Positions 1-64,000 of a stretch of 64,000 nt of DNA are shown here, in pieces. The notes under the pieces are model-generated. The model did not search any database. It was given only the letters and a program-made list of their open reading frames with translations, and was not told the origin of the DNA. The stretch is from positions 136,807 through 200,806 of the forward strand of contig JBGOEK010000002.1 in the NCBI GenBank assembly GCA_041537945.1, given 5' to 3'. The position numbers and the translations under genes are program-made. Each line of letters opens with the position of its first letter. Position 1 is the first letter of the stretch. This DNA is from Candidatus Thermosaccharophagus yellowstonensis (GTDB taxonomy: Bacteria > Armatimonadota > Fervidibacteria > Fervidibacterales > Thermosaccharophagaceae).

Positions 1-311
1 AGCACGATGAGGTGTGGGTGATGCTTCACGATTGCCTCAATGCTTGGGCGCATGAACGCTCCCACCTTCGGAAGACGACGAACCTGCGGTGGATAGTCCG
101 AAGATTCATCAACAGCAACAACTGCATCGCCAGCCCCTATCGCAAAGAGTATCTCGGTGGCGCTTGGCGCAAGCGAGACGATACGCGTTGGTGGCTTTTT
201 AAGGCTCACGAGCCTACCGAGGTCATCTCTAACTGCAACGGCAAAGCAATCGCAAGCATGCAGAAGCAACAGAGACAAGACAACTCCTCTGCCGATAGCA
301 CTCAAAAGCAT
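1..311 (-). CDS. btuF: BtuF-type periplasmic cobalamin/siderophore-binding protein, N-terminal part (gene runs off the left edge)
   Basis: Not in the ORF track because it is truncated by the window edge. Hand translation of the minus strand from ATG 311 (alternative ATG 332): MLLSAIGRGVVLSLLLLHACDCFAVAVRDDLGRLVSLKKPPTRIVSLAPSATEILFAIGAGDAVVAVDESSDYPPQVRRLPKVGAFMRPSIEAIVKHHPHLIV... It has a signal/lipoprotein-like N-terminus. It then shows the RIVSLxPSxTExLFAxG ... SDYPPQ ... PxxExI pattern of BtuF/FecB-type binding proteins. The SDYPPQ stretch matches E. coli BtuF from memory. Confidence 0.7.
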   Translation of the reverse strand, partial: MLLSAIGRGVVLSLLLLHACDCFAVAVRDDLGRLVSLKKPPTRIVSLAPSATEILFAIGAGDAVVAVDESSDYPPQVRRLPKVGAFMRPSIEAIVKHHPHLIV

Positions 312-340
312 CACCCACACCACCCTCAACATGGGGAGAA

Positions 341-1114
341 CTATTGCCTGTCGAACAGCGCTTCTTCAACAGTTCCAAGTGTATCGATGGTGCTGTCTCT
401 GTATGATGGCTTTATGACCTTCGCATGCCCATCAACGAAGGCTGCACACGCAAGCCCGTTGTGCCTGAAATGGATGTCATAGTAGCCCCACGCCTGTGAT
501 GGTGGCGTTATCGCTACAGACTCCTCAAGCTCTGACGGGTTTGAAAACTGTTTCCTCGCCGAGTCAGCGAGCAACAGTGTTTCAGATGGGTTTGCTATTT
601 GCGATTCGTGTGCAGCGTTCTTGCACCATCCCCAGCCACAAAGTTCGTTGCTTGAGTAAGAAGGGTCTGGAGTTCCACCAACATAATACCAGTTGTATCC
701 GTAGCCCATCCCCACTGCAACAGCCCTTATCTCTCTTGCGAACGAGGGACAGCGCTTTATTTCCTTCGTCCTCAAGTATGGGTAGAGCAACCCACGCGTG
801 AAATCGACGGTGCCACCTTGCACCCAACCATACCAGTATTGACCCCAACTCCAGTCGGAGGCTTGCGCACCAACGAACGGCATGAGCATGCCATCGTAAT
901 CCTGTGAATACATTAACACACCGAGAGCCAACTGCTTCAGGTTTGATGTGCAAGATGCAGTCCTTGCCTTCTCTCTCGCTCTGGCAAGCACGGGGAAAAG
1001 CAGAGCTGCCAGGATAGCGATAATCGCTATCACCACCAGCAGCTCAATGAGCGTGAATGCCGAAGTTGCTCTGCGTGTCATGCTGAAAGCCCATCTCTGC
1101 CCATTTCGCGTCAT
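341..1114 (-). CDS. prepilin-type N-terminal cleavage/methylation domain protein with H-X9-DG motif (DUF1559 pseudopilin family)
   Basis: 257-aa ORF. N-terminus ...[36 protein letters not shown] is a class III signal with cleavage before FTLIE and Glu at +5. C-terminal [13 protein letters not shown] is H-X9-DG. SD GGAGGTG lies upstream of ATG 1114. Confidence 0.9.
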
Positions 1115-1354
1115 CTCACATGCACCTCCATTGTGGGATTGGTTTTAGTTGCGTGCATGGGATTGTAAACGCGCAAATGCGGTGGGAAGCCCTCTCGATG
1201 TAGGAGTGGCTAAATCTGTGACGCATAGGGATAGACAAAGATATCCCCTGCCACGCCTACCTCATTTGGGGCTTCCTCAAAGGGTGCTCAGTGGGGGTCT
1301 GCTAAACCGCGTCCTTAGCATGCTCACCACCCTCCCTCGAGGCGGCACGAGCAT

Positions 1355-1550
1355 GAAAGCGCGGATGGACCGGTCTTCTGGCTCCCGGATCATCCTACTC
1401 CCCGCGCCTTCCCAATGGGGATTAGCCCCATCAGTGGCTTGACGACGCCTTAGCTTTCATTCGGCATCGCCTGCGGGTTTCGTCCCCGGTCACAGCTGCG
1501 GGGCAGCAACGGATTCTCACCGTTTTCCCGCACATCCATCCGCGTCCGCA
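1355..1550 (-). promoter_or_regulatory. cobalamin (adenosylcobalamin/B12) riboswitch
   Basis: Minus-strand reading: GCGGATGGATGTGCGGGAAAACGGTGAGAATCCGTTGCTGCCCCGCAGCTGTGACCGGGGACGAAACCCGC ... AAGCCACTGATGGGGCTAATCCCCATTGGGAAGGCGCGGGG ... GATCCGGGAGCCAGAAGACCGGTCCATCCGC. Three conserved elements are present: the GGGAA-GGTG-GAA-CC / CCCGC-CTGT core, the GCCACTG...GGGAAGGC element, and a B12 box (AGCCAGAAGACCGG). A P1 helix closes the aptamer (GCGGATGG at 1543-1536 pairs with CCATCCGC at 1368-1361). A TATAAT box lies upstream on the same strand at 1612-1607. Confidence 0.85.
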
Positions 1551-1741
1551 CCGCTTCGTTTCAAAGTGCGTTATGCCTCACATGCAACGCCACATAGTCA
1601 CCACACATTATAACGCACACCGCATGCGATACTCATACTGCTCATACGATAGCGTTTCAGGAGTGCCACTCAAGTCCTATCAATGGCTTGAAGCCAAGAG
1701 CATGCAGATCTGAAAGAAGCGCTCTCAGGTGCTTGAGGGAT

Positions 1742-1770
1742 TTGACTATGTTGACCATCCTTGCTATCTT
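1742..1770 (+). promoter_or_regulatory. candidate sigma70-type promoter upstream of parB
   Basis: TTGACT (1742-1747), 17-nt spacer, TATCTT (1765-1770), about 65 nt upstream of the parB ATG. Pattern match only. Confidence 0.3.
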
Positions 1771-1833
1771 TCTCAATCGGGGTCTCTTCGGAAAGGCTCA
1801 TACCGCTACCTCAACTCAGGTGGTGCTATAGCT

Positions 1834-2712
1834 ATGCGCAAGCGCGGTTTGGGTAGAGGTTTAGATGCGCTCATACCACCAGCAGGTGGGGAGGCTTGGG
1901 AAGCCGGTGCGGGTGTAGGCGGTAACATCGTCGAGATTGAAGTTGACCGAATAAAGCCAAACCCATTTCAGCCACGCCACAAGATGGATCAAAAGGCATT
2001 GCAGGAGCTCGCCGATTCAATACGGGTGCATGGCATCCTTCAGCCAGTTGTCGTAAGGCAAGTTGAAGATGGTTATCAGCTCGTGACAGGTGAGAGGCGT
2101 TGGAGAGCAGCGATGCTCGCTGGGCTGAAGAAGCTACCGGCAGTCATAAGGCAATGTGATGACCAAGAGATGATTGAGTTCGCTCTCATTGAGAATCTAC
2201 AGCGCGAGGACATAAACCCAATTGAGGAGGCTGAGGCATACTTCCAGCTCGCGAGGCGCTTCGGTATGACTCAAGAAGAGATCGCAGCTCGCGTCGGCAA
2301 GAGCAGGGCTGCAGTCGCAAACACCATGCGCCTGCTACAACTCCCAGAGCCAATTAAGGAAGCGATAAGGAACGGTGAGTTGAGTGAAGGTCATGGGAGG
2401 GCTCTCCTTGCGCTCGATGACGAACAGAAAATGCTACATGCGTTTTCGCTCGTCCAACGCCATAACCTCTCCGTGAGACAAACAGAGGAACTGGTGCAAA
2501 GGTTGAAGGCGAGGGAACAAAGAGCGCAAAAGAAAAAGCGTGAGTTGGATCCGAACCTGCTATCGCTTCAAGAAGAGATGCAAAGGCAACTGCAAATGCG
2601 CGTCCGCATAAAGCCGGGAAGGAAAGGGGGCACAATTGAAATACGCTACCTAACTGATGAAGACTTGCAACGCTTCGTTGATCTCATACTCGGGGAAGGT
2701 TTCTCACGCTAA
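1834..2712 (+). CDS. parB: chromosome partitioning protein ParB (Spo0J family)
   Basis: MRKRGLGRGLDALIP N-terminus, ParB box GERRWRAA, HTH region and C-terminal dimerisation segment. The track ORF starts at 1729, but ATG 1834 gives the canonical N-terminus. Confidence 0.9.
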   Translation: MRKRGLGRGLDALIPPAGGEAWEAGAGVGGNIVEIEVDRIKPNPFQPRHKMDQKALQELADSIRVHGILQPVVVRQVEDGYQLVTGERRWRAAMLAGLKKLPAVIRQCDDQEMIEFALIENLQREDINPIEEAEAYFQLARRFGMTQEEIAARVGKSRAAVANTMRLLQLPEPIKEAIRNGELSEGHGRALLALDDEQKMLHAFSLVQRHNLSVRQTEELVQRLKAREQRAQKKKRELDPNLLSLQEEMQRQLQMRVRIKPGRKGGTIEIRYLTDEDLQRFVDLILGEGFSR

Positions 2713-2749
2713 GTTAGCAGAAGCATCGTGGCACAGTTGGTGGTGAATT

Positions 2750-3475
2750 GTGAGCGGTGGAACATTCCTCGCTCTTGTTCTGATCACGCAAGCGATAGCA
2801 CACCTGTTTGAGCCATTGCACCAATGGACGGCTTCTCAAAACAAGTATAGGGTGCTCATCTCGGTGTTGCGCGTCCCGATGCTCCAAAAACGCACATCCA
2901 TAACCGATGCCATGAGGAACCACATGCTCAAACACGCCAGCAGTGAAGTAGTAATGACAGCGATCGCCAAATACATAAGAAAGCTCAACAACAAAATCGA
3001 TGATGCGAAAGCCAACAAGATAGCCAAATCACTGGTTGATTCGGCAAGCCGCAACAACATAGATGCATGTTTGCTCACAGCCCTTGTTGCGAGGGAATCA
3101 TCATTCTGCCACGAGACGCGCTCACCAAGTGGCGCTATCGGGCTTGCACAGCTGATGCCAGAGACTGCAACTGCGCTCGGGATAACCGACCCCACTGACA
3201 TAGCACAGAACTTGGAAGGGGCTGCGCGCTACCTTAAAATGCTCATAGAGCTTTGGCATGCTCGTGAGGATGCTTTTGAGATGGCTCTGGCAAGCTATAG
3301 GTTAGGTCCAACATTGATTAAGGCATGTGACGGCATACCTAACATCTCCAACATCGCTGTATACTTGGATGATGTGTTAGCTCACTTCATTAAGCTTCAA
3401 GGGCTGATCTCGGAAATCGACAACGATGCCAAAACAGCGACTGCAAAGAACGGAAAGGGAGTTGCCTCCAAGTGA
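2750..3475 (+). CDS. lytic transglycosylase (SLT domain) protein
   Basis: SLT motifs ARESSF (catalytic Glu-Ser), GAIGLAQLMPETA, AARYL and ALASYRLGP. Hydrophobic N-terminal segment. GTG start is uncertain. Confidence 0.8.
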   Translation: MSGGTFLALVLITQAIAHLFEPLHQWTASQNKYRVLISVLRVPMLQKRTSITDAMRNHMLKHASSEVVMTAIAKYIRKLNNKIDDAKANKIAKSLVDSASRNNIDACLLTALVARESSFCHETRSPSGAIGLAQLMPETATALGITDPTDIAQNLEGAARYLKMLIELWHAREDAFEMALASYRLGPTLIKACDGIPNISNIAVYLDDVLAHFIKLQGLISEIDNDAKTATAKNGKGVASK

Positions 3476-3528
3476 CGGCAGATGTTCCCGCTTCTCAAAC
3501 AGAGGCTGATGGAGGAAGGTGAGGGCAA

Positions 3529-4146
3529 GTGGAGATACTCAAACAATGGGCACTACATCTCCTTGAGCAATATGGTTTGATCGGGTTGTTCACGGTTGCA
3601 TTCATTGAATCTTCATTCTTCCCTGTTCCGCCTGATGTCTTGCTGATCGCCATAGTGGGGACCTCTCCGGGTTTAGCGCTAAAGAGCAGTTTCATATGCA
3701 CTATTGGGAGCGTTCTTGGCGCGCTGTTAGGTTATGCTGTTGGCTTAATTGGCGGACGCCCGATACTGCTCAAGCTGTTTAGGCGAGAAAAGGTCGAAGC
3801 GGTTGAGGCGCTATACAGCGAGTATGGCGGTTATGCGGTTCTCATCGCTGCATTCACACCGATACCGTATAAGATTTTCACGATTGCGAGCGGTGTCTTC
3901 AAGCTCAACATCGGCACTATGTTGCTCATGTCCATCATAGGGCGTGGGGCAAGGTTTTTCCTTGTCGCATATGCTGTGCGATTCGCCGGCTTGGCACTCA
4001 TAAAAAGGGTCGATGTATTTAGCCTTGCTGTCGTTGCCGTTTTATCTGTTGCGTTGCTTTGCGCATGGCTTTATCATCGTAAGAAGCTCCAAAGCGTGTT
4101 CAAGGAAGCCTCAGCCGAAGCGCAAAAGGAAGGCGCAGAAACATGA
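3529..4146 (+). CDS. DedA/VTT-family (YqaA-like) membrane protein
   Basis: 205 aa with multiple TM segments. FIESSFFPVPPDVLL motif is typical of the DedA/SNARE-associated family. Confidence 0.75.
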   Translation: MEILKQWALHLLEQYGLIGLFTVAFIESSFFPVPPDVLLIAIVGTSPGLALKSSFICTIGSVLGALLGYAVGLIGGRPILLKLFRREKVEAVEALYSEYGGYAVLIAAFTPIPYKIFTIASGVFKLNIGTMLLMSIIGRGARFFLVAYAVRFAGLALIKRVDVFSLAVVAVLSVALLCAWLYHRKKLQSVFKEASAEAQKEGAET

Positions 4147-4283
4147 AAACGGCTTTCCGTGGCTAACAAGCGGTAGTGCTCCTGCCCCCTCAAGCATAGG
4201 ATAGCTCATCCTGCCACCGCACTGCGCTAAAATGAGTATAGCCTTCGTCTAAGCCAAGCTCGCAACTATTGAGGTGAAAGAGT

Positions 4284-5030
4284 ATGACCGAAGGGGAGCG
4301 CCATGGAAACCCTTTCTTAGGTTTCTGGCAACGCATTAAGCATGCGCTGAGGGCGAGGAAGAGAAGAAGAGCAAAAGATAAGTCTTCAAAGCACTCGCTG
4401 GAGGTGGACAGGATGAGAATGCGTTATACGAGCAACGGTAACGAAGGTTTCGCTGAGCAGGGCGATCTATTTTCAGAGCAGAAGCAAGAGCATGCATGGA
4501 ACTTAACCGATAAGGAGTTTGTGCCTCATCCACATGGGCAACCTTGGAGGGTCGGCGTATTCATTGATGTCCAAAACCTTTACTTGTGCGTTAGGAGCGT
4601 TTTCGGCAATCAGGCGAAGATAAATTACAGAGCCCTAAAGGAGTTCCTCTCACAAAACGGCGCGGTTGTGAGGATGACCGCCTTCACATGCTATGACCCT
4701 GAAAACCATTCCCAGCTTGAGTTCATACACGCCCTTTCGCTGATGGGCTATAGAGTTGTCGCAAAGCCTGTGAAGCGTCTCCCTGACGGAAGCATCAAAG
4801 CGAACATGGACATGGAGATGGCGATCGAAATAATGTCGCAAGCTCCCTTCCTTGATGAAGTGATCCTTGTAACGGGCGACGGTGATTTCACGCCCCTCGT
4901 TGATCAACTTGCGAGGATGGGGAAGCTCACAAAGGTTATCGGTCCAGATAAACTGACATCGCCAGAGTTGATAAGAGCTTGTGATGCGTTCATCAACCTG
5001 ACACAGATCGCTGGGATACTGGACTACTAA
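4284..5030 (+). CDS. NYN-domain (LabA/DUF88-like) protein, putative RNase
   Basis: VGVFIDVQNLY ... EVILVTGDGDFTPLV, the pattern of NYN/LabA domains. The N-terminus is basic and low-complexity, so the true start may be further downstream. Confidence 0.75.
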   Translation: MTEGERHGNPFLGFWQRIKHALRARKRRRAKDKSSKHSLEVDRMRMRYTSNGNEGFAEQGDLFSEQKQEHAWNLTDKEFVPHPHGQPWRVGVFIDVQNLYLCVRSVFGNQAKINYRALKEFLSQNGAVVRMTAFTCYDPENHSQLEFIHALSLMGYRVVAKPVKRLPDGSIKANMDMEMAIEIMSQAPFLDEVILVTGDGDFTPLVDQLARMGKLTKVIGPDKLTSPELIRACDAFINLTQIAGILDY

Positions 5031-5047
5031 AAAGATGCGCAAACAGC

Positions 5048-6883
5048 GTGGTGATACTTCAAATGGAGCGAGAGAGGTGGGCAACGAGGATAGGATTGAT
5101 ACTTGCAATGGCTGGCAACGCTATCGGGCTGGGCAACTTCCTCCGCTTCCCCGGGCAAGCTGCAAGGAATGGCGGAGGGGCTTTCATGATCCCCTATTTC
5201 ATCTCCCTTATCCTCATGGGGATACCTCTCATGTGGATGGAATGGGCACAAGGGCGCTTCGGTGGAGCAAGGGGATACGGAACAACACCAGGGATGTTCC
5301 ACGAGATGTGGAGGGCACGAATCAGCAAATACCTCGGCGTGCTTGGCATATTCATACCGACCATCATCATGCTTTACTACACCTACATCGAGAGTTGGAC
5401 ACTTGGTTATAGTGTGCTTGCGCTGTTGGGCAAGCTCCCAAGAGTTGAAGCAGGCATGTCACCATCTGAAGTGCTCGCAAGATTTGAGGGCTACTTCTAC
5501 TCATACATCGGTAGGAGTGGCGATTGGTTCGTTTCGGTAAGCCCAACCGCTTATGCCTTTTTCGTCATAACGCTGGCACTCAACATCTGGATACTCGCAA
5601 GGGGTGTCGCAAAAGGTATCGAGGTGCTCGCGAAGGTGGCAATGCCGTTGCTCTTCATCTTCGCAATAGTTTTGGTCATAAGAGTTTTCACGCTTGGTGC
5701 AAAGGTTCATCCAGAGTGGACTCCTTTGAAAGGTTTGGCGTTCCTTTGGGAGCCAAGGTGGTTTACGGAGTATCATGGGCATCATGTGTTTACACTTTTC
5801 AACCCAACGATATGGCTCGCTGCAGCTGGGCAAGTGTTCTTCACGCTCAGTTTGGGTATGGGCGCTATACAAACCTATGCCAGCTACTTAGACGAGAACG
5901 ACGATGTGATGCTGAGTGGCTTAACAACAACATCAGCTAACGAGTTTGCGGAAGTAGTGCTTGGTGGCTCAATAGCGATACCAGCTGCTGTGACATTCCT
6001 TGGTCTCACTGGAGCCCTTGAGGTCGCTGCGAAGGGCGTCTTTTACCTTGCGTTTGTTTCAATGCCAACCATATTCAGTTACCTGCCTGCAGGCAACCTC
6101 TTTGGCGCAATTTGGTTCCTTCTCCTTTTCTTCGCTGGCTACACATCCTCAGTTGCCATGTCACAGCCGATGATGGCATTCCTACAAGAGCACTTTGGCA
6201 TAAGCCGTGTGCGTGCAGCTTTGTCCCTCGGCGTCTTTTACTTCCTCGCAACTCACATATGCATCTTCCTCAGGGGTGGCGTTGATGTAATGGACTTCTG
6301 GGTCGGAACATTCGGACCACCACTGCTTGCACTCATTGAGGTCATCATCATGATGTGGATATTTGGTGCCGATAGGATGTGGGAAGAGATGCATCGTGGG
6401 GCTGAATTGCGCGCACCTCGCTTCTTCTACTACACCAGCAAGTATGTGACACCGTTGTTCCTCATTCTCATATTCGCAGGTTGGATCTATCAGAACCTCA
6501 TCTCGAAGAAGGTCTTCAACGGAATCATTGAGCAAATTGAGTATGTGGGTGAAACGGCGCATGTGAAGGTAACAGTTGGCGATAAGCAACTCATCTGCAA
6601 AGCGAGCCAGAAGGATGGAACGAGCTTCTTGCGCCACGGGGAAAAGGCTGACTTGAGCGACTTCAAGGTCGGCGACGAAATCTTTTTCGGTTTGAGGAAA
6701 GGAAACATACTGACCTTCGTCGCCGATGAGTTCTCATACCGCAATGTGATTGCAAAGACGGTTGAAGGGCAACAGCCCGGGATAACAATTTGGATAACGA
6801 GGATCTTCCTTCTATCAGTTCTTGTTGCCATGTGCATAGCAGTCGGCATAGCATGGCGCATAAAGGAGAGCGTTAGAAGATGA
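5048..6883 (+). CDS. sodium-dependent transporter, neurotransmitter:sodium symporter (NSS/SNF) family
   Basis: RERWATRIGLILAMAGNAIGLGNFLRFP ... GGGAFMIPY signature with a polytopic core. An unusual C-terminal soluble segment of about 110 aa is followed by one extra TM helix. Confidence 0.9.
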   Translation: MVILQMERERWATRIGLILAMAGNAIGLGNFLRFPGQAARNGGGAFMIPYFISLILMGIPLMWMEWAQGRFGGARGYGTTPGMFHEMWRARISKYLGVLGIFIPTIIMLYYTYIESWTLGYSVLALLGKLPRVEAGMSPSEVLARFEGYFYSYIGRSGDWFVSVSPTAYAFFVITLALNIWILARGVAKGIEVLAKVAMPLLFIFAIVLVIRVFTLGAKVHPEWTPLKGLAFLWEPRWFTEYHGHHVFTLFNPTIWLAAAGQVFFTLSLGMGAIQTYASYLDENDDVMLSGLTTTSANEFAEVVLGGSIAIPAAVTFLGLTGALEVAAKGVFYLAFVSMPTIFSYLPAGNLFGAIWFLLLFFAGYTSSVAMSQPMMAFLQEHFGISRVRAALSLGVFYFLATHICIFLRGGVDVMDFWVGTFGPPLLALIEVIIMMWIFGADRMWEEMHRGAELRAPRFFYYTSKYVTPLFLILIFAGWIYQNLISKKVFNGIIEQIEYVGETAHVKVTVGDKQLICKASQKDGTSFLRHGEKADLSDFKVGDEIFFGLRKGNILTFVADEFSYRNVIAKTVEGQQPGITIWITRIFLLSVLVAMCIAVGIAWRIKESVRR

Positions 6884-6975
6884 GCTGGCAAGGTTGGCTT
6901 TTCCTCATCTTCGGGTGGGGCTTCGTCATCGGGTTGTTCATCTACTGCTTTTCAAGAGTTATCACTCGCCCATGA
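6880..6975 (+). CDS. 31-aa single-TM micro-protein, candidate NSS transporter small subunit (MetS-like)
   Basis: Below the ORF-track cutoff. ATG 6880 overlaps the transporter stop (ATGA), which implies translational coupling. Product: MSWQGWLFLIFGWGFVIGLFIYCFSRVITRP, one hydrophobic helix plus a basic tail. Confidence 0.45.
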   Translation: MSWQGWLFLIFGWGFVIGLFIYCFSRVITRP

Positions 6976-6994
6976 AGGCAAGAATGATAATCCC

Positions 6995-7711
6995 TCATGT
7001 TACTCGTATGCGGAAGCGCTCCTCAGCTTGCGATGGCAGGACATACAACGGCTTAAGCTGAAAGATGTCGTCACCTCTTCCTGACCTTTCCCAACGCCGA
7101 TAGGCAAGTTGAGCTACACCGCACGCCGTTGGAATGACATGCACGATGTTGAGTAAGCCCCTTTTAGACGAGCTGAGTTGTGAGATGACTTCATGCCACG
7201 CCTCACTAAACGCACCACATAAAACAGCTGGCGAATCATCGTTAAGGATCTCCTTTGCGAGCTCGCCAACATCAACGACGCACTCCGAACGGAGTGTGGT
7301 CAACTCACCACCGTGCATAGCAAACATGGCAAAGTATGCTTCCATCAGCCTTGTTGGGCGTGATGGATAAAGAACGAAAACCCTCTGCCCCTCCGAGACC
7401 GTCGCCATATGAGCCATGCATTCGAGCGTCCGTATGCCGATTATCGGTTTCCTGAGCGAGTATGCGAGCGCCTTGGCATAGGCAATGCCTATGCGTGTGC
7501 CCGTGAACGAACCGGGTCCGATGGAGACGGCGATAAGCGAGATGTCGCTGAAACTACAATGGGCAAAATCAAGCACTGAGCGCGTAAGCTCTGGTAGCCT
7601 CCTGAGCAAGTCACGGTAAGTCCGCACTAAAAACATGCACTTGAGCGACAAACCATCGCTTACAGCTATGCTACAAAGCTCCCCTGTTGTTTCGAGCGCA
7701 AGAACAAGCAT
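6995..7711 (-). CDS. tsaB: tRNA threonylcarbamoyladenosine (t6A) biosynthesis protein TsaB
   Basis: LALETTGELCSIAV N-terminus and GPGSFTGTRIG motif of the TsaB/YeaZ family. Adjacent to tsaE. Confidence 0.85.
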   Translation of the reverse strand: MLVLALETTGELCSIAVSDGLSLKCMFLVRTYRDLLRRLPELTRSVLDFAHCSFSDISLIAVSIGPGSFTGTRIGIAYAKALAYSLRKPIIGIRTLECMAHMATVSEGQRVFVLYPSRPTRLMEAYFAMFAMHGGELTTLRSECVVDVGELAKEILNDDSPAVLCGAFSEAWHEVISQLSSSKRGLLNIVHVIPTACGVAQLAYRRWERSGRGDDIFQLKPLYVLPSQAEERFRIRVT

Positions 7712-7717
7712 AGGCGC

Positions 7718-8203
7718 TCACTTCCCCCTTGACTGTTCCCATTCAACTCTTATCGCCGAGATGAGTTCCACATACCTTTTGCCGAGTGGCACTAAGCGAA
7801 CCCTCCTGCCAACGCTCTCATGCGAGATGAATATGTCCAAGCGTTCACTTGGCAGGAGCTGACTTATATGTTCAGCCCACTCGATAACGATGACGCCACC
7901 AAGCGTTAGGTATTCGCTGAAGGCTAATTGCTGTTCAACATCATCTGGCTCAATGCCCTCAAGCCTGTATGCGTCCACATGGAAAAGCGGTAGCCTGCCA
8001 ACATACTCCCGCACGAGTATGAATGTCGGGCTGACAGCACGCTTGCCTACACCGAGCCCCTCAGCTATGCCCTGAATGAGTGTTGTCTTGCCAGCACCAA
8101 GCGGTCCGTAAAGCGCTATGATGTCGCCACAGCGAAGATGAACTGCTATGCATTTTCCAAACTCAATCATCTCGCTTGCGCTCTCCACTTGTATCTCCCA
8201 CAT
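7718..8203 (-). CDS. tsaE: tRNA t6A biosynthesis ATPase TsaE
   Basis: GPLGAGKTTL P-loop, SPTF and HVDAYRL motifs of the YjeE/TsaE family. Confidence 0.9.
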   Translation of the reverse strand: MWEIQVESASEMIEFGKCIAVHLRCGDIIALYGPLGAGKTTLIQGIAEGLGVGKRAVSPTFILVREYVGRLPLFHVDAYRLEGIEPDDVEQQLAFSEYLTLGGVIVIEWAEHISQLLPSERLDIFISHESVGRRVRLVPLGKRYVELISAIRVEWEQSRGK

Positions 8204-8242
8204 GCCTCATCAACCCTTGATGCCTCTTGAGAGTTATCGCAG

Positions 8243-9916
8243 ATGCACAGTGCTATGATGATTTTGGCATCCCGATCCTTTGACTGCTCATCAGCAAAAG
8301 CTATACACAGACGAACAGACGAGGTGTGCAAAGGACAGATGTGCGAACTGCCGAGCAACTCAAATCGTCCTATGCTTGTGATTTTAGCAGTGCTTTTGCT
8401 CAGCGTGCTCTTCATCACCCTCGTCCTATGCCCCACGATACCACTTGGTGTTGTTGGTGAATGGGTGCTTGAGCGAAAGCATGTCCCAATCAAGAGGTGC
8501 ATACCAGCGATCGTCGGCATCGTTTTGTTCATCATCGTCACATGGAGGTGCGCCATAAAGGCGCCGACCACAAGATGCGAACTCATGAGCGCTGTTACGG
8601 CGCTCTTCATCACATCCATATTTGTGCGCTTCTTCGTGCAGTTCATCGAGCCGTTGGGAAGGCACCCGATGGCGCATTCAGCATACACCGCTGTGAGTCC
8701 TATAGCCACATCGTTTTTCATCTCCGCTCGCAATGCGGAGGATGAAGGGTGGCTCAATGTCATACGCAACTACGATGACTTTATGCGCCGCCAACCAGTT
8801 CATTCAGCAACGCATCCGCCGGGCATCCTGTTGCTTTACAGCGTGATCAGAGTGGCAACGAAAAACTCTCACCTGCTTCAAAACATCGCATACGCTGCCA
8901 TCGGCGGGAGGGAGTCGCTCGCCTTCCATGTCACAGCCGTGCGCAAACTCCTCGGCATACAAGTTGAGCCATGGGAGGTCGCTGCCGGCTTCATCAGCTC
9001 ACAGCTCATGCTCCTGCTCGGTGCGCTTACATTGCCATTCATCATCCTCGCTCTAATAGCCCTCAGCTATCCTCGTCCCGATGACCACGACGAGAGCACC
9101 GACAGAAGCGAATTGTGGTGGGTTGTCCCAACGATCTCACTCATCTACTCAACATCCCCTGGGCAGTTTGCGTATGTGGCATCGCCAGACCAGCTGCTCA
9201 CATTCATCTCGGCAGTTGGCTCGGCATGCATCTGCATTTGGGCATGTGTTAAGCGAGCCAAGTCAACGCTCCTTCTCATCGGCGTGCTCGGCTTCGTTGG
9301 GTTGTTCTGTAGCTTCAAATTCGCACCCATCCTTCTGATGTGGGTGCTCCTGATCATCGTTGAAACGATGAGGCAAGCTAACCGACATGGCAACTTGAAG
9401 GTCACATGCGACATCGCCACAGCGCTCGGCTGGTTTGCCATGCCGATGTTTTTGCTTGGATTGCTCCTGCTCATCGCCTTCGGCTTTGATTGGCTCAGCA
9501 CATTCAGCGTGGCAATGCATGCCCACAGTGCTCAAGCTGTTTCATCCGTGCGAACATATTGGAAGTGGGCGATAGTTAACTTGTTTGAGTTCAGCTTCTC
9601 GATCGGTCCTGTGTTGACGGCATCTTTGAAAGCCTGCCTCTGGCACGCAATCTCTTCGAGGGCGAAATCAACTGGCGAAAGGATGCTCATCATGTGCGTC
9701 GCTATCATAATGTTGATGGACATACTTGGCATAGTGCGTGGTGAGGTCTCACGCATCTGGCTTCCGTTCACGCCACCGTTGGCGATCGGGATAGCGGCGA
9801 ACAAATGCTTCCGAAGCTTAAAGCGCTTGCGCGCATCGTTCACATTGCTCTCGCTTTCTCAAGCAGTCACAGCCATTTTTGTGAGGGCGTTCGTTGATGC
9901 CGTTAGAGCATGGTGA
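8243..9916 (+). CDS. polytopic integral membrane protein, function unknown
   Basis: Long ORF with many hydrophobic helices along its whole length and no motif I can name. The start is ambiguous (ATG 8243 or ATG 8339). Confidence 0.6.
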   Translation: MHSAMMILASRSFDCSSAKAIHRRTDEVCKGQMCELPSNSNRPMLVILAVLLLSVLFITLVLCPTIPLGVVGEWVLERKHVPIKRCIPAIVGIVLFIIVTWRCAIKAPTTRCELMSAVTALFITSIFVRFFVQFIEPLGRHPMAHSAYTAVSPIATSFFISARNAEDEGWLNVIRNYDDFMRRQPVHSATHPPGILLLYSVIRVATKNSHLLQNIAYAAIGGRESLAFHVTAVRKLLGIQVEPWEVAAGFISSQLMLLLGALTLPFIILALIALSYPRPDDHDESTDRSELWWVVPTISLIYSTSPGQFAYVASPDQLLTFISAVGSACICIWACVKRAKSTLLLIGVLGFVGLFCSFKFAPILLMWVLLIIVETMRQANRHGNLKVTCDIATALGWFAMPMFLLGLLLLIAFGFDWLSTFSVAMHAHSAQAVSSVRTYWKWAIVNLFEFSFSIGPVLTASLKACLWHAISSRAKSTGERMLIMCVAIIMLMDILGIVRGEVSRIWLPFTPPLAIGIAANKCFRSLKRLRASFTLLSLSQAVTAIFVRAFVDAVRAW

Positions 9917-9949
9917 GCTAACTTTGCTTGGTGGGGGTGTATCAACGCT

Positions 9950-12847
9950 GTGGGAACTCGTTACATAACGATAAAGGGAGCAAGACAGCACAACTTAAAG
10001 AACATCTCGCTGAAGCTACCGAAGGAGAAGCTGATTTGCATAACTGGGATAAGCGGTTCGGGAAAATCATCGCTCGCCTTCGATACCATCTACGCCGAGG
10101 GTGAGAGAAGATATGTTGAGTCGTTATCTGCATACGCACGCCAGTTCCTTGAGCGCATGGATAAGCCAGATGTTGATTTCATTGATGGCTTATCGCCAGC
10201 AATATCGATTGACCAAAGGGCAGCATCTCACAACCCGCGCTCAACAGTGGCTACGGTGACGGAGATTTACGACTACCTTCGTTTACTCTACGCGAGGATT
10301 GGAGTGCCACACTGCCCAAGGTGTGGTCAGCAGATCTCGCGCCAGTCGGTTGACCAAATAGTTGATCATGCTATGTCACTGCCAAAGGGAACAAGGATTT
10401 ATGTGCTCGCACCACTCGTGCGTGGTAGGAAGGGTGAATACAGGCACTTGTTTGAAGAGATAAGGAGGCAGGGCTTCTTGAGGGTCAGGGTGGACGGCGT
10501 CGTGAGAGATGTGAACGAGGAGATCGAGCTTGATAGATACAAGATGCACTGGATTGAAGTTGTGGTTGATAGGCTCGTCATAGACGAGGGTGTTAGAGGC
10601 AGGCTCGCTGACTCAATTGAGACAGCACTAAAGGCTGGTCAGGGCTATGTCATCATCCATCGATTGAGCGACGACGGGAAAGGGACTGACATGATGTTCA
10701 CGGAGCATTTCGCGTGCCCAGATTGCGGGATAAGCATCGGTGAACTTCAGCCACGCAATTTCTCGTTCAACAGCCCATACGGTGCATGCCCACACTGTGG
10801 TGGCTTGGGCTCAATAGCTGAATTTGACCCAGAGCTCGTCATACCAGACCCGAGGCTGTCGATAGCGGAAGGCGCAATCGTGCCATGGAGGAGCTACACA
10901 AGCAATTACAAGCGCGAGATACTCAAAGCAGTCGCCAAAGCATATGGCTTTTCAATCCACACGCCGATAAAGGATTTGACGAAAGAGCAACTTGAGGCAA
11001 TCCTCTACGGGACTGACAGACCAGTCCAAGTCACTTATGTCAACCGATATGGGAGGGTGCGCACAATAACCACATACTTTGAGGGCGTCATAAACAGCCT
11101 CCAACGCGACTACGATGAAGGTGATGACGAACTAAGGGAGCACCTGCGCAGGTTCATGAGCACACATCCATGCCCTAAGTGTAACGGCGCAAGGCTAAAG
11201 CCAGAAAGCCTCGCAGTGAAAATAGACGGATGGAACATAGCTGAGGTTTGCAAACTCACCGTGAGGCAAGCCCTTGACTTCTTTGAAAGGCTGAGGGAGA
11301 AGCTACCAGAGCGACAAAGGGTGATCGCTAACGAGATACTCAAGGAGATATGCAACAGGCTTCGCTTCCTCGTTGATGTCGGCTTGGATTACTTAACGCT
11401 TGATAGGGAAGCATCAACGCTCGCTGGTGGTGAAGCACAAAGGATAAGGTTGGCAACACAAATAGGCTCTGGGCTAACTGGCGTTCTATATGTGCTTGAT
11501 GAGCCAACAATAGGCTTACACCCGAGGGACAACAAAAGGCTTATAAACACCCTCAAGAAATTGAGGGACATGGGAAACACGATAATCGTAGTTGAGCATG
11601 ATGAGGAGGTGATCAGGAGCGCTGACTTCATCGTTGACCTCGGACCAGGAGCAGGTGAACATGGCGGATATGTTGTGGCGACTGGCAAGGTTGAGGACAT
11701 CATAAATTGCAAGGGGTCGCTGACTGGTAAATACTTGAGCGGTGAGCTTAAGATACCGATACCGAAGGAGCGCCGAAAGCCTTCGGATAAGTGGTTGATT
11801 GTCAAAGGCGCAAGGGAGCATAACCTCAAAAACATTGATGTGAGGATACCACTTGGCTTGTTTGTGTGCGTGACTGGGGTTTCAGGCTCTGGAAAGAGCA
11901 CACTCATGATTGATATCGTCTACAACAGGCTCGCATACATCCTACATCGTGCAATAACACGCTGGGGTGACCATGACGAGATAATCGGCGTTGAACATAT
12001 CGACAAGGTGATCAACATTGACCAATCTCCGATAGGTAGGACACCTCGCTCAAACCCTGCAACATACACAGGCGTCTTCACCTACATAAGAGAGCTGTTT
12101 GCGCAGACGAGGGAAGCGAGGGCAAGGGGGTATAAGGCGGGCAGGTTCAGCTTCAATGTCAAAGGCGGTAGGTGCGAAGCATGTCAAGGTAGCGGTGTCA
12201 TAAAGATTGAGATGCACTTCCTGCCAGATGTTTACATCACATGCGATGTGTGCAAAGGCAAAAGATACAACCGAGAGACACTTGAGGTGACATACAAGGG
12301 CAAAAGCATCGCTGATGTGCTTGACATGACGGTTGAAGAGGCGCTCTCTTTCTTTGAGAACATACCGCCAATCAGACAAATATTGCAAACGCTCAATGAT
12401 GTTGGGCTTGGCTACATAAAGCTCGGGCAACCTGCAACGACGCTCTCTGGCGGTGAAGCGCAAAGGGTGAAGCTCGCTGAGGAGCTATCGAGGAAAAGCA
12501 CTGGGAGAACGCTTTACATACTTGATGAGCCAACAGTAGGACTGCACTTCGCTGATGTCCACAAGCTACTTGATGTGCTACATCGCTTGGTTGACGCTGG
12601 AAATACAGTCGTAGTGATTGAGCACAACCTTGAAGTCATAAAGACGGCTGACTGGATAATAGACCTCGGACCTGAAGGTGGCGACAACGGTGGCTACATC
12701 GTAGCTGAAGGACCACCAGAAGCCGTTGCAATGGTTGAGAAATCATATACGGGTCAATTCCTTAGGCGAATACTTGAGAGGGAGGGCAGATTGCAACAAA
12801 GCGACAAGAGAACGAAAAAGGAAATGCATGTTCACGCAGTCGCCTGA
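9950..12847 (+). CDS. uvrA: excinuclease ABC subunit UvrA
   Basis: 965 aa with two ABC modules (GISGSGKSS and GVSGSGKST Walker A, two LSGGE signatures) and CxxC zinc modules. The N-terminus [12 protein letters not shown] is canonical. Confidence 0.97.
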
Positions 12848-12872
12848 AACTGCTTGTGAGGTGATCCAATGC

Positions 12873-13085
12873 ATGCGCGTCATCTTCAGGGGGAAGATTT
12901 ACGAGTTCGATGAGGAGAAGATGAAGGTGAAGGAATTGCTCAAACGCATGAACCTGTCACCGCTTAGCACGATAGTTGTGCGTGGTAACGACATCTTGAC
13001 GGAGGAGGATGTTTTGAGGCGCGATGATGAGGTGCGCATCATAAGCGCCATCTCTGGAGGAAAAGGCTATGGGCTACATGTGTAA
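12873..13085 (+). CDS. ThiS/MoaD-family ubiquitin-like sulfur carrier (TtuB-like) with a post-GlyGly tail
   Basis: 70 aa: MRVIFRGKIYEF...DDEVRIISAISGG-KGYGLHV. SD GAGGTGA lies 8 nt upstream of ATG 12873. The longer track ORF (12726) would overlap uvrA. Confidence 0.7.
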   Translation: MRVIFRGKIYEFDEEKMKVKELLKRMNLSPLSTIVVRGNDILTEEDVLRRDDEVRIISAISGGKGYGLHV

Positions 13086-14040
13086 GCTTTGCAAGAGAAG
13101 GGCTATCATATACATGCACCAACATAGGCTCGCTTTGTGTGGCGATTGCTATGTCGTTTGGTTTCTCAAGCAGGTGCGACGCTCAATATCGGAGATGAAA
13201 ATGCTCTCCAAAGGCGAGAGGGTGCTCGTGGCAGTCTCGGGTGGCAAGGACAGCCTCAGCCTGTGGCATGCACTGAGCAGGCTCGGCTACGAAACTGAGG
13301 GACTTTACATCGACCTCGGTATTGGGTTTGATGACTACTCCGAGAAGAGCAAGGAATGCGCCATCGAGTTCGCGAGAACGCTCTCACGCCCGCTTCATAT
13401 CGTCTCTGTCAAGGAAACCGTTAGTAAGCCGATCCCTGCGCTTGTGCGCGGGAGCGAGCGTTCGCCATGTTCGGTTTGCGGTCTCGTGAAGCGATACATC
13501 ATGAACAGGTTCGCTGTTGAACAAGGCTTTGACGCACTTGCGACAGGTCACAATCTGGACGACGAAGTTGCCACACTGCTCTCAAACGCACTCCACTGGC
13601 AAGTCGGCTACTTGGCAAGGCAGTCTCCAATACTGCCTGAGAGGGATGGCTTCGTCAGGCGGATAAAGCCACTGTATCGGTTCACCGAGAAGGAGACCGC
13701 AGTTTACGCCATCATCAACGGAATCAAATACATTGAGGATGAATGCCCATACTCAACAGATGCAACGACGATATTCCTAAAGGGCATACTAAACCAAATC
13801 GAGGAGCGAATGCCGGGATCAAAGCTCCAGTTCTACGGCAACTTCCTATCTCGTGCGAGGGCTCTCTTTGAGCGTGAGCAAGCACAGAAGGTGAACTTGC
13901 GACCTTGTTCAATCTGCTCAATGCCATCGGCTGAAGAGGTGTGCGCCTTCTGCAGGACCATCGAAAGAGCTGGTGGAAAGTTCACAGGGCTCAAAGTGAC
14001 AAGGTTGGATGACAGCCAAACCGACAAGGGGCGGGGATGA
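13069..14040 (+). CDS. ttuA: TtuA/NcsA-type tRNA 2-thiolation PP-loop ATPase
   Basis: N-terminal CxxC...CxxC zinc finger (CKLCKRR...CGDC), PP-loop SGGKDS, central CSVCG, and C-terminal CSIC...CAFC. The GGAGGA encoding the carrier's Gly-Gly lies 7 nt upstream of ATG 13069. Confidence 0.8.
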   Translation: MGYMCKLCKRRAIIYMHQHRLALCGDCYVVWFLKQVRRSISEMKMLSKGERVLVAVSGGKDSLSLWHALSRLGYETEGLYIDLGIGFDDYSEKSKECAIEFARTLSRPLHIVSVKETVSKPIPALVRGSERSPCSVCGLVKRYIMNRFAVEQGFDALATGHNLDDEVATLLSNALHWQVGYLARQSPILPERDGFVRRIKPLYRFTEKETAVYAIINGIKYIEDECPYSTDATTIFLKGILNQIEERMPGSKLQFYGNFLSRARALFEREQAQKVNLRPCSICSMPSAEEVCAFCRTIERAGGKFTGLKVTRLDDSQTDKGRG

Positions 14041-14043
14041 AGA

Positions 14044-14679
14044 ATGAGGAATGAAAAAGACGATAGCTCCAAAGAGTTCTCACACTACTTCGTTGAGCAT
14101 CCACAAGTTGAGCATCGCCCAAAGGTGATATATGCACGCCTTAGGGGGAAGGTCTTCTCCTTCCACACAGATAAGGGCGTGTTCGCAAAAGACTATGTTG
14201 ACTTGGGCACGAGACGGCTCATTGAGAAGATGGAACTGCCAGAGGAGGGCGAGATACTCGATTGGGGATGTGGCTATGGTGTCATCGGCATAGTGGTCGC
14301 ATCACTTCGCCCGAAGGCGAATGTGTGGATGGTGGATGTCAACGAGAGAGCAGTTGCGCTCGCCCGCAAAAACGCAAAGGCTTATGGGTTGAAGAATGTG
14401 CACATACTGCATGGTGATGGCTTTCAACCTCTACCGCCAGAGCTTAAGTTTGATGTCATACTCTCAAACCCACCTATGAGGGCTGGGATGAAGGTCATCT
14501 TGGAGATGCTCCAGCAATCATTTGAGCGCCTGAAGACAAACGGCTCTCTTTGGATAGTCGCAAAGACAAGCCAAGGCGCAAAGAGACTCCAACGCATCCT
14601 TCAAGAGATGTTCGGAAACGCAGAAACGGTTGATAGACACGGCGGGTATAGGGTCATAAGGGCTGTAAAGAAGGTTTAG
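14044..14679 (+). CDS. class I SAM-dependent methyltransferase, RsmC/RlmG-type small domain
   Basis: Motif I DWGCGYG, VDVNERAV, and catalytic SNPPMRAG (NPPxxxG). Starts 3 nt after ttuA. Confidence 0.8.
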   Translation: MRNEKDDSSKEFSHYFVEHPQVEHRPKVIYARLRGKVFSFHTDKGVFAKDYVDLGTRRLIEKMELPEEGEILDWGCGYGVIGIVVASLRPKANVWMVDVNERAVALARKNAKAYGLKNVHILHGDGFQPLPPELKFDVILSNPPMRAGMKVILEMLQQSFERLKTNGSLWIVAKTSQGAKRLQRILQEMFGNAETVDRHGGYRVIRAVKKV

Positions 14680-14789
14680 CATACCTATCGCACTTTACAA
14701 TCGCCGCTAAATGCGATAGAACTTCCGATGTAAAACCTTGCTCGCTTGCCTCAAACGAGCGGTGGTGGAGCGGTTAGGAGGGGAAGGGA

Positions 14790-15461
14790 ATGCATTACAA
14801 CCTACCACCTCTTGAGGAGCCAACACAACATGGCGGATGGTTCAACTCGTTGATTCGCACTTGGGTCGAAGCATGCTTCCACCCGATTGATTTCTTCAAC
14901 TCGGTTGGCAGAAGCGACAGGCTACATGAGCCACTGATATTCGGCTCAATAGTTGGCTGGCTAAGTGGCTTTGCGACTGCTCTCGTCTCGTTTGCCTTTC
15001 GCCTGCCACTCCTTGCCCTCCTGCTGGCTATGGGTGGTGAGGGAACTGCGCAAACAGCTTTTAGCGTCTTCTCAGAAGCTGTGTGGGTTTTCATCATGTT
15101 ACTGTTTGGGTGGCTCTTTGCTCTCGTCGGTATCCTCGTCAGCTCTGTGATACTTCACATCTTCCTCTTCATCGTTGGCGGTGCTAAGAAGGGTTTGGTG
15201 ATGACGATCAGGACGATGGGCTATGCGTGTGCTGCAAATGTTTTTTCAATTGTGCCCCTCATAGGTGGGGTTGTAGCATTTATCTACTGTCTTGTCTTGG
15301 AGATAATCGGGCTTGCACGCTCACATGAAGTTGAATACTGGCGCTCTGCATTAGCTGTCTTTCTCCCAATCATACTCGTTTGCTGTTGTGTCTTCTCTTC
15401 GCTCGCTTACCTTGTAGCGATACTGGGCGCTCTCGCAGGCAAGCAAACATACTCGCTTTAA
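14790..15461 (+). CDS. Yip1-domain-like membrane protein
   Basis: 223 aa with a soluble N-terminus followed by about five TM helices. The architecture resembles the Yip1 family; the family call is from memory. Confidence 0.5.
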   Translation: MHYNLPPLEEPTQHGGWFNSLIRTWVEACFHPIDFFNSVGRSDRLHEPLIFGSIVGWLSGFATALVSFAFRLPLLALLLAMGGEGTAQTAFSVFSEAVWVFIMLLFGWLFALVGILVSSVILHIFLFIVGGAKKGLVMTIRTMGYACAANVFSIVPLIGGVVAFIYCLVLEIIGLARSHEVEYWRSALAVFLPIILVCCCVFSSLAYLVAILGALAGKQTYSL

Positions 15462-15557
15462 GTTAAATGGCATGGGACACTAAGAAGGATTTGGCTCATC
15501 AAACGGCTTCATGTTCGCAAACGAAAAATTAACGCCGATAAAGATGGTAGACGCTCA

Positions 15558-16721
15558 ATGAAACGGATCTGCGTCTCATTCATAACAAGCTACGATGTTG
15601 ATTGTGGCATAGCACGCTACAGCGCTGAGCTTATATCGGAACTGCGCAAGTTCATTGACATCTTCGTCGTTCCATTTGGTCCTCAGGTGTGGGAGCGCTT
15701 GCGCCTCCCGAGCGACAGACGAGCACAACGCAAGAGCGCAGTTGAAGTTGCAATGGTTGCATCGCTTGCTGACTTGGTTCACATACAGTTTCAACCGCAA
15801 CTCTTCGGTGGCATGCACCCAATGAAGTGCACACTGCCCATCCTGCTCGAGCGCTTGAGCAAGCCAGCGATATTGACTGTGCATGAGCTTGACATCTATG
15901 GCAACTTGGCAACTGCCACACTCAAACTGCTCATCAATGCGTGGTTGCTCAGGCGCAAACCAGTGAAGCGCATCATCGCTCATAACCGCTTCACTGCTCG
16001 CTGGCTTGTAAGGCTCAGTGTTGAGCCGAGGAAAATAAGCATCATTCCGATGTGGGCGCAAAAGCCGAGCTTGCCTAAAGAACTTTCCCAACGGGGCGCT
16101 GTCACAGTTGAGGCAATCTCAGAAGCTAAATTGCAGGCACGCAAAATGCTTGGCTTGAAGTGCAAACATGCGATAGGCATTTTCGGCTTCATAGTCAAAA
16201 GGCGTGGTCACCACCTCTTGCTCAAAGCTCTTGAACCATTCCCAGATGAGACATTGCTCATCATCATTGGCGGAAAACATCCGCTTGACACAACCGGCTA
16301 TTACGAGACGATCATGGAGTGGATAAACAGATGGCGCTTCAAGGACAGGGTTATCACAACTGGTTTCTTGAGCGATGAGAGCTTGCCAATGTGGCTGTGT
16401 GCACTTGACTTCGTTGTAGCTCCCTTCACACACCTGACAGAATCAGCGTCGCTTTTGCGCTGTATCTCCTATGGTCTGCCGATCGTGTGCTCTGACTTGG
16501 AGCCACTGCGTGAGCTACACGAGAGGGCAAATTGCGCACGCTTATTTGCCACTGGCGACATTGCGAGCTTGCGAAAAGCGATACTTGAACTGCTTGAGGA
16601 TGAGGAGTTGCGCATGCGCCTTGCCCAAAACGCTATCGCTTATGCGCACTCATACAATGTTGAGCATGCCACCGCATTGACACTACGAGCCTATGAGGAA
16701 ACTCTCAAGACATGCACATAA
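15558..16721 (+). CDS. glycosyltransferase family 4 (GT-B, group 1)
   Basis: The C-terminal half has the typical E-x7-E-like region: SESASLLRCISYGLPIVCSDLEPLRE. Confidence 0.8.
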   Translation: MKRICVSFITSYDVDCGIARYSAELISELRKFIDIFVVPFGPQVWERLRLPSDRRAQRKSAVEVAMVASLADLVHIQFQPQLFGGMHPMKCTLPILLERLSKPAILTVHELDIYGNLATATLKLLINAWLLRRKPVKRIIAHNRFTARWLVRLSVEPRKISIIPMWAQKPSLPKELSQRGAVTVEAISEAKLQARKMLGLKCKHAIGIFGFIVKRRGHHLLLKALEPFPDETLLIIIGGKHPLDTTGYYETIMEWINRWRFKDRVITTGFLSDESLPMWLCALDFVVAPFTHLTESASLLRCISYGLPIVCSDLEPLRELHERANCARLFATGDIASLRKAILELLEDEELRMRLAQNAIAYAHSYNVEHATALTLRAYEETLKTCT

Positions 16722-16740
16722 AGCACTTTGCAAAGCTACA

Positions 16741-16917
16741 TCACGGTGTTCCGCCTGCAGCGGGCATCTTCTGCATCTGCTCGTAAGTCTCTGGTGTTCC
16801 TTTCGGTGCATACTTTTCTGCAGTCCTCTTACCAGCGACACTCAAATACACGATACTACCGATAGCCAGCACAATCATGACCAAAGCTACAACAGCAATC
16901 CATTTCCTGCCTCCCAT
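16741..16917 (-). CDS. 58-aa single-TM micro-protein downstream of the tandem pseudopilin genes
   Basis: Below the track cutoff. Hand translation: MGGRKWIAVVALVMIVLAIGSIVYLSVAGKRTAEKYAPKGTPETYEQMQKMPAAGGTP. SD GAGGTGA lies 6 nt upstream of ATG 16917. Starts 19 nt after the stop of 16937..17698. Confidence 0.4.
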   Translation of the reverse strand: MGGRKWIAVVALVMIVLAIGSIVYLSVAGKRTAEKYAPKGTPETYEQMQKMPAAGGTP

Positions 16918-16936
16918 TTACATTCACCTCATGCGC

Positions 16937-17698
16937 TTAGTATCCGAGAAGACCCGAAGTGTAAACGCCCCTCCAGAGTATCCAAAGCCTTGTTATCTCT
17001 GGGTCATTTGGCTTTTCCGATGGCGCTGGCAACCTCCTATTACGATCTGCAGTCCAAGGTGGTGGCAGTAGATGCTCAAGCCTATGTGCCTTCACATGCC
17101 CATCTTGATAGAGCACATTTAGCATCTCATTGTGCCTTGGCACTAAGTTACCATTTCCCTGGCAGTAATTGCAGAATGGGTCGTTAAGGAAAGTTTGCCC
17201 ATCGGAGTCAGCAAACGCCATCGTTTGAGCGGGGGCAATTAGCTCTGATTCGCTACGCCCACTTCTCATATTGCTTGGTCCCATACAAAAGCCATAGCTT
17301 GCGCCACCACCACAAGGGACGCCACTTCGTGTGATATTGCATCTCCCGTATGTAAGGTTTGGGGCGCTTGGGCAAACATAAACTTGAACATTTTTGACAT
17401 ACGGGTAAAGCCTGCTCAAGGGTCCTTCATCGGCACGGAAGGGCACACCCTCGTATGCAGGCAAACCACTGTATAGCCCACAACCCCACGGGACAAGCAT
17501 GCTATCGTAGTCAAGCGTATACGCTCTCATCGCTATACCGAGTTGCTTCAAGTTACTTTGACAACTCGCCATCCTCGCCTTCTCCCTTGCCTTTGCAAAC
17601 ACCGGGAACAGGATAGCTGCCAGGATGGCGATTATAGCAATCACCACCAGCAGCTCTATAAGAGTGAAGCCTATCCCTTTTTGCACCTTCTCTTTCAT
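16937..17698 (-). CDS. prepilin-type N-terminal cleavage/methylation domain protein, H-X9-DG (DUF1559) family
   Basis: [37 protein letters not shown]-terminus. [13 protein letters not shown] is the H-X9-DG motif. Confidence 0.9.
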
Positions 17699-17789
17699 AT
17701 CGCATCACCCCTTGAGCAAATTTGTTTTTGCATTTGCATCCGCCTGACGAGTTTAAATCCTCCAACGCATCACCTCCATTCCTTATGCG

Positions 17790-18479
17790 CTAAGGAGTCA
17801 AGTAGGTGCTCCTATCTGCCCAGAATGTTTTATCCCTGAGCCATTTGACATGTCCGTCAACGAAAGCGTAGTTGCTACCGCCCATATGCGGTGTGAATGC
17901 CTCTCTCTGCTCTGTCACTGCAACATTGCATTTAGTAGGATAGCCACCGGGCGCGAGTGGCCATGCGAAGCGCCAATCAGCGCCCATCGCATGGCATGAG
18001 TCTGCCAACATCACACACATTGAAGGTTGGCGAACTCCTGCTAAATGGACGCCACCTGTCCCACCTAATGGCACTCCAACATGCAAGTTCGGATTCATGC
18101 CATAATAGACAAAGCAAGGGAATGTGCGCCCCCAGTATGTCCACGGTCCTGTAACCCTGTATCTTGGGCAAACATAGAGTTGCTCATTTTTGACATATGG
18201 GAAAATGCCCTGCCACCAAGATACGCCACTCCCTGGCGGGTCTGGGTTCTGACCCCACTGCGGACCGAAGATAGGGAACATCTCGTCGTAATCCTGAATA
18301 TACATGATCACACCTGAAGCCAGCTGTTTGAGGTTAGATTGACAGCTTGAGCTTCTCGCCTTCTCCCTTGCCCTCGCAAACACCGGGAACAGGATAGCTG
18401 CCAGGATGGCGATTATAGCAATCACCACCAGCAGCTCAATGAGCGTAAAACCAAATTTGACTTGCTTCCTCATCTTCAT
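17790..18479 (-). CDS. prepilin-type N-terminal cleavage/methylation domain protein, H-X9-DG (DUF1559) family
   Basis: [43 protein letters not shown]-terminus. [13 protein letters not shown] is the H-X9-DG motif. Confidence 0.9.
18379..18479 (-). repeat. 101-nt block identical to 25215..25315 (5' coding end of pseudopilin paralogs)
   Basis: Hand alignment: the reverse complement of 18379..18479 equals 25215..25315 base for base (atgaagatgaggaagcaagtcaaatttgg...ctgttcccggtgtt). An inner 59-nt core (gagctgctggtggtgattgctataatcgccatcctggcagctatcctgttcccggtgtt) is also identical in the 16937..17698 gene. Confidence 0.8.
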
Positions 18480-18592
18480 CTCGCATCGCCTCCTTCAAAC
18501 GAGTTTGCCTTTCACATTATCCAGCTTTACAGCCTCCCAAATCTTTCCCTCATCACCTCCTTCACAATCATTCGCTTTCGCTCCCACAATTA

Positions 18593-18620
18593 AGTGTAGC
18601 AAAAAAAAGCCATCCGTCAA
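18593..18620 (-). promoter_or_regulatory. candidate promoter of the tandem pseudopilin operon (paralog of the promoter at 25072..25098)
   Basis: Minus strand reads TTGACG-gatggcttttttttgc-TACACT (16-nt spacer with a T8 run, TGC before the -10). This is almost the same layout as 25072..25098. A leader of about 110 nt follows. Confidence 0.5.
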
Positions 18621-18716
18621 TACCCCGTTCAAGTCCGTTGAGACAATGGATTTGTGTGTATCTTTTCGTGGTTAAAGTTGTGCCTGCGAAGTTGAGGTTA
18701 AGCGTTATCCTGAGAT

Positions 18717-19766
18717 GTGGTAGATCAGTTGGCACAAATGCTGATGGAGGTGAGGATAGTGGATGTTCATTCACTCGTGATGTGCGATGCGAATGCGTGT
18801 TGGCGCAGTCATCCTGAGGAGTGGCAACCGATCGTTGATGAATGGAGCAAGCTATTTCGCGTGTCGTTGCAGAAGCACTCATGGGTTCAATATGGTGGAT
18901 GTAGAGTGGAAGGTCTTACGGTGACCGACAGGATCGATGAAGGGAACGAGAAGGAAGTTCGCTTACTTGTGACAGTCCCACATGCGCATGAGCCAGCTGG
19001 GACAGCTGTATGCGTTGACTTTGCATGCCAACTGCTAACTGGTCATCACCTTGACGGCTCTGAGAGCAAATTGCCCATCAGCGAAATACTGGAGAGGGCG
19101 CTCATAACGCTCCTTCCAGATACGAATTCGCAAGGGAGAGCAAAAAGCCCAGTCAAGTGTTGGGACGGAACCAAGTTCGATAACGAATCCTTCCTCAAGG
19201 TGGCGTTCGGCATCGCAAGCGATGGTTCACGCTTCGGGCGCTACCCAGAATGGCGCTATAGCGAGCACAAGCCAAAGTCAGCCGGAATCATCTATGAGCA
19301 AATCGATGATGACACATTCGTTGAGCCTAACACGAGCAAGAAATCAACTCACTCATTTGCGATTGATGTGTGCTTCTATGCTTTCCACTACACGCATTAC
19401 CTTGAGCTACATCAGCATGAGGTTGATGAGGCAGTCTTACTCCCATCAAACTACGATGAGCTGAGCCTGAGCGAGAAGGAGGAGCTGAACAAGTGGTCTG
19501 AAGCCATCTTAGAGGCATGGAAGGAAATTGGCGCAACGCCTACACCACAACCATTCGTGCCATACGCAGGGCAACAGCGCCAGCAGTTCCTGAAAGCCTT
19601 TTGGGATGGCAGGGATGCGAAGAAGATGAAGAGGCTAAGCATTGAGGTGCGTAACAATAGGCATGCAAAAACTGGTGCGCCAACTCCACTTGAGCACCAG
19701 TTCAAAATGGCTTTGTGCGCATTAACTGTGAGCGTTCTTCACCTGCTCGGCATCAAACTGCCATAG
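18717..19766 (+). CDS. hypothetical protein, possibly M14 zinc-carboxypeptidase-like
   Basis: VTVPHAHEPAG (HxxE), LLPDTNSQGR (NPDG-like) and a later LELHQHE His, in the order expected for M14 zinc ligands. The match is weak. The start is uncertain (18717 or ATG 18738). Confidence 0.45.
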   Translation: MVDQLAQMLMEVRIVDVHSLVMCDANACWRSHPEEWQPIVDEWSKLFRVSLQKHSWVQYGGCRVEGLTVTDRIDEGNEKEVRLLVTVPHAHEPAGTAVCVDFACQLLTGHHLDGSESKLPISEILERALITLLPDTNSQGRAKSPVKCWDGTKFDNESFLKVAFGIASDGSRFGRYPEWRYSEHKPKSAGIIYEQIDDDTFVEPNTSKKSTHSFAIDVCFYAFHYTHYLELHQHEVDEAVLLPSNYDELSLSEKEELNKWSEAILEAWKEIGATPTPQPFVPYAGQQRQQFLKAFWDGRDAKKMKRLSIEVRNNRHAKTGAPTPLEHQFKMALCALTVSVLHLLGIKLP

Positions 19767-19901
19767 CCAGCGCTACTTTACATGGCTTTGGCAGTGCATA
19801 AAAATGAAAAGATGGCACGCCCATCAGTATGTCCTTTGATGCTACCCTTTCACTGCCCTCAAACTGCACACAGAAAAATCAAGAGATGGAGGTGATGTGC
19901 T

Positions 19902-19997
19902 GTGCCTTCCGACAAGAAGAAGCATCGTAAGAAAGTGAAGAAGCACTGGCAGAAGAAGAGGCGCAGGATGCACAGGCACAAGAAGAAGAATCGTTAA
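19902..19997 (+). CDS. 31-aa highly basic micro-protein, bS22 (AURKAIP1/COX24-domain)-like ribosomal protein candidate
   Basis: Below the track cutoff. GTG 19902 is preceded by GGAGG with 9-nt spacing. Product: MPSDKKKHRKKVKKHWQKKRRRMHRHKKKNR. The KKKHRK core resembles actinobacterial bS22 (from memory). Confidence 0.5.
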   Translation: MPSDKKKHRKKVKKHWQKKRRRMHRHKKKNR

Positions 19998-20056
19998 TCG
20001 TGCCGATGATGCAACTGCGCATCAACCTTGTTTGATTGAGTTGGTGTGGAACTGAG

Positions 20057-20950
20057 ATGGAGCACAATGATGAGCGAGGAAATGAAGGAGGCATCCTTTT
20101 TGTTTGCGCTACACCCATAGGGAACCTGAAAGACATAACACTGCGTGGGCTTGATGTGCTACGGTCAGTTGACTTCGTCGTCGCCGAAGATACGAGGGTC
20201 GCAAAGCGACTATTGAACCACTACGGGATAAAGAAGCCAGTCATAAGCTTCCACGAGCATTCAAAGAAGGGGCGTCTGCGTCATTTGCTCAACCTCCTTG
20301 AGAGCGGTCACAAGCTCGCCATCATCTCAGATGCTGGAACCCCTTGCATATCAGATCCTGGCTCTGAACTTGTGAGTGAAGCGCTTTCGCGTGGTTTCCG
20401 AGTTGTGCCGATACCAGGACCTTCAGCGATAACAGCAGCGCTGTCAGTTGCTGGCATGAAAGCTCAGCGCTTCATCTTCTTAGGCTTCCTACCGAGGGAG
20501 AGAAACGAAAGGAAGAAGTTGCTTAGCGAAGTAAGTCTGTGGCGCTACCCAATCGTCATATATGAAGCGCCACACAGGCTTGTTGAAACGCTCACGCAAC
20601 TATTGCAAGTGCTCGGAAACAGGAAAGTTGTTGTCGCAAGGGAACTCACAAAGCAATTTGAGGAAGTGTTCGCTTCGGACTTGGAAAGTGCGCGCAAGCA
20701 TTTCCTGTCAACCGAGCCGAGGGGTGAATTCACACTCGTCATTGAGGGCGCTTCAAAGCCATCTCAATGCGAAGTTTGCAAGGTTGACGAGAAAGACATC
20801 GATGAACTCATTCAAAAGATGCTCTCCGAAGGCTCATCAACGAAGGAAGTTGTAAATAGGCTTGTTTTGGAGTTTGGGATGCGCCACAAGGAAGCATACG
20901 AGCGCACATTGATTGCCCGCAACAAATTCGCCTCTAACAAAATGACCTAA
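20057..20950 (+). CDS. rsmI: 16S rRNA (cytidine1402-2'-O)-methyltransferase RsmI
   Basis: LFVCATPIGNLKDITLRGLDVLRSVDFVVAEDTR ... SDAGTPCISDPG, a tetrapyrrole-methylase fold typical of RsmI. The track ORF begins at 20036; ATG 20057 is preferred. Confidence 0.9.
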   Translation: MEHNDERGNEGGILFVCATPIGNLKDITLRGLDVLRSVDFVVAEDTRVAKRLLNHYGIKKPVISFHEHSKKGRLRHLLNLLESGHKLAIISDAGTPCISDPGSELVSEALSRGFRVVPIPGPSAITAALSVAGMKAQRFIFLGFLPRERNERKKLLSEVSLWRYPIVIYEAPHRLVETLTQLLQVLGNRKVVVARELTKQFEEVFASDLESARKHFLSTEPRGEFTLVIEGASKPSQCEVCKVDEKDIDELIQKMLSEGSSTKEVVNRLVLEFGMRHKEAYERTLIARNKFASNKMT

Positions 20951-20967
20951 CACCCACTAACGCCAAC

Positions 20968-23316
20968 TCACCTGCTATTGCCAGATGCAACACGATACAC
21001 CTTGAGCGAAATGAGAAACGCAATCGCACAAAGGGAAATGAATGAGCCAACAAGGTAGCTTGTAGGCAGAAAAACAAAAGTGACATCGTGCTTCCCCTTG
21101 CCAACCTTGACCGCCATGAAAGCCCCATTAGCCACACTCACTCCCTTCCTCACCCCGTCAACAAACGCTTTCCAACCAGGATGAAAACACTCAAGCCACA
21201 CAAGCCATCCATCACAACTCGCTTCACAACTCGCTTCAAAGATTTCATACCCCCACCTTCGTATGGCTACTTTGCCATCGCCACCTACAACACGCATCCC
21301 CTCACCAACTACTTCCCCAACTAACACAACCTCCCTCCTTGCATCAAACGAAGGTTTGCTGACCAACCTTATGGCATCGTCAGTTGTGCGCACTCTGCGT
21401 GCACGGGAAACAAAGTAGACCATCGGAAGCGCTTCATCATCTTCGTAAACAAAAATGCCATCTTCAGTCTCAGCAAGTAACTTCAAATGCTTTTGCTTTT
21501 TTCTCCAAGGCGAGATGATGCGCTTAACGCCAGCCAACTTGCATAAGCGTGCGATGTCTTTGTGCATAAGGTCGGTTTTAACAACGAATGGCTCTGACCA
21601 GTATGGGCGTGAGATTAGCTTTCCCTCGGTGTAGATGGCTCTTTTTGATTGAAGCACATTCAAGTTCGGCTTCAACAGCTCAAGTTGCGCCATAACCAGG
21701 GCGTCAAACTTACTCTTGCAAACACCATGATTGAGGTAACGGTTTGCCAAAAGCACATGTGCTATCGGCATCCTTTCGCTGAAGTAACGCTCATTCTCAC
21801 CGATGTATCTTGCAACGCTTGAGCGATGGCTAAAAATGCTCTTTTCAACGCCAACAGAAAACTCCATCCCTTGAGCCAACAAAAACAATTCGCACACCAT
21901 GCCGATTAGCAAGAGATGAGCAAAACGATGGGTGAACTGTGAAGGTGACTTGGTCTCTTGCGACTCCATAACCGCCCACAACAACCCCATGATAGCATAC
22001 GCCCAAAGACATAAAACCAAAAGCATGTCAAGCAAATCAGCAAAAACATCATGAGATGGCTTCATAAACCGCATAGCCATAACAAAACTCAGAAACGCCG
22101 CATAAAGAACCACACAAATGGCAAACAAAATCTTGCGCTTCGGCAAACCACAAAGAAGCCTTTGCATGCCAATCGATGAAAGAACACAAACGCTCAATGT
22201 GTATGTGTAAAGCCACCTCGATGGACACCTGAAACGATAAAAGGCAGAGGCAACTGGGGCAAGAAATTGCCAAAATGGCGTGTATGAGCCAAATGAGAGA
22301 ATAAGCGACAAAAACCAAAAAAGAGAAAAGAAAAGGGAAAACCCTTCCTTACTCGCACACGCAAGCACGCCTATGAAAGCCAAAAGCATCGTTGAATGCC
22401 CGACAAATGAAAAAGCCTCTGCTCTGGTTGTAAAAAAGCCGCTGACAAATGTCCCATAGCTGTTTGGCAAAACACTCGTCACAAGCCACCGCAACGGTGA
22501 AAGTGAATCTAATGAGGCAAACTCTTTCGTTGGAATTCTCACTGAGAACCTTGCCACCTCAAAAGTTGGAAGGAGTTGTATAGCAAAAACAACAAAAAGA
22601 ACAAAAAGCGAAACAAGCCACAAAAGAAAACACCTCTTTAAGCCCACATTGAATTGCACCCCCAAAAAAGCCGTAAAAGCAACTGCCATCACAAAACTGT
22701 AGTATGTAAACGGTGAGCCAGTCAAAGCTTGCAACCCAAAAACAATGCCAAGCTTTATCCCCCACGCAACTACATCACCCCCAAATGTAAGCGCCCTGTA
22801 AACCACAAATAAGCCCAGCGGAAGATATGGGTAGGAAAGCACAAGATTTAAATGCCCTATATGCCCCTGTATGAAGCCACTGAGCATAAACGCAAATGCT
22901 CCAAAAAGTGAAGGCAACATGGACAACCGCAAACAGCTACGCAAAAACAAAAAAGTCGCATACCCTGAGAGGATAAGATGCAACCAGATGGAAAACGATA
23001 TGGCAGTGTGAGCTTGAAATGGCAGTGTAAGCCACAGTGGCGGATAGAAAACTTGATACTGTGGCTCTGCAAGCGCAGTTATGCCCATGTTGCAATATGG
23101 CTGCCAAAGTGGCAATTGCATCTCAAGGAGGCGCTTTGAAACATAATGCCTTGTCGGGTAGAAGAATGTGAATATGTCGCCATGCCAAAGTGGGTATCCG
23201 AAGATGACTTGCCTGAATAGAAGCAATGTCGCAAGCGCTGTGAAAAGCAACAGCGCACCGATGTGATGAAGCCAATTTAACCTCTCTACAGCGAGCTTAA
23301 CTTTCACTCCAACCAC
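20968..23316 (-). CDS. YfhO-family polytopic membrane glycosyltransferase-like protein
   Basis: 782 aa with many TM helices. LPLWQPYCNMGITALAEPQYQVFYPPLW matches the YfhO signature (lWnPy..G.P..a.pq..fYP, from memory). A large C-terminal extracytoplasmic domain is present. Confidence 0.7.
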   Translation of the reverse strand: MVGVKVKLAVERLNWLHHIGALLLFTALATLLLFRQVIFGYPLWHGDIFTFFYPTRHYVSKRLLEMQLPLWQPYCNMGITALAEPQYQVFYPPLWLTLPFQAHTAISFSIWLHLILSGYATFLFLRSCLRLSMLPSLFGAFAFMLSGFIQGHIGHLNLVLSYPYLPLGLFVVYRALTFGGDVVAWGIKLGIVFGLQALTGSPFTYYSFVMAVAFTAFLGVQFNVGLKRCFLLWLVSLFVLFVVFAIQLLPTFEVARFSVRIPTKEFASLDSLSPLRWLVTSVLPNSYGTFVSGFFTTRAEAFSFVGHSTMLLAFIGVLACASKEGFSLFFSLFWFLSLILSFGSYTPFWQFLAPVASAFYRFRCPSRWLYTYTLSVCVLSSIGMQRLLCGLPKRKILFAICVVLYAAFLSFVMAMRFMKPSHDVFADLLDMLLVLCLWAYAIMGLLWAVMESQETKSPSQFTHRFAHLLLIGMVCELFLLAQGMEFSVGVEKSIFSHRSSVARYIGENERYFSERMPIAHVLLANRYLNHGVCKSKFDALVMAQLELLKPNLNVLQSKRAIYTEGKLISRPYWSEPFVVKTDLMHKDIARLCKLAGVKRIISPWRKKQKHLKLLAETEDGIFVYEDDEALPMVYFVSRARRVRTTDDAIRLVSKPSFDARREVVLVGEVVGEGMRVVGGDGKVAIRRWGYEIFEASCEASCDGWLVWLECFHPGWKAFVDGVRKGVSVANGAFMAVKVGKGKHDVTFVFLPTSYLVGSFISLCAIAFLISLKVYRVASGNSR

Positions 23317-23381
23317 TGCTCTTGATCATCCTCAAGTGCATAGCCTTCGTAAACAACCACTTCGTTTGCAGGCTCACTCCC

Positions 23382-24950
23382 TTACTTCCTCTTCACCTGA
23401 TAAAGCTTAGCGCTTATCTTTGAGCCATTCCAGCTCATGAGCACATGGGCACTCTTCTTGAGTTCTCTATTCAACCAATCGGTTGGATCAATCTGCCAGA
23501 GCCTGTTCTCAATGACGAGGATGCGCCTATGCTTCCCGAGAATCTCGTTCAACCAAGCAGTGGCTCTCATCCGCTCAGCATCGGTGACGAGCGATGGGAC
23601 CTCAATGAAGTTTCTTCTGCCAGCATAGTAAAGCCGAAATGTTAAGCTCCCTGCAGGCGCATTGAGGATGATGAGCTCAACCTCGTTCTCATGTGCCATA
23701 GCAAGCTTTCCAGCACCACGCCAATCGTCACGAAAGTAATTGCGATCGTGCATCATGTTGTATGTGCCGATTGCGTGAAGCAAGATGGCAGATGCTACAG
23801 CAAGCCTTGCGTTGGCAACCATGAGCCTTCGGAAAAGGCTATCACATTTTACACCAACAGAGAGCCATGTCACCAGAAGCCAAATCGGCACTATGCCATC
23901 AATGACACGCTGCCAGCGGTTAAACTCGCCTATCAAAATCGGGCAAGCAAAGGTTACGCAAGCGTGCAGTATGAACCAGACGATGAGGAGAAGAAAAGCC
24001 GTCCTTCGTTGTTCATCAAAATCCTTAAGGGTTGAGCGAGCCGAGCACACGATGTGAGCGAGAACAATTAAGCATGATGCCAAGGAGATAAGCAAAAGCG
24101 CAAGCGTCAAAGTGCGGGAATGGCTGAGCCCGTATTCGTATCCGAAAAAGTCGTTCAGGATGAATGCAACTACTACTCCATGCCAAAGGTGAGTCACGCC
24201 GAATTTCATTCCCATAGCATTCTCCTGCGTCATCACAAAAGCGAGCCATAAAAGAAGCACCACCAAAGCCATCAAATCAGCAACCAGAGCGCGTAGCGAC
24301 CGTTTGTGCTGAGCTTGTTGCGTTGAAAGCAAAACAGCGCATATCAAACGAGAGAGCAATGGCAAAATCGCCATGTAGCATGAAAGGAGGCTCAATGCGC
24401 TTGCAAGCCATAACCAAATTTCTCTCCCTCGCTTTGAGCTGTTCAAGCACTCAACGAAGAGCAAGCACACAAGTGTTGAAAGAAACACATGGAGCATGTA
24501 TGGGCGAGCTTCTTGTGAGAAACGAATGGCACCCGGATGAAGCGCAATCAAAGTAGCGCACAAAAGCGCATGGGCAACACCGCCAACACGCAGTGCAAAG
24601 AGCACCGTGACAACGATTAGCGCAACACCACTCAGAGCCGAAACAAACCTTGCAAGCGCTTCACCTAATGGCGTTGCAAACCGATGCTCACTAATGCCGA
24701 ATAGATGCATCAGTGGGGATGTGAGCAAGCAATAGAGCGGCGGGTGACGATCCTCCTTTGCGATTCGCAAAAGCATCCTCTTCAGCCCTTCGGAACACCA
24801 ACTCACAGTGAACGCTTCATCGACCCAAAGGCTGTCTTTAGCTATGTAGCCAAACCTCAACGCAAAACCTATGAGGAGCAGAACCCAAAGTAAAAGCATT
24901 GCCCTTGCCTTCACTTGCGCCACCACGCATGTCCCTAAGCATAACTGCAT
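23382..24950 (-). CDS. glycosyltransferase family 39 (ArnT/PMT-like, GT-C fold)
   Basis: DSLWVDEAFTVSW ... DRHPPLYCLL in the first loop is typical of GT39/ArnT-like enzymes. About 12 TM helices plus a C-terminal soluble domain. Confidence 0.7.
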   Translation of the reverse strand: MQLCLGTCVVAQVKARAMLLLWVLLLIGFALRFGYIAKDSLWVDEAFTVSWCSEGLKRMLLRIAKEDRHPPLYCLLTSPLMHLFGISEHRFATPLGEALARFVSALSGVALIVVTVLFALRVGGVAHALLCATLIALHPGAIRFSQEARPYMLHVFLSTLVCLLFVECLNSSKRGREIWLWLASALSLLSCYMAILPLLSRLICAVLLSTQQAQHKRSLRALVADLMALVVLLLWLAFVMTQENAMGMKFGVTHLWHGVVVAFILNDFFGYEYGLSHSRTLTLALLLISLASCLIVLAHIVCSARSTLKDFDEQRRTAFLLLIVWFILHACVTFACPILIGEFNRWQRVIDGIVPIWLLVTWLSVGVKCDSLFRRLMVANARLAVASAILLHAIGTYNMMHDRNYFRDDWRGAGKLAMAHENEVELIILNAPAGSLTFRLYYAGRRNFIEVPSLVTDAERMRATAWLNEILGKHRRILVIENRLWQIDPTDWLNRELKKSAHVLMSWNGSKISAKLYQVKRK

Positions 24951-24994
24951 TCCAAAACGACCACACTTTAATTTGGCTCGCCCAGCATAAGGTG

Positions 24995-25022
24995 ATTATA
25001 CCGAAACAATCCACGACCTCAA
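24995..25022 (-). promoter_or_regulatory. candidate sigma70-type promoter of the GT39-YfhO operon
   Basis: Minus strand reads TTGAGG, 16-nt spacer, TATAAT (25000-24995), about 45 nt upstream of ATG 24950. Confidence 0.4.
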
Positions 25023-25071
25023 CTCAAGACAGCGCCAATCTCACACCGATGAGCTTGAGCATGGAGGGGTG

Positions 25072-25098
25072 TTGACAGGTGATTTTTTTTGCTATACT
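25072..25098 (+). promoter_or_regulatory. candidate promoter of pseudopilin gene 25215..25967
   Basis: TTGACA-ggtgattttttttgc-TATACT (15-nt spacer with a T8 run, TGC extended -10-like). Followed by a purine-rich leader of about 110 nt that is alignable with the one at 18480..18592. Confidence 0.5.
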
Positions 25099-25214
25099 TA
25101 ATCATGAGAGCAGGTGCAAGGAACTGCGAAGGGAGGTGATGGGAAGAAGTAAGAAGCTACGGAGGTCAAGACGAAGGGAGCGAAAGGCTAACTTACTCAA
25201 GGAGGCGATGTGAG

Positions 25215-25315
25215 ATGAAGATGAGGAAGCAAGTCAAATTTGGTTTTACGCTCATTGAGCTGCTGGTGGTGATTGCTATAATCGCCATCCTGGCAGCTAT
25301 CCTGTTCCCGGTGTT
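25215..25315 (+). repeat. 101-nt block identical to the reverse complement of 18379..18479
   Basis: See the partner repeat feature. Base-for-base identity was checked by hand. Confidence 0.8.
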
Positions 25316-25967
25316 CGCAAAGGCAAGGGAGAAGGCAAGGATGGCGAGCTGTCAAAGTAACCTGAAGCAGATTGGGATAGGGTTTGCGATGTATACTCAG
25401 GACTACGACGGCTTCTGGCCCGCTGGTAACAACCCAGACAACAACACTTGTGCTGGCATAGTGTATCGCAACGGTTGGCGTGGTTGGATTGGAAATGGAA
25501 TCTACCCATACATCAAAAACCCACAGGTATTTCTCTGTCCAAGCAGACCTGCAGGTGGCTGGGGGGTTAACCGCGATGCTAATGGTGCAGTTTGCACAAA
25601 TGCTTATTTCACTGCAGCTTCATACACTTTCAACTATCGTGGGCTTTTTGGGGTGCATGATACGGCTATCCCACAACCTGCTCAGTTTGTAGCAATGTGG
25701 TGCACTGTAAACTGTTGGAACGACTGCTATCCAAACAGCAGTTGCGGGATTGAGACGAGAGACATACGATGGATCAGAGACAACAAGGACTATTCCAACT
25801 CACATTGGCACAATGAAATGGCGAACTACCTGTTCGCAGACGGACATGTCAAGGCATATCGTCTTAACCAAATCACATGGGATCAGCTTGAGAGGATGGC
25901 AACAACTTGTGTTAACTATGGTAAGTCCGTGTTCACGCCTTGGCAGACTGGTCCTGGATGCCCATAA
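25215..25967 (+). CDS. prepilin-type N-terminal cleavage/methylation domain protein, H-X9-DG (DUF1559) family
   Basis: [43 protein letters not shown]-terminus. [13 protein letters not shown] is the H-X9-DG motif. Confidence 0.9.
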
Positions 25968-26067
25968 CATGCTCTGCACCTGCTTAATCATGATGAGCTT
26001 GTGAAAATTGCTTTTGGGCTGTGGCATCACTGCGAGAGGTTGAGCGCAGTGGTGCGACAGCTCTTTT

Positions 26068-27513
26068 TCATTCTTGTGATTTCGCTCTTAGCTTGCGTTC
26101 GCAGTAGAGCGCATCGAGCAGTTCGGCTCTTCTACCCTTCGGCATCTCGCAAAGTAGCTCTTCACCGGTGTAGAAGCCACAGCCGATTATGTCGCCTTCA
26201 AAAGCTATAGCTACATATCCCCTTGCGCAATCAAAGCGTGCTTTGACAGGTTGCCCAAGGAGCAACTGCGTCAGCTCTTGCACCTCAACTTGGACTATGC
26301 TTGAGGTTATGTATGGCTGGAGCCACATGAGCGCATAGCTTGTTGGCTTGAACCTTCCATCAATGATGTGTGCCAAGCGTATCCCAACCGATATAACATT
26401 GCCGATAGCGTTAGCGATGTCTAAATCTGCGCTTGTGACCCAGATGCTTTCGGAGCTCTCAAAGAAGTTAAGCCCATGGAAGGCTTCATCGGGTATGCCG
26501 AACCTCTCAAATAGGTAACCGAGTAATGCCTCAACATCGCCCTTATGAGCGGGCTTCATTTTCACATGCGCCTTCTTCTGGTTGCGGATACAAGCTACAT
26601 CTCTCCCGCCATCGCTTCTCTCACCGAGTTTCCTTAGGAGGGCAACGAAGCCACCACCTGAGTTGAAGTGATGTGGGTATATGCGCAAGGCATATTGCAT
26701 ATCCTTGTGGAATGGGATACCTTCCCACTCCGTAAGCCCGTTAGAAGATGGCACATCTATCTCTATTGGCTCGATGCGAACATCCCTCGTTTGCAAAGCG
26801 TGCTGGACAACCATCTCGTTTTCCTCTGGGGCGAATGTGCAAGTTGAGTAAACGATGATGCCGCCAACTTTCACGAGGTCAATGGCTTTGAGCAGGAGAG
26901 CTTTTTGCAACCCGCTTATGCGTAGCGAGTATTTGGTGCTGATGTTGTAGCGTCTGCTTGGTGTCTTCCTCAGGTTGCCCTCTGCAGAACAAGGCACATC
27001 AACGATAGCCTTATCAAACTTAAAACCATCAGCTGACATGCGTATCCCATCGTGCTGTGTGACAATGCAGTTTGCCACACTGAGCCTGAATATGTTGCTC
27101 ATCAACGCCCTCAAGCGCCTCGGGTTTGGATCGTTGGCGACCACTGTGCCACTGTTTTGCATCAGCATGGCTATGTGCGTTGTCTTACCGCCCGGCGCAG
27201 CACACATGTCAAGCACAACCTCATGCGGTTTCGGTGAAAGAACCATCGGAGCAATGAGCGATGTGGCTTCTTGGATGTAGTAAAGCCCGAGCCAATGCTC
27301 AACTGTAGAGCCTGCAGACAACTCACCATCAAGCGAGAGCAGATATGGACACCAACCCATCCTCTCAACCTCAAAGCCCTTTCGCAGGAGGCGTTCGATG
27401 AGTTGCTCTGGTGTTATGCGGATGGTGTTAACACGCACATTCGTCGGCATCGGCTCATCTATAACTCGCAAGAACTCATCGTAATTCGGTATGATGTGCT
27501 TGTAGCGCTCCAT
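26068..27513 (-). CDS. RsmB/RsmF (NOL1/NOP2/Sun) family RNA m5C methyltransferase with C-terminal PUA-like extension
   Basis: VLDMCAAPGGKT (motif I), DVPCSAEGNLRK (motif IV Cys) and VYSTCTFAPEENE (motif VI Cys). ATG 27513 (MERYKHIIPNYDEF) is preferred over the longer track ORF start at 27627. Confidence 0.85.
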   Translation of the reverse strand: MERYKHIIPNYDEFLRVIDEPMPTNVRVNTIRITPEQLIERLLRKGFEVERMGWCPYLLSLDGELSAGSTVEHWLGLYYIQEATSLIAPMVLSPKPHEVVLDMCAAPGGKTTHIAMLMQNSGTVVANDPNPRRLRALMSNIFRLSVANCIVTQHDGIRMSADGFKFDKAIVDVPCSAEGNLRKTPSRRYNISTKYSLRISGLQKALLLKAIDLVKVGGIIVYSTCTFAPEENEMVVQHALQTRDVRIEPIEIDVPSSNGLTEWEGIPFHKDMQYALRIYPHHFNSGGGFVALLRKLGERSDGGRDVACIRNQKKAHVKMKPAHKGDVEALLGYLFERFGIPDEAFHGLNFFESSESIWVTSADLDIANAIGNVISVGIRLAHIIDGRFKPTSYALMWLQPYITSSIVQVEVQELTQLLLGQPVKARFDCARGYVAIAFEGDIIGCGFYTGEELLCEMPKGRRAELLDALYCERKLRAKSQE

Positions 27514-27653
27514 AGCGATTCCACACCGCTCAAAGCTTAGTTGTATCAACTCACCACGGGCAAGCATTAACAAAGCACGCCAAAGAAGCACAGCATAATA
27601 GATGGCGTCACCATTTAGTGTATACACACCCGATGAACCTCGGAGTGAAGCGC

Positions 27654-28511
27654 ATGTTCATCTATGGCAGTGATGGGGTGATCGTTGGCGAAGAGTATGT
27701 GGATATGCTATGCAAGGTTGGGTTGGTCTCATTTGACGACTTCATGAACTTCAGTGGTGGCAAGCTCATTAAAAGGCGTGGGAGAAAGGAGGTTTGGCAG
27801 TTTGAGGTTGACGGGAGGTTGTTCTACCTCAAGAGGAGTATCTCTTCCCTTTGGGATTTCCTGAGAGCCCTTTTGCGTGGCGGTATGCTTGGCTTTTACG
27901 GGTTGAGGGAACTGCGCAACATCGCTCTCCTCAACGCTCTTGGGTTTGAGACGGCTAAGCCAGTGGCAGCTGGCTCAAGATGGCGTAACGGCTTCGTCAA
28001 CGAAGCGTTCCTAATAACGGAAGCAGTTGATGCTGTAGCACTTGATGCTTTTTTACGGAATGAGTATGCACCACCACTCACCAAGGAGCAGATTGAGCGT
28101 AAGCGAAACCTGTTGAGACACCTCGCTAAATTCATCTCAAGACTACATTCACTCGGTCTCTACCACCAAGACCTCTTCCTTCATCATTTGGCTGTCCGTG
28201 GAAACGAGCATAACGGGTATCGCTTCATCTTACTTGACTTGGACAGGCTGACAATAGCATTTTATCGGCGCAGGGCTATGATCAAGGATTTGGCTAAGCT
28301 ACTGCTCTCAAGTTACGATGTGCCTCTATCGGCGACTGACAGGTGGCGCTTCTTCTTGGAGTATGCTAAGCACAGCAAAATCAAACCGAGGGATGTTAAA
28401 CTCATAAGGCAAACATGGAAGAAGGCGATGTGGGTCGGTAAGAGAGATCACAAGTTTAGAAACGCATTCAAGCGGATGAAAGATGAGCTGACTAAGTCAC
28501 AGCACCGGTGA
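27654..28511 (+). CDS. lipopolysaccharide kinase (Kdo/WaaP)-family protein kinase-like protein
   Basis: LHSLGLYHQDLFLHHLAV resembles the catalytic-loop region of the Kdo/WaaP/RIO-like family. Possible starts are GTG 27618, ATG 27633 and ATG 27654; the last has GGAG 8 nt upstream. Confidence 0.55.
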   Translation: MFIYGSDGVIVGEEYVDMLCKVGLVSFDDFMNFSGGKLIKRRGRKEVWQFEVDGRLFYLKRSISSLWDFLRALLRGGMLGFYGLRELRNIALLNALGFETAKPVAAGSRWRNGFVNEAFLITEAVDAVALDAFLRNEYAPPLTKEQIERKRNLLRHLAKFISRLHSLGLYHQDLFLHHLAVRGNEHNGYRFILLDLDRLTIAFYRRRAMIKDLAKLLLSSYDVPLSATDRWRFFLEYAKHSKIKPRDVKLIRQTWKKAMWVGKRDHKFRNAFKRMKDELTKSQHR

Positions 28512-28584
28512 GTGAGCTTACACTCGCACCAGTGAGTTCAACATCCGATGGCACGAAGGCTTTCCAGTATCGGGAGGGTCAAAT

Positions 28585-29262
28585 GTGGAGAGCCATGAAT
28601 ACTACATGAGACGAAAACACCACTACGAAGATGAAGCGGTTGCGAAGGCTTACGAACAGAAGCGCTTTTCTGGTCTGTTTGGGAAGTTGCGCCACATGCG
28701 TGACATGACAGCTTTGAGGAGAGCCATCAGGTTCGCGAGCTCGCTTGGCTCACCGATAAAAAGCGTTCTGGATATACCGTGTGGAACTGGCAGGATGTTC
28801 GAGCTCTTCTCCAGTGAAGGCATAAAGTTCGTTGGCGCTGACATATCGCTGGCGATGATAGCTGAGGCGATGCGGAAGCCAAACAAAGAATGCATGCTCG
28901 CCCTTGTGGTTTGCGATGCTGAGGCGATCCCGTTTAAGGACAACACATTTGATGCTGTCGTTTGCATACGCTTCATGTTTCATGTCCCGAGAGATGTGCA
29001 ACTGCGCATACTGAGGGAGATGAGGCGAGTTAGCAAGCGGTGGCTCATCGTTGAGTTTAGGCACCGCTACACAATTCGCTACATGCTCCTACGCCTGCGC
29101 CACAAGCTCGGCTTGCTAAAGCAACTCAAATACCGCTTCAGCAAGAGCGACCTTGCAGAACTCGTCCACGAAGCTGGCTTAATCATCAGGGGCATATTCC
29201 CAACACGCCCATATGCCCCTTTCCTATCGGACAAGTGGATTGTGCTCCTTGAGAAGGTTTGA
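28585..29262 (+). CDS. class I SAM-dependent methyltransferase (Methyltransf_11-like)
   Basis: VLDIPCGTGR motif I, GADISLAMI, and CDAEAIPFKDNTFDAVVC. Confidence 0.8.
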   Translation: MESHEYYMRRKHHYEDEAVAKAYEQKRFSGLFGKLRHMRDMTALRRAIRFASSLGSPIKSVLDIPCGTGRMFELFSSEGIKFVGADISLAMIAEAMRKPNKECMLALVVCDAEAIPFKDNTFDAVVCIRFMFHVPRDVQLRILREMRRVSKRWLIVEFRHRYTIRYMLLRLRHKLGLLKQLKYRFSKSDLAELVHEAGLIIRGIFPTRPYAPFLSDKWIVLLEKV

Positions 29263-29269
29263 GAAGGTT

Positions 29270-32200
29270 CTACGGCTTTATCTGCTGTGGCTTCAACTCC
29301 TTCAACTTCCTCTCAATCTCCTTCTGCAGTTCTGGTGCAGCCCAGCTCAACCACTTAAGCCAGTTTGATAGCTCTTCCACATCGCCACGCCTCTCATAGT
29401 AGTTGCACAGCCATTCGATTGCAGCCCTCCTCACAACACGCCTTATGCCAGCACCGAGAGCCACCTGCTTGTATGTCTTCAACGCTTCCTCAGTCTCGCC
29501 CAACTTCTCATGCAGTCTCGCTTTCATCAAAAGGAAAGTCCCCAAATCCGTCATTGATGCATCGCCGTTGACTTGCGCTGTAACGATCGCCCTCTCAACC
29601 CACTTGAGCGCACCGCTCGTATCGTCAGAGGAAGCCACCGCCTGTGCGTAGGCGAATAAGTCCATCGAAGCCCAATTTGAGTATGGGAGCATCCTTTTGG
29701 CTACACTGAGTGCGTTTTTACCATCGCCAGCTTGCAACATGAGCGCAATCAGCTTGCGATATATCGAGACCCTATTCGGTTGCAACCGCAACGCCTCCTC
29801 ATAAGCAGACACAGCCCTGTCATGCTCGCCGATCGCTGTAAAGCCATCCCCAATAAGCTCAAGCAAGTCACGGCGTATAGCCAGCCACTTCACTTTTGAA
29901 GCGAGCCTCAAGCTCGCCTCAAAGTAAGGTATCGCCACTTTAGCGTCGTTACGGACGACAGCCACCCAACCTCCCATGACATGCGCTATCGGGTCTGTAT
30001 CTCTCTCGTCAAGCCATCCTTGAAAAACCTTCAGGCGCTCGTTAACCTCAGCTTCAACCAACTGCCGTTGCAGTGGCGGAACATCAACTGGTATTACCAA
30101 CAGGTCTGTAAGAGCGCTGAGCAAAGCCCTCTTCACAGCCATCGGCTCAAAACTGTTGAGCGAATTGTAAGCGTGCTCTATCGCGTCGGCGAAGCGCTTC
30201 CTTGAGACCTCGCCCAGAAACCATTCCCTTGCCACCGCTGCGAGCTCAAACTCATCATTCAGCATGCGCATCAACATCTTATACTGCGAGCGTGCGTTCA
30301 CCCACTTCCCTACCCTTCCGTAGCACGATGCCAATGCCCTCCTTAGGACGACGATGGCATCATGCGTATCGCCCTCGGGAAGCTTCTCCTTGAGTGCTCT
30401 CTCAAGCACAGCCAACGCATCAAACGGCGGTGATTGAAAGGAAGCTATATCGTTGGCTAACGCGAGCCCGTAGACGAGCGATGTTAATGGCGTATCCTTG
30501 AAGCTGCTTGCAAACTCTTCTCTTGCGTTCCTCTCGCTTCGAAGGACGAGCGCAAACTGAGTTCTTTCCTTCGGCAGGTTGAGCGAAGCCCTCCACCTGT
30601 AGTAAAGCCAAATCCTTTCGGCATGGAAATAAGGTTGGTTGCGGTTTTTACCGCATTCTCTCTTGAGCACCATGTCAAGGTCTTGCCACTTGCGCTGTTC
30701 TTTGAGGGCTTCTATCTCCGCTCTCTTCAGCCATATGTTTTGCGGGTAGCGTGCGCCACCCCTCCTCGCCCAAGTGAGCGCCACATCATTGTTGCCAGCT
30801 AAACGATGCAAATCAGTGATGAGGGTGTAAATGATCTCCCTGTGGATGCCTTTATCGACGCTTGCCTCGGCAAAAGCCTGAAGCACATCGGCGGAGAAGT
30901 AGCGCATGAATATGTCCTCAAAGGAACTTATGGTGCTCATCATGTCGGCATAGCTGTAAAGCCACCTCTCAACTGCGAGCAACCACCCAAACGCGTCTGA
31001 GTAGCGTTTCTTGAGGATGGAGATGGCGCTAAGCTGTTGCCTTGCAACTGATGCTTGCGGAGATAGAGGATGCATCGCAACAATAGCGCTGTATTCGCTC
31101 TCGGCATCATCAAGCATGCCACCCCTCATAAATGCGTTTGCGGAGTTCAACCTCAATGAGAGGTCATAGGGACGCTTCTTCACCATGAGTGCGTGATGTT
31201 TCCTCGCCACATCAGGGGTGCCCCTCTCAATCGCTATGCGCATCAGCAGGAGGTCAAGGAATGGTGACTGGCTTATGCTGGACTGCTTCTGAGCCTCCTC
31301 GTAGAGTGCATCTAAGTCAAAGCATGAGAGCGAAAGCAACCTCTCAACCGACGCTATGGCGACATCGGTGTCCACCACCGATGAAGACAGCACCTGCAAA
31401 TAAAGCTTCTTTGCCTCTTCAACTCTTCCAAGCACCTCCTGTATTGAGGCTTTTCGTTGTAGCACTAAAGAGAGCCATTTGCCCGTGGCTATTTTCTCCG
31501 CTTCCATTGCGACATTGAGAGCGTCGTCAAACCTGCCCATTGAAGCGAGCGCATCTAAAAGCGCTATGTAGGCGTCGATGCGGTTCGGTGAGAGCTTTAT
31601 CGCCTCCCTGATGGCAGACTCCGACTCATCAAACTTGAAAGCCGATGCACATGCTTGCGCATAAGCAAGCCAAAGTTGCGGAGCCTTCGGGTTCAGCTTT
31701 ATGGCTGTTTGAATGTGCGACATCGCCTGCTCAACATCTCCAAGCTTAAGCCAGAGCGAGCGTGCCAAATTGAAGCGCACGCCTGCATCATCGGAACGCT
31801 TCAACATATCTTCAAGTTCCTTTACGCTCTCTGTGTCTGAGTCTACAATGAGAACATCCTCGGGCAACTTGAGTTTCGGCAAACCGCCAGCCAGCTCCGC
31901 AAACTCCTTGTAAGTGAACTCGCCAACGAAGGTGCTCGCTGCATCTCTCAGCTCATAGCGAGCGTATAGCGGTATGCCATCCGCAACTCGCCGGCTTGTG
32001 TCAGCAGTCATGGCTTCAATGACCCTGCCATCTTCCCTTGAGTGCGCACGGTGGAGCAACGAAAGATTATCCACATCAAACGCGAGTTGAACGAACGCCG
32101 GTTGCTTCATCGTGATCTGCATGTATGGTGAGCAATAGAAGCCGAGCCCGTAGACACCGCAGTTGCAATACTGCAGTTCATAAACTGTCCTCGGCTTGAC

Positions 32201-32926
32201 GCACTTGAGTGTGAGGAGAAATGCTGGCTTGCCTCTTACGGCTATGAGCTCAACTGATGTGGGCTTGTATTCCGAAAGGACGCTCTCCCATGCTTGCCCA
32301 AACAATGCCACATTGCCCGGACCACAAAGCGTCATCCCAAAATCACAAAACTTGTTTTCGCTCCAGCGCTCAGCCATCTGAAGCCTTGGCGTGTAGTGGA
32401 GCGTCATCTTGCCATCCGTCAGCCATATCTCTTCTCCATCATCTGTGCTCTCCTTCACGAACGCACCATCAGGATGTGAAACAGACACTTCGAGCTTCTT
32501 CTCAACCCAACTTCTGCAGTCCCATCGCCTCTCAACCGCAACACAGCCAAAGCGCTTCAACTTACCCCATGTTGCCTGTATGCGCTTTATAAGCTCGTCT
32601 GGCTCTGGGAGTGGGACGACGAGGTATTCGTTATCAACCACGCAATAGCCACACTGGAGCATCTTGCAGATTTTGCTGAGCGCCTCGCTCAGGCGAACCT
32701 CACGCAGGGTTATCGTGACAGCCTTCACCTTTGGCTCGCCCTTGAGCATCACCTTCACACCGCTTTGACGCGATATCTCGGATATAGCTTCCGTTGGGCT
32801 AACACCCTTAAACTCAATCGAGAGGGTTGGCTCCTTAGCCCCCTCTTTAGCGCCACCGAAAACGCATTCACAAAACACAACGACACAAACGAAGACCATA
32901 ACAGCACAGCGAAGCGAGTGCTTCAT
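29270..32926 (-). CDS. large secreted multidomain protein: STN-like domain, LolA-like/lipoprotein-sorting-like region, long TPR array
   Basis: ATG 32926 is preceded by AAGGAGGTG with 7-nt spacing. Signal-like MKHSLRCAVMVFVCVVVFCECVFG. LSIEFKGVSPTEAISEISRQSGVKVMLKG...VTITLREVRLSEALSKICK...YCVVDNEYLVV fits the secretin/TonB N-terminal (STN) pattern. The C-terminal 800 aa or so is helical-repeat (TPR-like) sequence. Confidence 0.75.
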   Translation of the reverse strand: MKHSLRCAVMVFVCVVVFCECVFGGAKEGAKEPTLSIEFKGVSPTEAISEISRQSGVKVMLKGEPKVKAVTITLREVRLSEALSKICKMLQCGYCVVDNEYLVVPLPEPDELIKRIQATWGKLKRFGCVAVERRWDCRSWVEKKLEVSVSHPDGAFVKESTDDGEEIWLTDGKMTLHYTPRLQMAERWSENKFCDFGMTLCGPGNVALFGQAWESVLSEYKPTSVELIAVRGKPAFLLTLKCVKPRTVYELQYCNCGVYGLGFYCSPYMQITMKQPAFVQLAFDVDNLSLLHRAHSREDGRVIEAMTADTSRRVADGIPLYARYELRDAASTFVGEFTYKEFAELAGGLPKLKLPEDVLIVDSDTESVKELEDMLKRSDDAGVRFNLARSLWLKLGDVEQAMSHIQTAIKLNPKAPQLWLAYAQACASAFKFDESESAIREAIKLSPNRIDAYIALLDALASMGRFDDALNVAMEAEKIATGKWLSLVLQRKASIQEVLGRVEEAKKLYLQVLSSSVVDTDVAIASVERLLSLSCFDLDALYEEAQKQSSISQSPFLDLLLMRIAIERGTPDVARKHHALMVKKRPYDLSLRLNSANAFMRGGMLDDAESEYSAIVAMHPLSPQASVARQQLSAISILKKRYSDAFGWLLAVERWLYSYADMMSTISSFEDIFMRYFSADVLQAFAEASVDKGIHREIIYTLITDLHRLAGNNDVALTWARRGGARYPQNIWLKRAEIEALKEQRKWQDLDMVLKRECGKNRNQPYFHAERIWLYYRWRASLNLPKERTQFALVLRSERNAREEFASSFKDTPLTSLVYGLALANDIASFQSPPFDALAVLERALKEKLPEGDTHDAIVVLRRALASCYGRVGKWVNARSQYKMLMRMLNDEFELAAVAREWFLGEVSRKRFADAIEHAYNSLNSFEPMAVKRALLSALTDLLVIPVDVPPLQRQLVEAEVNERLKVFQGWLDERDTDPIAHVMGGWVAVVRNDAKVAIPYFEASLRLASKVKWLAIRRDLLELIGDGFTAIGEHDRAVSAYEEALRLQPNRVSIYRKLIALMLQAGDGKNALSVAKRMLPYSNWASMDLFAYAQAVASSDDTSGALKWVERAIVTAQVNGDASMTDLGTFLLMKARLHEKLGETEEALKTYKQVALGAGIRRVVRRAAIEWLCNYYERRGDVEELSNWLKWLSWAAPELQKEIERKLKELKPQQIKP

Positions 32927-33034
32927 TTCCTTGCACCTCCTTGTCATCATGTTAATATTGTGCCCTTGCAATTTAAAGGCTTCACACCTCGCACCAGCTC
33001 AACCCAAAATGTGAGAGTGAGGAGCGTGGGACTT

Positions 33035-35011
33035 ATGAGCACGGTTTACCTACCAACGGCGATAGTGGGCAACGGTAGAACACTTTGCACTATAGGCGCA
33101 AGTGGCGAAGTGATGAGCTTCTTCTTCCCGAGCATTGACCACGCTCAACACATACACGAGTGCATGCTCGGTGTTTATGCCTCCGGTTACGGTTACTCAT
33201 GGACTTTCGAGCCGGCATGGCAAAGGTCACAGGCTTACATCAAGGGCACAAACATTCTCCAAACGAAGCTCCTCAACAACCAAATCGGTATTGAGCTGAC
33301 GCTCACAGACCTTGTCCCGCCAGAACTGCCAGCACTCGTAAGGCGGATTGAGCTTAGACGAGTCGGCTTAAACAGGGTTCATATCCTTCTCTGCCACTAC
33401 TTTGAATTCTGGGTTGAAGGGCACAAGTGGAAAAACTGCGTCCAAGCGTTCCCGGGTGACAGGTTGATAATGCAATGGTTGAGGGAGACATGGATTGCAG
33501 TTGGCGCAACGCCTTTCCACCAATTCCAATGTGGCAAATCCGATCCTGGTTCGTTATCAAACGCAAAGGATGACCTCTACGATGGTTCGCTCAAACGCCA
33601 AACACTTGAGATAGGATCGGTGAACTTCGCTCTCGGTTGGGAACTGCCCGTCAGCGAAGACGCGATGAGCATCGTGCTCACCATCACTGCGGGTAGAAGC
33701 AAAATCGAGGCACTGAACCTGACGGCGCGCCTGCGACGGTTGCCATTTGAACAGCTCATGTCCATCGTCGGGAGACACTGGGCTAAATGGCTTGACAAGG
33801 TTCACTCACACTGTGAGGATGAAGTGCTTTCCCGCGCATATGAGCGTGCACAGCTCACATTGCCATTGTTGTTTGACGAGCGCGAGGGCGCTCCATTGGC
33901 TGCACCTGAGTTTGATCCAGCATTCGTAGCAAGCGGTGGCTACGGCTTTTGCTGGCTTAGAGATGCAACCCAAATGATGGAAGTGTGGCTCAAGCAGAGA
34001 AGAAACAAACAGCTCAAGAGCTTCATAATGTGGGCTTCGAAAGCTCAGTCGGAAGATGGCTCATGGCTACAGCGCTATTGGTTGAATGGCTCGCTCGGTC
34101 CGGCATGGAGCACTGACGACGAAAACTTGCAATGGGATCAAGTCGCATCGATGGTCATCTTTGCGTGCAAATGCTATCGCAAGCTGGGGGAGCTCTTTGA
34201 AGATGCGGATGAGCGCAAGTCGCTCTCAAAGCTCCTTTCAAAGATGGCTCTCAGCGGCGCCAGAAAGCTATTGCAACGCATCAACGAAGATTTCTCATCT
34301 GGTAGAGTGCCAGTTGTGGGGATGGACCTTTGGGAGACATTTCGTGGCTCTTTCGTTTACACCAATGCCGTCGTATACAGGGCGTTGTGCGAGGCGGCGG
34401 AGCTGACAAAGCTACGCCGACAAACAGCGAAAGCAAACGAACTGCTAACCACTGCCACAAAACTTAAGGAGAACACACTGCGTAGGATGGTCGTGGACGG
34501 GCATCTGGTTCGTGGTGTTAGTTTTGATGGGCATGTTGACACAGCGATTGATTCATCAGTTCTCGGCGCCATAACCCCGTTTGAGATGCTCTCGCTTGAA
34601 GATGAAGGAGAACTCAAGCTCGCCATGAGAACAGTTGATGTGATCATAGAGAGAGCCTCAGTTTCAGCCGGCGGGAAGATCGGCATCTTGAGGTTCGTCG
34701 GCGACTCTTATGCTGGAGGGATGGCTTGCACGGTAAGCACATTGTGGGTTGGGATGGCTATGCTACGCATATGTCGCCAATTCATCAAAAACGGCGATAT
34801 GGCGGAGGCGGAAAGATGGTTGAGTGAAGCGGAGAATTTCATAGCCAGCGGTGCGTCATTCACTACACCGACTGGCTTGCATTGCGAGTTGTTCAAAATC
34901 GATGGCTATGGCTATTGGGCGCCAGCTCATGCGTGGGCTTCCGCTTGGGTTATACAGGCTGTTGATGAACTGCAGATGCTCAAGAGTGAATTGGAATGGA
35001 GGCACTCGTGA
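33035..35011 (+). CDS. glycoside hydrolase family 15 (glucoamylase/glucodextranase-like)
   Basis: GGYGFCWLRDA signature and an (alpha/alpha)6-type C-terminal half. ATG 33035 (MSTVYLPTAIVGNGR) is used because the longer track ORF overlaps the divergent TPR gene. Confidence 0.85.
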   Translation: MSTVYLPTAIVGNGRTLCTIGASGEVMSFFFPSIDHAQHIHECMLGVYASGYGYSWTFEPAWQRSQAYIKGTNILQTKLLNNQIGIELTLTDLVPPELPALVRRIELRRVGLNRVHILLCHYFEFWVEGHKWKNCVQAFPGDRLIMQWLRETWIAVGATPFHQFQCGKSDPGSLSNAKDDLYDGSLKRQTLEIGSVNFALGWELPVSEDAMSIVLTITAGRSKIEALNLTARLRRLPFEQLMSIVGRHWAKWLDKVHSHCEDEVLSRAYERAQLTLPLLFDEREGAPLAAPEFDPAFVASGGYGFCWLRDATQMMEVWLKQRRNKQLKSFIMWASKAQSEDGSWLQRYWLNGSLGPAWSTDDENLQWDQVASMVIFACKCYRKLGELFEDADERKSLSKLLSKMALSGARKLLQRINEDFSSGRVPVVGMDLWETFRGSFVYTNAVVYRALCEAAELTKLRRQTAKANELLTTATKLKENTLRRMVVDGHLVRGVSFDGHVDTAIDSSVLGAITPFEMLSLEDEGELKLAMRTVDVIIERASVSAGGKIGILRFVGDSYAGGMACTVSTLWVGMAMLRICRQFIKNGDMAEAERWLSEAENFIASGASFTTPTGLHCELFKIDGYGYWAPAHAWASAWVIQAVDELQMLKSELEWRHS

Positions 35012-35111
35012 TGCCTGACGGCACACCGATTGATGTTGCATGTCAAGCGTCGCTGTGTCATCATGACGAGATGAGGCTTTGTTTCTGAGGTTTTAAGGAG
35101 GTGTCCTTAAG

Positions 35112-35858
35112 GTGAGCAGGTGGATTGTTTGGTTTACAGTCGCTGCGATGTGTTGTTCGTTAGTAGCCATGCTTTGTTCTTTCGTCCTGAGCGGTGAGAT
35201 AGTCGGGATAGAGGTGAAGCCAACTCCAGTGGGGGTGATATTGACCATCACCTCGGTCATAGGTAAGGGTGAGATAAGGGAAAGGACTACTGCCACATGG
35301 CAACCGCTCAGGGCGAAGATGAGCATCATACCGGGTTACCAACTGCGCACAGATAAGGAGAGCATGGTTGAGGCTCGCCTTGAACCAACACTTTCAAGGA
35401 TAAAGGTTTCGCACGACACATTGATTGAGGTGCGAAATGACAGGTTGGTTTTGCTTGCTGGGCGCATCTGGGTATGTGCAGCGCAAAAGCCGGGCGAACG
35501 CATACCGATTGTGATACAGACACCAAACGCATACATCGCCACTGAGAGGGGTTGGATAAGCGTTGCTCAACTGCCTTGGGGTTGGACGCTCGTCTCATGC
35601 GATAGAAACACCGCATCTGTTGCAGCCTCAAGGAGCGTTGTGCCATTGCTCGCTGGGGAGATGACGCTTGTCGCACCAGGGTCAAAGCCCGAAGTGCCTA
35701 TGAAGGTGACATGCGATATCGTGAGTTGGGATGTGAGGATATACCTTGAGGAGTTCGTGAAACGCTGTCATGGGATACCTCCACGCCCTCTGCCGAAGAA
35801 CTTCCTCTCGTGCGCCGAAAGGTTGCTTTGGGACGCGGGTGGGATAGTGCCAAGATGA
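35112..35858 (+). CDS. membrane-anchored FecR-domain-like protein
   Basis: N-terminal TM helix. The segment GYQLRTDKESMVEARLEPTLSRIKVSHDTLIEVRNDRLVLLAGRIWV resembles FecR-domain beta-strand repeats. The family call is weak. Confidence 0.45.
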   Translation: MSRWIVWFTVAAMCCSLVAMLCSFVLSGEIVGIEVKPTPVGVILTITSVIGKGEIRERTTATWQPLRAKMSIIPGYQLRTDKESMVEARLEPTLSRIKVSHDTLIEVRNDRLVLLAGRIWVCAAQKPGERIPIVIQTPNAYIATERGWISVAQLPWGWTLVSCDRNTASVAASRSVVPLLAGEMTLVAPGSKPEVPMKVTCDIVSWDVRIYLEEFVKRCHGIPPRPLPKNFLSCAERLLWDAGGIVPR

Positions 35859-35903
35859 AGCAAACATAGAGACACAAACGCAGTATAGAAGAGGTGCGAT
35901 GGG

Positions 35904-38180
35904 ATGTCGAAGGCGAAGCAAAAGAAGGATGCACCACTGCATGAGTTCATCGGCTTGGTCGGCGCTGGCATAAGCCTCATACTGCTCCTTGGAAGCATCG
36001 GTTACACTGGTGGCATAATCGTCGAACACATCTGCAGGGTCGCAAGGCTACTCTTTGGTGCGGGTAGCACCGTTGTTTTCCTCTACTTGCTTTTTGCCTC
36101 TCTGGTGCTCATGGCAGAGAAATGGAGGAAGAGGCTATGCACTGCCACAGCATCTTTCATGTTACTGCTCGTGACATCGCTCGGGTTTGCTCACATGATG
36201 ACCCCACTTGGTGAGGAGTTCACCAACGAGTTCATCACAAAGAGGGGTGGCTTCATTGGTGCGGTAGTTGTAGCGCTGTTGCGCAGGGCGTTCGGGGATG
36301 TCGGCAGTTACATAGCGTTATCGCTCATAGCCATAAGCGCCATCTTCATCGCTGTTGGCTCACCACCGAGCGAGTTCTTCGCCAGCCTTTGGCAAAAGAT
36401 GAGAGCGCTTCGTGAGCGCCTGAAGAGAACCACATCAACGCAACGGTTGCAAAAGGTTCGTAAGGAAGGCACGCACGCTGAGAAGCCCTCAAAAGAGAAA
36501 GAGCTTGCAGGCTCAACCATAAGTGACGCTCAAGCACAAAAGCAAGAGGTGCCAACCGACAAGGATTCCACCGAGCTCAATGGGGAAAGGCAGACACTTG
36601 ATGAGGGGTTTGCTATACCGCATGTGATAACCGAAGAGAGGCGCACAAAGAGGAAGCGCTTCAAGCTTCTGCCAGACCATTACGAGAAGGTGATCGAGGC
36701 GCTTGATAAGCCTTCATCATCCGACATCGTTGATTCGGAGACGGATACTGAGGAAGGTGTCAGGCTCGTTGAGAAGACGCTTGCGAGCTTCAAGATAGAT
36801 GCGAAAGTTGTGAGCGTGAAGCGAGGACCTGTTGTGACAAGGTATGAAGTCCAACTTGCGCCCGGAATACGAGTCAGTAGGATAGCCAACTTAGCTGATG
36901 ACTTGGCGCTCGCTCTCGCTGCCATTGATGTGCGTGTTGAGGCTCCAGTTCCGGGCATGTCAGTCATAGGGATTGAAGTCCCAAACAAGCGAGTTGCACT
37001 CGTGCGCCTGAGGGAGCTACTCGAGCTTGACGAATTCAAGCGTTCACCATCAAAGCTCACATTCGGGCTCGGCAAAGACATAGCTGGCAACCCGAAGTTC
37101 GCCGACTTGGCTCGCATGCCACACCTGCTCATAGGTGGCGCCACAAACTCTGGCAAGAGTGTGTGCCTCAACTCAATAGCGATCAGCTTGCTTTCAAGGG
37201 CTGACCCAGATGAGGTGAAGCTACTTTTGATTGACCCGAAACGAGTTGAGCTGAGCTTGTTTGATGGCATACCGCATCTTGTCCATCCCGTCGTAGTTGA
37301 TGTTAGGCATGCTGTGCTTGCCCTCCAATGCGTCGTCAAAGAGATGGAGAGACGCTACGAACTTTTCGCCGAGAAGGGTGTGCGCAACATTGAGAGCTAT
37401 AACGCGAAGTTGAGCGAAGACGAAGAACCACTCTATCACATCGTCATCTTGATTGATGAGCTTGCCGACCTTATGATGCAAGCTCCCGCAGAGATTGAGA
37501 GGCTCATATGCAGGATAGCGCAGCTTGCGAGAGCCACTGGAATACACCTTGTCATTGCCACACAGCGCCCATCCGTCAATGTCATAACTGGTGTCATAAA
37601 GGCAAACATACCGTCACGGATCGCCTTTGCGGTCGCTTCACAAGTTGACTCAAGGACGATATTGGACATGAACGGCGCTGAGAGGCTTATAGGCAGGGGC
37701 GATATGCTTTACTATCCGATTGATGCCCCGAAACCGATAAGGCTTCAAGGGGCTTTCGTGAGCGAGGAGGAAGTCAACAGGGTTGTGGAAACCCTCATAA
37801 ACGAATATGGTGAACCTGAAGAATACCTGTTTGATTTGCATGAACTCGACGAGGAGATGAAAGCACAGGTTCAGAAGCCGGAGAAGAAAGATCCGCTTTT
37901 CGATGCAGCAGTTGAGCTCGTCAGGAGGAAAGGGTATGCGTCGGCTTCAATGTTACAGCGTGAGTTCGAGATAGGTTACCCAAGAGCAGCCAAAATAATT
38001 GACCAGATGGAAAGGGCTGGCATCGTCGGACCCCCAGAGGGAAGCAAACCGAGGAGGGTCTTGATACCGCTTGTTGATGAGCCAGCGCAGGGGAGAATGG
38101 AGAAGCTATCAAGTGAGGATGCGGATGAGGAAGCCTGTGAAGACGATGTTGGTGGCGGTTACAAGTTCGGTAACAATTGA
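35904..38180 (+). CDS. ftsK: DNA translocase FtsK/SpoIIIE
   Basis: N-terminal TM helices, charged linker, motor domain with Walker A GGATNSGKS and IVILIDELADLMM, and a C-terminal gamma winged helix (ASASMLQREFEIGYPRAAKIIDQME). Confidence 0.93.
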   Translation: MSKAKQKKDAPLHEFIGLVGAGISLILLLGSIGYTGGIIVEHICRVARLLFGAGSTVVFLYLLFASLVLMAEKWRKRLCTATASFMLLLVTSLGFAHMMTPLGEEFTNEFITKRGGFIGAVVVALLRRAFGDVGSYIALSLIAISAIFIAVGSPPSEFFASLWQKMRALRERLKRTTSTQRLQKVRKEGTHAEKPSKEKELAGSTISDAQAQKQEVPTDKDSTELNGERQTLDEGFAIPHVITEERRTKRKRFKLLPDHYEKVIEALDKPSSSDIVDSETDTEEGVRLVEKTLASFKIDAKVVSVKRGPVVTRYEVQLAPGIRVSRIANLADDLALALAAIDVRVEAPVPGMSVIGIEVPNKRVALVRLRELLELDEFKRSPSKLTFGLGKDIAGNPKFADLARMPHLLIGGATNSGKSVCLNSIAISLLSRADPDEVKLLLIDPKRVELSLFDGIPHLVHPVVVDVRHAVLALQCVVKEMERRYELFAEKGVRNIESYNAKLSEDEEPLYHIVILIDELADLMMQAPAEIERLICRIAQLARATGIHLVIATQRPSVNVITGVIKANIPSRIAFAVASQVDSRTILDMNGAERLIGRGDMLYYPIDAPKPIRLQGAFVSEEEVNRVVETLINEYGEPEEYLFDLHELDEEMKAQVQKPEKKDPLFDAAVELVRRKGYASASMLQREFEIGYPRAAKIIDQMERAGIVGPPEGSKPRRVLIPLVDEPAQGRMEKLSSEDADEEACEDDVGGGYKFGNN

Positions 38181-38205
38181 GCCACCGCAGTGTTAGCGTT
38201 ATAAT
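38177..38205 (+). promoter_or_regulatory. candidate sigma70-type promoter for 38245..39003
   Basis: TTGAGC (38177-38182), exact 17-nt spacer, consensus TATAAT (38200-38205), about 40 nt upstream of GTG 38245. Confidence 0.5.
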
Positions 38206-38244
38206 TGGCGTTGAAAAACGGTCCAACAACGGGGGTGTGACAAG

Positions 38245-39003
38245 GTGGCAAACTCCGAAGGCAAGTGGCGCGAGGATTTGAAGGTCTTCTTCACCGACTA
38301 CATGATGCCCATACTCATAGCGTTTGTGTTGATGTTCTTCGGCATCGGCTTAACCATCGTTTCATCGTTGCTCGTCTTGATTGGCGTCGTCATCGGGTTA
38401 GCATTATGCGTATTGGTTGGCGTCATCGGCGGTATCGCCATCTCGCTTGCCACAGCATCTGTGAGGATGGCTTTTTCAAACTTGCTATTTGGTCTCATCA
38501 CGCTTGCCTTCGCGGCATATTGCTTGCTCAGCGGTGATGTCTTTAGCGCTATTCTTGGTCTCGCTATTGGCTTAATGATTGGTTGGGTTGCACGCCCTTG
38601 GCGTGAGATACCAGAGCGTGCGAAGGTTGCCTCATCACACGCAACCGAACTTAAGCTCGGTGATGGTAGGACATACCGTGCCGTCTTCCTCAGACCAGAT
38701 ATGACGCTCGGGTTTGAACTGCCAGTATGGCAAAGCTCCATGCTCTGGTGCATAGTTGTGCTTTCGGTCATGGTTGGAGGGTTTGTGCTAAAGTGGTGGG
38801 GCTTCGTTTGGGGCTTGCTATCGGCATCAAGCATATGGAGCGGGATATGGTGGCTGTTTGTTGAGGCTGAGGCAAATGCCATGCTCTTCGGACAACTACT
38901 GCAAAGGGAGCAGATCAGCAAGAACCGTTTTGGGCAGGCGTTGTTGGGCATAGCTAAGCGTGTTAAGGAGTTTCTGTATGTTCATTTCCTGCGCTGGGCT
39001 TGA
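38245..39003 (+). CDS. integral membrane protein, function unknown
   Basis: 252 aa, Gly/Ile/Leu-rich TM helices in two clusters, no recognisable motif. Confidence 0.55.
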   Translation: MANSEGKWREDLKVFFTDYMMPILIAFVLMFFGIGLTIVSSLLVLIGVVIGLALCVLVGVIGGIAISLATASVRMAFSNLLFGLITLAFAAYCLLSGDVFSAILGLAIGLMIGWVARPWREIPERAKVASSHATELKLGDGRTYRAVFLRPDMTLGFELPVWQSSMLWCIVVLSVMVGGFVLKWWGFVWGLLSASSIWSGIWWLFVEAEANAMLFGQLLQREQISKNRFGQALLGIAKRVKEFLYVHFLRWA

Positions 39004-39042
39004 TCTTCTCCATCGCATACACTTTGGAGGAAACGGCGCAAG

Positions 39043-39744
39043 ATGCGTGTCCTTGTTTTCGGACCGCTGAGGGAAGCCTTTGGCTCAAGTGAAGTTGAGG
39101 TTGATGTGAGCCTGCCAATCAGCCCTCGCCAGCTCATTGAGAAGCTCTGTTTGAGCTTCCCCGATTGTGCACGGCTGTTGGAGCGTTGCCGTGTGGCTGT
39201 TGATGGCGAATATGTCAAGCTTGATGAGCTGATAGAGGATTGTGAAGAGGTTGCGCTCATACCGCCAGTTAGCGGTGGAGTTAATTTGGCTGACAACAAG
39301 ATAAGCGGGTGGCGTTGTGAGCTTACGGATAAACCGATAGATGTCGCCGAAGCGCTCAGATGGGCAATTGATGAGTTTGTGGGAGCGGTGACGCTTTTCG
39401 TTGGCGTTGTGCGCAAGCGCTCATCTTGTGATACGGACAAGGAAGTGATTGCGCTCAAATACGATGTGTATGAACGGATGGCAGAGAGGAAGCTGAACGA
39501 GATAGCGAAAGAGATATTTGAGTCGCACGGGCTGAGGAGACTTCTCATAATCCACAGGGTTGGCGAAGTGATGGCTGGCGAAGTTGCTGTTTTGATAGCT
39601 GCGTCTTCAGAGCATCGCCAAAGCTCCCTTGAGGCGTGCAAGGAAGCGATAGAGCGCATAAAGCGAGATGTGCCTCTATGGAAGAAAGAAGTGTTTTGCG
39701 ATAGCTCCATTTGGGTTGTTCCAGATGCAACTTGTGGCTCATAA
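39043..39744 (+). CDS. fused molybdopterin synthase: MoaD-like sulfur carrier + MoaE catalytic subunit
   Basis: The N-terminal 80 aa or so, MRVLVFGPLREAFG...EVALIPPVSGG, is MoaD with an internal Gly-Gly. The remainder (GAVTLFVGVVR...IIHRVGEV..GEVAVLIAASSEHRQ...PLWKKE) is MoaE. Confidence 0.85.
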   Translation: MRVLVFGPLREAFGSSEVEVDVSLPISPRQLIEKLCLSFPDCARLLERCRVAVDGEYVKLDELIEDCEEVALIPPVSGGVNLADNKISGWRCELTDKPIDVAEALRWAIDEFVGAVTLFVGVVRKRSSCDTDKEVIALKYDVYERMAERKLNEIAKEIFESHGLRRLLIIHRVGEVMAGEVAVLIAASSEHRQSSLEACKEAIERIKRDVPLWKKEVFCDSSIWVVPDATCGS

Positions 39745-39785
39745 CGCAAACTCAAATTTTAGTAGCCAATGGGGGAGTGGTGGGA

Positions 39786-40934
39786 GTGGAAGTCAGCATA
39801 GGTCGTGGTAAAGTCGCACGGGTAGCATACGGCTTTGACGATGTTGCGCTTGTGCCAGCAGCTCAGATGGTTGACCCAGATGATGTGGATGTGAAGTTGC
39901 AGATAGGTGAGTTAGTCCTTGAGATACCCATACTGGCTTCGGCTATGGATGCGGTAGTTGATGTTCGCCTTGCAGTGTTGATGTCTCGTCTTGGCGGGTT
40001 GGCAGTGCTCAACCTTGAGGGTTTGCAAACGAGGTATGAAGCGCCAGAGGAAGCGATTGAGCGAATAGTGAGAGCGCCCGCAGAGGAAGTTGTGGGAGTG
40101 CTCCAAGAAGTTTATCGTGAGCCGATAAAGGAAGAACTTGTCTACAAGCGTGTTAAGGAAGTGAAGGAGTTAGGCGGGAGGCTCGGGGTGGCAAGCACTC
40201 CAGCAAATGCTGAAAGGCTTTTGTTGATAGCTATGGAAGCGGGTGCTGATGTCGCTGTCATTCAATCCACCGTCACAACTGTCAGGTATGTCTCAAGTCG
40301 GCGTGAGCCATTGAACTGGAAATCCATAAGGGAAGCCATAAGAGCGCCATTGCTCGTTGGGAACTGCGTCACATATGAAGCAGCGGTTGAGCTTATGGAG
40401 GCAGGTGCTGATGGAATACTCGTTGGAGTTGGACCTGGTGCAGCCTGCACTACGAGGCAAGTGATAGGTGTTGGCGTCCCACAGATAACGGCGATAGCCG
40501 ATGTGGCTTCTGCAAGAGAAGATTTTTTGAAGCGCTCAAACAGATATGTGGTTGTGATAGCCGATGGGGGGATGCGCACTGGTGGCGATATAGCTAAGGC
40601 GATCGCAGCAGGTGCTGATGGCGTTATGATAGGCTCTCCAATAGCTTGCGCAGAGGAAGCACCAGGGAAGGGATACCATTGGGGCATGGCTGCACCACAC
40701 CCCGGCTTGCCAAGGGGCACAAGGGTGAAGGTGCCATATAGAGCACCACTTGAAACGATTCTGTTTGGTCCAGCGAGAAGGGAGGACGGAACACAGAACT
40801 TGGTTGGGGCACTCAAACTCTCGATGGCTACATGCGGTGCAAGGAACATAAAGGAGATGCAAAATGTTCAAATGGTAGTGGCACCAGCAATACAATCCGA
40901 GGGCAAGCTTCTACAGATGCGCGGAAGCAAATAG
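39786..40934 (+). CDS. GuaB3-type IMP dehydrogenase-related protein (no CBS insert)
   Basis: (M)EVSIGRGKVARVAYGFDDVALVP N-terminus is like GuaB3. TIM-barrel motifs GVGPGAACTTR and ADGGMRTGGDIAKA. GTG 39786 has GGGGGAG upstream; the track ORF start at 39711 overlaps MoaE. Confidence 0.8.
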   Translation: MEVSIGRGKVARVAYGFDDVALVPAAQMVDPDDVDVKLQIGELVLEIPILASAMDAVVDVRLAVLMSRLGGLAVLNLEGLQTRYEAPEEAIERIVRAPAEEVVGVLQEVYREPIKEELVYKRVKEVKELGGRLGVASTPANAERLLLIAMEAGADVAVIQSTVTTVRYVSSRREPLNWKSIREAIRAPLLVGNCVTYEAAVELMEAGADGILVGVGPGAACTTRQVIGVGVPQITAIADVASAREDFLKRSNRYVVVIADGGMRTGGDIAKAIAAGADGVMIGSPIACAEEAPGKGYHWGMAAPHPGLPRGTRVKVPYRAPLETILFGPARREDGTQNLVGALKLSMATCGARNIKEMQNVQMVVAPAIQSEGKLLQMRGSK

Positions 40935-40983
40935 CAATCTTCGAAGCGGTCTGTGATTCGCCTCATGTGGGGGTTCGGTTGCG

Positions 40984-42528
40984 ATGAGCAGTAATCGCCC
41001 CGATGAATTCATACTCGTCATAGACTTTGGAGCTCAATACTCACAACTCATAGCGAGGCGGATAAGGGAGTGCAAGGTTTACTCGGAGATAGTTCCGTAT
41101 GATGTGCCGTTTGAGGAAGTGCTTTCGATGCGCCCCAAAGGGATAATCCTGTCTGGCGGACAAGCGAGCGTGTATGATGAGAATTCACCAAAGTGCGATA
41201 GGAGGCTGTTTGAAGCCGGCATACCGATACTCGGCATTTGCTATGGCGCACAACTTATAGCGCACATGCTTGGTGGTGAGGTGCGCCCAGCAAAGCATGC
41301 TGAATACGGTAGAACACAACTTCAAGTGCTCGATGATTCTGATCTTTTTGAAGGCTTGAACCCAGAGCTCGTCTGCTGGATGAGCCATAGCGATGTCATA
41401 ACGCGTCCGCCAAGCGGGTTCAAGGTAACCGCAAAAACCGCTAACTCGCCTGTAGCTGCAATGTCACATCCGCAAAGGAAAATCTATGGCGTGCTCTTCC
41501 ACCCAGAAGTTTCGCATACACCTTGGGGCATTGAAATACTGCGCAACTTCGCATACAAGATCTGCGGATGCGAAAAGACTTGGACGCCAACATCGTTCAT
41601 CAACTCAGCAATAGCCGAGATAAGGGAAAGAGTCGGGAGGGAGAAGGTCATATGCGCGTTGAGCGGTGGCGTTGATTCAACAACGACGGCAGTTTTAGTC
41701 CACAAGGCTGTCGGTGATCAGCTGACTTGCATATTCGTTGATCATGGCTTTATGAGGAAGGGCGAACCCGAGAAAGTCGTTGAAACATTCACACGCAACT
41801 TCAAAGTTAACTTGATCCACATCAATGCTTCGGAGAGATTTCTCAAGCGCTTGAAAGGTGTCACAGATCCAGAGATGAAGAGGAAGATAATCGGCGAGGA
41901 GTTTGTCAGGGTCTTTGAGGAGGAGGCGAGAAAACTCGGCAAGGTGAGGTTCTTGGCACAAGGGACTCTATACCCAGATGTGATTGAAAGTGGCTCAAAG
42001 TATGCTGCCAAGATAAAGACACATCATAATGTTGGTGGGCTACCAGAGAAGATGCAGTTTGAGTTGATCGAGCCGTTGCGCTACTTGTTCAAAGATGAAG
42101 TGAGGGCTGTGGCTGAACAGTTGGGCATACCACCTGAGTTGGCATGGAGACACCCATTTCCAGGTCCTGGGTTGGCTATACGCATACTCGGTGAGGTGAC
42201 ACCAGAGCGCCTCGAAATATTGCGCGAGGCTGACGCCATAGTGACGGAGGAGATAATGCGCGCTGGGTTGTATAGGCAATTGTGGCAAGCTTTCGCTGTC
42301 CTACTGCCCGTGAAAACTACGGGCGTCCAAGGCGATAGAAGAACATACGCATATGCTATCGCTCTCAGGAGCGTTGTAAGTGAGGATGGGATGACCGCAG
42401 ATTGGGCAAGGATACCATATGAGGTGCTCGAAAGGATCGCAAACAGGATATGCAATGAGGTGAGGGGTGTAAACAGGCTCGTTTACGATGTCACATCGAA
42501 ACCGCCAGCTACAATTGAGTGGGAGTAG
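40984..42528 (+). CDS. guaA: glutamine-hydrolysing GMP synthase
   Basis: GATase domain ([10 protein letters not shown]), ATP pyrophosphatase SGGVDS, C-terminal ...PPATIEWE. Confidence 0.97.
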
Positions 42529-42543
42529 CGGGAGTGATGTCAG

Positions 42544-43104
42544 ATGGTTACCACACGCAACTTGCACGCCGACATACAAGAGGTGCTCATAACGGCTGAG
42601 GAAATACAAAAGCGTGTTGCCGAACTTGGTGAAGCAATATCAAGGGACTACGAAGGTAAAGACCCGTTGCTCGTAGGCGTGCTCAGGGGCGCTGCCATAT
42701 TCCTCGCAGATTTGGTCAGGCACATAACCATACCAGTTTCGTATGACTTCGTCGCCATAAGCAGTTATGGGACAGATACGAAGACGACCGGCATTGTGCG
42801 CATCATAAAAGATCTGGATGAGAGCGTCCAAAGCAGGCATGTCATCATCGTCGAAGACATCGTTGATACTGGTCTCACACTCAACTACATCCTGAAGATG
42901 GTCAAGGCGAGGAATCCTGCGAGCGTGCGCGTCTGTGCGTTGCTCGATAAACCTGCAAGGAGAAAGGTGCATGTTGAGATCCACTACCTTGGGTTTACCA
43001 TTCCCGATGTTTTCGTTGTCGGTTACGGGCTCGACTTCGCTCAGCATTATCGCAACTTGCCGTATGTAGGAGTCCTTCGCCCCGAAATCTATGCTGGCGG
43101 ATAA
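42544..43104 (+). CDS. hpt: hypoxanthine phosphoribosyltransferase
   Basis: LLVGVLRGAAIFLADL and the PRPP motif VIIVEDIVDTGLTL. Confidence 0.93.
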   Translation: MVTTRNLHADIQEVLITAEEIQKRVAELGEAISRDYEGKDPLLVGVLRGAAIFLADLVRHITIPVSYDFVAISSYGTDTKTTGIVRIIKDLDESVQSRHVIIVEDIVDTGLTLNYILKMVKARNPASVRVCALLDKPARRKVHVEIHYLGFTIPDVFVVGYGLDFAQHYRNLPYVGVLRPEIYAGG

Positions 43105-43330
43105 CGACATGGTTAGCTTGCGAGTAAGTGGTGCATTAACTTTAAGTAAGTGGGAAGCCGAAGATGCCCTCAAGAAACCACAGCCTTATAGAGGAGCACT
43201 TCAAATTGGCTCCCGCAACTTAGCTCACTGGTTAGAAGGTTCTTTTGAGAGAACAGAAGTTGCATGCCTGCGGGCTTGCAGATGATGCCTCAAGAACTTC
43301 TAATCCAACCACCGAGAGGGTGATAGAGAA

Positions 43331-44686
43331 ATGAGCATGACAAGGGAGATGGAACCAGATGTTGAATTTGCAGAACTCGAAGCAAAGACGCTCACCGAGC
43401 TCAAAGAGATAGCAAAGGAGATGGGCATATCTGGCTACACCTCCCTAAGGAAGGATGAGCTCATCTTTCGTATACTGGAGGAGTTCGCTCACCGACGCGG
43501 TTTGCTGTTCAAGAAGGGAGTGCTTGAGATAACGAACGATGGGCGTGGTTACCTGCATGTTGACGGATACCTCCCAAGCAACGAAGATGTTTATGTTGCG
43601 CCCGCACAGATAAAGCGCTTCGGGTTGAGGACTGGGGACTTGGTATGGGGAGAGGTGCGCCCACCGAAAGAGACGGAACGCTACTACAGCTTGCTACGCA
43701 TAAGAGCCATAAACAAGGAAGACCCAGAGAAGATCCGTCAGCGCCCGCACTTTGAGTCACTGATACCGATCTTCCCTAACGAGAGACTTAGGCTCGAGAT
43801 ACCGCCAGAGAAACTTGAGAAGCTCAAAGTGGATGAGAAACTCAAGATAGACCCGTTGTCGGCTCGAGTCATTGACTTAATCGCACCGATAGGTAAGGGG
43901 CAAAGAGGACTCATAGTCTCGCCACCTAAAGCTGGTAAGACAACACTGCTTAAAACCATTGCATCTTCAATCCTCGTGAACCATCCAGAATGCATCGTCA
44001 TCGTCCTACTTGTTGATGAGCGTCCCGAAGAGGTAACCGATTTCAGGAGGACGATGGAAGCGCTGATCAAAGCCTTGAAGGAGCCAGTGGAGGTGGAGGT
44101 TGTAGCATCCACATTCGACAAACCACCGAGCGAGCACATGAAGGTAACCGAACTCGTTTTGGAGAGGGCGAAAAGGCTCGTAGAGCATGAAAAGGATGTC
44201 GTCATATTGCTTGATGGAATCACAAGGTTCACTCGCGCCTCAAACATTGATGTTGAGCCAAGCGGTAAAACGCTCTCTGGAGGGCTTGACCCAGCTGCGC
44301 TTCGCCGCCCAAAGCGCTTCTTCGGTGCTGCGAGAAAGATTGATAAAGGTGGAAGCCTCACAATCATAGCGACAGCGTTGATCGACACTGGCTCAAGGAT
44401 GGACGAGGTCATATTTGAGGAGTTCAAAGGCACTGGAAATATGGAGCTCGTGCTTGACAGACGCCTCGCTGAAAGACGCATATTTCCAGCGATTGATGTC
44501 CTTCGTTCTGGCACAAGACGCGAGGAAGAGCTCTTCACACCTAAGGAGTTGGCTGCAGTTTGGAAGTTGAGGAGGGCGCTCAACTCAATCGACCCATCAC
44601 AGGCTACGGAAAGGCTGATAGAACTGCTGAGGAAGACGAAGACGAACGCTGAGTTCTTGGCTATGATTGATCGCCAGTTCGGATAA
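43331..44686 (+). CDS. rho: transcription termination factor Rho
   Basis: Rho_N (LTELKEIAKEMGISGY), RNA-binding OB region, Walker A PPKAGKTTLL, and RecA-type ATPase core. A 226-nt leader lies upstream. Confidence 0.97.
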   Translation: MSMTREMEPDVEFAELEAKTLTELKEIAKEMGISGYTSLRKDELIFRILEEFAHRRGLLFKKGVLEITNDGRGYLHVDGYLPSNEDVYVAPAQIKRFGLRTGDLVWGEVRPPKETERYYSLLRIRAINKEDPEKIRQRPHFESLIPIFPNERLRLEIPPEKLEKLKVDEKLKIDPLSARVIDLIAPIGKGQRGLIVSPPKAGKTTLLKTIASSILVNHPECIVIVLLVDERPEEVTDFRRTMEALIKALKEPVEVEVVASTFDKPPSEHMKVTELVLERAKRLVEHEKDVVILLDGITRFTRASNIDVEPSGKTLSGGLDPAALRRPKRFFGAARKIDKGGSLTIIATALIDTGSRMDEVIFEEFKGTGNMELVLDRRLAERRIFPAIDVLRSGTRREEELFTPKELAAVWKLRRALNSIDPSQATERLIELLRKTKTNAEFLAMIDRQFG

Positions 44687-44724
44687 TGCTCACAATGCTT
44701 AGCAGGATGAAAAAGCACCTTGCA

Positions 44725-45411
44725 TCAATGCCAAACATACTCAAACAAGGCAAGCGAAAGCAACACCATGATCGACAGGTAAAGCGCAAACCAAAAGATG
44801 TGAGCGAAAGGCAACACCCCACTTGAAAGACACATGGCAGTGCACTCAACCGCTGGGATCAACAAAGGGAGCAACAAAGGGAATGCTAAAACAACCATAA
44901 GCTGTGAGCGTGCCTTAGCTTTCGCTATCAGCGCCGAGAGCAATGTCCCACACACAGTTAAGCCAAGCACTGCAAATATCATCGTGAACGCCAACAGCGA
45001 GAGAACCTTAATGCTCATCCCATCACCCCAACCCCACATGACTACGGCGAGCGAGAAGAGGAGAAGAAGAACTGCGCATGTGAAAATGGTGTTGTGAAGC
45101 CACTTTGAGAGGAAGACAGGAGATGGCGATGCCACCAATCGAAGCATTGACGCCGTCTGCTTCTCTTCCTCTCTGGCGAAAGTTGCGGGCATGCCCAACA
45201 GCGCTGCGAATGTGAGGGTCAGCCAGAAAAGCATAGCGTATCCCATCCTGTCAAAGTTGGAGCGCACCGAAATTATGCTCACGAGCATGAAGGAGATGAT
45301 TCCGAAGCCAACCCCCGAGACGATGTTGTGCTTCGTGCGCCACTCAACTTTCAAATCCTTTATGAGCAAGATGAATGTTTGCCTTACCCAAGTTGATGAG
45401 CGCTGTTGCAT
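44725..45411 (-). CDS. CcmB-like heme-exporter ABC permease
   Basis: Six TM helices. FAREEEKQTASMLRLVASPSPVFLSKWL aligns by eye with the E. coli CcmB segment FRDDLQDGSLEQLMLLPLPLPAVVLAKVM (from memory). The annotated start overlaps the upstream ATPase by 68 nt, so the true start may be downstream. Confidence 0.65.
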   Translation of the reverse strand: MQQRSSTWVRQTFILLIKDLKVEWRTKHNIVSGVGFGIISFMLVSIISVRSNFDRMGYAMLFWLTLTFAALLGMPATFAREEEKQTASMLRLVASPSPVFLSKWLHNTIFTCAVLLLLFSLAVVMWGWGDGMSIKVLSLLAFTMIFAVLGLTVCGTLLSALIAKAKARSQLMVVLAFPLLLPLLIPAVECTAMCLSSGVLPFAHIFWFALYLSIMVLLSLALFEYVWH

Positions 45412-46066
45412 TTTTCACTTCACCTTCATCGCATGTTGTCCAAACGACAATCCCTCCGTTCCCTCTCACTTCCTTCACAACACAGGTGAGCAACTCACGC
45501 CCTGACAGATCCAAGTTAACCGTCGGCTCATCAAGCATCAGGAAAAGCGGATTTGCAACACATGCTATGGCGAACTTCAACCTCTGTCTAATCCCCGAAG
45601 AGAGCGAACTCACTGGTTGATCGGCATAGCGCTTGAGCTGGAACTTCTCCATGAGCTCATCCAATGACTCCCTGCTCATGTAGCATCCTCGCCCCGATTT
45701 GGAAACCATCGCAAGATCCTCTCCAGCCAATTGCCGACGCTGTAAAAGCTTCAACGAGGCGAAGAGGCTCAAGTTTTCATAAGCTGTTAGTTCTTCATAT
45801 GGTTCGCACGCTTCAAGCACCGCCCCAACGAACGGGAGGGCTTCCGTTGGCGTGTAGCTTCTGCCATTGACGATGAACTGGATCTCCCCGCCACTTTTTT
45901 CCACCAACCCCAAGAGGCACATGATGAGCGTTGTCTTTCCCGAACCGTTCGGACCGACGACGAGAATGCAATCGCCACTGCGAGCACGGAACGAAAGCCT
46001 GTTTAGAACGCCCATATCACCATACCACTTGGAAAGGTTTGAGACAACAAGTTGCACCTCAGGCAT
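45344..46066 (-). CDS. ABC transporter ATP-binding protein (CcmA-like)
   Basis: Walker A GPNGSGKTTL, signature LSSGIRQR, Walker B LMLDEP. Confidence 0.85.
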   Translation of the reverse strand: MPEVQLVVSNLSKWYGDMGVLNRLSFRARSGDCILVVGPNGSGKTTLIMCLLGLVEKSGGEIQFIVNGRSYTPTEALPFVGAVLEACEPYEELTAYENLSLFASLKLLQRRQLAGEDLAMVSKSGRGCYMSRESLDELMEKFQLKRYADQPVSSLSSGIRQRLKFAIACVANPLFLMLDEPTVNLDLSGRELLTCVVKEVRGNGGIVVWTTCDEGEVKNATALINLGKANIHLAHKGFES

Positions 46067-46300
46067 GTAGGCTCACCATCTTTTGTTTTTGATAGCCACC
46101 ATCAAACGCTGTGCGTTTCAAACTTGCGCCAACCTAACCGCTCACCTAATTATCATTTACACGCCTCGTTGAATGTGGCATCATACGGAAAAGGGTGACC
46201 CCACTAATTGAAATCGCCAATCAGTATGCATCCCTTTGGCAATCACAGCGGTATGCTTACAGCTTAGTCACCCGAGCCATCCGAGCGAGGGCTGGTTGAG

Positions 46301-48763
46301 ATGGCAAGATATGCGCAAGTGTGCATTGACACTCAACTTTCAGCCATCGATAAGCCGCTCACCTACTCTATACCGATGGAGCTTTCGGGGAAAGTCTTCT
46401 TGGGCATCCCTGTGCTTGTGCCCTTGCACTCAATCTTCGTGACTGGATATGTAGTTGGGTTGAGCGATGAAGCTGATATTGAGCATGAGCGCATAAAGCC
46501 GATAGTGAAAGTGCTCTGGGAAAAACCACTGTTTGATGAAGAGCTCCTTAGGTTGGCTAAGTGGGTAAGCGATTACTACCACTGCCCATTGTTTGATGCG
46601 CTTAAGCTCGTGATACCACCCGGGTGGCAACAAGGCATTGAAGAGAAGGTTTGGGTTGAGGACTTAGATGCAGCCATAGCGTGGGTGAAAAGCAAAGGGA
46701 AGCGCTCACCTAAGCAGGCAGAGGTGTTGAGCAAATTGATAGATGCCTCCGAACCAGTCCCCCTTAAAGAATTGCGTGAGGAGTTCGGTTCATCGGTGAG
46801 GCAACTTCTTAGAGGGCTCGTTGATGCGGGCATCGTCAAGATAGCGAGGAGCGAACGGGCTCGCATGCCATCAATGGTGAAGCGTCAGGCAGCAAAGATC
46901 ACTGACGCAGGCGTTGAAGCGCTCAAGCAGAATGAGGTCAACCTCTCGGAGAAGCATCGGTTACTGCTTGAGAGGCTCTTTCAGGCGGATGCACCAGTCA
47001 CATTGGCACGGCTTGAAGACGAAGGTTTTGCAAGGAGCACAGTTGAGGCGCTCGCCATAAGAGGGTTCGTTGAGATCGTTGAAATCGTAGTTCCGAGGGT
47101 TGGCGAACTCGGACCAGAGGGCTTTGAAGTCCCACCAGAAAAGATCGTCCTTACGGATGAGCAGAGGGAGGCGATAGAGGGAATAGTGAAAAGTATCGAT
47201 GAAGGCAATTTCAATGTCATCGTCCTTCACGGAGTGACTGCGAGTGGTAAAACAGAAGTTTACCTGAGAGCGATTGAGCATGTGATCAGCATCGGGGGGC
47301 AAACCATATTCCTCGTCCCAGAGATAGCTTTGACAGCTCAAGCTGCAGCCATATTCCGATACAGGCTCGGTGAGAGGGTGGCTATACTGCACAGCGCATT
47401 GAGTGTTGGCGCAAGGTTTGAAGAGTGGATGCGCATCGCAAACGATGAAGTTGATGTTGTCATAGGACCTCGCTCTGCAGTTTTCGCCCCAGTGAAGAGG
47501 TTGAGGCTCGTCGTCGTGGACGAGGAGCAGGATGAGTCATACAAACAGGAGGCAACACCAAGATACAACGCACGCGATGTCTCGCTTGTCCGTGCCAAGT
47601 GGAATAACGCAACAGTTGTCCTCGGCAGTGCCACCCCATCCGTTGAAACTTACTACAAGGCGCTCATCGGTAGGTATAAGCTGATAAAGCTTTGCAAGCG
47701 AATTGATGATAGACCTTTACCGACTGTGCACATCATTGATATGCGAAAGGCATCGATGAAGCGCTCAAGATGGCTTAGCGATGTCCTGCTTGACGCGATG
47801 GAGAGGAGGCTTGAGAAGGGTGAGCAGGTCATCCTGTTCCTGAACAGGCGTGGCTTCGCGCCGTTCGTCATGTGCACGGAGTGTGGTTCGGTTGAGACAT
47901 GCCCAAACTGCGCCGTCTCTTTGACACTGCACAAGGATAGGGGCATGTTGCTCTGCCACCACTGCAATTACAGCGTTCAGGCAACAAATGTGTGCAGGTC
48001 GTGTGGGAGCGAAACGGTAGCTATGACGGGCGCTGGGACTGAAAGGATTGAGCAAGAGGTGAGCACGCTACTGCCGATGGCTAAAGTGTTGCGCATGGAC
48101 AGAGATACAACCCAAAGGCGTGGCTCTCATTCAGCCATACTTAGCGCCATAAGAAAAGGTGAAGCGAATGTGCTCGTTGGAACTCAGATGGTTACCAAAG
48201 GGCTTGACTTCCCAAATGTTACGCTTGTGGGTGTGCTAAACGCTGACATCGGGCTCAACTTCCCAGACTATAGAGCATCTGAGAGGGTCTTCCAACTCCT
48301 CTCACAGGTCGCAGGGAGAGCGGGGAGAGGAAAACAACCAGGTGAGGTGTTCATTCAGACATACAACCCACAGCATTACGCCATAATAGCAAGCGCAACT
48401 CACAACTACGATAGCTTCTTCAAGCGTGAACTGCTTCAAAGGAGAGAACCTCCATATCCGCCTTTCGCATACTTGATTGATGTCGTTGCAAGCGATGAAG
48501 ATGAGAGGAAGGCTTTTGAGGCGATAAACACCGCCATCAATGTGGTGCGCATGACGATGCTAAAGAGGGGAGAGGTGGCAACACTGCTTGGACCTGCTCC
48601 ATGTCTTGTGCCGAAGTTGCGTGGGCAATACCGTTTCCATTTCCTCCTGCGCAGCAAGAGCCGTAAACTTTTGATGGAACTCATGAAGGAAGCGCTTGAG
48701 CTGATGGATAGAAACTTGAGGGCAAAGCTAAGCATAGATGTCGACCCGATGATGATCTACTGA
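46301..48763 (+). CDS. priA: primosomal protein N' (replication restart helicase PriA)
   Basis: Walker A HGVTASGKTEVY, DExx box VVDEEQDESYK, and the Cys-rich zinc insertion CTECGSVETCPNCAVSLTLH...CHHCNY...CRSCGS. Confidence 0.95.
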   Translation: MARYAQVCIDTQLSAIDKPLTYSIPMELSGKVFLGIPVLVPLHSIFVTGYVVGLSDEADIEHERIKPIVKVLWEKPLFDEELLRLAKWVSDYYHCPLFDALKLVIPPGWQQGIEEKVWVEDLDAAIAWVKSKGKRSPKQAEVLSKLIDASEPVPLKELREEFGSSVRQLLRGLVDAGIVKIARSERARMPSMVKRQAAKITDAGVEALKQNEVNLSEKHRLLLERLFQADAPVTLARLEDEGFARSTVEALAIRGFVEIVEIVVPRVGELGPEGFEVPPEKIVLTDEQREAIEGIVKSIDEGNFNVIVLHGVTASGKTEVYLRAIEHVISIGGQTIFLVPEIALTAQAAAIFRYRLGERVAILHSALSVGARFEEWMRIANDEVDVVIGPRSAVFAPVKRLRLVVVDEEQDESYKQEATPRYNARDVSLVRAKWNNATVVLGSATPSVETYYKALIGRYKLIKLCKRIDDRPLPTVHIIDMRKASMKRSRWLSDVLLDAMERRLEKGEQVILFLNRRGFAPFVMCTECGSVETCPNCAVSLTLHKDRGMLLCHHCNYSVQATNVCRSCGSETVAMTGAGTERIEQEVSTLLPMAKVLRMDRDTTQRRGSHSAILSAIRKGEANVLVGTQMVTKGLDFPNVTLVGVLNADIGLNFPDYRASERVFQLLSQVAGRAGRGKQPGEVFIQTYNPQHYAIIASATHNYDSFFKRELLQRREPPYPPFAYLIDVVASDEDERKAFEAINTAINVVRMTMLKRGEVATLLGPAPCLVPKLRGQYRFHFLLRSKSRKLLMELMKEALELMDRNLRAKLSIDVDPMMIY

Positions 48764-48779
48764 GGAGGGACGCTTCCTC

Positions 48780-49373
48780 ATGCCGAAGCGGGTGAGCAAA
48801 GTCAAACGGATAGTCCTCCTTGGGAATCCCATATTGCGCCAAGTAGCAGAGCCAGTTAGAAGGCTCGATAGGAGGGTGAAGGAACTCGTTGAGGAAATGG
48901 TGCAGAGCATGGAATCTGCGAACGGTGTTGGGCTGGCAGCAAATCAAATAGGAGTCCCACTGAGAGTGTGCATCGCAAAACACGAAGGACAATACTATGT
49001 CTTCATCAACCCAGAGGTGATGTGGGCAAGCGATGAGAAACATGGCGACCTTGAAGGTTGCCTCAGCATACCGAATGTCCAAGCTTTCGTTGAGCGCTCC
49101 GTCGAGATACGCGTCATGGCTTATGACCAAAACGGAGATAGGTTCGAAGTTGAAGCACGAGGCTTGTTCTCAAGAGTGTTGCAACATGAGATCGATCACC
49201 TTGATGGCAAGCTCATCATCGACAGAGCTGTGGAAGGTGGCTTGTATTGGGTGAGGACTGAAAAGCATAACGAAGAACCTGTGTTGATACCAACAACACC
49301 AACTGAGGTTGAGCAAGCGTTCTTGGCGATGATGAACGAAGACAAACACACAAGCGTGAAGGGCAAGAGGTGA
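48780..49373 (+). CDS. def: peptide deformylase
   Basis: All three motifs are present: GVGLAANQIG, EGCLSIP, HEIDHLDG. Confidence 0.95.
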   Translation: MPKRVSKVKRIVLLGNPILRQVAEPVRRLDRRVKELVEEMVQSMESANGVGLAANQIGVPLRVCIAKHEGQYYVFINPEVMWASDEKHGDLEGCLSIPNVQAFVERSVEIRVMAYDQNGDRFEVEARGLFSRVLQHEIDHLDGKLIIDRAVEGGLYWVRTEKHNEEPVLIPTTPTEVEQAFLAMMNEDKHTSVKGKR

Positions 49374-49380
49374 ATGGCGA

Positions 49381-50322
49381 TTGAAAGTCGTTTTCATGGG
49401 GACACCTCATTTCTCGCTCCCAACGCTTAAGGCGATTCATGAAGCAGGGCATGAAATAGTTCTCGTTGTGACAGCACCAGATAAGCCAGCTGGCAGAGGA
49501 CAAAAGATCACGCCACCACCTGTTAAGGAGCTCGCCCTCAAACTCGGGTTGGATGTATTTCAACCTGAGGATGTGAACAGCGAAGAGTCAATCAGGCGAA
49601 TAAAGGAGACAGGTTGCGATGTCATCGTCGTTGTCGCCTACGGTCAAATATTGAGCGGTGAATGCCTCTCCATACCACCGCTTGGATGCATCAACCTGCA
49701 TGCTTCTTTACTGCCAAAGTATCGTGGCGCAGCCCCGATACAACACGCATTGCTCAATGGCGAGAAAGTGACTGGCGTCACAACTATGTTCATGGTCGAG
49801 AAAATGGACGCAGGCGATATCATCCTTCAGAAGCAGGTTGAGATTGAAGAGGATGACACCGCTGGAACTCTCTCTGAGAAGCTCTCACAAGTCGGCGCTG
49901 AACTCATGCTCAAAACACTCGAGTTGCTCTCGAGAGGCGAAGCACCGAGAATAAAGCAAGACGAATCAATGGCAACCTATGCGCCGAGGATAACTAAGGA
50001 GATGGCGAAGATAGATTGGTCAAGCACTTGCGAAAGGATTCGCAACATTGTGAGGGCGTTCAACCCTCAACCTGGGGCGTGGACAACTTGGCATGGGAGA
50101 GTTGTTAAAATTTGGATAGTGAAGGTGGATGAGCAACGGCACATGACAACGGGCGCTACATGCGGACAAATCGTTCACATTGACGATGGTGGCATAGTTG
50201 TGGTGGCAGGCGATGGTTGTGTTAGGTTGATTGAACTGCAACTTGAAGGGCGCTCAAGGCTTCATGCACGCGAGTGGGCGAGAGGAACAAGAATTAAAGT
50301 CGGCGATGTGTTCGGAAGCTGA
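49381..50322 (+). CDS. fmt: methionyl-tRNA formyltransferase
   Basis: VVFMGTPHFSLPTL, INLHASLLPKYRGAAPIQ, and a C-terminal Fmt domain. TTG start directly downstream of def. Confidence 0.95.
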   Translation: MKVVFMGTPHFSLPTLKAIHEAGHEIVLVVTAPDKPAGRGQKITPPPVKELALKLGLDVFQPEDVNSEESIRRIKETGCDVIVVVAYGQILSGECLSIPPLGCINLHASLLPKYRGAAPIQHALLNGEKVTGVTTMFMVEKMDAGDIILQKQVEIEEDDTAGTLSEKLSQVGAELMLKTLELLSRGEAPRIKQDESMATYAPRITKEMAKIDWSSTCERIRNIVRAFNPQPGAWTTWHGRVVKIWIVKVDEQRHMTTGATCGQIVHIDDGGIVVVAGDGCVRLIELQLEGRSRLHAREWARGTRIKVGDVFGS

Positions 50323-50341
50323 GTGATAACGAAAATCGTAA

Positions 50342-50764
50342 GTGAGGCAGATACTCATGAACTCACACGACAAAGAAACCTCGGTTGAGGAAATGCTTGA
50401 TAGAGCTGATCAAGCACGCCTCAATGGCAATTACGATGAGGCTGTGCAGTTATACAAAAGCGTGCTTGAGAGCGACCCAGATAATCTTAGGGCGCATGTT
50501 GGACTCGGATTGATTTATAGCTTCGGCTATGAAGGCATGTTCATGGAGGCATGCAGGGAGCTTGAGAAGGCAACTCAACTCTCACCGAATGACCCTCAAC
50601 TTTGGGTGTGGCTTGGGAAGGCTTACCAACAAGTGGCATGGCTTGAAGATGACAAAGAGATGATACTGAAGAGCAAAGAGGCTTTCAAGAAGGCGCTTGA
50701 GGTAGACCCTAAAAACGAAGAAGCTGCAAAGCAGTTGCGCTACTTGGAGGAGTTCGGATTGTGA
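50342..50764 (+). CDS. small TPR-repeat protein
   Basis: Repeated A..Y...L..DP.N..A motifs (three TPR units). The start is GTG 50342 or ATG 50357. Confidence 0.7.
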   Translation: MRQILMNSHDKETSVEEMLDRADQARLNGNYDEAVQLYKSVLESDPDNLRAHVGLGLIYSFGYEGMFMEACRELEKATQLSPNDPQLWVWLGKAYQQVAWLEDDKEMILKSKEAFKKALEVDPKNEEAAKQLRYLEEFGL

Positions 50765-51039
50765 AGGATGAGGGAGCAAATCACACACGCATAGTCATGG
50801 AAATGAAAGAACACCAACACGATGGGAAGCCAAAGACACATTGCTCCGACATAATTCGATGCCCAGCTTCATACTACCTCACATGCCCCGCATACGCCAC
50901 TCAAAAGGCATGCTTTGAAGTTGTAGGTAAACCTTGTTGCAAGCGCAACGACATAAGAAGGTGCGTAAAGTGTTGGGTGTTCATTGAATACCACCTCCGC
51001 AACAACTTGCCACTACCAAATGTGGAGCGAGAGGGATGA
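50761..51039 (+). CDS. Cys-rich small protein (two-CW-domain-like?)
   Basis: 92 aa. The GTG start overlaps the TPR stop by 4 nt. Nine Cys occur within 55 residues: HCSDIIRCPASYYLTCPAYATQKACFEVVGKPCCKRNDIRRCVKCWVF. CPAY ... C..CW recalls the two-CW regulatory domain (from memory, weak). Confidence 0.4.
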   Translation: MKDEGANHTRIVMEMKEHQHDGKPKTHCSDIIRCPASYYLTCPAYATQKACFEVVGKPCCKRNDIRRCVKCWVFIEYHLRNNLPLPNVEREG

Positions 51040-51069
51040 CACCAAGGGAAAACAAGGTGGCGACGAGCA

Positions 51070-53256
51070 ATGAGGCGAGAGGTCATCTTGTTGGGAGTTG
51101 CCTTAGCGCTTTTCTTGCCTTCACATATCGCTGCGGCGCAAATCGTTTACAAGCCAAAGAGGGTGGCTGTCATTTCAAGTTCAGGCGTCAACAACGATTT
51201 CCGAAGTTGGGGCGAATACGATGACAGGTTGCGGGTTCTGGGTTGGGAATTTGACAAGTTCCGCAACACCGAACTTGGGAAGTTCTTTGAGCGAGCCCAA
51301 GACTACGATTTCGTCCTCACCACATCACTCTGGAACTACGGCGACCCACAAGACATGCGAAAGTTTGTCCACCACTGGCGAAGATACTTAGAGACGGGTG
51401 GCGTCGTTGTCCTCACTGACATGGCTTACCTGCCGATGTGCGACTGGCTTTCCGACTTGAGCGAAGACCTTTCCATCTCCTACGGAGATGCCTTTAAGGA
51501 ATTGGGAGCGGAGAAAGCATCACTTGACACTTCAAGGCTCTCCCAATTCTTGATGAAACCGAACCGAGTTGAGACGCTGAACTATTGGGCTCACTTCCCA
51601 AAATGGGGTAGGGGCTATACTGTTTGGGCTTGGACGAAAGCGGGAACAGCCGTTGGCTTGGTCGCTCCCATCGGGCGTGGGGTGTTGATTGTCACGACGG
51701 CTTGGGCGTTCTCGCCAGAGATGCTCGTTAACATTTACGCCAACGCCCTTGCCATCAAAAGCGGTATTTGGGCTGAATTCGTTGGACTCCCACAAGAACT
51801 TGCACCAAGCACTCACTCGGTTCGTTTGTTCATTGAGAACCTTCGGGAGCAACCGAAGACAGTGAAAGTCAATTCTTTCTTATATGGCCTGATAGCGATT
51901 GCTTGGGAGGTGTCCATTATGGCTGATACACCAGAAGCCGCGAAGGCAGAAATCACCGTCAAATTGAAGGAGAAAATCGGTTCATTAAATATGAGCAAAG
52001 TAGCATCTTTGGGGCAGGGTGGATTGTCTGATGAGCCGATGTGGGAAGATAGGGTTGAGGAAATCCGTGCCCTTCGTCCCACCATCATTCGCCTCTTCGT
52101 TCAGGAGTATTTCCATCTCCTACCCCAACCCGGTAAATATGATTTCAGCAGATTGGACCGCTCGGTTGAGACAATCCTCAAAACGGGAGCTAAACCATTG
52201 ATGTGCCTCACCTTCAAGCCAAGGGTTCTCTATCCTCAAATCAATCAAGATATCGTTGAGCCAAACGATTGGGAGGAATGGAAGCGTCTCATCTTCAATT
52301 TGGTGAAGCATTATAAGGATAAGAAAGCGGGAATTCGCTACTGGGAGATATCTAACGAGCCCGATATAGGGGAGGCAGGAGGTTGTCCCTATCGCTTTAA
52401 ACCCGAGGATTATGTTCGCTACTATCGGGAAACTGCGGAGGCGATTCTCAAAGCCGACCCATCCGCTCGCGTCGGCGGACCAGCTCTCGCCTATGTCCAT
52501 TCCCCCATCCTTCCCACCCTTCTTGAGCATTGCGATAAGGAGAACATTCCCATCCACTTCGTCTCCTGGCACATCTACACGAGCGACCCTTTGAAAATCA
52601 GGGAGACGATTGAATATGTTAAAGACTTGCTGAAGAAATATCCTCGGCTGAAGCTGGAAACGATTCTTGATGAGTGGAATATGGATTTGGGAGCGCCCTC
52701 CCACGACCCGAGATTCCAACCCTGTTTCGTCGCGGAGACAATCTATCAGATGGTCTCCGCTGGTCTTGACTACTCCTGCTATTATCACATCCGAGATTAT
52801 AGATTCAATAGGGAGAAATTCGCCGATTTTATGTCTCCTGAGGGAATTGAGAATCAGGAACGCTTCTGGAATGAGGGGGATATTCGCCTTGGGCTTTACG
52901 ATTTTGATAATCGCAGGCGTCCCGCCTATCTCACCTTCAAGCTTTTATCGGAGATGAACGGGGAGAGGTTGGAATTGATATCAAATCATCCCCAGGTTCA
53001 CGGATTCGCAGTTTATGATGAGAAGGCTAAATCTTACAGATTGATGCTTTGGAATTTCTCCGACCAACCCATCACTTGTGAGATAAAGTTAGAGGGAATT
53101 GAAAACAATACGAAGTTGAGACATTTTGTGCTTGAGGCTGAAGGCGAGGGAAGGTTAAAGGAGGAAAACGGCATCTTGAGGAAGGGCGAGGATAAATTGG
53201 TGGTGAATTTTGAACCCTACGCTGTTCACTTCTGGTCGCTTGAAAAGGAAAAGTGA
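51070..53256 (+). CDS. secreted two-domain protein: N-terminal ThuA/GATase1-like region + clan GH-A (GH39-like) glycoside hydrolase domain
   Basis: Signal peptide MRREVILLGVALALFLPSHIAAAQ. Acid/base motif IRYWEISNEPD and nucleophile-type ILDEWN in a TIM-barrel-like spacing. Confidence 0.7.
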   Translation: MRREVILLGVALALFLPSHIAAAQIVYKPKRVAVISSSGVNNDFRSWGEYDDRLRVLGWEFDKFRNTELGKFFERAQDYDFVLTTSLWNYGDPQDMRKFVHHWRRYLETGGVVVLTDMAYLPMCDWLSDLSEDLSISYGDAFKELGAEKASLDTSRLSQFLMKPNRVETLNYWAHFPKWGRGYTVWAWTKAGTAVGLVAPIGRGVLIVTTAWAFSPEMLVNIYANALAIKSGIWAEFVGLPQELAPSTHSVRLFIENLREQPKTVKVNSFLYGLIAIAWEVSIMADTPEAAKAEITVKLKEKIGSLNMSKVASLGQGGLSDEPMWEDRVEEIRALRPTIIRLFVQEYFHLLPQPGKYDFSRLDRSVETILKTGAKPLMCLTFKPRVLYPQINQDIVEPNDWEEWKRLIFNLVKHYKDKKAGIRYWEISNEPDIGEAGGCPYRFKPEDYVRYYRETAEAILKADPSARVGGPALAYVHSPILPTLLEHCDKENIPIHFVSWHIYTSDPLKIRETIEYVKDLLKKYPRLKLETILDEWNMDLGAPSHDPRFQPCFVAETIYQMVSAGLDYSCYYHIRDYRFNREKFADFMSPEGIENQERFWNEGDIRLGLYDFDNRRRPAYLTFKLLSEMNGERLELISNHPQVHGFAVYDEKAKSYRLMLWNFSDQPITCEIKLEGIENNTKLRHFVLEAEGEGRLKEENGILRKGEDKLVVNFEPYAVHFWSLEKEK

Positions 53257-53424
53257 TAGCGATTTTTAGATTGAGAATAGCGCCCGACGGAAGACCCGGT
53301 TTGGCAATCCAAATTGTTCTCTTACCGCGAGCCAGCCGAAGGCAGGCGTGGCAATCTCACCCCTCTGTCATTGCTGGCATGGGTATAGGTTTTGGAAAAG
53401 GAGAAGGGATAAGGAGTAGAAATA

Positions 53425-53700
53425 GTGATTGGGTTAGCGCTCATTTACTTTGAGCCTGAACACAATGTCCAAGCCGTTAATGACCTTGATTTGTTGCAAC
53501 GGACAAAAGGGCAAATGATACTTGGTTTCCGATGCACTGTCGTTCCCGTTGACCTTCATCCTACCAACTGGGTTGAAGAATTGTGCCAAAGAGTCTTCTC
53601 CATCCTCTCATCGGAAACACCACCAACGGGCAAAGAGGGCTGTCAAGGTTGTCAGGTGTTGCTGGATTGGTTTAGAAGCATCAGCACGAACTTGACTTAG
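53425..53700 (+). CDS. hypothetical 91-aa protein
   Basis: GTG 53425 is preceded by AAGGAG with 9-nt spacing. No recognisable motif. Sits in a low-coding-density, apparently decayed segment. Confidence 0.3.
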   Translation: MIGLALIYFEPEHNVQAVNDLDLLQRTKGQMILGFRCTVVPVDLHPTNWVEELCQRVFSILSSETPPTGKEGCQGCQVLLDWFRSISTNLT

Positions 53701-53738
53701 AAGGTTGCGATCAAATTTCAAGAAGGTGGAAATGAAAG

Positions 53739-53948
53739 GTGATGGCTGAATGGGCGCTCGTTCTGACTGCAGGGACTACCGCAGACCCGCTTAAGAAGGC
53801 GGTTGAGGAGGCGAAGGCAGAGGCGGAAAGGGAGAGCGCATCCCTCTTTGTTTTGCTCCTCTACGGTCATCCGTTACCTAACCAGCATCCTGACCCATTT
53901 CAAGTCGCTGCTGAAGTGAGACAACGAAAACTTAGGGATGATGGATAG
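53739..53948 (+). pseudogene. possible 5' remnant of a longer gene
   Basis: 69-codon ORF (MMAEWALVLTAGTTADPLKKAVEEA...SLFVLLLYG...). The same frame continues through several stops into protein-like sequence (MTWRCGNFYVDQSAINQFVQELQWVIPKPDIIY at 53994..54092). Confidence 0.25.
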
Positions 53949-54199
53949 GTGTTAAGCTGTTAAGACAGAAATAAGGCAATCTGTTAACACAGCATGACAT
54001 GGAGATGTGGAAACTTCTATGTAGATCAATCAGCCATCAATCAGTTCGTTCAAGAGTTGCAATGGGTTATCCCAAAGCCTGACATAATTTATTGAGGGCA
54101 TCCGTTCCATCCCAAGCCCATTCGGTCTGGTCTCAGGAGTTCAAATTCTCGGCATCACTGCGGAGGTTCGGTGATAGCAAGCATTGAGGGGGTGCGAAA

Positions 54200-57100
54200 G
54201 TGCAAAGTGCAGAATGCAAAGTTGTGTGGGTGATGGTTTTGCCGTGTGTGCTACTGACTTTTTGTGGTTGCGCTGTAAAGGCATTTGCCGAAGATGAGGG
54301 GGTGAGGGTTGTGGAGTATGGTGTTGGGAGTTGGGCTGTTGCTGGGCGTGGTAACCACCGGGCTTTGGTGAAGGTTGACGAACATTGTGATGCTGTCTGG
54401 GTCCGCATTCCTTGGCGAAGGCGTGACCCAAACCCTGAGGAAAAAGGCATTCGAGTTTACGACGCACAAACGGGAAGTCGCATCACCAATGTCGTTGTCG
54501 TCATAGTCACCCAAGAGTTTGGTGAGTTGGTTTTTCAACCGACATCGGGAGCGGGCATTTACGAGGTCTATTACCTGCCTTATGAGCCGCCAAAAGCGCC
54601 AATGCCCGGAAGTTGGTGGCGAGAGTGGTATCTCAAACCCGAGGAAACCGCTGACCCGGGATGGCTGAAGCGAAACGGCTTGACTTTGGAGCAACTAAAA
54701 TTAGGCGCATATCGTGATAAACTCCCGCAAGCGAAAGTCGTTGCAATTCAAGCCCGAACCGAATTTGACAGATTTGACCCGATGGAAATCATCGCAACGA
54801 AAGACGAAGTTTCGCAATTGCTGGCACGACATCCAAACCGTTCCTACTTGGTTTTCCCTGAAGACCGTCGCTTTCCCATCCGAATGTTTGAACATTTACC
54901 TTACCATTGGGTTGAGAAGGGACCAAGCGAGAAGTTCGTTGGGCAAGCGCAGCCAAACGAGTTCTATGTCTTCCAACTTGGCATATTTGCGGCACGCAAA
55001 CCGATTACGGATTTGCAACTGGAATTCAGTGATTTGAAAGGCAGCGGAGGCAAGCGCATCCCTGCGTCGGCATTTCGTTGCTTCAACTTGGGTGGAACTG
55101 ATTGGCTTGGGCGACCTATACGAAAAACCTTTTCCGTCGCCGTCGGAAGGGTAAGACCGTTGTGGATTGGAATTCAAGTGCCTAAGGACGCAAAAGGCAA
55201 GTATGTCGGCACAATCAAAGTGAAGCCGAAGGGACTTGAAGAAACAACAGTGACAGTGGAGTTGACAGTTTCTGGCGAAGTGCTTGAAGATTGCGGCGAT
55301 AGCGATAACTGGCGGCTTTCTCGGCTTCGCTGGCTCGATTCGACCCTTGGCTTAGAAGATGAAGTTGTCCCGCCGTTCACTCCCTTGAAAGTCAGAGGCG
55401 ACACGATTGAGTGTCTTGGCAGAAAGGTTAAATTCGGAGCAATTGGGTTGCCGGAAAGCATTCAAAGCAACGGCAGGGAAATTCTCGCATCGCCCGTTCG
55501 GTTCGTCGTGGAGACTGAAAACGGGCAAGTTGCCTTCAAACCTTCAAAGCGAAAATGGCTTAAGCGCAACGAGGCTGTAGCCGAGTGGCAAGTTGTAGCG
55601 ATGAACGAAGCTATCAACTTGACCGTTCACACTAAGATGGAATTTGATGGCTGCATCATGCACAGCGTGGAAGTGCAGGCAAAACGGGATTTGAGTATCA
55701 AAGACATTCGGCTTGAAGTTCCTATCCGAAAAGAAGTGGCGGTTTACATGATGGGAATGGGTTATCGTGGTGGCAAACGACCTAAGGAATGGCAATGGCA
55801 GTGGGGCAAATTCCCAACAAATATGGTCTGGATCGGAGATTGGAATGCAGGGTTGCAAATCAAGTTGGCGGAAGCGCTGGATGTCTGGCACTGTCAAGTC
55901 ATTGACTTCAAGCCACCAAAGTCTTGGCACAACGAAGGCAAAGGTGGCTGTCACATCTTTGAGGCAAGGGGCAAGGATGGTGAAATCTTTCTCGTTCGTG
56001 CCTTTTCTGGCGAAAGGAGGATGGTGAATGGGGAAAGGCTTGAGTTACTGTTTCGCTTCCTTATCACTCCCTTCAAGCCACTTGACACGAAGAACCGTTG
56101 GAGTTGGCGGTATGGTGTTGGCGGCAACATCGTTCACTTGCACCACGGTAGCAAACCTGCCAACCCATACATCAACTATCCGCTTCTGACATGGCGGGAG
56201 TTGGCTGAGTTTGTGCGAGAAGCAAAGCAACAGGTCGTGCTTCGCCGTCAAGGGATGCTGCTTTATCCTGCTGAGGGAAACATTGACCTTGCGAAAGGTT
56301 CGCTTCACATTTGGGTTCGCATCAATTTTGACCCGAAAGCAGGCAAGGCAGGTGACCCACGGTTCAACCAAAGCCTATTCAGCGTGCAATTTCCAAACGA
56401 AGATCAAATCGGCTTCTATTGGAACATTGATGACCGAGGGATGCGTGCTTATGTGCGCAAAGGTTCGCCTTTGCTGAACCAATATCCCGTGCTTATCGGC
56501 AGCCATCAACCAGATTGGAAGAAGGGCGACACTCACATCGTCACACTCTCGTGGGGAAAGCGGTTCGCCATCTTCGTTGACAGCAAATTGGCAGCGCAAG
56601 CCAATTATCAGGGCACGCTCAACACATCGCTTAAAGGGACAGTGATGCGCATTGAAGGTAGTGGATTTGCCATAAGAGCCATCAAGATCAGCCAAAGCGA
56701 ATATGAGGAAGGGATGCCCATTGAGTTTGTGCCTGACGACGATTGCTTGTTCCTTGACACATTCTCCAAAGTCAGCGGCGGTCAGACATATCCAGAGAAG
56801 TGGGGCAAGGGACAGGGGACATGGGACAGGGAAATGGCGTCAAGTAGGTTTGGAATTTTACTCGGTCGCTTTGAAATTCGGCACGGAGATGGTTGGCATG
56901 AAATTTTGCTAACGGGTGAACAGATGCCCGTCGGTGTCAACATTTACTACACCGTGCGGGAACTGACGAACCATGCGCCTGAAATTTGGGCGCTGCGCAG
57001 TTTGGGCGACGAAATTTTTGAGACTGGTGGCATTGACATTTACAACGACCTACAAGCGCCAGAGAAGGGACCGAAAGTCGGACATCCTTGGTTGCACGAA

Positions 57101-57961
57101 CATCTCGTTGCTGGTTATGTTCCTGCTTGGATGCATCCTTTTGATGAGACCGATGTTTGCAGCGCCATCGCCATGAAAGGGCTTTCACGGTGGCACAACT
57201 TCTATGTGGAAGGATTGCGATTTTTGATGGAAAGAACGGGAATTGATGGGCTGTATCTTGACGGCATAGGCTACGACCGAGAGGTCATGAAACGGGTTTG
57301 GCGTGTCATGAAGCGAATCAACCCTGAAAGCCGAATTGACTTTCACTCTGGTGACAACTGGGCTCCGCCTTGGGAACCTGAACCGCCAAAGATAAGCCCA
57401 GCCAACCAATACATGGAGCACTTCCCGTTCATTGACACCCTTTGGTTTGGCGAACTGTTTGACTACGACATGCCGCCAGACTATTGGCTTGTTGAGATTT
57501 CGGGAATCCCGTTCGGGCTTATGGGCGACATGCTGCATTACGAGACAGGAGGGAATTTGTATCGTGGCATGATTTACGTGATGACAGCGAGACTTGGGAG
57601 GGCTTCGCTTTCTATGCCAGATTTGTGGAGGGTGCTTGACGGTTTTGGCATTGAGGATGCCGAGATGCTTGGCTACTGGCGTCAAGACTGCCCTGTGAGG
57701 ACTGATTCTCCCGATGTTTTGGTGACGGTTTACCGAAAGAAAGGCAAATCGCTTCTCGCCATCGCCAGTTGGGCGAAGGAGAAAGTCTATGTGCGCTTGC
57801 AAATTGACTGGAAAGCGTTAGGCATCAATCCTGAGAGAGCACACCTTTTCGCACCGCCGATTTACCTTTTTCAGCCACCTGCCAAATTTTCACCATCAGA
57901 ACCTATCCCTGTTGAGCAAGGCAAAGGTTGGCTTTTGGTTTTAGAGGAGCGACGGAGGTGA
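54200..57961 (+). CDS. 1253-aa secreted multidomain protein with LamG/concanavalin-like insert; glycan-active (family unassigned)
   Basis: GTG 54200 follows GAGGGGGTG. Signal-like VVWVMVLPCVLLTFCGCAVKAFA. The central segment SLHIWVRINFDP...HIVTLSWGKRFAIFVDSKLAAQANY is LamG-like. The C-terminal GIDGLYLDGIGYDREVMKR...FHSGDNW is TIM-barrel-like. Confidence 0.75.
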   Translation: MQSAECKVVWVMVLPCVLLTFCGCAVKAFAEDEGVRVVEYGVGSWAVAGRGNHRALVKVDEHCDAVWVRIPWRRRDPNPEEKGIRVYDAQTGSRITNVVVVIVTQEFGELVFQPTSGAGIYEVYYLPYEPPKAPMPGSWWREWYLKPEETADPGWLKRNGLTLEQLKLGAYRDKLPQAKVVAIQARTEFDRFDPMEIIATKDEVSQLLARHPNRSYLVFPEDRRFPIRMFEHLPYHWVEKGPSEKFVGQAQPNEFYVFQLGIFAARKPITDLQLEFSDLKGSGGKRIPASAFRCFNLGGTDWLGRPIRKTFSVAVGRVRPLWIGIQVPKDAKGKYVGTIKVKPKGLEETTVTVELTVSGEVLEDCGDSDNWRLSRLRWLDSTLGLEDEVVPPFTPLKVRGDTIECLGRKVKFGAIGLPESIQSNGREILASPVRFVVETENGQVAFKPSKRKWLKRNEAVAEWQVVAMNEAINLTVHTKMEFDGCIMHSVEVQAKRDLSIKDIRLEVPIRKEVAVYMMGMGYRGGKRPKEWQWQWGKFPTNMVWIGDWNAGLQIKLAEALDVWHCQVIDFKPPKSWHNEGKGGCHIFEARGKDGEIFLVRAFSGERRMVNGERLELLFRFLITPFKPLDTKNRWSWRYGVGGNIVHLHHGSKPANPYINYPLLTWRELAEFVREAKQQVVLRRQGMLLYPAEGNIDLAKGSLHIWVRINFDPKAGKAGDPRFNQSLFSVQFPNEDQIGFYWNIDDRGMRAYVRKGSPLLNQYPVLIGSHQPDWKKGDTHIVTLSWGKRFAIFVDSKLAAQANYQGTLNTSLKGTVMRIEGSGFAIRAIKISQSEYEEGMPIEFVPDDDCLFLDTFSKVSGGQTYPEKWGKGQGTWDREMASSRFGILLGRFEIRHGDGWHEILLTGEQMPVGVNIYYTVRELTNHAPEIWALRSLGDEIFETGGIDIYNDLQAPEKGPKVGHPWLHEHLVAGYVPAWMHPFDETDVCSAIAMKGLSRWHNFYVEGLRFLMERTGIDGLYLDGIGYDREVMKRVWRVMKRINPESRIDFHSGDNWAPPWEPEPPKISPANQYMEHFPFIDTLWFGELFDYDMPPDYWLVEISGIPFGLMGDMLHYETGGNLYRGMIYVMTARLGRASLSMPDLWRVLDGFGIEDAEMLGYWRQDCPVRTDSPDVLVTVYRKKGKSLLAIASWAKEKVYVRLQIDWKALGINPERAHLFAPPIYLFQPPAKFSPSEPIPVEQGKGWLLVLEERRR

Positions 57962-58166
57962 GATGTGTGAGAGTGCAACGCCTTCACAGCAAACGAGGGT
58001 TTTCGCCTGGAATGACATGGACATTCGGGCAGGTGTTCCCAACGGGATAGCACACATCACTCCCGCAGGGACTGGAGGTTATCCCGCTGATGATCGGTGG
58101 CAAAAATGGTGAAGTCAAGACCTCTGGGCAAAGTGAATCTACTCTCTGCCAGGGGAGGAAAAATCA

Positions 58167-59294
58167 ATGCCCATCAACAGCGGTAATCAGTGGATTAGTT
58201 TCGCTGCTTTGACGCTTATCGGCTTGCCTCTGATTTCAATTTCAGCCTTTAGTCGTGATGGTGTCGGGGGTATTTCTGTTGATGCAGCGTTTTACAGACC
58301 TGACCGAGGCACTACCTTCGCTTGGTTTGAGATGGCGAAAGGAATTGAAAACTTCCATCGGGAGCACTATCGCGCTGGTGGCTTGGTGGAGGTTTACCTG
58401 CGGAACGACGGGAAAGAACCTGTAAGCGTTGAGCGGATTTTCGTGAACGGGAAGGATGTGACTGAGCCAGAGAAGGGTGGTGATGTCGTTTGGTGGCGTT
58501 TGAGACCGAACCCAATCCCTGCCGAAGGGTTCGGTGAGTTGTTGATTCGGTTGAGGGAAGCGCCAAAAGAACCCATCGCCCTTGAAGTTCAAACCAGCAC
58601 CAAAGAAACATTGCGCCTGAAAATTCAACCTGCGCTAACTCCCATCCGAATGGAAGGTCTGGCTTTTGACGAAAAAGGCGAGCGAATTTTCGCTTTCGTT
58701 GAGTTGGTCGGTGAAGGGAAGCAAAGGATAACGAGGGTCTGGCTTGACGGCGAGGATGTCACCAAGCAAACACTTATCCTATCGCCGAACTTTTGGTTCA
58801 ATGTCTGCCCAATCGTCGTCCGCTCTCCCAAAAGGCTTACCTTCGGCAGTTTTCACTACTTGCGCGTTGACACCGATAAAGGCACGAAAGCAGCGGTTTT
58901 GTTTCGCGCCCGCGACGACTTTTTCCCTTTGGGCTCTTACGGCTATGTCACGCCGAAAGAGTATGCTTCCAACAACTGCAACCTTTATGTTTGCTTCGGC
59001 GCGATGAGAACCCATGAACTGGATGCTTTGAAAAGTTATGGCTTGAAAGGAGTTTCGGCACTGGTCGGCGAAGGGGAGCCGAGGAAGGAAACGATGGGCC
59101 ACAAAGCCCTTTGGGCATACTACCTGATGGACGAACCTGATGTCGGCGATTACTATGTTGAGGGTCTGTCCCACGAGAAACGAGTCAGCTCTAATGCGAT
59201 GGCGATGGTGAAGCGCGATTGGCGATGCTATACTGCCGACCCGTCAGTTTTGACCTTCCTTACCGTTGACCTGACCTACAAACCTGCCAACTGA
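58167..59294 (+). CDS. secreted hypothetical protein, 5' part of a frame interrupted by TGA 59292..59294
   Basis: Signal-like N-terminus. The ORF ends ...LTYKPAN-TGA. The same frame continues without further stops into 59361..60548. Confidence 0.6.
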   Translation: MPINSGNQWISFAALTLIGLPLISISAFSRDGVGGISVDAAFYRPDRGTTFAWFEMAKGIENFHREHYRAGGLVEVYLRNDGKEPVSVERIFVNGKDVTEPEKGGDVVWWRLRPNPIPAEGFGELLIRLREAPKEPIALEVQTSTKETLRLKIQPALTPIRMEGLAFDEKGERIFAFVELVGEGKQRITRVWLDGEDVTKQTLILSPNFWFNVCPIVVRSPKRLTFGSFHYLRVDTDKGTKAAVLFRARDDFFPLGSYGYVTPKEYASNNCNLYVCFGAMRTHELDALKSYGLKGVSALVGEGEPRKETMGHKALWAYYLMDEPDVGDYYVEGLSHEKRVSSNAMAMVKRDWRCYTADPSVLTFLTVDLTYKPAN

Positions 59295-59360
59295 TTCACT
59301 TACGGTCGCATCCCCGATGTTCTTAACACCGACCCATACGCACTTCATATCGGTTGGGAG

Positions 59361-60548
59361 ATGAGGAGCGTCTTTGAAGTTGCTGAGACAGCCCGTCTCG
59401 CTTGTGCCCCGAACATGATGACCATCACTTACCAAGCCTTCTTCCACGAACCCGTCGGCAAGCAGCATGAGGGCAAGTTTCCGAGAATGCCCTTCCCTGA
59501 AGAAGTGCGGGCTATGATGCACTACGCATTGGCGGGAGGTGCGAAAGGACTTATCGCCTACATTCACTGCACGGAAAGGAGCGGCGATATCATCTCTTGG
59601 GGCGCTCAAGACTACCCTGATGTCTGGTTTGAGATCGGGCGAGTTTATCGTGAGTTGGAACTCGTTGCTCCTGTTCTGTCTCGGTCTCATCCGATGGACA
59701 TTGCGAAATCGTTAACGCAAGGGATATTCGTGAGGGCGCTTGTCGCACCTGATGCTATCGCCATCGTTTGCGTTAATGAGCGCATCAAATCGCTGCCTGA
59801 AAAGTTTGTCAGCGCCACTTTAACCGACGCCGAAATTGAAGTTTCGCTCCCACCTTGGTTGGCGGTGAAGGTTGCCGCAGTGGTTGGAGAAGGCAAGTTC
59901 GTTGCATTGCCCGTAAAGTTGACCGATAGAGAAGTTCGCATCAAGTTGCCTGAGTTGAAAGTTGCCAACATCATCCTGCTGGCTTCTGACCGTGAACTCT
60001 TGAAGCAACTCAGCGATCGCTACGAACGGCTACAATTGTCAAGGTCATCGGCTTTTCTTGCCGGCATCCGAAAGGAGCAGGAACAACAAGCGAGGCGTTT
60101 CGGGCTTGTGCGGAAGATTCCCGCAATCTTTCGGGAATATGCCGTCGCATCTGAGGCTCAAGGCTGTTACGGTGTGGAGCGAAAGTCAATGTGGAATCCG
60201 AGCAAGGAGAAGTGGAACGCTTGGGAGTGGTATGACCCTGAAGGCAAGGGCGAACACTCGGTGACTTGGCAAGCGAAGGTGACTGAACCGGGCGATTTCG
60301 TCCTTTACATCTGTGCCAACTTCTTCGGCAACGAGATGAACCTGCTCGTCCTTGACGAAAGAGGGCAGTTGAAAGGCAAATCTTTAATCCGAGCGGATGT
60401 GGAAGATGTTTATGCTTTAAGGCTTCGTTTTGAAGCGCCGGGCAATTACAAACTCGTCATTACCCCGCCAGACGGGAAAGGTGGGATGGGAGTCGTTGCA
60501 AAGTTCGCCTTTCTCGTGCCATCGGATGAACGAACGGAAGAGAAGTGA
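59361..60548 (+). CDS. hypothetical protein, 3' part of the same interrupted frame
   Basis: In frame with 58167..59294 (both coordinates are 0 mod 3). The 66 nt between them translate as FTYGRIPDVLNTDPYALHIGWE with no stop, and no SD precedes ATG 59361. Confidence 0.55.
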   Translation: MRSVFEVAETARLACAPNMMTITYQAFFHEPVGKQHEGKFPRMPFPEEVRAMMHYALAGGAKGLIAYIHCTERSGDIISWGAQDYPDVWFEIGRVYRELELVAPVLSRSHPMDIAKSLTQGIFVRALVAPDAIAIVCVNERIKSLPEKFVSATLTDAEIEVSLPPWLAVKVAAVVGEGKFVALPVKLTDREVRIKLPELKVANIILLASDRELLKQLSDRYERLQLSRSSAFLAGIRKEQEQQARRFGLVRKIPAIFREYAVASEAQGCYGVERKSMWNPSKEKWNAWEWYDPEGKGEHSVTWQAKVTEPGDFVLYICANFFGNEMNLLVLDERGQLKGKSLIRADVEDVYALRLRFEAPGNYKLVITPPDGKGGMGVVAKFAFLVPSDERTEEK

Positions 60549-60583
60549 GTGGCGAGTTTGAGGCGAAGGAGGCTTGAAAAGCC

Positions 60584-63376
60584 TTGAGGCAAACCAAACC
60601 GTTAGAGATTTGCGTCATCGTCCTGCTGTTTATGTTTTTCTTCGCAACGGCTTTTGCTTCGCCTTTCAATCTTGCCGATGGGCTTTGCTTTTACTTGCCT
60701 TTTGATGGCGATGCCAATGCTTTGGTGGCAAAGGGCAACCCGACGGAGATGGCGGAAGGGATTGATGCCGTTTTCGTGGAAGGCAAAGTCGGCAAAGCAG
60801 TTCATTGCGGTGAGGGCGGAAAGCATCGCTATCTTTCTTATCTGACCGTTTCACCTAACTTCGCTCCTAACATTCGCCCTGAGGCAGGCACATTAACTTT
60901 TTGGGTCAGACCCGACTGGGACGGCAATGAACCCGTTGAGCGCTACCGACATTTCCTTTCCATTCGCAGCGGTCTCTTTTACCTTTACTGGCATCGCGGT
61001 GGGCTTGTCTTCTCGTCCACGAGGCGGAAGATGGCTCGCCACCTTTATGCGCCCAGCATCAGCATAAAGCATTGGCGCAAAGGCGAATGGCATCACATCG
61101 CCATCTCTTGGCAAGTTACCGACCCGAAAGAGCGAAAGGGTTTCAAGCGTTTGTATGTTGATGGGCAAAAAGTTGCTGAGGTGAGCGATGTCCTTTTGGA
61201 CTTTGAACTGACGGGAGCGCTCATCGTCGGTGGCATTGACGGTGAGTTGCAACGGATTGCTGATGCTGCCATTGACGAACTCGCCATCTGGGAACAAACC
61301 TTGACGGACGAAGAAATTCAGCAGGTTTGGAAGTTGGGCGATGAGGGAACGGCTCTTTCCCAATTGCCCGCCGTCCGAAAGTTGGCTCAACAAACTCGGC
61401 AACGAGTTCAATTCGCTATCCCGCCACAAAAAGGGAACTTGCTTGCCAACTCAAGTTTTGAAGTCGGAAGCCTTCACCCTTGGCGGGCATCCAACATGAC
61501 TTTGAAGCCCGACGAAACCGAGAAGGTTCACGGCAATCGTTCGGCTCGCTTCGTCGTTCGTGGGCGAACGATTTTGACCTGCGGTTTGTTTGTCGCACGA
61601 CCGCAAGTGGCTCACACCCTTAGCCTTTGGCTCAAAGCCGAAAGAGATGGCGTTCGTGTTCGCTTCAGCGTGAACAGCGCTTATGTCGCAGGAACTCAAC
61701 CTTACGCACCAATCTTTCGTGGCATTGAAGGGCAAGGGATTTTGACGACCGATTGGCAACGCTACACCGTGACGGGCATCCTGCCACCGTCGCCCAACGG
61801 CTTTTATTTCGTCCGTGCTGTCTTTGAAGCCGACAAACCGACAACCGTTTGGGTTGATGCGGTGCAACTTGAAGAGGGCGAAAAGGCAACGCCGTTCAAA
61901 TTACGACGAGATTTAGAAGCAGGGTTGGCGACCGACAAACTTTTCAACTTGTTCCATCCCGACGAACCCGTCAATGTGAGATTGGAGGTTTTCAGCGAAA
62001 GAAAGCAACAACGAACCCTGCAAATCGTCGTCCACGATATTTGGGAGCACAAAGTTTTGAGCCGTCAGGTCAGGGCGCAATTGAAAGTGGGCTTGACAGT
62101 TTTGCCACTTTCCTTCCGACTTCCACTTGGTTCATTTCGCATCGCCGTCGCCGACGAAGATGGCAAAGTGATGGATGAGTTGGTGGTGGCTGTTCTGCCA
62201 CGCTTTGAAAGACTTGATGAGCGGATGGGCATTCATGTCGGAGCGGATGAAATGGGAGTGATGTTGGCGAGGGTTTTGGGATGCGGTTGGGTTCGGTTGC
62301 TGGATGCCTGTGGTGTGACCCATTGGGATGTCGTTGAGCCTGAAAAAGGCAAGTGGGCATGGGAGCGAACGAACTGGTTGGACGAAGCCGTTGAGACTTA
62401 CCGAAGTGCTGGCTTGAAAATTTTGGGTTTGCTTTTTCGCACACCCCTTTGGGCTTCCAGCGGAGACAGCGTGAACCATCCGCCAAAAGATTTGGATGCT
62501 TGGCGAACTTATGTCCGCTCGGTTGCCCAGCGTTTTAAGGGTCGCATCGACGCTTACGAGGTCTGGAACGAACCCTATGGATTGGGCTTGTTCGCTGGCA
62601 AGGAAGAACTTTACCTGCAAATGACACGCATCGCCTTTGAGGAACTGCGAAAGGTTGACCCGCAAGTTAAGGTAGTAGCGCCTTGCACTTATTGGTCGCT
62701 GGATGACATCGTTCGCTGGACTGAAGGGTTGCTGCAAATAGGGCTGCTCAAGTTCGTTGATGTCTTCTCCTTTCACGGCTATGAGGGCTATCGCCCAACC
62801 GATTTTGAACGGGTAAAGCAGTGGAGTGGATTTGACGGAAAGCAACGACCAATCTGGAACACGGAGCAAGGGCTTGTGTCGGAAAGTTTCTACCGATTTT
62901 TGCCCGACGCTTACGACGACCCTTACACCCGCTGGATTGCCACCAAACCTTTTTCGGCAAGAGAAGCAGCATCGTCTATGGTCAAAGCCTTCGTTTCCAC
63001 GCTGATGTTGGGCGAAGACGCAAAGTTCTTCCAGTATTGGGCTGTGCCTGAAGACACGATGTTGCCGAGGCTAAAGAGCATGTCGCTTTTGGAGTTTGAC
63101 AACACTTTGCGACCGAAAGCGGTTGCTTTTGCGATTGCAGGTTGGTTGCTCAGGGACAGCAAGCCTTTGGGTTTTGAACGGCGCAACGGGCTTTGGCTTT
63201 TGCATTTCATCAAAGCCAATCAACGCATCACCGTCGCATGGAGTGATGAAGGGACGCAAACTTTGACTTTGCCCGACGGCGCTGAAGTTTTGACGATGAT
63301 GGGCAACGCTATCAAGTTCGCAGGTGGCAAAATCGCCGTCGGCGTTGAACCTGTTTTCGTTCGGCAACGAAGGTAG
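60584..63376 (+). CDS. 930-aa secreted LamG + CBM4/9-like + clan GH-A glycoside hydrolase
   Basis: Signal peptide ICVIVLLFMFFFATAFA. LamG_3 pattern (FYLPFDGDANA...GKVGKAVHCGE...LTFWVRPDW...HIAISW...LYVDGQKVAEV...DELAIWEQTLTDEEI). NLLANSSFEVGSLHPW is CBM4_9-like. Catalytic motifs YEVWNEPYG and IWNTEQG. Confidence 0.8.
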   Translation: MRQTKPLEICVIVLLFMFFFATAFASPFNLADGLCFYLPFDGDANALVAKGNPTEMAEGIDAVFVEGKVGKAVHCGEGGKHRYLSYLTVSPNFAPNIRPEAGTLTFWVRPDWDGNEPVERYRHFLSIRSGLFYLYWHRGGLVFSSTRRKMARHLYAPSISIKHWRKGEWHHIAISWQVTDPKERKGFKRLYVDGQKVAEVSDVLLDFELTGALIVGGIDGELQRIADAAIDELAIWEQTLTDEEIQQVWKLGDEGTALSQLPAVRKLAQQTRQRVQFAIPPQKGNLLANSSFEVGSLHPWRASNMTLKPDETEKVHGNRSARFVVRGRTILTCGLFVARPQVAHTLSLWLKAERDGVRVRFSVNSAYVAGTQPYAPIFRGIEGQGILTTDWQRYTVTGILPPSPNGFYFVRAVFEADKPTTVWVDAVQLEEGEKATPFKLRRDLEAGLATDKLFNLFHPDEPVNVRLEVFSERKQQRTLQIVVHDIWEHKVLSRQVRAQLKVGLTVLPLSFRLPLGSFRIAVADEDGKVMDELVVAVLPRFERLDERMGIHVGADEMGVMLARVLGCGWVRLLDACGVTHWDVVEPEKGKWAWERTNWLDEAVETYRSAGLKILGLLFRTPLWASSGDSVNHPPKDLDAWRTYVRSVAQRFKGRIDAYEVWNEPYGLGLFAGKEELYLQMTRIAFEELRKVDPQVKVVAPCTYWSLDDIVRWTEGLLQIGLLKFVDVFSFHGYEGYRPTDFERVKQWSGFDGKQRPIWNTEQGLVSESFYRFLPDAYDDPYTRWIATKPFSAREAASSMVKAFVSTLMLGEDAKFFQYWAVPEDTMLPRLKSMSLLEFDNTLRPKAVAFAIAGWLLRDSKPLGFERRNGLWLLHFIKANQRITVAWSDEGTQTLTLPDGAEVLTMMGNAIKFAGGKIAVGVEPVFVRQRR

Positions 63377-63389
63377 GTGGAAAAGGGCA

Positions 63390-63938
63390 ATGAAACGGCT
63401 TAGGGCTGTTTGGATGCTGATGGCGCTTGCGATGGAGGGGCAGAATGTGAGTGGGCAGTTGCTTTTCGTCAGCCAAACGCCTGACGATTTTAAGCGTTGG
63501 TTCGTTTGGGACACAGTGCCCGACCGTCCCGGTCTGGTTCTCCGCTTTGATGTCGCCACTTATATTGGCAAGCCCGTCTGTTCCGTTGAAGACAATTCCG
63601 TCAGCCACGACCCAAGATTTGTCTCACCGACCTTCCAAATCCCGCAAGACCGATGGCTTCGCATTACAGCGACAGTCGCCAGCGACAACCCACATCACTT
63701 CTTCACGCTGGCTTTTGAGTATCAACAGCGAGAAGGCGATCGGGTTGTCGCCAGAGTTTCCTTTCCTTTCACTGTTTTTGCTTCCGACCGATGGCGGACA
63801 GCGAGTTTGCTCGTTCCACCCGCTTCCGTCGTCGCACCCAAAGCCAATTACAACCAAGCCCAGTTGATTGTCCGTCCCGTCCTTTACGGTCAATTGACTT
63901 CAGTTGGTGGAAAACTGGAAGAGCGAAGTTTTTGCTGA
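63390..63938 (+). CDS. secreted hypothetical protein
   Basis: ATG 63390 follows AGGTAGGTGG. Signal-like MKRLRAVWMLMALAM. The rest is beta-rich (CBM-like?). The longer track ORF start overlaps the previous gene. Confidence 0.5.
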   Translation: MKRLRAVWMLMALAMEGQNVSGQLLFVSQTPDDFKRWFVWDTVPDRPGLVLRFDVATYIGKPVCSVEDNSVSHDPRFVSPTFQIPQDRWLRITATVASDNPHHFFTLAFEYQQREGDRVVARVSFPFTVFASDRWRTASLLVPPASVVAPKANYNQAQLIVRPVLYGQLTSVGGKLEERSFC

Positions 63939-64000
63939 GCCAAACATTCGGTGGAGGTGAAAAAGCGATGGCTTGGCGGGTTTGCTCCCACAAGTGACGC

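Follow-up and report, generated by a model that had tools for sequence, protein, structure and literature searches.

Within the 64-kb stretch of DNA analysed here (the window), a complete cobalamin riboswitch precedes a gene with the sequence and predicted fold of a type IV pilin-like protein of the DUF1559 (H-X9-DG) family, and a gene for a BtuF-like periplasmic binding protein follows on the same strand. Twenty-seven distinct loci, spread over three phyla, share the riboswitch–pilin pair, and among the DUF1559 loci that we compared, btuF-like neighbours are exclusive to the pilins linked to a riboswitch. Because a riboswitch names its ligand, the conserved riboswitch and its btuFCD and cob neighbours would tie this DUF1559 subgroup to corrinoid supply. 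Read from genomic context, the pilin-like protein most likely assists corrinoid uptake as a pilin-type accessory that would be repressed by B12 and act upstream of BtuF-BtuCD.

The cobalamin riboswitch and its leader

The aptamer lies at positions 1351–1554 of the minus strand, where cmscan aligns RF00174 over model positions 1–189 without truncation (90.6 bits, E = 4.2e-21); this is the sole Rfam match within the 64 kb. A sequence-only reading of this DNA had recognized the riboswitch on the minus strand from its conserved blocks, B12 box, and P1 helix, and had proposed the Rfam gathering score (31.5 bits) as a check, which the match clearly exceeds. All blocks are recovered in the cmscan alignment, including GGGAAAACGGTGAGAAUCCG... 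and GCCACUG...GGGAAGGC, and the B12 box reads GAGCCAGAAGACCGG. The P1 helix, CGCGGAUGG/CCAUCCGCG, is formed by 1544–1536 pairing with 1368–1360. Our own covariance model, R1, scores the window aptamer at 140.9 bits, the window having belonged to its training set.

A perfect −10-like hexamer, TATAAT, is read in the sequence 53 nt 5' of the aptamer (1607–1612, minus strand) and represents a candidate promoter. The hexamer is about where the sequence-only reading had placed it; no acceptable −35 hexamer accompanies 1612–1607, and a promoter scan called no site on the minus strand. At two orthologous loci (L002 and L015), near-consensus promoters of the TTGACA/TATAAT type lie immediately 5' of the aptamers.

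Immediately 3' of the aptamer, both the MFE and the centroid fold contain a candidate expression-platform hairpin (1307–1364, minus strand), with z = −2.88 for the fold of 1095–1375. Its core (1355–1319) is CAUGCUC-GUG-CCGCCUC/GAGGGAGG-GAGCAUG, and at its base the 3' strand of P1 (CCGCG, 1364–1360) pairs with the second copy of GGACGCGG (1314–1307), the first copy of which (1547–1540) is the 5' strand of P1. Since the 3' strand of P1 can pair with only one of the two copies at a time, P1 and the extended hairpin are predicted to be mutually exclusive, which is the behaviour expected from a switching sequence. In the leader alignment, L066 and L005, which are the closest relatives, have an almost unchanged hairpin core, and most other loci have a similar SD-like hairpin 3' of the aptamer. 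The same alignment, in which the window leader is compared with those of L066 and L005, reveals a conserved leader block, CGGUUUAGCAGACCCCC (1293–1309, minus strand). A leader peptide encoded by a short ORF that would cover this block (it begins MLRTRFSRPP... in the window and MLKERFGRPP... in L066) and lies 3' of the aptamer was considered and rejected, because L005, a 79%-identical relative, reads the same conserved nucleotides in a different frame; conservation of the block thus appears to be at the RNA level and not at the peptide level.

A spacer of 236–237 nt (1115–1350, minus strand) separates the aptamer from the pilin start and includes a Shine-Dalgarno sequence, GGAGG (1125–1129, minus strand), 10 nt 5' of ATG 1114; GGAGGUG is kept in L066 and L005. 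A tool scan flagged neither a sigma-70-like promoter nor an intrinsic terminator on the minus strand of the 237-nt spacer, and our own scan for hairpins followed by T runs found no terminator there; both features had been named by the sequence-only reading as speaking against it. The spacer of L066 has no terminator in our own scan either. For the explanation that we favor, the terminator-less spacer of the window is a point against, and the expression platform there is a candidate one. Strong hairpin-plus-T-run terminators are nonetheless found in the spacers of seven other riboswitch–pilin loci, where about 0.39 would be expected. The terminator tool missed evident terminators of this kind in L002, L015, and L019, and the count comes from our RNAfold-based scan with its background estimate. 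Taken with the predicted exclusion of P1 and hairpin in the window, the seven terminators suggest that the leaders of riboswitch–pilin loci behave as expression platforms, which argues for the favored explanation. All 22 sequencing runs found to contain the locus are metagenomic DNA of hot-spring or sediment origin, with no RNA runs among them.

The pilin-like protein and the genes that follow it

The open reading frame that follows the leader (341–1114, minus strand) encodes a prepilin-type DUF1559/H-X9-DG protein of 257 aa, in agreement with what had been proposed from the sequence. Its product passes the cut-offs of PF07963 N_methyl (29.9 vs. 21.2), TIGR02532 (25.9 vs. 16.3), and PF07596 DUF1559 (45.2 vs. 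23.3, aligned to profile positions 2–53 of 268 only), and H218-X9-D228-G229 is invariant across 120 homologs. By PF07596, PF07963, and H-X9-DG, the protein belongs to the DUF1559/H-X9-DG prepilin-type paralog families that occur in Planctomycetota, Verrucomicrobiota, Lentisphaerota, and Armatimonadota. The leader spans residues 1–19, with cleavage predicted at A19|F20 (..ATSA|FTLIE), and a second in-frame ATG (M12, nt 1081) would shorten it to a more typical 8 residues. Position −1 is Ala and not the canonical Gly, with orthologs having Gly or Ala; Ala is the one substitution at this position that is reported to permit some prepilin cleavage. Within F20-T-L-I-E24, F20 and E24 (Glu5) are invariant among homologs.

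The AlphaFold2 model (pLDDT 88, pTM 0.82) has a 51-residue alpha-1 helix (22–72) followed by a beta-rich head of 11 strands, and as predicted this is the canonical pilin layout. The N-terminal methylation motif, Glu5, and the long alpha-1 helix are shared with ComGC, PilA, and GspG/PulG, and NCBIfam places the N-terminus closest to GspG/PulG and ComGC-type pseudopilins, although the head domain has no homology to any of these and the cargo that we propose is a different one. Matches in the PDB sequence profile and NCBIfam searches are confined to the N-terminal helix and end at about residue 72, and no NCBIfam model matched the head up to E = 10. Foldseek searches of the PDB with the model returned weak, nonsignificant pilin matches only (E of 0.25 or worse) and no known corrinoid binder. 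A comparison of 21 riboswitch-linked pilins with 193 others identifies residues specific to the linked group (G108, L109, Y140, Y144, A168, A183, and F216), with no recognizable ligand signature among them. The exact protein is also present on public hot-spring metagenome contigs, and one NCBI record gives a family member with a riboswitch the name "DUF1559 family PulG-like putative transporter."

The next gene, a Peripla_BP_2 (PF01497) gene cut by the window edge, is represented in the window by its 5' part (1–332, minus strand). It starts at ATG 332 or ATG 311 (311 is called on the public contig), i.e. 8–29 nt past the pilin stop. Its signal peptide includes a lipobox-like LLHAC, and on the public contig the full-length product of 302 aa scores 99.5 bits with PF01497. 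Family and position therefore agree with the BtuF-type protein that the sequence-only reading had placed after the pilin stop, but the product misses the cut-off of the NCBIfam BtuF equivalog NF002894 (87.4 vs. 234 bits), and we therefore read a B12 specificity from its context, namely the riboswitch and cobUTS. A leftward extension had been suggested as a way to find btuC and btuD. On the full contig (L001) they are not the genes next to btuF, and the operon continues instead with genes for CobU (189.7 vs. 161), CobT (470 vs. 306), and CobS (132.8 vs. 110). No peptidase or pilus-assembly genes (assembly ATPase, platform, or secretin) are present in the window operon. A CODH/ACS cluster adjoins the locus and, as it uses a corrinoid protein, B12 supply likely matters to the hot-spring host.

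Conservation of the riboswitch–pilin pair

The sequence-only reading had made its proposal depend on whether relatives share the arrangement. In 27 loci from Armatimonadota, Lentisphaerota, and Ca. Ratteibacteria, we find a cobalamin-class riboswitch immediately 5' of a DUF1559 pilin gene and in the same orientation, with pilins that are orthologous or closely related to that of the window, and in 13 of these loci the arrangement continues with a Peripla_BP_2 gene 3' of the pilin. Nineteen of the 27 reach or exceed the Rfam gathering score, while the other eight are sub-threshold, cut by a contig end, or detected by our covariance model alone. This model recovered 16 of 16 known positives outside its training set. 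An nhmmer profile of the aptamer missed the AT-rich riboswitch of L173, and all negatives based on nhmmer only were discarded and redone with R1.

Each closest homolog that we looked up has a cobalamin riboswitch 5' on the same strand, regardless of the downstream genes. Riboswitch scores are, for example, 99.4 bits in L002, 62.4 in L004, 96.7 in L167, 111.8 in L168, and 49.0 in L169, while that of L005 is a fragment at a contig edge. Among 80 GTDB species loci with DUF1559 relatives, the riboswitch is found in 13, each of which ranks within the top 21 by similarity to the query; the remaining 67 are negative by Rfam and/or R1, including L023, which is without upstream DNA. The riboswitch-linked pilins form a cluster in the tree, and they are preceded by three aptamer types: long RF00174, short class-II-like RF00174, and RF01689 or AdoCbl-variant-like. 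The occurrence of three types before one group of pilins suggests selection on B12 control, and not merely the shared ancestry of one leader.

A full btuF-FecCD-ABC_tran set follows the pilin in five loci (L106, L131, L168, L172, and L174), and the same set is present in L023, the upstream side of which is cut. Either cobQ or cobUTS lies 3' in the window, L066, L019, and L168. By contrast, none of 86 riboswitch-free DUF1559 paralog loci with at least 1 kb of downstream sequence has a btuF-like neighbour, compared with 13 of the 27 linked loci (Fisher P = 5e-10), and no riboswitch was found at about 130 other DUF1559 paralog loci, a number that includes three in the window. The window provides a control within the same genome, as the other three of its four DUF1559 genes have no riboswitch and their neighbours are unrelated. 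Matches listed by a metagenome scan were mostly distant paralogs (at most 38% identity) and served mainly as negative controls.

About half of the riboswitch–pilin loci have no transporter gene nearby, and some are single-gene units, which would leave room for a function other than transport. The pair is kept without btuF in L002, L005, L008, L010, L014, L015, L017, L022, and L170, and the existence of several riboswitch–pilin units with unrelated neighbours indicates that regulation is directed at the pilin gene, which is thus no mere passenger in a btuF operon. No TonB-dependent receptor gene was found at the loci examined.

A probable role in corrinoid uptake and its alternatives

We think it fairly probable that a corrinoid-sensing riboswitch shuts off a leader-controlled operon, the first product of which is a DUF1559 pilin accessory of corrinoid acquisition. 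In this scheme, plentiful B12 would cause the aptamer to close P1, the alternative leader structure would be lost, and expression of the operon headed by the pilin-like gene would fall. When produced, the pilin-like protein would be anchored in the inner membrane via its N-terminal helix, or would assemble into a short pseudopilus through the same helix, and it may capture or concentrate corrinoids in the outer envelope or periplasm. It would then hand them to the neighbouring BtuF-type binding protein, which would supply a FecCD/ABC importer, with the CobU-CobT-CobS salvage enzymes next in the window organism. We infer the OFF direction, corrinoid binding, the hand-off to BtuF, and the cellular location of the pilin. 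An accessory of corrinoid capture or passage, repressed by B12, is also what the sequence-only reading had suggested, and the suggestion gains support from conservation across the 27 loci and from the linkage to btuF, FecCD, and ABC genes.

Some parts of this arrangement are familiar. As in the BtuB/BtuFCD uptake system of E. coli and Salmonella and in other btuFCD operons, an aptamer of the RF00174 class precedes uptake genes, and Peripla_BP_2, FecCD permease, and ABC ATPase genes occur together in five related loci, while the window operon has cob salvage genes. Unlike in any described Btu system, the first cistron encodes a type IV pilin-like DUF1559 protein, and btuCD are not adjacent in the window genome. 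The surface-exposed lipoproteins BtuG and BtuH are B12-binding accessories of Bacteroides B12 uptake loci that work with BtuB. The DUF1559 pilin is, like them, an extra, lineage-specific protein in riboswitch-controlled B12 loci, presumed to act before the inner-membrane transporter, but it differs in having a class III (prepilin) signal and a predicted pilin fold. Searches of Pfam, NCBIfam, and PDB sequences gave no match of the pilin to BtuG or BtuH, nor did Foldseek below E = 0.25, and the resemblance, drawn by analogy, is a functional one only.

Two other systems provide precedents for pilin-type proteins in uptake. In the archaeal bindosome, Sulfolobus sugar-binding proteins that serve ABC transporters have type IV prepilin-like signal peptides. 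Here too a pilin-type N-terminus is found on the proposed capture partner of an ABC importer, and there are many paralogs, possibly with differing specificities; however, the bindosome binding protein itself bears the pilin signal, whereas the window encodes a separate, ordinary BtuF-like protein in a setting with a bacterial outer membrane. No substrate-binding-protein fold was found in the pilin head with Pfam, NCBIfam, or Foldseek. In competence pseudopili and type IV pili, DNA uptake offers a precedent for bringing a large ligand through the envelope by means of a pilus.

An alternative that we consider unlikely is that the protein is a B12-starvation-induced pseudopilin of a type II secretion-like machine, which exports or displays another corrinoid-scavenging factor, or remodels the surface, without the pilin itself binding or carrying corrinoids. 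The proximity of its N-terminus to GspG/PulG and ComGC-type proteins would fit this, as would a head without similarity to known B12 binders and the many single-gene loci with no transporter nearby. Yet neither a candidate secreted binder nor a secretion-machine gene accompanies the pilin, no genes other than btuF, FecCD, ABC, and cob genes recur beside it, and the order of pilin then btuF, with gaps of 3–70 nt, is maintained in two phyla.

Less likely again is that the pilin serves a behaviour under B12 limitation other than transport, such as adhesion to or contact with corrinoid producers, biofilm formation, or motility, and is simply co-regulated with uptake genes. Type IV pilins often serve adhesion and motility, the carriers inhabit dense hot-spring mats, sediments, and guts, and monocistronic units exist, all of which would suit such a role. 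An adhesin, however, need not head a transporter operon in two phyla, and the tight operon linkage to btuF or btuFCD in 13 of 27 loci, as opposed to none of the 86 paralog loci, argues against such a role. The idea that a DUF1559 paralog was inserted by chance into an operon in which the riboswitch controls btuF and cob genes draws on how numerous and scattered these genes are (4 in the window and 68 in Planctopirus limnophila; PMC10632474), but it is highly improbable and already contradicted by the comparative data, as the riboswitch remains with the pilin at loci where btuF is missing, the linked pilins cluster in the tree, and the same pairing occurs with three aptamer types in three phyla.

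The DUF1559 family as a whole is without assigned function, and two of the Planctopirus limnophila copies are essential (PMC10632474). We found no report of an association between cobalamin riboswitches and DUF1559 pilins in the literature accessible without subscription. To our knowledge, DUF1559/H-X9-DG proteins are among the largest paralog families without a known function in several poorly studied phyla. With the riboswitch linkage in 27 loci, the family now has a first functional lead that is tied to a ligand, in line with the first functional handle that the sequence-only reading had envisaged, and among the DUF1559 paralogs compared, the subgroup with cobalamin riboswitches and btuF neighbours is the only one of its kind. 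Cultured carriers of the riboswitch–pilin pair, Chthonomonas calidirosea and Victivallis sp., and a soluble head that is easily purified make the idea testable.

Should the protein indeed capture or relay B12, it would be a new kind of component in B12 uptake, beside BtuB, BtuG/H, BtuM, and the ECF-type CbrT, and it would suggest a general, pilin-based nutrient capture in bacteria that perhaps rely little on TonB-dependent receptors. A bolder and rather doubtful extension is that DUF1559 pseudopilins serve a pilus-like import device as interchangeable capture subunits, each specific for a substrate. A nutrient would be bound at or beyond the outer membrane and delivered, by retraction or by a periplasm-spanning relay, to a conventional binding protein and its ABC importer, with no TonB-dependent receptor involved; the B12-linked subgroup would then be the first paralog for which a cargo is identified. 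Such a model, if true, would account for the tens to hundreds of DUF1559 genes in Planctomycetota, Lentisphaerota, Verrucomicrobiota, and Armatimonadota.

The riboswitch-pilin operon and its surroundings

An Rfam scan of the whole 64-kb window matches a single family, the cobalamin riboswitch RF00174, with a complete aptamer at 1351–1554 on the minus strand (90.6 bits against a gathering score of 31.5; model positions 1–189 covered). The cmscan alignment contains the B12 box, the P1 helix, and every block named in the sequence-only reading, which had placed all conserved blocks of a B12 riboswitch on this strand, and as judged from these features the aptamer is functional-looking. The TATAAT also reported upstream is present as a perfect match at 1612–1607 (minus strand), 53 nt from the aptamer, and represents a candidate -10 box; no usable -35 hexamer was found for it, and a promoter scan of the minus strand returned no call. 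Near-consensus sigma-70-type promoters (12/12 and 11/12 matches) lie just 5' of the aptamers in 2 other loci with DUF1559 relatives (L002, 5643–5670; L015, 2534–2562), whereas the window has the -10 box alone.

The next ORF (341–1114, minus strand; supported by ORF, Pfam, and NCBIfam calls) encodes 257 aa, and its description as a prepilin-type H-X9-DG protein holds—i.e. it passes the cut-offs of PF07963 N_methyl (29.9 vs. 21.2), PF07596 DUF1559 (45.2 vs. 23.3, with the N-terminal part of the profile alone aligned), and TIGR02532 (25.9 vs. 16.3). The motif H218-X9-D228-G229 does not vary across 120 homologs, nor does Glu5, and leader position -1 is Ala in the window and Gly or Ala in relatives. 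AlphaFold2 (pLDDT 88, pTM 0.82) predicts an N-terminal helix of 51 residues and, after it, a head rich in beta structure, and this modeled layout is that of a canonical pilin. A Foldseek search of the model against the PDB gives weak pilin matches at best (FimA, E 0.25), a profile search against PDB sequences retrieves pilin N-termini and nothing else, and an NCBIfam search with the head domain hits no model.

A BtuF-like gene of the Peripla_BP_2 family (Pfam) occupies 1–332 on the minus strand, where it is cut by the window edge. Depending on its start (ATG 332 or ATG 311), it begins 8 or 29 nt after the pilin stop, in line with the btuF-type gene noted at 8–30 nt; on all points that matter, the sequence-only reading of the locus holds. 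A weak terminator-like hairpin (314–335, minus strand; 9 pairs, 3 of them G-C), followed by a T-rich stretch, overlaps the btuF-like start just after the pilin stop; it could attenuate read-through into btuF, and is probably due to chance, with ~1.4 such sites expected in the region from shuffle controls.

The exact pilin protein is also present on public hot-spring metagenome contigs. On one of these (L001, 154 kb), the riboswitch is followed by the DUF1559 pilin, Peripla_BP_2 (302 aa), CobU, CobT, CobS, a 72-aa ORF, and a CODH/ACS cluster. The btuC/btuD genes sought beyond the window edge do not follow the btuF-like gene on L001, and CobU-CobT-CobS, each passing its own NCBIfam cut-off, stand there instead. 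The full-length BtuF-like protein from this contig scores 99.5 bits against Peripla_BP_2 and falls below the NCBI BtuF equivalog cut-off (87.4 vs. 234); as such, we infer its B12 specificity from genomic context. The CODH/ACS cluster (L001, 14537–20774), directly 3' of cobU-cobT-cobS, includes CdhD, a Prismane-type CODH, CdhC/ACS, and an FeS+CdhD corrinoid iron-sulfur protein. Based on this gene content, this Armatimonadota-like hot-spring organism appears to have a Wood-Ljungdahl module that depends on a corrinoid, encoded beside its operon for B12 salvage.

Upstream of the riboswitch, ParB is divergent (1729–2712), and this junction is also kept in Ca. Thermosaccharophagus tengchongensis (L066). 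The flank is of housekeeping type (1729–12847, both strands), with ParB, SLT lytic transglycosylase, DedA/VTT, NYN domain protein, SNF-family transporter, TsaD, TsaE, and UvrA.

Distribution and specificity of the riboswitch-pilin pair

The decisive check was whether relatives conserve the riboswitch-pilin arrangement, and this is borne out by 27 distinct loci found with Rfam and R1, a custom covariance model built from seven long-type aptamers. The Rfam gathering score is reached in 19, while the other 8 are below it, cut by a contig end, or found by R1 only. Among close homologs, P0003 (57% identity; L002/L003) has RF00174 at 99.4 bits, 122 nt upstream of its start, in a single-gene unit convergent with a DUF3006/ComEC pair, and P0004 (58%; L004) has it at 62.4 bits. 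For P0002 (79%; L005), the 3' third of the aptamer sits at the very contig edge, and an asparagine-synthase-like gene comes next downstream. The next-closest homologs looked up all carry the riboswitch: L167, in a 4.9-Mb Armatimonadota genome (96.7 bits; pilin, Peripla_BP_2), L168 (111.8 bits; pilin, 118-aa ORF, CobQ, Peripla_BP_2, FecCD, ABC_tran), and L169 (49.0 bits; pilin, two Peripla_BP_2 genes).

Because the pilin helix is universal, GTDB (one genome per species) was scanned with the head domain alone, which yields 80 loci, nearly all from Armatimonadota. A cobalamin-class riboswitch lies directly upstream on the same strand in 13, all within the 21 most similar, including Chthonomonas calidirosea (L006), two Armatimonas species (L020 and L022, of the RF01689 type), and Ca. 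T. tengchongensis (87.8 bits), which shares the ParB/riboswitch-pilin-btuF-cobU-cobT synteny of the window. The next 20 GTDB loci by similarity have no riboswitch at the Rfam gathering score. R1, which recovers 16/16 known positives outside its training set (E ≤ 6e-4), finds no more riboswitches in the remaining GTDB and metagenome loci, apart from one weak match (E 0.23) far from the gene.

R1 also places riboswitches before pilins in L170 (Victivallis sp., a cultured Lentisphaerota isolate), L172 (Lentisphaerota-type pilin, then a Peripla_BP_2-FecCD fusion and ABC_tran), L173 (Ca. Ratteibacteria), and L174 (Armatimonadota; pilin, Peripla_BP_2, ABC_tran, and FecCD, with cobQ, cobS, and cobT convergent). 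The L172 fusion (6898–8517) is a single 539-aa protein directly after the pilin, which is unusual for a BtuFCD-type system. The AT-rich L173 riboswitch scores 50.5 bits with the covariance model and is missed by a sequence-only nhmmer profile. Lentisphaerota-type L106 has similar tandem pilins (2–853 and 1104–1925) in the order pilin 1, riboswitch, pilin 2, btuF, FecCD, ABC; pilin 1 is at the contig end, and a riboswitch of its own would fall outside.

In a neighbor-joining tree of head domains, riboswitch-linked pilins group together: 15 of the 16 members of the main clade are linked, against none of ~55 other paralogs. The sole main-clade member with no detectable riboswitch (Rfam to E 1; R1) is L009 2851–3624 (Ca. 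Brocadiia, Planctomycetota), which shares a C-terminal ...LxxPCxDDxLYDRE tail with the window's pilin and is followed by membrane proteins, not btuF. Residues G108, L109, Y140, Y144, A168, A183, and F216 are conserved in linked pilins and rare elsewhere, and form no recognizable binding-site signature.

Downstream genes follow the same division. By tblastn with the contig's BtuF, BtuF-like genes occur downstream in riboswitch-linked loci only, and in L023, which is truncated on its upstream side; full Peripla_BP_2-FecCD-ABC_tran sets are found by Pfam in L023, L106, and L131. Peripla_BP_2 lies downstream in 13/27 riboswitch-linked loci vs. 0/86 loci that lack a riboswitch and have 1 kb or more of downstream sequence (Fisher P = 5e-10). 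Riboswitch absence is meaningful in 105 riboswitch-free loci, since these have at least 400 nt upstream. Three further DUF1559 paralogs of the window provide in-genome controls (16937–17698 and 17790–18479, minus strand, in tandem; 25215–25967, plus strand), all riboswitch-free and with unrelated neighbors (glycosyltransferase, Yip1, methyltransferase).

Leaders and putative expression platform

Aptamers before the linked pilins take three forms: long, with a GCCACUG...GGGAAGGC extension; short and class-II-like; and AdoCbl-II or AdoCbl-variant. Short Lentisphaerota leaders can be aligned with Armatimonas RF01689 aptamers, with compensatory changes supporting 8 of the 19 consensus pairs. In most loci, the sequence immediately 3' of the aptamer forms a conserved hairpin containing an SD-like G-run. 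When the spacers are scanned for a hairpin plus T-run, 7 distinct loci show strong intrinsic terminators (-9.7 to -30 kcal/mol), against ~0.39 expected in 3.3 kb of spacer (background 0.115 per kb). Clear terminators of this type in L002, L015, and L019 are missed by a simple terminator scan.

The hairpin-plus-T-run scan finds no strong terminator in the spacer of the window or in those of its two closest relatives; all three have in common a nearly invariant hairpin (1355–1319) and the conserved block CGGUUUAGCAGACCCCC. The first copy of GGACGCGG (1547–1540) forms the P1 5' strand, and in the predicted fold (z = -2.88) the P1 3' strand (CCGCG, 1364–1360) pairs with a second copy (1314–1307). 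Given this duplicate pairing, P1 and the extended hairpin are predicted to be mutually exclusive, an arrangement expected for switching sequences. The signal might reach the start codon, which lies a further 190 nt downstream, through Rho-dependent termination or long-range occlusion of the ribosome-binding site. A leader peptide was rejected because its reading frame is not conserved.

Possible role of the linked pilins

The DUF1559 gene is the first cistron under the riboswitch, and the sole one in many loci; linkage to btuF, btuFCD, and cob genes is recurrent and exclusive to riboswitch-linked pilins across three phyla. We consider it fairly probable that the pilin assists corrinoid acquisition as a pilin-type accessory repressed by B12. 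In this role it would precede the BtuF-type protein, being either a periplasmic pre-binder anchored in the membrane or one subunit of a short pseudopilus. The broader idea of a pilus-like, TonB-independent import route, with DUF1559 paralogs as cargo-specific capture subunits, is speculative and on balance unlikely. It is improbable that the protein is a B12-starvation-induced pseudopilin serving secretion, and more doubtful still that it serves a non-transport behavior, such as adhesion to producers. That it is a passenger gene is very improbable, as this is contradicted by single-gene riboswitch-pilin units.

The riboswitch, BtuF/FecCD/ABC, and CobUTS parts are ordinary; to our knowledge, no described B12 uptake system has a pilin-like first cistron. 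BtuG/BtuH of Bacteroides, which are likewise lineage-specific accessory proteins, come closest in their way of working, and the archaeal bindosome has a similar logic, but neither is homologous to the pilin. In searches of the full-text literature, we found no paper that connects prepilin-type proteins or the DUF1559 family with corrinoids or with cobalamin riboswitches; the function of the family is called unknown (PMC10632474), and another paper notes a DUF1559 gene on plasmids only in passing. The NCBI name of the linked protein P0112 (L174) is "DUF1559 family PulG-like putative transporter", and the Pfam short name of PF07596 is SBP_bac_10; both names suggest that a role in transport has been considered for the family, and a curator behind the NCBI name may have had a similar suspicion.

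Should pilus-mediated vitamin capture be demonstrated, there would be a real chance that this arrangement is categorically new among B12 uptake loci.
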